Of a DNA stretch of 32,000 nucleotides, positions 1 to 32,000 are shown in pieces; position 1 is the stretch's first letter, and each line of letters starts with the position of its first letter. The translations under genes and the position numbers were made by a program. The DNA comes from Microcystis aeruginosa NIES-843 (lineage in GTDB: Bacteria > Cyanobacteriota > Cyanobacteriia > Cyanobacteriales > Microcystaceae): positions 1,170,001-1,202,000 of the forward strand of contig NC_010296.1 of NCBI RefSeq assembly GCF_000010625.1, in the 5' to 3' direction. The notes under the pieces are model-generated. The model was not told the origin of the DNA. It ran no database searches and worked only from the letters and a program-made list of their open reading frames with translations.

Positions 1-1
1 G

Positions 2-472
2 GTAGGAGGTGATGCAGTTTTATACATTGACGGCACCAGTATTGATGAGATGATACAAGCTATCAAAAAAATACAAATTCCTGAAATTCGTCAGCAACTA
101 ATAGACAAAGGATTAGAGAGATATAAACAATTTTCTTGGCGGCAAAATTCCGAAAAAATTTCTCAAATTATCCTAAAAAATATTGACGAAGTTAAAGAAA
201 ATCCTTCGGGTAAAGTTTGGTTAGAATTGAGAAAATTACAAGAGGAAAAACAAAATCAATCTCTCCAGTATTTAATTACATCTAGGAGTCTTAAAAAAAT
301 GGAATATTCTCTAGAAAAATTCAAGAATCAGAATAGGGAATTATCAGAAAATATTGAGAGTCTGCAAGAGAAAATTAAGAGTTTATCTACAGCGAAATCA
401 GCTATTAAAAGACTGCTTAAGATTGTCATCAAAAAATCTAAACTTGCTTACTTGATAAAAAAGAACTATTAG
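2..472 (+). CDS. Glycosyltransferase (GT-B, Glycos_transf_1-type) C-terminal part; 5' end outside window; coiled-coil-like tail
   Basis: The frame of track ORF 50..472 stays open back to nt 2 (VGGDAVLYIDGTSIDEMIQAIKKI...). The pattern AVLY.D..S.DEM..AI...L..KG..R...FSW is the usual C-terminal end of family 1/4 glycosyltransferases. The last ~70 aa are K/E/L/Q-rich and heptad-like. Confidence 0.6.
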   Translation, partial: VGGDAVLYIDGTSIDEMIQAIKKIQIPEIRQQLIDKGLERYKQFSWRQNSEKISQIILKNIDEVKENPSGKVWLELRKLQEEKQNQSLQYLITSRSLKKMEYSLEKFKNQNRELSENIESLQEKIKSLSTAKSAIKRLLKIVIKKSKLAYLIKKNY

Positions 473-473
473 T

Positions 474-1676
474 CTAGTAGGCTTGTTTAGGAATAACTAA
501 AATATCAATATATTCCCCAGTGTTTAAATTATCTTGATAAAATGTATCGAGAAAATCTAAACTTGTTTCAACAAATTTTCCCCCTCGCAATCTCCATACT
601 CTAGAGGCAAAAGTTTCGATAAAGCTTAAATAACTTTTCTTTCCGGCTAGTCGATTAATTCCGTAGGGCCAAAATTCCACATATAAAGGAACAGATATTT
701 CTCGAAAAAATTCTTGTCCTCCTTGAAATATTAGTCCTTCACTACCCTGACAATCTATCCAAACAAAACCAATTTTTTGAGGATTTAAGATTCCTCGATT
801 CCTTAACTCATCTAGAGTAATAAACTCGGCTAATTCTCGCCTATAGTTGTCTTCATTAAATAAATTATCTGTGACATTGACTGGTTGAATACGGAAGTCG
901 CCACAATTATCAGGGTTACAAACTAATTCTTCTGTACCGGTAAAATTAGCTAATCCGTAGTTCAATGCTTGTAGTCGCTCAGTTAACTGGTTAATCTGAG
1001 TATTAAAAGTCAGAAATTGATAATTTAAACCCGAAGCTTCGATAGAGATAGCGGACTGGAAGTAATTACCTTTTAAAGCATAAATGGATGTGGAGCCAAT
1101 ATTAGCACCCAAATCGAGAAAACAAGACTTATCGGGGTGGAATAGACTATGATTTTCCAGAAATGTCATACAGGCTAAAAAATCATTTAGCTGAAATGCT
1201 TTTCCCTGTAAAGCTCCCTGAAGTTGGACTTTATCAAAAGTGGGATAGAGTAAATAACCGTCAATTTCATCACTTTTGATCATAATTCCATACAGGGATT
1301 CTGGCGGCTTTTTGAGACTAAAATTATTGACCTGTTTATATTCTGCTGATTCTCCGAAAATATGTAATATTTCTAGTAAAGTATGGGAGGTATTCAGCCA
1401 ATATTCTAATTCTGAGTTATCGGGATTTCTTTTTAATAAATACTTGTATAAGTTAGTAATAAATTTTCCTTGCTGCTCATTATTATTTTGATTATTTTGG
1501 CTATTTTGTTGATGCTGCTGAAATTCAGAAGACTGTAAAAAAGACTGGATAACCTCCTGAAAAGAACGTCCTAATTTGATCTGTTCTAGATAGTATCTTT
1601 TACCTTCTATATCCGCAGCTCTCTGCAAAAAAGTTTCATAACAAAATTCAATAAAAGTTTCTGGTTGAATAAACAT
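474..1676 (-). CDS. FkbM-family SAM-dependent methyltransferase with two N-terminal DUF4214-like repeats
   Basis: 400-aa ORF. The N-terminus has two DUF4214-type units (FIEFCYETFLQRAADIEGKRYYLEQI...SSEF; FITNLYKYLLKRNPDNSELEYWLN...SAEY). The C-terminal half has the FkbM-type motif FLDLGANIGSTSIYAL. Confidence 0.75.
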   Translation of the reverse strand: MFIQPETFIEFCYETFLQRAADIEGKRYYLEQIKLGRSFQEVIQSFLQSSEFQQHQQNSQNNQNNNEQQGKFITNLYKYLLKRNPDNSELEYWLNTSHTLLEILHIFGESAEYKQVNNFSLKKPPESLYGIMIKSDEIDGYLLYPTFDKVQLQGALQGKAFQLNDFLACMTFLENHSLFHPDKSCFLDLGANIGSTSIYALKGNYFQSAISIEASGLNYQFLTFNTQINQLTERLQALNYGLANFTGTEELVCNPDNCGDFRIQPVNVTDNLFNEDNYRRELAEFITLDELRNRGILNPQKIGFVWIDCQGSEGLIFQGGQEFFREISVPLYVEFWPYGINRLAGKKSYLSFIETFASRVWRLRGGKFVETSLDFLDTFYQDNLNTGEYIDILVIPKQAY

Positions 1677-1721
1677 AATTAGTCATCAATTTTTATGAGT
1701 CAAAGATTTTTGGTGATTAAG

Positions 1722-2954
1722 TTAATAATCACTAGAAAGAAAATTTATCTGAGAAATAGCCAAGCTTAAGTTTCTATCATCATCGCTTAGTCCTAAATTT
1801 TTAGGTGATGTGGAACCCTCTATTTTTAATTCAATAGTTATTAGAGATGAGTTTTCATTGAGTAGATTTTTAGAGCAGTAAATAAACTTACGAAGATTAT
1901 TTTGGAAACGATTATATTCAAAGTTCCAAATATCCACTAATTTTTCATTTACCCATACCTCCACCTTAAGTGTAGGGTTTTCTGACGAGAGAAAAACTGT
2001 CACTATTTGCCATTCTATAAGTAGGGGAACAGTACAGTCAAGCTGGATAGTAAAAAAAACATAATCACCTTTTAACCAAGTAAAATTTTCTTCAGGTAAG
2101 TAAAACCCTTGTCGGAATAATTGAGGATGAAGGAAATTAGCTAAATAACCAGCAAAACTTACCCGCTTATTCAACTGGGCAAATATTTGATAACTTCCCT
2201 CTATTATATTGGCAAATTTGCCTGTTAGTAAAATTTCTTGCGAACTTAAATATTCTCTGTGCAAAGGATCGGGAGGATGACCTTTTTCCAAATTTCTATA
2301 GGGTAAGCAACCATAATAATTAGGAGGTACATAAATTAACTCTGGGATATTTGTGTTGAAAAAAATGAGATTTTTTTCGCTTAAAATATCATTTCTAACC
2401 ATAAATAAATTGATCCCTTGACTATCAGCATAAATCAGGGAATAACCCTTCTTATCTGCTAAATTTTTCCAAGCTAAAATACTAGCTCCAAAATAATTTG
2501 TTCCATCCCAACAACGCTGAGTAGAGTAGGGGACAACCTTATCTTCTTTGGGTGAGTGGGAAGAATTGTATTCCACTACTACCACTCGCGGTTGATAGAT
2601 TGTTTCTAAACTAAACCAGAGATAAAAATCATTACCGTCCACATCAATAGAAAGCAAATCGAACTCGTGGGGAACCTGATACTTGATAAAAACTTGATTG
2701 ATATTTTCGGCAGTAATTAACTCTTGATAGAGATGAAGTTCTGGGTTACTATAATCCCTATCTAACTGGATACCATGACAGTCATAAACTTCTCGCAGAT
2801 AACGCGTATTGCATTCTCTGCCATCTTCGACCCCAATTTCCACATAATAGCGGTTGGTAAAACCAATGAGAGCAAAAATATGCTCAATCACACCATCTTC
2901 TCCATTCTGGGAGAAAACTTTTTTCTCGAAAGATTGTAAATTGATGACTGTCAT
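1722..2954 (-). CDS. Conserved hypothetical protein; N-terminal half looks FkbM/class-I-methyltransferase-like
   Basis: 410-aa ORF with no competing frame. The N-terminal FSQNGEDGVIEHIF...YYVEIGVEDGRECNTRYL pattern is recalled from methyltransferase-like hypothetical proteins in glycan clusters. Function is not established. Confidence 0.5.
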   Translation of the reverse strand: MTVINLQSFEKKVFSQNGEDGVIEHIFALIGFTNRYYVEIGVEDGRECNTRYLREVYDCHGIQLDRDYSNPELHLYQELITAENINQVFIKYQVPHEFDLLSIDVDGNDFYLWFSLETIYQPRVVVVEYNSSHSPKEDKVVPYSTQRCWDGTNYFGASILAWKNLADKKGYSLIYADSQGINLFMVRNDILSEKNLIFFNTNIPELIYVPPNYYGCLPYRNLEKGHPPDPLHREYLSSQEILLTGKFANIIEGSYQIFAQLNKRVSFAGYLANFLHPQLFRQGFYLPEENFTWLKGDYVFFTIQLDCTVPLLIEWQIVTVFLSSENPTLKVEVWVNEKLVDIWNFEYNRFQNNLRKFIYCSKNLLNENSSLITIELKIEGSTSPKNLGLSDDDRNLSLAISQINFLSSDY

Positions 2955-2997
2955 GGTTAAAAATATCCAGTTTCTAGATACATCCAGATAGTATTTA

Positions 2998-4515
2998 CTA
3001 AATACCTAGTTTTTGCAATGTTAGTAAACGTTCTTTACTAAACTGCTCGTACACTGTTTTCAGATGAGTAATATTTTCCTCCTCTGTTTCCAAAGTTTTC
3101 CCATCTTTAACCACTTTTTTGCCTTGACTTGCCAAAATTTGCCAAACAAATTGTACTGCATCTTGGTTAGAGGATTTAGCCAAGAGGAATAATTGTTCTA
3201 AACGATTGACCACTACTCCAGTACCAATCAAAGGAGAAGCTAAAAAGCTTAATTCCTCACTATAGACTGCTTTCGCTTTCACTGCATTATTAAAAGCATC
3301 AGTAGATGGTTTCCGTTGTTGGCAAGTTTGCTCATCGACAGCAGGATGAATATAGCCAATACCAGTTAAAATCATAAGAGCTTGGTAAAGACCATTTAAG
3401 TTAATATTTGAGGTTTTGGGGTGATTTTGCAGTTGCAGTAAAGTTTGGGGAGATTCCGCCAAAACCTGACAAATTGGCTGATAAATTGCCTCCTGTAACT
3501 TAACTTCTCCCATGGGAAACTGCTGCTCGAACTTGATATTTGCGGGATTAACCAGCAGAGCAAACCGGGTTTCTTGTAGTTGTTTAAGCTGTTCTTGGTT
3601 GGTTAAACTTAAGGAGCCTCGAATAAAAATATCACGGCGAAATTGATTGTTAAGAAAGAAATCTCGCACCACTTCCCGATAGATTGGGTCGCTGATTTTG
3701 GCTAATTTCTCTTGAGCTGCTGGGGAGAGATTGACCGCATCAATATGGTCATTAATATGGGCAGAACCCACATATTTAAGTTTCGCATCCTCTAATTCTT
3801 TCGCTACTTCATCGAAGTAAAAAGAATTCCATTCCTGATTAAAATACTCGTGAGCTAAATAATAACGATTTTGTTCCTTCAGGCGCTCGTAACGATTTTT
3901 TAAAATTGGATTTTGGGCAAAATAACTAGCATTAGCTTCTAATAATTCTCCTGTAAAATTAAGTGCCTGTTCAATGCGGGTTAAAATTGGTTCGGAACTG
4001 TGTTGACCATGACGTAACATTAAAGCTTGCATCGGCATCGCTGCTGACCAACCCGGAAGGGCATTATAGGAGATATAAACTAATCCCCCTACCTTGAGAT
4101 TGCGGAGCATAAAATTAACTATTGCTTGGCGATTTTTGGCACTAATCCAGCTATAAATTCCGTGCAGGCTGATGAAGTCAAATTGAGGTAAATCTCGCTC
4201 TAAAAATTCCTCAAAACTATCATCAAAGAAAAGAATATTCTTCATTCCCGCCTTGGCCGCTAAATCTCTAGCCGTGGCGATATGGCTAGGATTGAAATCA
4301 TTGGCATAAAATTGGGCGTGGGGATAGGTAGCCGCTAGAATATTCGTGGTAAAACCCTGACCACAGGCCAGTTCACAATAGGTAAATTCTTGGCTGGAAT
4401 CGGGGGGTTGAATCGATTTAATCAGAGTGGCTAAACCTAATTTTAGGGGACTTAACTCGCCGTAAAAACCGCTAGTGTAGTTAACTTCCAATACATATCC
4501 TTCTGTCCAACTCAT
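2998..4515 (-). CDS. Class I SAM-dependent methyltransferase with long C-terminal 'methyltransferase regulatory'-type extension
   Basis: 505-aa ORF with SAM motif I ELACGQGFTTNILAA..ANDFNP and downstream FDFISLHGIYSWI. The domain architecture is assigned from memory of PF10119-type predicted methyltransferases. Confidence 0.7.
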   Translation of the reverse strand: MSWTEGYVLEVNYTSGFYGELSPLKLGLATLIKSIQPPDSSQEFTYCELACGQGFTTNILAATYPHAQFYANDFNPSHIATARDLAAKAGMKNILFFDDSFEEFLERDLPQFDFISLHGIYSWISAKNRQAIVNFMLRNLKVGGLVYISYNALPGWSAAMPMQALMLRHGQHSSEPILTRIEQALNFTGELLEANASYFAQNPILKNRYERLKEQNRYYLAHEYFNQEWNSFYFDEVAKELEDAKLKYVGSAHINDHIDAVNLSPAAQEKLAKISDPIYREVVRDFFLNNQFRRDIFIRGSLSLTNQEQLKQLQETRFALLVNPANIKFEQQFPMGEVKLQEAIYQPICQVLAESPQTLLQLQNHPKTSNINLNGLYQALMILTGIGYIHPAVDEQTCQQRKPSTDAFNNAVKAKAVYSEELSFLASPLIGTGVVVNRLEQLFLLAKSSNQDAVQFVWQILASQGKKVVKDGKTLETEEENITHLKTVYEQFSKERLLTLQKLGI

Positions 4516-4706
4516 AGATTTTCCTCAAATATAATGACAATTCCTAAAATTAAGACTTGATTATACAGGAAAAGAGCCATGTCCCCTAGATTTTTGTGGG
4601 TGACAGCAAGGAGAAAAAATTATACAATGCCTATTAATACTAGAGTATTAACCTTTTAGCCAAACGATTCGGCAATTGCCAATAAACCCTAGAAGCGAGA
4701 TTTCTC

Positions 4707-5618
4707 GTGAAAACTGACAGTCTCTTTTACCAAATCTTCCTGCGCTTTCCCGACAGTTTCTTTGACCTAATCGGACAACCGCAACCGGGAGCAGCAAACT
4801 ATCAATTCACCTCCCAAGAGGTGAAACAACTCTCTTTCCGTCTCGATGGCTTATTTATACCACTCAGAGAAGATAGTCAGCAACCCCTCTACCTAGTGGA
4901 AGTGCAGTTCCAAGCGGACGACACCCTCTACTATCGACTTTTTGCGGAATTGTTCCTGTTTCTAAAACAATATCGACCACCTCACCCCTGGCAAATTGTC
5001 GTCATTTATCCCCATCGTGGGGTGGAACGGGAACAATCCCTACATTTTGGCGAAATCCTCAATTTATCAAGCGTTAGACGCATTTATCTCGATGAATTGC
5101 CCCAGGTGTCTCATCCCTCCTTAGGAATCGGTGTGATTAAATTAGTAGTAGAGTCGGAAACGGCAGCGGTGAGGACTGCTCAAACCCTAATCGAGCGGAC
5201 CAGAGAAGAAATCACCGACCAGTCCAGTCAACGGCAGTTAATTGACCTAATCGAAAGTATCATCATTTACAAATTCCCCCAGAAAAGTCGCGAGGAAATT
5301 GAAGCTATGTTTGGACTAAGTGATTTAAAACAAACGAGAGTCTATCAAGAGGCACTGGCCGAAGGAGAAGAACGGGGTCTAGAACGGGGTCTAGAACGGG
5401 GTTTAGAACGGGGTCTAGAACGGGGTCTGCAAGAGGGGGAACGTCTGGTGGTGGAAAACCTGCTCCGAGTCCGTTTTGGTGAGTTAGACCCACCACTGCA
5501 AGCTATTATCAGCCGGATTTTACAATTGTCCCCGGAAGAATTTACTCCTTTACTCCTCCATTGTTCCAAGCAGGAACTCTTAAAGCGATTTCCCCCAGAA
5601 AAGTCGCGAGGAAATTGA
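4707..5618 (+). CDS. Rpn-family (YhgA-like, PD-(D/E)XK) recombination-promoting nuclease/putative transposase homolog with GLER repeat and C-terminal DUF4351 module
   Basis: GTG start. The N-terminus MKTDSLFYQIFLRFPDSFFDLIG...ANYQFTSQEVKQLSFRLDGLFIP...LYLVEVQFQADDTLYYRLFAE...IVVIYPHR...RRIYLDEL matches the cyanobacterial Rpn/DUF2887 pattern. The C-terminus VENLLRVRFGELDPPLQAIISRILQLSPEEFTPLL matches DUF4351. Confidence 0.8.
   Translation: MKTDSLFYQIFLRFPDSFFDLIGQPQPGAANYQFTSQEVKQLSFRLDGLFIPLREDSQQPLYLVEVQFQADDTLYYRLFAELFLFLKQYRPPHPWQIVVIYPHRGVEREQSLHFGEILNLSSVRRIYLDELPQVSHPSLGIGVIKLVVESETAAVRTAQTLIERTREEITDQSSQRQLIDLIESIIIYKFPQKSREEIEAMFGLSDLKQTRVYQEALAEGEERGLERGLERGLERGLERGLQEGERLVVENLLRVRFGELDPPLQAIISRILQLSPEEFTPLLLHCSKQELLKRFPPEKSRGN
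5307..5618 (+). CDS. Candidate in-frame internal short isoform (RpnS-like, 103 aa) of the Rpn-family gene
   Basis: The in-frame ATG at 5307 lies 9 nt downstream of GAGGAA, inside the 35-bp junction repeat. The same SD-like site plus ATG starts the two stand-alone cassettes downstream. Confidence 0.35.
   Translation: MFGLSDLKQTRVYQEALAEGEERGLERGLERGLERGLERGLQEGERLVVENLLRVRFGELDPPLQAIISRILQLSPEEFTPLLLHCSKQELLKRFPPEKSRGN
5370..5429 (+). repeat. 12-bp coding VNTR (GAACGGGGTCTA; ERGL), 5 units
   Basis: Direct reading; each unit contains an XbaI-like TCTAGA. Confidence 0.9.
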
Positions 5619-5640
5619 AGCTATTACACCCTTATCAAGG

Positions 5641-5668
5641 GTAGGGTTAATTCATGAATTAACCCTAC
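5641..5668. repeat. 28-bp perfect palindrome GTAGGGTTAATTCATGAATTAACCCTAC at cassette joint 1
   Basis: Self-complementary on direct reading. It sits between two copies of the 35-mer. Confidence 0.95.
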
Positions 5669-5704
5669 TACTTCCCCCAGAAAAGTTGCGAGGAAATTGA
5701 AGCT

Positions 5705-6112
5705 ATGTTTGAACTAAGTGATTTAAAACAAACGAGAGTCTATCAAGAGGCACTGGCCGAAGGAGAAAAACAAGGTCTAGAACGTGGTCTGCAAGAAGGT
5801 CTAGAACGGGGTCTAGAACGGGGTTTAGAACGGGGTCTAGAACGGGGTCTAGAACGGGGTCTAGAACGGGGTCTAGAACGGGGTTTAGAACGGGGTCTAG
5901 AACGGGGTCTAGAACGGGGTCTGCAAGAGGGGAAACGTTTGGTGGTGGAAAACCTGCTCCGAGTCCGCTTCGGTGAGTTAGACCCAGAAATTCAAGCTAT
6001 TATCAGCCGGATTTTACAACTGTCTCCGGAAGAATTTACTCCTTTACTTCTCCATTGTTCCAAGCAGGAACTCTTAAAGCGATTTCCCCCAGAAAAGTCG
6101 CGAGGAAATTGA
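5705..6112 (+). CDS. Stand-alone DUF4351 cassette (duplicate of the 3' third of the Rpn-family gene), 135 aa
   Basis: Intact ORF, near-identical to 5307..5618 apart from GLER unit number and a few substitutions (MFE, EKQ, GKRL, DPEIQ). It is preceded by GAGGAA-N9-ATG. Confidence 0.6.
   Translation: MFELSDLKQTRVYQEALAEGEKQGLERGLQEGLERGLERGLERGLERGLERGLERGLERGLERGLERGLERGLQEGKRLVVENLLRVRFGELDPEIQAIISRILQLSPEEFTPLLLHCSKQELLKRFPPEKSRGN
5768..5923 (+). repeat. 12-bp coding VNTR, 13 units
   Basis: Direct reading; the ORF is 96 nt (8 units) longer than the 5307..5618 equivalent. Confidence 0.9.
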
Positions 6113-6135
6113 AGCTATCACCACCCTTATCAAGG

Positions 6136-6163
6136 GTAGGGTTAATTCATGAATTAACCCTAC
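6136..6163. repeat. Second copy of the 28-bp palindrome at cassette joint 2
   Basis: Identical to 5641-5668 and in the same context (CCCTTATCAAGG-palindrome-TAC-35-mer). Confidence 0.95.
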
Positions 6164-6199
6164 TACTTCCCCCAGAAAAGTCGCGAGGAAATTGAAGCT

Positions 6200-6583
6200 A
6201 TGTTTGAACTAAGTGATTTAAAACAAACGAGAGTCTATCAAGAGGCACTGGCCGAAGGAGAAAAACAAGGTCTAGAACGGGGTCTGGAACAAGGTCTGGA
6301 ACAAGGTCTAGAACGGGGTCTAGAACGGGGTCTAGAACGGGGTCTAGAACGGGGTTTAGAACGGGGTCTAGAACGGGGTCTAGAACGGGGTCTGCAAGAG
6401 GGGGAACGTCTGGTGGTGGAAAACCTGCTCCGAGTCCGTTTCGGTGAGTTAGACCCACCACTGCAAGCTATTATCAGCCGGATTTTACAATTGTCCCCGG
6501 AAGAATTTACTCCTTTACTCCTCCATTGTTCCAAGCAGGAACTCTTAAAGCGATTTCCCCCAGAAAAGTCGCGAGGAAATTGA
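6200..6583 (+). CDS. Stand-alone DUF4351 cassette, 127 aa (chimeric between copies 1 and 2)
   Basis: Intact ORF. Its 5' end resembles cassette 2 (MFE..EKQ) and its 3' end resembles the parental gene (GERL..DPPLQ). It is preceded by GAGGAA-N9-ATG. Confidence 0.6.
   Translation: MFELSDLKQTRVYQEALAEGEKQGLERGLEQGLEQGLERGLERGLERGLERGLERGLERGLERGLQEGERLVVENLLRVRFGELDPPLQAIISRILQLSPEEFTPLLLHCSKQELLKRFPPEKSRGN
6263..6394 (+). repeat. 12-bp coding VNTR, 11 units (includes two EQGL variants)
   Basis: Direct reading; the ORF is 72 nt (6 units) longer than the 5307..5618 equivalent. Confidence 0.9.
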
Positions 6584-6638
6584 AGCTATCACCACCCTTA
6601 TCAAGGGGGGAAGGGAGGGTTTCCTTCGAGAATAAACG

Positions 6639-6667
6639 AAAAAAGACCACCCTTTTTCTGGGTGGCC
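6639..6667 (-). terminator. Rho-independent terminator for the RTX/DUF4214 gene (possibly bidirectional)
   Basis: Minus strand reads GGCCACCC-AGAAAAA-GGGUGGUC followed by UUUUUU, 36 nt after the stop at 6703. The plus-strand reading also gives a hairpin followed by TTTCTCT. Confidence 0.6.
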
Positions 6668-6702
6668 TTTCTCTAAACTATTAGCTTAAAACCAATCGGG
6701 GT

Positions 6703-8811
6703 CTAAGCAAAGTTAACCGAGGTCAGCGTCAAATCATCAGTGAGTTGGATAAACAAATCACCAGCATCTACTACGTCTATGGCGGAATTATTTGTTCCCA
6801 GAACGAAGGTGTTATCTTTGAAGAGATCCTCTGCCCCAGTGTAGGTAAACGCAGCCAGTGCGTTTTTGCCAATATTAAACGAAACCGCTTTGGCGGCATC
6901 TAGTAAAGTGTCCTGTTTAGCTTCGAAAGTACCCAAGAACTGGGTAGAAGTAAAGCCAACTGCCTTCAGGTTGAGGACATCACCCGCCACCTGAAAATCG
7001 GTAATGGTATCGAAGGCAATGGTACTGTCGAAGTTCGAGTCAGCAATACTCTTATACACGAAGGTATCATTGCCAGTGCCAGGACCACCAGTTAAGGTGT
7101 CAGCAGAAGCGCCACCAGTCAGGGTGTCATTCTTGGCGCCACCTTCCAAGGTGTCTTTTAAAGCTCCACCGATGATATTCAAGGTACCATTGGTTTCCAA
7201 GCTGCCATCGTATGTAAGTTTTGAAACCGTGAAAGAGGAGGCATCAACGGTGGCAGACTTGCCACTGGCAACGAAGGAGTCATTGGGGTTAAGAACCGTA
7301 TTAACAAAGGACGTTTGCTTGACGATAACCGTCTCCACATTCGTGACTCGATTTAGGGCGAGAATACTTGTCTCGTCTCCAAGGCTGGCGGTTATGGTAT
7401 CCTCACCGTCACTGCCGTTGATGGCGACACCGACCAATTGGTTGGTAATTGCCGTCAAGGTGAAGGAGTCATCGGACTTACCACCGACAATCTGTTTGAC
7501 ACTAAATGGATCAACTTCTGTAGAAAGAATGTTGGCCAGATTGAGGGTCAGCTTACCGGTCAAAGCAGTGGCATCCAATTGAGCGGTGGAGTTTCCGCGA
7601 GCCATCTGAACAGCACCATCAATGGTGAGGTTCTTGTCACCACTGATGACGAAATTAGTATTTTCACCAGTCTGCGTATCGCGTATGGTCGGATTGGTGG
7701 TGGTATCACTCGCTTTGAGGACGCTATCGGCCTTAACCACGATGTTGATCTGACTGGCGTTGTTCTGGAAACGAGTGTCTTTAATAATTAGATTATCCAC
7801 TAGCCCATCGACAATTCTCGTCCCTGCTACCGTACCGTTTAGGTTAATGGTAGTTTGGCTGTTTTTATTCGTCTGTAGTACCGTCAGGGTCCCAGCGTAG
7901 CCTTCCGCTAGATTAAGGGGGTGCTTTTCAGAAGTGAGAACTGTTATGTTACCCGTGACAAATTCTAGAGTCTTGACATCAGTGATGTTAGCGATATCAA
8001 CAACACCACCGGGGGAACCCGTGAGTTTGATGTCCTCGATCTTACTGATAAAGGGGATGGTTTGGAAATCAAAGACATCGGGCAGGATGGTCGCCGTTAA
8101 GACATCATTATCGGAGGTACTGGGGTCTTGGATAACGCTGCCATCCAAGAAAACTGTACCGTTGATCTGATCGTTAGCGGTGGAGAGAAACTTATCGGCA
8201 GGGGAAACATGGGTGGAAGCGGCGGCTGTTAAAACGGCTCCTTGTTCTAACAGGGTGAAGGTAGTACCCGTGCCACCACCGATAATATCAATGATCGCCT
8301 GCTCGATGGCATCTTCAGCATCGGCAACGCTTTCGTCGGTGAAAGTCACCGTGTCGATGATTTGCGATGAGGTGGCAAATAGGGAAGCAGTGAAAGGAAT
8401 GCCCGCATTAAGTGCTTCTTGGGTAAATTGCAGGGCTATATCGGCACGGTTTTGGAGAGCGACCCTGTCGGTTCCTTGCGCTCCTTGAGCCACTGCGAGG
8501 ACAAATTCCGCCACAGCCTCAGGAGAGCTATCCTGTTCGAGAACACCTGACCAGTACTCTAGTCCAGCGTCGTCCGCATCACGACCAAAGGCATTCTGAT
8601 AGATTTCATTAATAAATGCTACGGGGTCGCCTAGGGTGGGAGATGCCAAGAAGGGGTAAAGGGATTTAGCCTCTGGGGAGGCACCGAACTGGGCGGCCAT
8701 CTCCTCTATGGTTACATCTTGGCTCTGCCAAAAGGTTAGGCCCTGTGGATCAGGGGAGCGGTTAAAGTAGATGACGTACAAGCCGACGATCGAATTTTGA
8801 TCTACAGTCAT
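6703..8811 (-). CDS. Large secreted/surface protein: two N-terminal DUF4214 repeats, Thr/Asn/Gly-rich beta-type middle, RTX GGxGxD nonapeptide repeats near C-terminus (T1SS-substrate-like)
   Basis: 702-aa ORF. DUF4214 units: IVGLYVIYFNRSPDPQGLTFWQSQ and INEIYQNAFGRDADDAGLEYWSGVL. RTX repeats: LEGGAKNDTLTGGASADTLTGGPGTGNDTFVY. There is no Cys and the composition is acidic, as in RTX/S-layer-like proteins. Confidence 0.75.
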   Translation of the reverse strand: MTVDQNSIVGLYVIYFNRSPDPQGLTFWQSQDVTIEEMAAQFGASPEAKSLYPFLASPTLGDPVAFINEIYQNAFGRDADDAGLEYWSGVLEQDSSPEAVAEFVLAVAQGAQGTDRVALQNRADIALQFTQEALNAGIPFTASLFATSSQIIDTVTFTDESVADAEDAIEQAIIDIIGGGTGTTFTLLEQGAVLTAAASTHVSPADKFLSTANDQINGTVFLDGSVIQDPSTSDNDVLTATILPDVFDFQTIPFISKIEDIKLTGSPGGVVDIANITDVKTLEFVTGNITVLTSEKHPLNLAEGYAGTLTVLQTNKNSQTTINLNGTVAGTRIVDGLVDNLIIKDTRFQNNASQINIVVKADSVLKASDTTTNPTIRDTQTGENTNFVISGDKNLTIDGAVQMARGNSTAQLDATALTGKLTLNLANILSTEVDPFSVKQIVGGKSDDSFTLTAITNQLVGVAINGSDGEDTITASLGDETSILALNRVTNVETVIVKQTSFVNTVLNPNDSFVASGKSATVDASSFTVSKLTYDGSLETNGTLNIIGGALKDTLEGGAKNDTLTGGASADTLTGGPGTGNDTFVYKSIADSNFDSTIAFDTITDFQVAGDVLNLKAVGFTSTQFLGTFEAKQDTLLDAAKAVSFNIGKNALAAFTYTGAEDLFKDNTFVLGTNNSAIDVVDAGDLFIQLTDDLTLTSVNFA

Positions 8812-9158
8812 AGTTTATTTTTCACTCCTCGAACAAAGTAAAAAGGTGTTCACACATGGCAGATATACTAGCATAGATGACCTCAATTATCAAGCTATGG
8901 CAAAATTTTTTTTTGTGGGAGTAGTTTCAGTCAAGGTCTTCTACAGTTGGTAATGATCGTTGAAGACTGACCCACGACCAGATTGAGTAGATTCTTTAAG
9001 ACTTAAGGTTATATTCCCATCCCCCAGAATACACCCTGATTCACCTTGATTTGGCAATTCGGTTACAATATTTAAACTGTCTTAGTTTATCGAGATGTAT
9101 CTATAGGTTAGTCCGACTTATGCCATTTTTCTAAAGTAATGGCATAGATGGTTAATTA

Positions 9159-9208
9159 CCCTCACCCTCACCCCCCCCGACATCGGGGGCAAGGGGAGGG
9201 GAGAGGGG
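9159..9208. other. C-rich/G-rich imperfect inverted repeat; the G-rich arm is a canonical G-quadruplex motif
   Basis: CCCTCACCCTCACCCCCCCC-GACATC-GGGGGCAAGGGGAGGGGAGAGGGG. The plus strand has four G4 tracts with loops of 3, 1 and 3 nt. The left arm gives G tracts on the minus strand. Confidence 0.5.
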
Positions 9209-9809
9209 CGTAGTATGCCTGCAAAGAATAAAGAAAAATGGTATTACTCCGTCAATTTTGCTGGGGCAATTTGTCCAACCCTAGCCATCTGAGCCTCACT
9301 GCTGGTGCTGGAATTTGGCGGGAGTTTTTTCGGGCTGCTAATCTGTGTGTGTTAGGGGGAGCGGAAACAAATCTAAAAATGTCTAGTCTGGTATCTATCG
9401 AACTCTTTTCTGATTCTGAGGTTTAATTTTTTGGTTCTAAAACCTGATGGGCTATTGTCGAGAGAGCCAGAAACTTGCCGCTCCGTCACCACAGGGCAGC
9501 AAATGTCTTGTTCGGGGAAACTTGATTAGAAAAAAGACGGTCTTAACAGCAATGCCATCCCAGCCTGATGGTACAGGAACCTGTAAGATGGGATTGGTAG
9601 CCACTATCGGGGAGCAAGATTCTCAATCAAGGCAGTTCCATCTCTCTCGGTGCTGGGATAAACGAAAATATTAAACTTAATTTTTTCTTCTAAGCTAAGA
9701 CGCATTTTAACCGCTCATCCTTAGATTGGCTAAATCTCCCCCAATCCCTTGCCTCTTACCTGTTGCCTCTTGCCTCATCTCAACAAGTAATTTAAATACT
9801 TAACAGCTT

Positions 9810-11540
9810 ATGACTATCGAAACTTACTATCCCCATCTAAATGTCAAGCATTTGCTTGATAAAATTCGCCAAGAAGCCCTGCGTCAAAATCTGCACCTTG
9901 GGGTTCCCTCAGCACCATTACCACCACCACCGGCAGCGACAAGGGAATTAGTCCTGAAGGGGGATTTTGATCGGGAAGCAATTAATAATCAAATCGATTA
10001 TATAGAGGGATTTATCAAAACAGCCGAGTCAAGAGCGGCAGTGCGTAACCAACTGCCAGAGAAATTTGGACGTTTTCCCTGGTTATTATTTAAACCCTTG
10101 CAAGCTCTGGCTTTAAAGATTCTCAATACCATATTTCGCGATCAAAGGGAAGTGAACTTCAATCTGGCCAGTGCCTTGCGAGAATGCCTACAATTAAATC
10201 GACAGTTATTATCAGAGGTGGAAAGTTTGCGATCGCAATCCCAGCGAGATTTAGAGAATTTAATGGCGGTTAGTCAGAGTTTATCTGGTTACAGCCAAGC
10301 GGTGGAGAAAAATCTGATCAATAATACCCAAAATCTACAGGAAAAACTGCATAATCTTGACCAAAAATGGCAGGAGCGGCAGCAGCAAAATCAAGATGAA
10401 CTCCAAGGAGAAATCCAGGAACTTGAGCGAGAGATGCAAAGCCAAATCGAGCAACTGGCTCAAAAGGGGGATAGGATCGCTAATCAAATTCAAGAGGGGC
10501 TGCAAAGCCAAATCGAGCAACTAGATCAAAAGCGCGATCGGATCGCCAATCAAATTCAAGAGGGGCTGCAAAGCCAAATCGAGCAACTAGATCAAAAGCG
10601 CGATCGGATCGCCAATCAAATTCAAGAGGGGCTGCAAAGCCAAATCCACCACCTCGATCGAGAGTTGTATCAGAAGACCGAGCAATTGCAGGAGTATCTA
10701 GAAACCCAAATTAAAGATAGTAATGAGAAGAATTTTCAAAATAGCCATTATTTAAAGATAGATTTACTCCAACAAAAGCGCTTAATGAATAAGTTTTTAG
10801 AAGCGACAGCAGGAGCGGAAGGGGGATTGGCGAGTGAACCAGCGCAAATTTTTGCGGGAGAGTTAGATCATTCTCTAGATGCCTTTTACTTCGCCTTTGA
10901 GGAGCGTTTCCGCGGCAGTCGCGAGGAAATTAATAAGAGATTAGAAGTGTATCTTCCCCGACTCAGAGAAGCACAAATTGCCCCAGTAGACTCGCTGATT
11001 TTAGATTTAGGTTGTGGTCGGGGAGAGTGGTTAGAGCTTTTGCGAGATAATGGTTACAGAGCCAGAGGTATCGATCTAAACCGAGTCGTCATTGAACAAT
11101 GTCAAAGTCGAGGATTAGAGGTTGTAGAAGGAGATGTTATCGCTTATTTGCAATCAATGCCAGACGAAAGCGTGGCGGTAATCACGGGATTCCATATTAT
11201 TGAACATCTACCCTTTGAAATATTAGTCAAGCTATTAAATGAAGCATTTCGAGTGCTGCGTCATCGAGGTTTGGTTATCTTTGAGACTCCCAATCCTGCT
11301 AATGTTTTAGTGGGCAGTTGTAATTTTTACTTCGATCCAACCCACCGCAATCCTCTACCCAGTTTAATGACTCAATTCCTAGTGCAATACTGCGGTTTTG
11401 CCGAGGTAGAAATTCTTAATTTAAACCCTTCTGATGGATTCAAAGCTGATGAGGGAAATGAATTAGATGAGTTATCTAAACAGTTTAATCAGTATTTTTA
11501 TGGTCCAATGGATTATGCTGTTATTGGTTATAAACTATAA
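9810..11540 (+). CDS. Coiled-coil protein with C-terminal class I SAM-dependent methyltransferase domain
   Basis: 576-aa ORF. About 200 aa are Q/E/L-rich coiled coil including 22-aa tandem repeats. SAM motif I is ILDLGCGRGEWLELL..GIDLN, followed by ITGFHIIEHLP and LVIFETPNP. Confidence 0.8.
   Translation: MTIETYYPHLNVKHLLDKIRQEALRQNLHLGVPSAPLPPPPAATRELVLKGDFDREAINNQIDYIEGFIKTAESRAAVRNQLPEKFGRFPWLLFKPLQALALKILNTIFRDQREVNFNLASALRECLQLNRQLLSEVESLRSQSQRDLENLMAVSQSLSGYSQAVEKNLINNTQNLQEKLHNLDQKWQERQQQNQDELQGEIQELEREMQSQIEQLAQKGDRIANQIQEGLQSQIEQLDQKRDRIANQIQEGLQSQIEQLDQKRDRIANQIQEGLQSQIHHLDRELYQKTEQLQEYLETQIKDSNEKNFQNSHYLKIDLLQQKRLMNKFLEATAGAEGGLASEPAQIFAGELDHSLDAFYFAFEERFRGSREEINKRLEVYLPRLREAQIAPVDSLILDLGCGRGEWLELLRDNGYRARGIDLNRVVIEQCQSRGLEVVEGDVIAYLQSMPDESVAVITGFHIIEHLPFEILVKLLNEAFRVLRHRGLVIFETPNPANVLVGSCNFYFDPTHRNPLPSLMTQFLVQYCGFAEVEILNLNPSDGFKADEGNELDELSKQFNQYFYGPMDYAVIGYKL
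10440..10649 (+). repeat. 66-bp in-frame tandem repeat, 3 full units plus a partial fourth (SQIEQLDQKRDRIANQIQEGLQ)
   Basis: Units start at 10440, 10506, 10572 and 10638. Units 2 and 3 are identical on direct reading. Confidence 0.95.
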
Positions 11541-11560
11541 TTAATCACGAGTAAGTATTC

Positions 11561-12604
11561 ATGAGAGTTATTATTACAACAACACAGGTTCCTTTTGTCT
11601 ATGGCGGTGCGGAAATTCACGCTCAGGAATTATGTAAGGCTTTAGAATTGGCAGGCCATGAAGCGGAAATAGTCGCCATTCCCTTTCAAACCTATCCCCT
11701 GGAGAGAATTTTAGACACAATGTTAGTCTGTCGCTTATTAGATTTGACTAGCGCCAATGGCAGAAATATTGATCGATTAATTGGCTTAAAATTCCCAGCT
11801 TATTTAATTCCTCATCCCAGCAAAGTTCTCTGGATTCTGCATCAACACCGACAAGCGTATGAACTATGGGGTAATCCCTATGGTGGGTTAGATTTAAGTG
11901 CCAATGGTTTACAAATTCGTGAAAATATTATCCGGGCAGATAATAATGTTTTTGCTGAAACTCATAACATATTTAGCAATTCTAAAAATGTGGCAAGAAG
12001 GCTAAAAACCTATAATAATGTTGATTCGATACCCCTTTATCACCCTCCCCAGAATGCTGATTTTTTTCAATGTCAACCAGAAGAAGGTTATCTATTCTTT
12101 CCTAGTCGGATCAATCCCTTAAAACGTCAAGAGTTAATCCTTGAGGCTTTAGCCTTGACTAAAAACCCTGTCAAAGTGATTTTTGCCGGTCAACCAGAAG
12201 GGGATTTTGGTGACATTCTAGAGGAAAAAGTTAAGCAGTTGGATATTGCTGAAAAAGTGGTATTTTTAGGCAGAATTAGTAACGAGGAAAAACTCGATTA
12301 TTATGCCAGATCCCTAGCAGTGCTTTATCCTCCCTTTGAGGAAGATTACGGTTACGTTACCCTAGAAGGAATGTTAGCTTCTAAACCAGTGATTACCTGC
12401 CAAGATTCGGGAGGACCCCTAGAATTTATTCGTCATCGCGAAACCGGTTTAATTGTGGAACCTAAGGCAATGGCCATAGCAGAGGCCATGGACGAAATTT
12501 GGGAAAATCGGGATTGGGCGGCAAAATTAGGTAAATCTGCCGGTGAATACTACAAAAGTCTCGATATTACTTGGTCAAACGTTATCAAAAAACTACTCGC
12601 ATGA
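11561..12604 (+). CDS. Glycosyltransferase family 4/1 (GT-B)
   Basis: 347-aa ORF. C-terminal Glycos_transf_1 signature: LYPPFEEDYGYVTLEGMLASKPVITCQDSGGPLEFIRHRETGLIVEP (E-x7-E). Confidence 0.85.
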   Translation: MRVIITTTQVPFVYGGAEIHAQELCKALELAGHEAEIVAIPFQTYPLERILDTMLVCRLLDLTSANGRNIDRLIGLKFPAYLIPHPSKVLWILHQHRQAYELWGNPYGGLDLSANGLQIRENIIRADNNVFAETHNIFSNSKNVARRLKTYNNVDSIPLYHPPQNADFFQCQPEEGYLFFPSRINPLKRQELILEALALTKNPVKVIFAGQPEGDFGDILEEKVKQLDIAEKVVFLGRISNEEKLDYYARSLAVLYPPFEEDYGYVTLEGMLASKPVITCQDSGGPLEFIRHRETGLIVEPKAMAIAEAMDEIWENRDWAAKLGKSAGEYYKSLDITWSNVIKKLLA

Positions 12605-13896
12605 AAATTAATTGGTTTTCTCCTTTGCCTCCTGCTAAAACTGATATTGCCAATTACACGGTTCGAGTCCTACCTAGTTTAATCAAAAATTGTCAACTAG
12701 AACTGTGGACTAATCAAACGATTTACGATCGAGAACTAAACAACTATGTCCAAGTTAATTCTTACCATAGAGATAACATAATGTGGTCAAAAATTAACCA
12801 AGCAGACATAAATATTTATCATATTGGTAATAACCCAGATTTTCATGAGGATATCTGGCGAATTAGTTGTCAATGCCCCGGTATAGTCGTCCTTCATGAT
12901 TTAAAGCTGCAGGATTTTTTTAGTGAAATTGCTAGAATCAATAATGATCGAGATAGCTATCTTAATCAAATGTTCTATTACTATGGGCTGGAGGGAAAAA
13001 TAGCCACAGAAATGTGGTGGAATCAGAAAATTACTATGCAATTTATGGCTGATAATTATCCCCTAACTCCTTTAGCGTTAAAAAATGCTGTGGGTGTGAT
13101 TACCCATACCCAGGAAAGTTATTGTCAACTGCAAAAAGAACAAGAGCTTTTAACTGCCTATATTCCCCTTCCCTATCCTAGTTTCGGTTGCTCATCAAAT
13201 CAAGAAAATCAGAGAGAAAAGGGTTGTTATCAATTAATTATTTTTGGTCACATTGGTAAAAATAGATGTGTGGATATGATTCTGGACTCTCTGGCCAGTT
13301 TTCCCCAAAAACAAGCTTTTCGCTTAGACATCTATGGAGAAGTATGGGATAGTAATTATCTCCTTCAAAAAATTAATAGCTTAAATTTAAATAATTTAGT
13401 AACCTTGCATGGTTTTGTCACGGAAGCCAAATTAGAAACCGCCTTAGCTAACGCAGATTTAGCAATCAATTTACGTTATCCCACTATGGGGGAAGCTTCC
13501 GGTAGTCAGCTGCGGATTTGGAGCCATGGTTTGCCAAGTTTAGTGACTAAAATAGGTTGGTATAGTGAGTTGCCGGAAAATACCGTAGGTTATGTGACTG
13601 TTGGCAACGAAATCGCCGATTTACACCAACATTTCTCTCAATTTCTTCACGATCCGCAATTCTATCAGACTATTGGGAAAAATGGTCAAATTTGGCTAGA
13701 AAATAATCACTCTCCCGAATCATACGCCAAAGCTCTGGTGGATTTCGCTCGGGAAGCCTGTCAACAAAGATATCGTTATGCAGCCAATTATTTTATCGAA
13801 AAAGTAGGCAAAGAAATTAGTTATTGGAATGATGACAAAATCTCGGATTTAGAGCTAAAGTCCCTAGCGGAAACCATTCATTTTCTAACCAGCTAA
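12601..13896 (+). CDS. Glycosyltransferase (GT-B type), translationally coupled to the upstream GT
   Basis: The preferred start is ATG 12601, overlapping the upstream TGA (ATGA). It gives MKINWFSPLPPAKTDIANYT, a common N-terminus of cyanobacterial GT1 proteins, and there is a GEASGSQLRIWSHGLPSLVT region. Track ORF start 12571 lies inside the upstream gene. Confidence 0.7.
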   Translation: MKINWFSPLPPAKTDIANYTVRVLPSLIKNCQLELWTNQTIYDRELNNYVQVNSYHRDNIMWSKINQADINIYHIGNNPDFHEDIWRISCQCPGIVVLHDLKLQDFFSEIARINNDRDSYLNQMFYYYGLEGKIATEMWWNQKITMQFMADNYPLTPLALKNAVGVITHTQESYCQLQKEQELLTAYIPLPYPSFGCSSNQENQREKGCYQLIIFGHIGKNRCVDMILDSLASFPQKQAFRLDIYGEVWDSNYLLQKINSLNLNNLVTLHGFVTEAKLETALANADLAINLRYPTMGEASGSQLRIWSHGLPSLVTKIGWYSELPENTVGYVTVGNEIADLHQHFSQFLHDPQFYQTIGKNGQIWLENNHSPESYAKALVDFAREACQQRYRYAANYFIEKVGKEISYWNDDKISDLELKSLAETIHFLTS

Positions 13897-14816
13897 AGTG
13901 CTTCCCCATCGGGAATTATCATCTTGCCTTGGCAGACTAGAACTGATGCACCACCCACAGAAACTTCCGTAATTGACCGGTTATTTTTCTGAAACTTTAA
14001 TTGTATGTTGCTTGGTCTGCCCATTTCCACTCCCTGGATTATCGTCCATTGATTCATCCCTTCCCTAGAAGATTCTAACCCCCCTAGATAGCCCGCTAAA
14101 GCGGCCACAGCCGAACCGGTGGCGGGATCTTCCATAACTCCTAAACCGGGGGCAAACATTCGGCCATAGAGACGAGATTGGGGTGATTCTGGTTCAAAAC
14201 AGCAGACAAAAAGGGAATTAGCGGGGGATTGTCCCAATAATGATGACCAGAGACTTAGATTTAGTTTTATTTTCCCTAAAATATCGCGGTTTCTAACGGG
14301 GATGAATAAAAAAGGAAGGCCACAGGAAAAGGCGCGAGGGGGATAACCGGGTAAGAAATCGGCAACGCTTAGGGAAAGAATCGCCGCTAAATCATCGAGA
14401 GCATAATTATCCGCCACTAATTCTGGCAATTGTGCCACTTTTAACTCACTATAGACCGGTTTTTCCCCGTCCATGAGAATTTTTACCTGTACTAAACCGA
14501 CTCCTTCCTCCAGATAAATCGTGGTTTCTTGGTGGGGGGGAATAGCACCGATTAGGGCTAAAATATAGGCCGTGCCGACGGTAGGATGCCCTGCAAAGGG
14601 TAATTCGATACTGGGGGTGAAAATACGGACTTTTTTGCTGCCTTGGTCTGTTTCTGGCGGAAAAACGAAGACTGTCTCTGAGAAGTTAAATTCGGCGGCG
14701 ATTTTTTGCATCTGGGTGTGGGTTAATCCAGACGCTTCCGGAAAAACCGCCAGGGGATTACCGCCAAAAATGCGCTCGCTAAAAACATCGGCGGTATAGT
14801 AGGAATAGATAGGCAC
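13893..14816 (-). CDS. PhzF-family isomerase-like protein
   Basis: 307 aa, GTG start. Motifs: [31 protein letters not shown]. Confidence 0.85.
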
Positions 14817-15024
14817 GCGGGGGATAGGGCAACAGTTATCGGAGAATTTTTTTATCTTACACCTATTTTCACCCGTGACCGGCCCGGCGGTCTGTCTAGG
14901 GATAGATTCTCCTTGTCAGTCCTGTTAGTCTCTGTTTATTAAGAAATAATTAAAATACAGAGTTTTTCCTAAAGATAAGGTATGTCTTGATAGGGCATCG
15001 TCTCGGAGTCTCCTAATAACTCTA

Positions 15025-15498
15025 CTACTTGTTCGGTTCTAATCTGGCTAATAAACTGACTAACTTATCTCTGACGGAATTGTGAGTGTATTCGTCTTCA
15101 GGGTGAGGTTTTTGATGGGGTTTTTGAAAATAGGGACGTTCTCCGTATAATTGTCCCCATTTCACATCGACTCGGTGTACTAATTCATAGAGTAATTCTT
15201 GATTGTCTAAAATTTCTTCTAGGATTAACTGTAAAGCTTGAACGGGATTATCTAAATTTTGACTGACTTTTGTTAATTCTTCATCAACGATAAGCTGTAA
15301 AATTATCTGCAAAGCTCCCGAAGAATCCCCTAAATTAGCGGCAATAAACTGTTTAATTTCAGTCCTTACCTGCACTAATTTGGGGACAGGAGATTCCCCT
15401 TTGAGGAAATCCGCCCCCTCTTGAGCGATAAAATCTGCTAGGGTAAACTCGCGCCTTTCGATGATATCTTGGGAAAAATCTGGTTCTTCAGGGGTCAT
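15025..15498 (-). CDS. Hypothetical protein (acidic, helical)
   Basis: 157-aa ORF with coding-like composition. It is divergent from pepP. No family was recognised. Confidence 0.55.
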   Translation of the reverse strand: MTPEEPDFSQDIIERREFTLADFIAQEGADFLKGESPVPKLVQVRTEIKQFIAANLGDSSGALQIILQLIVDEELTKVSQNLDNPVQALQLILEEILDNQELLYELVHRVDVKWGQLYGERPYFQKPHQKPHPEDEYTHNSVRDKLVSLLARLEPNK

Positions 15499-15559
15499 AA
15501 ACTAAAAAGATTAGCGATAATAGACTCTAAGACTTATTGTGACATTTTTAGGAATATCT

Positions 15560-16879
15560 ATGAGCATCGATCGCAGAGAGTTTCAGCACCGTCGTCAGCA
15601 AGTAATGGAAAAAATCGGCCATGGAACCGCAATTTTTCGCAGTGCGCCCATGGCGGTCATGCACAATGACGTAGAATACACCTATCGTCAGGATAGTGAC
15701 TTTTTTTACCTGACAGGATTTAATGAACCCGATGCGGTGGCGATTTTAGCACCCCATCACCCCGAACATCAGTTTATCCTGTTCGTGCAGCCAAAGGACC
15801 CAGAAAAAGAAACCTGGACCGGCTATCTCCACGGTGTGGAAGGAGCAAAGGAGATTTTTGCTGCTGATGAGGCCTATTCTATCGAAGAATTGGAGGAAAA
15901 ATTACCCCAATATCTCGAAAAAGCCGAAAGAATTTATTATCATCTCGGACGGGACAAAACTTTTAATACAAACGTTCTTAATCACTGGCAAAAATTAATC
16001 GCCACTTTTCCCCGTCGCGGCACCGGACCGACTGCTTTAGAGGATACTAATTTTATTCTCCATCCTTTGCGCTTACTGAAAACTGCGGCCGAATTGGACA
16101 ATATTCGCAAAGCAACCGCTATTTCGGCCCAGGCACATAATCGGGCCAGAGAATTCACTAAAGTTGGTCACTATGAGTATCAAATTCAAGCAGAAATTGA
16201 GCATACTTTTCGCCTAGAAGGGGGTATGGGTCCTGCTTATCCTTCTATTGTTGCTAGTGGTGCTAATGCCTGTATTCTGCACTATATCAACAATAATCGC
16301 CAAGTACAAGAAAATGAGCTTTTGTTAATTGATGCCGGTTGTGCCTACAATTACTATAACGGTGATATTACCCGCACTTTTCCCGTTAATGGTAAATTTA
16401 CCCCCGAACAAAAAATTATCTATGAAATTGTTCTAGAAGCTCAATTAAAGGCGATTGAGGTGGTAAAAACTGGTCATCCTTATAATCTTTTTCATGACAC
16501 AGCTGTGAGAACAATTGTAGAGGGATTAGTGGATTTAGGGCTATTGGTCGGCCCCATTGATGAGATAATTAAAGAGGAAAAATATAAGCCTTTTTATATG
16601 CACAGAACCGGTCATTGGTTAGGATTAGATGTCCATGATGCGGGAGGTTATAAAGTTAACGAAGAAACTTGGCAAACTTTGCAGCCTGGTCATGTTTTAA
16701 CCGTGGAACCGGGGATTTATATCTCCCCCGATATTAAACCTGCTGAAGGACAGCCGGAAGTGCCAGAAAAATGGCGAGGTATCGGTATCCGTATCGAAGA
16801 TGATGTGTTAGTTACTGCCACAGGAAATGAGGTTTTAACTGCAACGGTTCCCAAAAAAGTTGAGGATATCGAATCTTGA
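15560..16879 (+). CDS. pepP: Xaa-Pro aminopeptidase (M24B)
   Basis: Motifs: LLIDAGCAYNYYNGDITRTFPV, HRTGHWLGLDVHD, GIRIEDDVLVT. ATG 15560 (MSIDRREFQ) is preferred over the in-frame GTG at 15539. Confidence 0.9.
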   Translation: MSIDRREFQHRRQQVMEKIGHGTAIFRSAPMAVMHNDVEYTYRQDSDFFYLTGFNEPDAVAILAPHHPEHQFILFVQPKDPEKETWTGYLHGVEGAKEIFAADEAYSIEELEEKLPQYLEKAERIYYHLGRDKTFNTNVLNHWQKLIATFPRRGTGPTALEDTNFILHPLRLLKTAAELDNIRKATAISAQAHNRAREFTKVGHYEYQIQAEIEHTFRLEGGMGPAYPSIVASGANACILHYINNNRQVQENELLLIDAGCAYNYYNGDITRTFPVNGKFTPEQKIIYEIVLEAQLKAIEVVKTGHPYNLFHDTAVRTIVEGLVDLGLLVGPIDEIIKEEKYKPFYMHRTGHWLGLDVHDAGGYKVNEETWQTLQPGHVLTVEPGIYISPDIKPAEGQPEVPEKWRGIGIRIEDDVLVTATGNEVLTATVPKKVEDIES

Positions 16880-16922
16880 GTAAAAAGCTAGGTGTTAAAA
16901 ATTGTCAGTTTCCCCCTAACCC

Positions 16923-17044
16923 TAGGGTTGATTCATAGTAGGGTTGATTCATAGTAGGGTTGATTCATAGTAGGGTTGATTCATAGTAGGGTTGATTCAT
17001 AGTAGGGTTGATTCATAGTAGGGTTGATTCATGAATCAACCCTA
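16923..17044. repeat. 16-bp tandem repeat TAGGGTTGATTCATAG x6 ending in the 26-bp perfect palindrome TAGGGTTGATTCATGAATCAACCCTA
   Basis: Units start at 16923, 16939, 16955, 16971, 16987 and 17003; the palindrome is at 17019-17044. The array ends 44 bp upstream of the first Uma2 start. Confidence 0.95.
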
Positions 17045-17087
17045 CCCCCCTTAAGGAGATTCAATTAAGTTTTTTCTAGAGATTATC

Positions 17088-17654
17088 ATGATTGCTACCA
17101 AAGAAAAATTATATACCTTTGCGGAATATTTAAATTATCAGGACTCCACAGATAATAAATACGAATTATTTAACGGAGAATTAATTTCTATGCCTCCCGC
17201 TAGTGGCTTTCATGCTTTGATACTTAGATATATATTTAAGGTGTTAGAAAGGGAAATAGAGAGGCTACAATTGGACTGGCAAGTTATGCCTGCTACGGTG
17301 GGAATTCGCACCGATAAAGCTAAATCGAGAATCCCAGACTTAATGATTTTAACTGCTGAACAATGTCAAGAGATTAGAAATATGACCGCAGCAGTGATTG
17401 AATTTACTCCCCTCTTAGTTGTAGAAATTGTTAGCCCCAATAATGCCGACGATGACTACCGTTATAAACGTTCAGAATACGCAGTGAGAGGCATTCCTGA
17501 ATACTGGATTATCGATCCTATTGCTCTAAAAATATCAGTTTTAACCCTGATTTCGGGATTTTATGAACTGGCAGAATTTAATCAGGAAGATAGGATAATA
17601 TCGGTGACATTTCCCGATTTACAATTAACTCCTCAAATGGTCTTTGAATACTAA
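17088..17654 (+). CDS. Uma2-family (DUF820) PD-(D/E)XK endonuclease-like protein, paralog 1
   Basis: 188 aa. Motifs: YELFNGELISMPPASGFH, IPDLMIL, VVEIVSP, DDYRYKRSEYAVRGIPEYWIIDP. Confidence 0.8.
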   Translation: MIATKEKLYTFAEYLNYQDSTDNKYELFNGELISMPPASGFHALILRYIFKVLEREIERLQLDWQVMPATVGIRTDKAKSRIPDLMILTAEQCQEIRNMTAAVIEFTPLLVVEIVSPNNADDDYRYKRSEYAVRGIPEYWIIDPIALKISVLTLISGFYELAEFNQEDRIISVTFPDLQLTPQMVFEY

Positions 17655-17674
17655 AATCTCGGCTGGAGGTTATC

Positions 17675-20265
<2,591 letters not shown>

Positions 20266-21051
20266 AAGCTTAAGATTGGAGCAAATCTGCCGAAGCATTA
20301 AGTAGAGTCTGCGGCAAAAAGTTTTTCGGTGGGGGTAGGGTGTGGGGTGTGGTGCGATTCGTTGGCTAGAAACTAGACAGTAAGACGTTTAGAGGATTAG
20401 CCGCTTGGTAAATGTAGTACCTTGATAACTTTATAACCCTACAGGTGCGGGTTAGTAATAACCTTAGTCCTGTCCTCTAGATGCCTAGAGTGACGGCATT
20501 TCCTGCTGCTTTAGACTTGGTACATCTGAGGTAGTGAGCGAGGAAAAAAAAGCGGTATCTGATAGCCTAAATCAGAAACCCGTTGAGCCAGAACCTATGG
20601 ATAGCCCTGGGGCGAAGATACGAATTAACCATCGTCAACACCCACGAGCCAAAAGGCTGACAGGCTCGAAACAAAAGTTAACAGAGTTGGGGCTGATAGC
20701 TCATACCACTATCAGTAAGGCATTCCCGTTACTCTGTTGTGGACAGTATCATCCTAAGGGTTCAACCAATGGTTATAGGGAACGAAGTAACCCTGATTGA
20801 CTCTGCCCGTTCGGGGCAGTAGGAAACCATCCGCAAGTCAATAGAGGGAGAGGATGTCCTTAAAAGCCAAGGCTTTGAGTAATATCAAAGATATGCTGAC
20901 AAAGGACGGGTAACTAGGAAGTCTAAGCAACAATCAACGGTCATATACGCCCTAAAACCAACAATCTTGTCTGGTGGGGATACAGCCAAGAGGGTTGAAT
21001 AGACAAGGAAATAATAATTCCCATTATTATTCTACTAATGACAGTAGCCTA

Positions 21052-23217
21052 AGCTAAACGGCGCTTAACCTGCATGATCCAACAGCTATAACCCTTTTGG
21101 AGTCTATATCGGTGATCCGAACCCACATTCCGCACCCTCAACTGTCACATAAGCTGTCCCCCGCCAGAGACTTGAGTAAAAATACTTAGCTGGTGAAGGT
21201 TTTCTCGGTGGCCGTTAGGGGGAGCTTGAGACCCCTAATTATGAAAAAATAGGAATTGTTGGAAAACTTAGGCAGTGGGCTGTTCGACCATGAATCAATC
21301 AACAGAAATTGAAGTCAAAAATCTAGACCATCTGGGATTAGTAGCCGGAATTATCGATGAAATAGGAATCGTTGAAATTATCAACGAACAAGTCTCAATT
21401 GAGCGAGGAGAAATTGTCACAGCGGGGCAAGTCGTGAAAGCAATTATCCTGAATGGATTGGGATTTGTCTCCCGAGCCTTGTATTTATTTCCTCAATTTT
21501 TTGAAGATAAAGCAACCGAACATTTGCTGGGAGAGGGCATCGAACCAAAACACCTGAATGATGATAAAATTGGTCGAGTAATGGACAAACTTTATCAACT
21601 TAATGTTTCGGTCATTTTCCTACGGATTAGTTTAGCGGCCGTGAAAAAATTTGGTGTAGCAACCGAGAACTCCCATTTAGATTCGACTTCTCTATCAGTA
21701 GAAGGAGAATATAAAAAGGAATACCCAACAGTAGAAATCCTGAAATCAGGAGCAGTGGGAGAAGAAATTGAAACCAGACAACAGCCAATAAAAATTACCT
21801 ACGGATACTCCCGCGACCGAAGACCTGACTTAAAACAATTTATGATTGACTTAATCGTAAGTGGGGATGGAGATGTACCTTTATTCCTGAAAGTAGGGGA
21901 CGGAAATGAAGCGGACAAAGCGGTTTTTGGTCAAATCGCCCGAGAATTTAAAAAACAAGTTGACTTTGACAGTTTAATAGTCGGCGATAGCGCCCTCTAT
22001 AGCAAAGAGAATTTAAAACTAATGAAAGAAATGCGTTGGTTGTCTCGAGTACCATTAAGCATTAAAGAGGCTCAAGAGTTAGTCGATAGCATCTCAGAAA
22101 AAGAGTTAACCGATTCAGAAATACCGGGTTATTCCTGGCGGGAAACCATCTCTAACTATGGGGGGATAGAACAAAGATGGTTGCTAGTTGAAAGTCAAGC
22201 TAGACAAGAATCAGACTTGAAAAAATTAGAGAAAAAAATCGAGCAGGAAAAGAAAACAGCCCAAGAAAAAATCCGGCAACTATCCCGAAGAGAATTTGAG
22301 AATAGAGCGGTGGCGTTGGCGATAGTCAAAGGATTATCTGACTCCTTAAAATATCATCAGTTAACGGAGATTAAAGTCAATCTCATTCCGCCTGAGTCTC
22401 AGCAGTCAAAACTCAAATCAAAAGACGATTTACCCTCTCAAAGCTATCAAGTTCAAGCCGAATTAGAGTTGAATTTGGCAGCGATTGAGAGGCTCAAGAA
22501 ACGAGCAGGACGATTCGTTTTAGCAACTAACAATTTGGAGAAAAAACGATTAAGCAGTGAGGATATACTCAAAAAATATAAGGGGCAACAAGCTCCAGAA
22601 AGAGGATTTTCTTTTCTCAAAGACCCCTGCTTTTTTGCCCACAGTGTCTTTCTCAAATCTCCCCATAGAATCGAGGTCATGGCCATGCTCATGGGCTTGT
22701 GCCTGTTGGTTTATACTATTGGTCAAAGACAACTTCGTCTGAATTTAAAACAGCAGGAGACGGGACTGAAAAATCAGTTGGGTAAGTTAACTGACCGACC
22801 AACATTACGCTGGATATTTCAGAACTTTCAAGGGATTCATCTCCTACGTATTCAAGACAATCAAAAGATTAGCAACTTAACGGATGAGAGGCGCAACATT
22901 TTGAGATTTTTTCCCAAACCTTGCCAAGAATATTATCTCTTATCTTGACCAGATGGATTGACTTCAAGGGGTGACAAAACAAAGCGAGCAACTGGAACAT
23001 CTCCCCCTAGATGTTAAGTCTGATTGACCGGTCATTCTCAACAAGCACTGTTTATTGAGAATGACCGGGGGAACTCTGAAATTTTCGGCTTAGTTGCCGG
23101 CAGCTTGCCGCCAACTCACTCCTCTAGATAAGTATTTTGACTCGCGCCCCTTCCTCTTTTGAGACGTTGTGACACTTAGGGTGCGGAATGTGGGTCCGAA
23201 GTAAAAGCCGTTTAGCT
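21052..23217 (+). mobile_element. IS1634-like (IS4 superfamily) insertion sequence inside intron copy A
   Basis: Boundaries come from comparison with the uninterrupted copy B, whose empty site is GTAGCC-TA-GTTACT. Outer 11-bp inverted repeat: AGCTAAACGGC / GCCGTTTAGCT. TA is present on both sides (21050-51, 23218-19). Inner perfect 17-bp inverted repeat: 21122-21138 / 23178-23194. Confidence 0.75.
21290..22948 (+). CDS. IS1634-family DDE transposase
   Basis: The N-terminus MNQSTEIEVKNLDHLGLVAGIIDEIGIVEIIN is typical of IS1634-family transposases, and an IS4-type DDE region follows. ATG 21290 is preferred over GTG 21275. Confidence 0.75.
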   Translation: MNQSTEIEVKNLDHLGLVAGIIDEIGIVEIINEQVSIERGEIVTAGQVVKAIILNGLGFVSRALYLFPQFFEDKATEHLLGEGIEPKHLNDDKIGRVMDKLYQLNVSVIFLRISLAAVKKFGVATENSHLDSTSLSVEGEYKKEYPTVEILKSGAVGEEIETRQQPIKITYGYSRDRRPDLKQFMIDLIVSGDGDVPLFLKVGDGNEADKAVFGQIAREFKKQVDFDSLIVGDSALYSKENLKLMKEMRWLSRVPLSIKEAQELVDSISEKELTDSEIPGYSWRETISNYGGIEQRWLLVESQARQESDLKKLEKKIEQEKKTAQEKIRQLSRREFENRAVALAIVKGLSDSLKYHQLTEIKVNLIPPESQQSKLKSKDDLPSQSYQVQAELELNLAAIERLKKRAGRFVLATNNLEKKRLSSEDILKKYKGQQAPERGFSFLKDPCFFAHSVFLKSPHRIEVMAMLMGLCLLVYTIGQRQLRLNLKQQETGLKNQLGKLTDRPTLRWIFQNFQGIHLLRIQDNQKISNLTDERRNILRFFPKPCQEYYLLS

Positions 23218-23449
23218 TAGTTACTCAGGAGCCGGATACGGCGAAAGTCGTAAGTCCGGTTTTGAAGCAGGGGGTGGGAAGGCGACTTCCTGCTCTACTG
23301 TAACGGGTGTGGGGTGTAGGGTTTTACCGATTTTCATCTGCCAGCCCTAATTAATCGGGTAAATAAAAGCTGATAACTAAAAAAACTGATAGCTGATAAC
23401 CCGGGAGAAAATATAATTGTAGCTACCTACCCATTCCTGATTAATTCCT

Positions 23450-23911
23450 ATGGCAGAAGAAACCACCACCCCCGCAACTCCGGCAGCAGAAGCAGCAAAA
23501 CCGGCTCAACCTGCGGCTGCTAAAAAACCCAAGGAGCCTACCGTCGAGGAAAAACCCTTCGCTGAATTTATTGAGCAGCATTTTCAGCCCGCACTGGCGG
23601 CAGCTTTGCAAAAGCTCGGTATAACTGATATAAAGCTGTCCTTTAAACAGGATAAAATTCCCGTGCAGGGCTTTTCTAGCTCTCCCTGTTGGCAGTTAAC
23701 TGGCAATTGGCTCGAGGGAATGCGTCAATTTAGCATTTATTTTTTGGAAGAAAACATCAATGGTAAAAAAGCTTTTTCTCAAGCTGAGGGCGGTGCTCAA
23801 CCTAGTACACTTGAATCATTTATGATCGATGAAAGGAAAGTTAGTCTTGATTTACTGTTGTTTTACACCCTGCAACGGCTTAACGGTCAAAAGTGGTTGA
23901 CTAGAAACTAA
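23450..23911 (+). CDS. Conserved cyanobacterial protein (DUF2996-like)
   Basis: 153 aa with an Ala/Pro/Lys-rich N-terminus followed by KPFAEFIEQHFQPALAAALQKLGI. The family was assigned from memory. Confidence 0.55.
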   Translation: MAEETTTPATPAAEAAKPAQPAAAKKPKEPTVEEKPFAEFIEQHFQPALAAALQKLGITDIKLSFKQDKIPVQGFSSSPCWQLTGNWLEGMRQFSIYFLEENINGKKAFSQAEGGAQPSTLESFMIDERKVSLDLLLFYTLQRLNGQKWLTRN

Positions 23912-23990
23912 AATTGCTGAAGATTAGCGATCGAGAAGGGGGGTAAAATGAGTATAGACGACCACCGCTTATCGATCGCTAATAGTAATT

Positions 23991-24368
23991 ATGCGTGTAT
24001 TTGTACTACTTTTTAACGCAGGCACAGAAAACGAAGGTATCCACACCATTCAAATGGGAGCTATCAATAAGGTGTTGATGTTTGAATCGGAAGATGATGC
24101 CACCCGTTATGCTCTGCTGTTAGAGGCACAGGATTTTCCGACTCCCACGGTAGAGAAAATTGATTCGGAGGAAGTGGCAGAATTTTGTCGCGGCGCCGGC
24201 TATCAAGCGGAAATGATTGAAGCGGGTATGTTAGTAATTCCCCCCGAAAGCAATGCCTCAGAGTTGGATTGGCAAAAAGAGGAAGTCCCCCCCGCCGAGG
24301 AGGAGTTTTCCGAGATTCCCGATGCGGAGTTAGACAGCATCCGTCGTCGTCTAGAAGGACTTTTGTAA
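23991..24368 (+). CDS. DUF3110-like protein
   Basis: 125 aa. The MRVFVLLFNAGTENEGIHTI N-terminus is recalled from DUF3110 proteins of cyanobacteria and plastids. Confidence 0.55.
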   Translation: MRVFVLLFNAGTENEGIHTIQMGAINKVLMFESEDDATRYALLLEAQDFPTPTVEKIDSEEVAEFCRGAGYQAEMIEAGMLVIPPESNASELDWQKEEVPPAEEEFSEIPDAELDSIRRRLEGLL

Positions 24369-24408
24369 TAAACCTCTTGTAAAAATCGAAAATTGTCCTG
24401 CTTGGTTA

Positions 24409-24539
24409 GGAGACAGGAGACAGTAGCCAGTAGTCAGGAGTTCGGAGTCAGAAGACAGGACAATAAATCGGCGTTGTTCCCTGTTCCCTGTTCCCTGACC
24501 ACTGATAACTGATAACTGATAACTGTTCACTGATAACTG
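24409..24539. repeat. STRR-like heptamer repeats (GGAGACA, GTTCCCT x3, CTGATAA x4-5)
   Basis: Direct reading: GGAGACAGGAGACAG at 24409-24423, GTTCCCT array at 24476-24497, CTGATAA array at 24502-24539. The region ends 3 nt before the yraN ATG. Confidence 0.9.
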
Positions 24540-24542
24540 AAT

Positions 24543-24962
24543 ATGACAACCGTGGGGGAATTAGGCGAAAATTTGGTGGCGGATTGGTTGCAATTACAGC
24601 AATGGCATATCCTCCAGCGTCGTTGGCGTAGTGCTGGCGGTGAAATCGATTTAATCGTCTTGTCTAAATCTCAGGCGACTCTCGCTTTCGTCGAGGTTAA
24701 AACCCGCAGTGCTGGCAATTGGGATTTAGGGGGCAAATTAGCGATCAATGACCGTAAACAAGGGAAAATTTACCAAGCTGCCCAGATATTTCTCGCCTTT
24801 TATCCCCAATGGTCTGATTTAAGCTGTCGCTTCGATGTGGCGTTAGTTAGTTGTCAAAAAAGTTCTCTATTAGCTTTACCTGAGTTTTCCCTTGATTATC
24901 CCTGTCAGCTACAGGCAGGTTATCAATTGCAATTACAGGAATATCTCGTGGCGGTTTTCTAA
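24543..24962 (+). CDS. yraN: YraN-family (UPF0102) endonuclease-like protein
   Basis: 139 aa with GELGENLVADWL...GEIDLIV...LAFVEVKTR, the UPF0102 pattern. Confidence 0.8.
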   Translation: MTTVGELGENLVADWLQLQQWHILQRRWRSAGGEIDLIVLSKSQATLAFVEVKTRSAGNWDLGGKLAINDRKQGKIYQAAQIFLAFYPQWSDLSCRFDVALVSCQKSSLLALPEFSLDYPCQLQAGYQLQLQEYLVAVF

Positions 24963-24973
24963 AAACACAATAG

Positions 24974-25000
24974 GCCCGCCTAGGGAGGCGGGCTTCATCT
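24974..25000 (+). terminator. Putative rho-independent terminator after yraN
   Basis: GCCCGCCT-AGGG-AGGCGGGC (8-bp GC-rich stem) followed by TTCATCTT, an interrupted T tract. Confidence 0.5.
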
Positions 25001-25222
25001 TGTACAAACGATATGGACTCCTAAAAAATTAACGGACTCAATACAATAGAGGTTTACAGAACCCACAACAGTCTATCTGTCAACTATCAAGATTCCTCAG
25101 TTTACCGACTCAGGTGCTGATTACGGCTCACTCCATCTGTCCTATATCGAGCAACAGAGGCGAAACCATACTTTACTTTACAAACTTTGAGAATCTGCGT
25201 CCGATTTAGCTGTTGCGTTGAG

Positions 25223-25256
25223 CTAGAGCAGGTGGCACAGGCTCTAGGTCTTTTTG
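25223..25256 (+). terminator. Terminator-like hairpin in a gene-free region
   Basis: CTAGAGC-11 nt-GCTCTAG followed by GTCTTTTTG. Confidence 0.3.
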
Positions 25257-25502
25257 CCTGGAAGGAAGTTGAGTCGCTTCCTTTATGCCTTATGTTTTTA
25301 AGATAACACGTTTGTCAGGACTCGATCGACCTTGTGATTAAAGTTTACACTTATTGATTTTTAGCAAAAATTGCCGTTACAAAACTATAGATAAGTGGCT
25401 GATAGATGTAGATATCTTACAACTAAGAAGAAGGGGAGTAGTAAAAAGCATCGACCGGAGTGGGAAGGAAAGAAATCCAGCGATGAAGGTCAATCGACAA
25501 AC

Positions 25503-25720
25503 CTATGTGTATTGACAGAGGTGATCCCCGGCCTCTTCGATAACTACTTTTGCGGTGGAATTGCGAACAGTAAACCGTTCACCGGCACGACCATTTTCGT
25601 TGAGGAGAGTTTCGAGAGTGCCGTAGTAGGAGGTTTCTTTTACTGCTGCTTGGGAGGAGTGGATTTCTTGCCGGTTGCGAAAATAGTTGACGAGGGGATT
25701 GATAAAAACTGTAGTCTGGA
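25503..25720 (-). pseudogene. Start-less ORF remnant, possibly the N-terminal region of a type IIG/N6-adenine DNA methyltransferase, truncated by a MITE end
   Basis: The minus frame reads ...TTVFINPLVNYFRNRQEIHSSQAAVKETSYYGTLETLLNENGRAGERFTVRNSTAKVVIEEAGDHLCQYT*. There is no start codon. The upstream side runs straight into the repeat at 25721. The ETSYYGTLETLL segment resembles the (E/H)SYRxxLxxLL N-terminal motif of such enzymes (weak, from memory). Confidence 0.3.
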
Positions 25721-25769
25721 TAGGGTTTGCGGCAAAAAGTTTTTTGTGGGGGTAGGGTGTGGGGGTAAA
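25721..25769 (+). repeat. Solo left-end fragment of the TAGGG...GGGGTGT MITE family
   Basis: TAGGGTTTGCGGCAAAAAGTTTTTTGTGGGGGTAGGGTGTGGGGG parallels the left ends at 20303 and 25770. Confidence 0.6.
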
Positions 25770-25985
25770 TAGGGTCTGCTGAAAAAGTTTTTCCTAGGGG
25801 CAGGGTGTAGGGTGTGGGGTGTGGGGTGTGGGGTTTTACCGATTTTGAGGGGGTCAATTACCTAATTTTCAGGGAAAAAGTCCCTGAATTTACCCCTGAT
25901 CACTCCCATATCTGGTACTTTTTGAGGGGAAAAAAGTCCAAAAGTCTTATCCAACAAGGTTTTTAGATTTATTCAGCAAGCCCTA
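25770..25985 (+). mobile_element. MITE (216 bp) with TIRs TAGGGTCTGCTGAA / TTCAGCAAGCCCTA, carrying a GGGGTGT array
   Basis: The terminal inverted repeats match 13 of 14 positions on direct reading. There is an internal hairpin TTCAGGGA-AAAAG-TCCCTGAA (25868-25888). The same termini bound the element at 31373-31590. Confidence 0.65.
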
Positions 25986-26128
25986 AATACAGAAACGAAA
26001 ATTCTCTCTAAATCTCCTCAAATTTCCTTAAACCTCCTGACTCCATCTAGCTAGATGGTTAAAAGAAGTAGGTTTTAAGGGAGATAGATTTTGAGAGGGT
26101 TATCAGCTGCAATCAAGACAGGAAGCTA

Positions 26129-26574
26129 GTTGAACGCCATATCATCACCAAATGCCATCCTTGCTGGTCAGAAATTGACCGAGCTGCTTTTTTGTCAAAA
26201 AATCTCTTCAATCTAGCTAATGGGACTTAGGCGTTTTCGGTCAGCAAAAAAGGCTCAAACCATTACGGGACAAAGGGTTAACCTCGATTTATGATTTTCC
26301 TTGATCTATCTGGGTTTCAGCGATTGTGGGCTTCTCGAAGTAAATCCCAAGCGGGGATGGGAGTTGAGGCTTTTATCGATTTGTTTTTTGTCTAAGTCCC
26401 ACTAATTACCACTATCGCCAATATTTCTTGGTTGAACACAAGAAATTAAATTTTAATCAACTCTATCACCAAGTAGCTCAAGGTTCTGATTATTTAGCTT
26501 TACCAACTAAGGTAGCCAAACAGATAATCAGAAGGTTGGATAAAGCACCGTGCCAATATTTTTCTTATCTGTGA
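26129..26574 (+). pseudogene. N-terminal remnant of an IS200/IS605-family TnpB (OrfB) gene, split by a MITE and 3'-truncated
   Basis: VERHIITKCHPCWSEIDRAAFLSKNLFNLAN | MITE | YHYRQYFLVEHKKLNFNQLYHQVAQGSDYLALPTKVAKQIIRRLDKA. Removing 26222-26401 plus one CTAAT copy restores the frame. The pattern matches TnpB N-termini (hp.w.eLD.lcf.SKNLYN.ANY..RQ.F....l....l.......Y..LP.KVa.Q.l..ld..W). Confidence 0.55.
26222..26401. mobile_element. 180-bp MITE with GGGACTTAG / CTAAGTCCC termini and a CTAA(T) target duplication
   Basis: 9-10 bp TIRs. CTAAT is at 26217-26221 and 26402-26406. Excision restores the TnpB reading frame. Confidence 0.65.
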
Positions 26575-26843
26575 AAGTTATTTTCTTTCTATCATTGGAT
26601 AATTTCCCACCAGAGTGTTTATACTCTACAGAACGATTATTCTTTGGGAATTTAGGATAACCTTTTTTACCTTTTACCTTTTATCATACCAAATCCGTTT
26701 TTAATAGTGTGATTAACTGCCAAGTTATGGATTGTTTCTCCCTGCTCCCCACCCTCCGCTCCCTGGTCTCCTGTACTTTTTAAACAGGATTTAGTATCAC
26801 TATAAATAGGAGAGAGTCACAAATATTGAGATGCACCCAAAAA

Positions 26844-27482
26844 ATGAGTCTAAAACTTTACTTTTTGCGTCATGGCGAAACCACAGCCAGTCAAGCGGGG
26901 AGTTTTTGCGGTCGATTAGACTTGCAACTAACCCCGGCCGGCGATGAAATGGCCAAGGATTTCGCTCTTGTCTATCGAGATGTGCCTTGGACAGCGATCT
27001 ATTCTAGTCCCCTCAAGCGCACCATGGCCACGGCCACCCCTTTAAGCGATCTCTTAGGTATTCCCATCCACAAACGGGAAGGATTAAAAGAGATTGCCTA
27101 CGGCCAATGGGAGGGAAAAACCGCAGCCGAGGTTAATCGGGAGTTTCATGATGATTATGTGCGCTGGTTAGCAGATCCGGGCTGGAATTCTCCCACAGGG
27201 GGCGAAAAAGGCATCGATATCGCTCGCCGCAGTTCGGAAGTATTAGAGGAAATCGACCATAATCACGATGATGGCCATATTTTGATCGTTTCCCATAAAG
27301 CAACGATCCGAATCATGTTATGTTCTCTTTTAGGCATTGATATCGGCCGTTATCGCGATCGAATTGCCATGCCCGTGGCCTCGGTGACGATCGTCGAATT
27401 AGCCGAACACGGTCCCCTCTTTCAAGTCATGGGCGATCGCTCTTACCTCCGCAATGACCTGCGCTCGCGAGCGGGAACCTAA
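26844..27482 (+). CDS. Histidine phosphatase family protein (phosphoglycerate mutase/CobC-like), paralog 1
   Basis: Motifs: LYFLRHGETTAS (RHG catalytic motif), YSSPLKRT, IVSHKATIR. ATG 26844 is preferred over TTG 26826. Confidence 0.85.
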   Translation: MSLKLYFLRHGETTASQAGSFCGRLDLQLTPAGDEMAKDFALVYRDVPWTAIYSSPLKRTMATATPLSDLLGIPIHKREGLKEIAYGQWEGKTAAEVNREFHDDYVRWLADPGWNSPTGGEKGIDIARRSSEVLEEIDHNHDDGHILIVSHKATIRIMLCSLLGIDIGRYRDRIAMPVASVTIVELAEHGPLFQVMGDRSYLRNDLRSRAGT

Positions 27483-27531
27483 CCAGTCAACAGTAACCAG
27501 GGAAGCCCCGAATTTGGTCTCCTGAAAAACT

Positions 27532-28176
27532 ATGTGCTTGATGTTATATTTTCTACGACACGGACAAACGGCCTATAGCAAAACGGGAGGATACTGTGGT
27601 ACTCCAGAAAATGACCCCGGTTTGACTGCCGAAGGCATCGAAATGGCGGAGGAATTCGCCGATGTCTATCGTTCTTTACCTTGGCGCGCGGCCTACGTCA
27701 GTCCCCTACAAAGAGCTATTCAAACCGCTAAACCCCTCTGTGAAGCGGTAGGACTGAAATTAGAAATCCGCCAGGGATTACAAGAGATCGGTTATGGTCT
27801 TTGGGAAGGAATGCACCCCAACGATATCGATCGTCAATATCATGATCTCTATGTACGTTGGTTGACGGATCCGGCTTGGAATGCTCCCCCCAACGGGGAA
27901 AGGGGGATCGATATCGCCCGTCGTTCGGCGGCCGTTTTGGAGGAAATTGAACACACCCACAGTGATGGCAATATCCTGATCGTTTCCCACAAGGCCACCA
28001 TCCGGATCATGCTCTGTAGTCTGATGGGTATCGATGTGGGCCGTTATCGCGATCGGTTTGAAATGCCCGTGGCAGCTGTCAGTATCGTCGAATTAGGCAG
28101 TCGTGGCCCGCTTTTCCATGGCATCGGTTTACGTTCCCACCTCAGTGAGTACCTGCGTTCTCTCCCCTGCACCTAA
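27532..28176 (+). CDS. Histidine phosphatase family protein, paralog 2
   Basis: Motifs: LYFLRHGQTAYS, YVSPLQRA, IVSHKATIR. It is colinear with paralog 1. The start could be ATG 27532 or 27541. Confidence 0.85.
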   Translation: MCLMLYFLRHGQTAYSKTGGYCGTPENDPGLTAEGIEMAEEFADVYRSLPWRAAYVSPLQRAIQTAKPLCEAVGLKLEIRQGLQEIGYGLWEGMHPNDIDRQYHDLYVRWLTDPAWNAPPNGERGIDIARRSAAVLEEIEHTHSDGNILIVSHKATIRIMLCSLMGIDVGRYRDRFEMPVAAVSIVELGSRGPLFHGIGLRSHLSEYLRSLPCT

Positions 28177-28177
28177 T

Positions 28178-28245
<68 letters not shown>

Positions 28246-28253
28246 TTTTTTCT

Positions 28254-28399
28254 CCCCACACCCCACACCCCACACCCCACACCCCACACCCCACTTCCCC
28301 ATCTCCCCACTTCCCCACACCCCACACCCCACACCCCACACCCCACACCCCACACCCCACACCCCACACCCCACACCCCACACCCCACACCCCACACCC
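28254..28399. repeat. CCCCACA heptamer arrays (5 units, a CCCCACT/TCCCCAT variant patch, then about 12 units); the minus strand reads (GGGGTGT)n
   Basis: Direct reading; the array abuts the 3' end of intron copy B. Confidence 0.95.
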
Positions 28400-29184
28400 G
28401 TTACAGTAGAGCAGGAAGTCGCCTTCCCACCCCCTGCTTCAAAACCGGACTTACGACTTTCGCCGTATCCGGCTCCTGAGTAACTAGGCTACTGTCATTA
28501 GTAGAATAATAATGGGAATTATTATTTCCTTGTCTATTCAACCCTCTTGGCTGTATCCCCACCAGACAAGATTGTTGGTTTTAGGGCGTATATGACCGTT
28601 GATTGTTGCTTAGACTTCCTAGTTACCCGTCCTTTGTCAGCATATCTTTGATATTACTCAAAGCCTTGGCTTTTAAGGACATCCTCTCCCTCTATTGACT
28701 TGCGGATGGTTTCCTACTGCCCCGAACGGGCAGAGTCAATCAGGGTTACTTCGTTCCCTATAACCATTGGTTGAACCCTTAGGATGATACTGTCCACAAC
28801 AGAGTAACGGGAATGCCTTACTGATAGTGGTATGAGCTATCAGCCCCAACTCTGTTAACTTTTGTTTCGAGCCTGTCAGCCTTTTGGCTCGTGGGTGTTG
28901 ACGATGGTTAATTCGTATCTTCGCCCCAGGGCTATCCATAGGTTCTGGCTCAACGGGTTTCTGATTTAGGCTATCAGATACCGCTTTTTTTTCCTCGCTC
29001 ACTACCTCAGATGTACCAAGTCTAAAGCAGCAGGAAATGCCGTCACTCTAGGCATCTAGAGGACAGGACTAAGGTTATTACTAACCCGCACCTGTAGGGT
29101 TATAAAGTTATCAAGGTACTACATTTACCAAGCGGCTAATCCTCTAAACGTCTTACTGTCTAGTTTCTAGCCAACGAATCGCAC
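28400..29184 (-). mobile_element. ORF-less group II intron, copy B (intact, 785 nt)
   Basis: The reverse complement starts GTGCGATTCG (29184 downward) and ends CTACTGTAAC (28400). Domain V is at 28442-28475. It matched copy A in every stretch compared by eye, and the track ORFs 20534..20800 and 28736..29002 give identical 88-aa translations. Confidence 0.85.
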
Positions 29185-29267
29185 CACACCCTACACCCTA
29201 CACCCATCTCCCCACACCCCACACCCCACTTCCCCATCTCCCCACTTCCCCACTTCCCCACTTCCCA
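29185..29267. repeat. CACCCTA / CCCCACA / CCCCACT / TCCCCAT heptamer-variant array
   Basis: Direct reading; the array ends within 5 nt of the birA ATG. Confidence 0.9.
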
Positions 29268-29270
29268 TTT

Positions 29271-29984
29271 ATGCCCAAAATCCATCACTTTGAGCTATTA
29301 CCTTCCACTAATACTAAAGCTTGGCAATTATTAGAATCGGGGGAAAATCCGCCTTTTGTGGTGATTGCTAGTCAACAAAGTGCCGGGAGAGGACAATGGG
29401 GACGGGAGTGGATTTCTGAACAGGGCGGATTATATTTATCTTTGGCGTTAAATCTTGATTTAGAGGTGGATAAATCTGCCCATCTCGTTCTCGCTACAGT
29501 TTGGGGCATCGCTCATCACCTGAATTGTCAAGAAATACCCGTTAAAATCAAATGGCCGAACGATTTAGTCCTATTAGGGCGCAAACTAGGGGGAATTAAC
29601 CTAGAAACCCGTATTCAAGGCCAAAACATCCCGCAAGCAGTCATCGGAGTGGGCATCAATTGGGCCAATCCCGTCCCCCCCACCGGCATTAATTTACAAG
29701 CTTTGGCCGGCAATAAAATCACCTCGATCGCTCAATTAACCGATGTCACCAGCGATGCTATCCTATACGGCTATGAATATTACTGTAATCACGGCATAAA
29801 AGCCTTATTAGCCTCCTACTTAGAACTTTTTGCCAATTTTTGTCAAAAGATAGTTTTCGAGGGCTATCAGGGCATAATAACGGGGGTAAGCGATCGAGGA
29901 GAATTAAAAGTTAAACTCACTTCGGACAATGCCAGTAGCGAAATTTATATACCGGCCGGTAGGGTTAGTCTCGGCTATAATTGA
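29271..29984 (+). CDS. birA: Biotin--[acetyl-CoA-carboxylase] ligase (no N-terminal HTH)
   Basis: 237 aa with LPSTNTKA, SQQSAGRGQWGREWIS (GRGRxGRxW-type biotin/ATP motif) and GGINLE. Confidence 0.85.
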   Translation: MPKIHHFELLPSTNTKAWQLLESGENPPFVVIASQQSAGRGQWGREWISEQGGLYLSLALNLDLEVDKSAHLVLATVWGIAHHLNCQEIPVKIKWPNDLVLLGRKLGGINLETRIQGQNIPQAVIGVGINWANPVPPTGINLQALAGNKITSIAQLTDVTSDAILYGYEYYCNHGIKALLASYLELFANFCQKIVFEGYQGIITGVSDRGELKVKLTSDNASSEIYIPAGRVSLGYN

Positions 29985-30029
29985 GTCTAAATATTTTTTT
30001 GACTAAACTGTGAGAAGTGAGGCCGCCCT

Positions 30030-31274
30030 ATGTATCCTTCATCGGTGATATTGAAACTTTTTCTAGGAAAATCCTTAAAAAAGAAGCTGAGTTTATGCAG
30101 TGGTCTCGGTTTAGTAATCAGCGGTCTGATTACTCTTGCTCCCAATGCGATCGCTAATTCCGAAACTGGCAGCGAAACCCCAGTGGTGGAAAATGCCGCC
30201 CCGACTCTGAAAGCCCCCGTTATCAAAGAAAATACTAATCCTGCCCCCCGTCTGGCTATCCCCGAAAACCATCAAACCGATATGCCTACCCTTGCCCCCC
30301 GGGCCGGCGGTAAAAATAATTTTATCGATACTAGAAACTTTAACCCCCCCAGTTCCGTTGTCGTCACCGAGCGCCGCAGTGGTTGCCAAACCATCGCCCA
30401 AAATGGTCAACTGGTAGGAGGTAGCTGTAATCTGGCGGCCCGGTCTTCCCGTCGTCAGCCGGTCAGCACTGTGGCCAAACCCTTACCCCCGGTTAATCTG
30501 GCCCGGGTGCGTCTCAATCCTAATCCAGCCGTGCGAGTAGGACGGCAGCCCCGAAATCAGCCGGTTATCGCTAATAATTCCCTGGGTCGTTATGCCCCCA
30601 CTCTCATCGCTTCTAGCGCCCCGGTACGTCTGGCTGCCCCCACGGTGATTCCCAGTCAGGTGGTAGCCCTCAATCCCCCAGAATGGAATGGCGTAAAATT
30701 GGCTTTGGCCCCGGTGACTCGCGCAGAAGTGGAAGCAATCAGCGAAGCGACCACCTATGAGCGGGCCACCCGTTTAAGTCCCACGGATTCTAACCAAACT
30801 CAACGCACGGATTTACTCTTTCCCCTCGCCCTTCCCGCCCAAATTACCTCGGTTTTCGGGTGGCGAAATCATCCGGTCAGCGGGAATCGGGCCATGCACG
30901 CGGGTACTGATTTAGGCGCGGCGATGGGAACACCTGTATTAGCCGCCTACGCAGGGGAAGTGGCCACCGCCGACTGGTTAGGAGGTTACGGATTAACGGT
31001 GATTTTACGTCACCTCGATGGTAGTCAAGAATCTCGTTATGCCCACCTTTCGGAAATTACCGTCAAACCGGGAGAATGGGTGGAACAGGGCGCGGTTATC
31101 GGTCGTGTGGGTAGTACGGGACTTTCTACCGGTCCGCACCTACACTTTGAATGGCGACACCTAACCGAACAGGGTTGGACCGCCGTAGATGCCGGTTTAC
31201 ATCTAGAATTAGCCCTCGATAATCTGGTGCAGAGAATGCAAATGGCCGCAGCCACTGACTCTAATCAGAATTAA
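30030..31274 (+). CDS. M23-family metallopeptidase (peptidoglycan endopeptidase-like) with signal peptide and Pro/Ala-rich linker
   Basis: Hydrophobic N-terminus LCSGLGLVISGLITLAPNAIA. M23 motifs: HAGTDLGAAMGTPVLAAYAGEV and GPHLHFEW. Confidence 0.85.
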   Translation: MYPSSVILKLFLGKSLKKKLSLCSGLGLVISGLITLAPNAIANSETGSETPVVENAAPTLKAPVIKENTNPAPRLAIPENHQTDMPTLAPRAGGKNNFIDTRNFNPPSSVVVTERRSGCQTIAQNGQLVGGSCNLAARSSRRQPVSTVAKPLPPVNLARVRLNPNPAVRVGRQPRNQPVIANNSLGRYAPTLIASSAPVRLAAPTVIPSQVVALNPPEWNGVKLALAPVTRAEVEAISEATTYERATRLSPTDSNQTQRTDLLFPLALPAQITSVFGWRNHPVSGNRAMHAGTDLGAAMGTPVLAAYAGEVATADWLGGYGLTVILRHLDGSQESRYAHLSEITVKPGEWVEQGAVIGRVGSTGLSTGPHLHFEWRHLTEQGWTAVDAGLHLELALDNLVQRMQMAAATDSNQN

Positions 31275-31313
31275 TTTGTTTTGGGTTACAACCATAGCGG
31301 TTTTTGGAGCTTA

Positions 31314-31352
31314 AAAACGCATCGTTGAGCTTTTGCCCAATTGATGCGTTTT
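31314..31352 (+). terminator. Possible terminator hairpin after the M23 gene
   Basis: AAAACGCATC-19 nt-GATGCGTTTT, a 10-bp stem. The T run is part of the stem and the loop is large. Confidence 0.3.
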
Positions 31353-31372
31353 CATACATTCGCAGTCTTAAG

Positions 31373-31590
31373 TAGGGCTTGCTGAATAAATGTGAAATGT
31401 AGGCAAGGTAAGGGTTTTGTGGCTTTTCTCGCGAAACAGGTGCAAGATTTTGAGAGAATCGTGCTTCAAAACCTGGCATCTTGAGCGGCGCTCGCGTCCT
31501 GTAGGGGCGAAGCATTCGGGCAATAACTTATCGGTGAAACCGTAGATTTTCTATCCGAATGCTTCGCCCGTACTTTTTCAGCAAACCCTA
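31373..31590. mobile_element. MITE (218 bp) of the TAGGGCTTGCTGAA...TTCAGCAAACCCTA family with an internal 15-bp-stem hairpin
   Basis: TIRs are at 31373-31386 and 31577-31590 (13 of 14 match). Internal inverted repeat: GGGCGAAGCATTCGG (31505-31519) / CCGAATGCTTCGCCC (31555-31569). Confidence 0.65.
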
Positions 31591-31701
31591 TGTTCTATAA
31601 AAATGGTAATGCAAGGTTTTTGAGGCTCCCAATCCTCATAGTGTTAATATTCGCTAATCTCATCCAATTGGAAAGGCAAGATTTGAGAAAAAAAGGAGAA
31701 G

Positions 31702-32000
31702 TTAAGGAATACGGAGCATTCGGTCTTCGATTTCTTGCCAGACGGTAGGGGAAATATTAACAGCCACTTTTTGGCATTTGAGAATCAGGCGATTAATATA
31801 AAAATAATGCCTGTCTATTTTGCAAATTTCTTGGATGGATAAATTAAGTAATTTAGGCGTTAAATTAAAAGCAGTATTCCACATTTTAAATAATTGATCA
31901 ACAAATTCTTGACGTTCTTTTTCCGTTGCTTTATCGTCAGGAATAATTTGTTTGAAAGCTTCTAAATCAGCGCTTAATTGGGAAAAATTAACCTTAGAAA
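31702..32000 (-). CDS. C-terminal part of a larger protein (5' end outside window); the tail resembles C-terminal helical domains of cyanobacterial NACHT/STAND proteins
   Basis: The frame of track ORF 31702..31884 stays open to nt 32000 (SKVNFSQLSADLEAFKQIIPDDKATEKERQEFVDQLFKMWN...). The ending INRLILKCQKVAVNISPTVWQEIEDRMLRIP recalls the aN.LL..CL...vs..vr.eIe..LLlP pattern (weak, from memory). Confidence 0.45.
   Translation of the reverse strand, partial: SKVNFSQLSADLEAFKQIIPDDKATEKERQEFVDQLFKMWNTAFNLTPKLLNLSIQEICKIDRHYFYINRLILKCQKVAVNISPTVWQEIEDRMLRIP

Follow-up and report, generated by a model that had tools for sequence, protein, structure and literature searches.

The closest described counterparts of the locus analyzed here are the Rpn proteins of Escherichia coli (RpnA to RpnE and RpnP2; Zhong et al. 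2023, PMC10400941; Kingston et al. 2017, PMC5350276). The activity of RpnA requires D11, D63, E82, Q84, and R94. The short form RpnS carries its four-residue repeats (tetrads) at residues 8 to 20 (PMC10400941). The number of tetrads in E. coli Rpn proteins varies among strains (PMC10400941), and the long form RpnL is inhibited only by an RpnS of equal tetrad number; inhibition is lost when the two differ by a single repeat (PMC10400941, Fig. 4D; PMC10400984). Zhong et al. also described RpnS encoded downstream by a gene of its own, annotated as DUF4351 (rpnE-ypaA and rpnC-rpnCSs), a finding restated in the commentary by Koonin (PMC10400984). These rpnSs genes are gained and lost, and the YpaA protein is produced (PMC10400941). 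Laganeckas et al. (2010) grouped DUF2887 with the YhgA-like PD-(D/E)XK proteins bearing an ExQ motif and proposed homology to the gamma-delta/Tn3 resolvase E-helix plus HTH.

The window analyzed here comprises 32,000 nucleotides of Microcystis aeruginosa NIES-843 (NC_010296.1, positions 1,170,001 to 1,202,000). It contains an array that, judged from its sequence, is of the same architecture as E. coli rpnE-ypaA. An earlier note on this DNA had regarded the arrangement as undescribed, which is wrong in view of rpnE-ypaA and rpnC-rpnCSs (PMC10400941, PMC10400984). The locus is a good example of a described system, not a new kind, as one downstream copy is already known in E. coli.

Layout of the array

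An intact rpnL-type gene, whose predicted product runs from a DUF2887 PD-(D/E)XK nuclease domain through linker helices and a long helix of tetrad repeats to a small helical tail, is followed by two intact open reading frames (ORFs) that repeat its last 312 nt; the coordinates and ORFs given for them in the earlier note all hold. A 35-bp box, TTCCCCCAGAAAAGTCGCGAGGAAATTGAAGCTAT, occurs six times in the window (starts at 5274, 5590, 5672 with 1 mismatch, 6084, 6167, and 6555) and 0 times in 100 shuffles of the sequence. The features are as follows.

4600-4628, + strand: promoter-like site GTGACA-17-TACAAT upstream of the rpn gene (consensus match alone)
4707-5618, + strand: rpnL-type gene, GTG start, 303 aa, intact ORF
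4713-5312, + strand: DUF2887/PD-(D/E)XK nuclease region (aa 3-202), Pfam match plus conserved residues
5274-5308, + strand: box copy 1, within the rpn gene, coding FPQKSREEIEAM; SD-like GAGGAA at 5292-5297, 9 nt before ATG 5307
5307-5618, + strand: predicted RpnS-type short product from the in-frame internal ATG 5307, 103 aa, 5 tetrads
5369-5428, + strand: 12-nt repeat tract of the parent
5590-5624, + strand: box copy 2, 3' end of the rpn gene, FPPEKSRGN* in the alternative frame, ATG replaced by ATT
5625-5671, + strand: spacer 1, small hairpin (ACCCTTATCAAGGGT) plus a perfect 28-nt palindrome at 5641-5668
5672-5706, + strand: box copy 3 (1 mismatch), SD and start of stand-alone copy 1
5705-6112, + strand: stand-alone module 1 (RpnSs type), intact ORF, 135 aa, 13 tetrads
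5774-5922, + strand: 12-nt repeat tract of module 1
6084-6118, + strand: box copy 4, 3' end of stand-alone module 1
6119-6166, + strand: spacer 2, same hairpin as spacer 1 plus a 28-nt palindrome at 6136-6163
6167-6201, + strand: box copy 5, SD and start of stand-alone copy 2
6200-6583, + strand: stand-alone module 2 (RpnSs type), intact ORF, 127 aa, 11 tetrads
6269-6393, + strand: 12-nt repeat tract of module 2
6555-6589, + strand: box copy 6, 3' end of stand-alone module 2
6639-6673, both strands: terminator-like hairpin in the interval between the array and a convergent RTX-like gene

Three box copies directly precede the three ATGs (GAGGAA, 9 nt, ATG), as had been noticed before, although the box count is six and not three. 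The other three, which were absent from the earlier note, make up the 3' ends of the ORFs, where they are read in an alternative frame (FPPEKSRGN*). FPPEKS(R/Q)GN is the C-terminal end of all Microcystis orthologues, and box copy 2 is also found in a strain without any stand-alone copy. The tetrads, (E/Q)(R/Q)GL repeats within a long helix, are encoded by a 12-nt unit that is present in 5.0, 12.4, and 10.4 copies in the parent, module 1, and module 2, giving 5, 13, and 11 tetrads.

Both copies share with ypaA (rpnESs) and rpnCSs their position directly downstream of the parent, on the same strand, and a sequence nearest to that of their own parent. Each starts at a duplicated internal SD and ATG, as does ypaA (AAGGAGAGATTAATG in E. 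coli), whose duplicated SD lies right past the rpnE stop codon, and copy and parent differ in tetrad number in both species (ypaA has one extra tetrad, KLEG). Unlike rpnE-ypaA, the Microcystis array has two tandem copies with far larger expansions (13 and 11 versus 5), its units are separated by hairpin/palindrome spacers (RNA fold z-score of -2.5 for spacer 1), and its 35-bp box doubles as the 3' end of every module.

Profile matches support an Rpn-family nuclease

The protein encoded by 4707-5618 matched Pfam DUF2887 with an E value of 2.8e-79 and NCBIfam TIGR01784 with 81.8 bits (cutoff, 52.1; aa 2-253 covered). TIGR01784 is matched by E. coli Rpn proteins as well (160.9 bits for RpnA). The profile similarity, above cutoff for TIGR01784, supports the assignment to the Rpn family and bears out the earlier description of the N-terminal region as Rpn/YhgA-like PD-(D/E)XK. 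Pairwise similarity to RpnA was at noise level in BLASTP (E 0.022) and likewise near noise in hhalign; what ties the protein to the family is the TIGR01784 model that it shares with RpnA. Unlike that of E. coli Rpn proteins, the Microcystis nuclease domain is DUF2887 and not Transposase_31.

As in E. coli Rpn proteins, the predicted PD-(D/E)XK domain displays the D...ExQ...R residues. The putative catalytic residues D4 (4716-4718), D47 (4845-4847), E65 (4899-4901), Q67 (4905-4907), and R77 (4935-4937) are invariant or at least 90% conserved among 39 homologues and are the counterparts of RpnA D11, D63, E82, Q84, and R94, with a spacing of 18/2/10 versus 19/2/10. D47 falls a few columns off RpnA D63 in the MAFFT alignment, and their equivalence was assigned because of the motif (xDGLF versus xDVLW) and the spacing. 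An AlphaFold2 model of the 303-aa protein (pLDDT 77) has an alpha/beta N-domain, and Foldseek returned NucS/EndoMS, EcoO109I, BstEII, and BamHI as best matches, all of them weak (E 0.1 to 0.5, TM 0.2 to 0.36).

Searches for identical copies of the 303-aa and 135-aa proteins gave no match, and orthologues were found via homology. Those from Microcystis are 90 to 94% identical and are labelled [quoted passage not shown] We rejected the old transposase annotation, following Zhong et al.; neither terminal inverted repeats nor target duplications are present, and the duplications are tandem. Direct searches of PDB sequences with the full protein and with a cassette yielded noise or low-complexity matches only, and matches to FliH, Yae1_N, and B12-binding domains were dismissed as artefacts of the charged repeat.

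The internal start is conserved at synonymous sites

In common with E. coli Rpn genes, an in-frame internal SD and ATG (GAGGAA-N9-ATG, 5292-5309) head the C-terminal module. The internal Met was present in all 90 of 90 cyanobacterial full-length homologues, and an SD core at -17 to -5 was found in 59/59 distinct upstream sequences. Codon -5 ended in AG in 56 of these 59, regardless of whether it coded for E, K, Q, or R, while codon -4 was GAG 50 times and GAA 8 times, compared to a share of 72% for GAA among the Glu codons of these genes. The AG-ending codon -5 and the excess of GAG at codon -4 indicate that the internal SD is kept by codon choice. These comparisons support the conservation of the internal SD and start across cyanobacteria and a long/short (RpnL/RpnS) reading of 4707-5618.

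In the model of the predicted 103-aa short form, the tetrads lie in a helix at residues 11 to 57, after which come three short helices. Two features are shared with the E. coli system: a long helix with four-residue repeats that differ in number from strain to strain, and tandem duplications at the locus. The Microcystis protein differs in that its first tetrad begins at residue 22 past the Met (versus residues 8 to 20) and in its longer, DUF4351-type tail, with four helices in the model compared to the three of RpnA-S (7TH0). The RpnA-S structure was recovered neither by Foldseek with the 103-aa model (best E 2.8) nor by a profile of 14 modules searched against PDB sequences, a comparison to be read in light of the fact that matching is difficult for small helical bundles and that the tail here is of the DUF4351 type. 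The match to Pfam DUF4351 (PF14261) that had been proposed for the tail scored 18.6 to 21.5 bits for four proteins, below the gathering threshold of 25; since homologues that are about 60% identical carry precomputed PF14261 matches, the relationship is probably real nonetheless. The other cyanobacterial loci with stand-alone modules mostly encode a short HTH-type tail similar to RpnA-S, while Microcystis and Gloeothece have the DUF4351 type. A long helix followed by a small HTH-like bundle is also reminiscent of gamma-delta/Tn3 resolvase (weak profile match to 5cy1, E 0.22); however, this similarity is subsignificant, and the locus has no serine-recombinase catalytic domain.

Stand-alone modules recur with mismatched repeat numbers

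A survey of cassette copy number covered 84 cyanobacterial loci. Stand-alone modules were found in about 20 of them (about a quarter), each nearest to its own parent, and two loci had two downstream copies (L029 and L045; double copies were found in Oscillatoria and Nostoc loci). As in the window, one or two ORFs that encode the module alone, beginning at the conserved Met, lie behind a full gene, and nearly all copies mismatch the parental tetrad number. The cyanobacterial DUF2887/DUF4351 loci with stand-alone modules include the following.

L028, L029, L031, L033, L036, L040, L045, L047, L048, L057, L079, L081, L082

Independent assemblies of other Microcystis strains contain the same gene plus one stand-alone module (L002, L003, L006, L013, and L084-L089), which argues that this type of array is real. 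Among Microcystis loci, two consecutive copies were seen in the window only. This bears on the idea that the array is a misassembly of one module or of mixed-strain reads, which the 93% likeness of the ~480-bp units would also suit. We regard such an artefact as very improbable: the units differ consistently in substitutions and repeat numbers, at least 10 independent assemblies have the same junction and one stand-alone copy, and double copies occur in the Oscillatoria and Nostoc loci.

The stand-alone copies look functional and under purifying selection. The ATG was kept in 25/25 and the SD core in 22/25, and the pooled parent-versus-copy dN/dS was 0.28 (22 pairs), compared to at least 0.5 if one partner drifted freely, although gene conversion from a selected parent could partly lower this value. 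Parent and copy were mismatched in tetrad number in 21 of 22 cyanobacterial pairs. In syntenic Microcystis loci, stand-alone copies had 7 to 13 tetrads versus 1 to 5 in full genes. A rule that they always have more tetrads was rejected, as a wider protein search revealed module-only ORFs with 1 to 5 tetrads, so that the rule is "different" and not "longer." Some of these ORFs are rpn genes that have lost the nuclease domain (L092).

Proposed explanation and alternatives

We interpret the Microcystis locus as belonging to the Rpn long/short system, with RpnSs-type copies that were duplicated and likely constitute specificity variants, and we assign this reading a probability of roughly 0.7. As expected for RpnSs, each copy is a separate downstream ORF whose start is the duplicated internal one and whose sequence is nearest to its own parent's module. 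A unit of 35-bp SD box, module, stop, and hairpin spacer was duplicated in tandem, giving rise to two stand-alone ypaA-like genes that later exchanged segments with the parent and other alleles. By analogy with E. coli Rpn proteins, the long form would be a toxic DNA endonuclease restrained by its own short form via a pairing of repeat helices that requires equal repeat numbers. The retained SD and ATG would permit translation of the two stand-alone genes, whose 13- and 11-tetrad proteins are probably noncognate for the resident 5-tetrad long form. They may be specificity variants held by selection, and they may feed recombination at the shared box, where loss of the DNA between two box copies would join the nuclease domain, in frame, to another module.

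The repeat mismatch bears on dosage buffering, which was one of two roles suggested in the earlier note and which we consider unlikely. In this scenario, the stand-alone genes would supply additional cognate antitoxin and so shift the RpnS:RpnL ratio upwards for the resident nuclease. Outside the repeats, the modules are indeed 94 to 97% identical to that of the parent, they keep the SD and ATG, and YpaA is made in E. coli (PMC10400941). However, tetrad numbers of 13 and 11 versus 5 argue against simple dosage buffering under the matching rule of E. coli (PMC10400941, PMC10400984), even though this rule was demonstrated only for RpnC with a one-repeat change and may not apply to the Microcystis locus. 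The 21 mismatched cyanobacterial pairs, as well as E. coli rpnE/ypaA, also speak against it.

Rather unlikely, too, is that the copies are neutral by-products, i.e., transient and functionless products that arise when a repeat-rich locus undergoes tandem duplication and unequal crossing-over. The presence, number, and order of stand-alone copies vary from strain to strain, relics occur both as ATG-less boxes (5590, 6084, and 6555) and as decayed modules (L056 and L068), and gain and loss of rpnSs genes were described by Zhong et al. This has to be weighed against a dN/dS well under the value expected from drift, the retention of start codons and SD cores, and a stand-alone lineage (MFE...EKQGLERGLQEGL) that is common to several Microcystis species.

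A further alternative concerns the mosaic structure of the copies. Of the 11 informative sites that lie 3' of the repeat tract in module 2, 10 side with the parent, while the 5' sites and the KQ block side with module 1, in agreement with the chimeric nature ascribed to it before. For three polymorphic markers, every combination was found in full-length and short forms alike. Together with the identical 35-bp boxes that flank every module, these mosaics could point to a silent or semisilent store, in which the copies mainly serve as donors that swap the C-terminal module of the nuclease at the boxes and thereby switch repeat number and specificity. The stand-alone modules would then not be antitoxins for the adjoining nuclease but a recombinable store of repeat-length modules that switches the silencing short form. 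If this were true, the locus would represent a cassette-based diversification of toxin-antitoxin-type defence, for which the recombination-promoting activity of the nuclease itself may be the driver, and the near-universal repeat mismatch between parent and copy would be the purpose of the arrangement and not drift. We find this doubtful. Among 72 cluster representatives from Microcystis, full-length genes had 1 to 5 tetrads and none had more than 5, so that long-tract donors seem not to reach the expression site intact. In addition, the direct-repeat layout favors irreversible deletion, and allelic recombination between strains accounts for the mosaics equally well.

Under the reading that we prefer, RpnSs-type specificity variants, comparative evidence for an internal start carries the Rpn gene-within-a-gene model of toxin and antitoxin beyond enterobacteria, to the large cyanobacterial DUF2887 family, which bloom-forming Microcystis have in abundance. 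A question from the E. coli work is sharpened as well, namely, what role almost always mismatched copies play when only the repeat-matched short form inhibits. With one parent and two intact copies of 5, 13, and 11 tetrads, the locus constitutes a convenient natural test set.

Genomic context and transcription signals

The array is surrounded by genes for methyltransferases, glycosyltransferases, an RTX-like/DUF4214 protein, the DNA ligase LigA, and peptidases. This context lends no support to the defence locus proposed earlier: the neighbours do not form a defence island, and PADLOC returned no defence-system match above noise, with a weak "putative invertase" match on the repeat region only. 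Of the earlier picture of a cyanobacterial long/short counterpart, the internal start and the Rpn family are upheld by comparison, whereas the novelty of the arrangement, dosage buffering, and the defence context are not. Phage-encoded RpnS mimics found no support either, as a scan of viral contigs revealed no phage-borne relatives of the module.

No Rfam RNA families were found within 4400-6800. In the same interval, the site at 4600-4628 was the sole promoter-like match on the + strand, and none preceded either stand-alone copy, which makes it possible that both are cotranscribed with the rpn gene.

Layout of the rpn array

Judged from its sequence, the locus is an Rpn long/short module with RpnSs-type duplicates (stand-alone downstream genes for the short form, of the ypaA type) in a cyanobacterial DUF2887 branch, and its kind is already known. 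What the earlier note had observed was confirmed, and its interpretation was supported in part. The three intact ORFs and the in-frame ATG lie exactly at the coordinates it gave:

4707-5618, rpn gene (parent), GTG start, 303 aa
5307, in-frame internal ATG, predicted product of 103 aa
5705-6112, stand-alone module (cassette 2), 135 aa
6200-6583, stand-alone module (cassette 3), 127 aa

The 35-bp box TTCCCCCAGAAAAGTCGCGAGGAAATTGAAGCTAT, never found in shuffled sequence, is present in six copies (starts 5274, 5590, 5672 [one mismatch], 6084, 6167, and 6555). Three of these lie directly 5' of the three ATGs, each of which is preceded by GAGGAA at a distance of 9 nt, as noted before; the three additional copies make up the 3' ends of the ORFs, where another frame yields the common tail FPPEKSRGN* and no ATG remains. 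In the spacers between the units, a small hairpin is accompanied by a perfect 28-nt palindrome (5641-5668 and 6136-6163). A 12-nt repeat, present in 5.0, 12.4, and 10.4 copies in the parent, cassette 2, and cassette 3, encodes 5, 13, and 11 four-residue GLER-type units (tetrads), respectively. Cassette 3 is indeed chimeric: 10 of 11 informative sites 3' of the repeats side with the parent, and its 5' sites and KQ block side with cassette 2. A promoter-like site was found 5' of the rpn gene but none 5' of the stand-alone genes, and 3' of the array there is a terminator-like hairpin; this predicted layout fits a single transcript.

Identity of the long gene

Pfam placed DUF2887 over aa 3 to 202 of the 303-aa protein (E 2.8e-79), and NCBIfam TIGR01784 (Rpn family recombination-promoting nuclease/putative transposase) scored 81.8 bits (cutoff 52.1), which upholds the proposed Rpn/YhgA-like N-terminal region; the proposed DUF4351 tail remained sub-threshold (18.6 bits versus 25). 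E. coli RpnA matches TIGR01784 too (160.9 bits), and its pairwise similarity to the 303-aa protein is near noise. DUF2887 was earlier classed with YhgA-like PD-(D/E)XK proteins that combine an ExQ motif with a helical HTH tail (Laganeckas et al. 2010, PMC3045609). RpnA requires D11, D63, E82, Q84, and R94 (Kingston et al. 2017, PMC5350276); the counterparts D4, D47, E65, Q67, and R77 match in spacing and are invariant or nearly so among 39 homologues. An AlphaFold2 model (pLDDT 77) comprises an alpha/beta N-domain, linker helices, a long helix (211-257), and three short helices. Its best PDB matches were PD-(D/E)XK nucleases (NucS/EndoMS, EcoO109I, BstEII, and BamHI), all of them weak (E 0.1-0.5).

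The comparison with the short-form structure turned out negative, as neither Foldseek nor profile search connected the Microcystis tail with the RpnA-S crystal structure 7TH0. This tail is of the longer DUF4351 type, and most other cyanobacterial modules carry a short HTH tail like that of RpnA-S. In the cyanobacterial module alignment, two tail types follow the repeat helix: a short HTH-like one of ~30 aa in Nostocales and Oscillatoria, with a pattern resembling E. coli RpnA-S, and the longer DUF4351 type in Microcystis and Gloeothece.

Conservation of the predicted internal start

E. coli rpn genes produce a toxic long form and, from an internal start, an inhibitory short form (Zhong et al. 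2023, PMC10400941; restated in Koonin's commentary, PMC10400984). Evaluation of the proposed internal start drew on the window, on 80 cyanobacterial loci retrieved by scanning genomes, and on the other loci. At the module head, the Met was invariant (90/90 full genes), and a Shine-Dalgarno (SD) core (GGAG, GAGG, or AGGA) was located 5 to 17 nt upstream in 59/59 distinct upstream sequences. Codon -5 ended in AG in 56 of the 59, whether it coded for E, K, Q, or R; codon -4 was GAG in 50 and GAA in 8, with GAA making up 72% of the Glu codons in these genes. By this comparison, synonymous sites are under selection for a putative ribosome-binding site, and the comparative evidence for the predicted internal start is strong.

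Stand-alone copies in cyanobacteria and Microcystis

The arrangement, which the earlier note had taken to be undescribed, has counterparts: separate DUF4351-annotated downstream copies are known from rpnE-ypaA and rpnC-rpnCSs, and a copy of this kind can disappear or become fused with the N-terminal domain (Zhong et al. 2023, PMC10400941; also in PMC10400984). In E. coli K-12, ypaA starts at a second copy of the internal SD and ATG (AAGGAGAGATTAATG) immediately 3' of the rpnE stop codon and has one tetrad (KLEG) more than RpnE-short. The window shares this architecture but has two copies and much larger tetrad expansions.

About 20 of 84 cyanobacterial loci likewise have a complete rpn gene followed by at least one module-only ORF with the same initial Met. 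Oscillatoria sp. HE10JO (L029) carries two module copies downstream and one upstream, and Nostoc sp. CMAA1605 (L045) carries two. Since each copy resembles its own parent most closely, the copies arose independently. Complete module-only ORFs (n=25) kept the ATG in 25 and the SD core in 22 cases; a few decayed relics exist (L056, L068). Pooled over 22 pairs, dN/dS between parent and copy was 0.28, a value unchanged when the Microcystis pairs were left out; it is below expectation for drifting copies, although gene conversion could contribute.

The closest proteins are from Microcystis (90 to 94% identical), and most of their length variation comes from how many GLE(R/Q) units they have. FPPEKS(R/Q)GN is the C terminus of all of them, which makes the 3' box copy ancestral; even L001, a strain without a stand-alone copy, has it. 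The array is flanked by a methyltransferase gene and an RTX-like gene, and the number of stand-alone copies at this site was found to be strain dependent (zero, one, or more):

L001: one rpn gene only
L002, L006, L013: rpn and one stand-alone module
L003, L085-L089: rpn, stand-alone module, second rpn
L092, L093: module only, nuclease domain deleted

Among the Microcystis loci, two consecutive stand-alone copies were seen in the window only. In L092 (2133-2764) and L093 (2501-2788), the short module with SD and ATG stands alone as an "orphan" antitoxin-like gene, the nuclease domain being cut to 44 residues, followed by an insertion. A small insertion coding for "...VKLITQNLEEP..." interrupts or precedes rpn sequences (L001 4870-5040, L006 5013-5080, L092 2265-2450) and may be a miniature mobile element targeting the gene. 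One copy of a 33-nt G/C-hairpin element (CACCCCCCTTATCAAGGGGGGAAGGGGGGATCRA) trails the 3' box in every strain and may therefore have truncated an older module copy; L002 has ~six tandem copies (6366-6550) 3' of its stand-alone module. Just 5' of the rpn start in the window, AAACGATTCGGCAATTGCCAATAA (4662-4685) reads KRFGNCQ*. In L003 and L085-L089, stand-alone modules end in this sequence and run straight into the 5' region of the following rpn gene. The common A(A/G)CGATT may be a junction used in joining modules and rpn genes into arrays.

Role of the stand-alone copies

The four-residue repeats of E. coli Rpn proteins lie in a common helix and vary among strains, and RpnC-long is blocked only by a short form of equal repeat number (Zhong et al. 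2023, PMC10400941; also in PMC10400984). Tetrad number was unequal in 21 of 22 cyanobacterial parent/copy pairs, even in pairs almost without point substitutions (L045, pS 0), as it is in rpnE-ypaA. Provided that the matching rule from E. coli applies here, neither the 13-tetrad nor the 11-tetrad protein should be able to inhibit the nuclease with its 5 tetrads, which counts against the dosage buffering proposed earlier. The selection signals argue against pure junk, and we therefore favor the stand-alone copies as expressed specificity variants.

The copies may also serve as recombination substrates. The 35-bp boxes repeat in direct orientation, so that deletion between two of them would bring the nuclease domain and a module further downstream into one reading frame. 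Three polymorphic markers occurred in every combination in full-length and short forms, showing that module segments have been shuffled by recombination. A working cassette store is nevertheless argued against by tetrad counts. Full-length Microcystis genes with 1, 2, 3, 4, and 5 tetrads numbered 8, 26, 30, 7, and 1 among 72 cluster representatives, none exceeding 5. Stand-alone copies after the palindrome and box had 3, 7, 8, 10, 11, 11, 12, 12, 12, 12, and 13; shorter module-only ORFs exist too. Of the leads from this analysis, the most useful is that parents and stand-alone copies consistently differ in repeat number.

Surroundings of the array

The suggested defense locus found no backing in its context: no defense island surrounds the array, PADLOC was uninformative on the locus, and no phage relatives of the module were found. 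At 16920-17045, a tandem array of ~seven 16-nt units (GTAGGGTTGATTCATA) terminates in a 28-nt palindrome. Two compensating changes distinguish this palindrome from the one in the rpn spacers, and it belongs to a dispersed Microcystis short-repeat family; similar arrays sit 3' of the rpn locus in L002 and L003. Just 3' of this array are adjacent tandem genes for 188-aa Uma2 "putative restriction endonucleases" (17088-17654 and 17675-18241; Pfam E about 1e-36 each), and an IS-type transposase gene (DUF4277 and DDE_Tnp_1, 557 aa) is located at 21275-22948.
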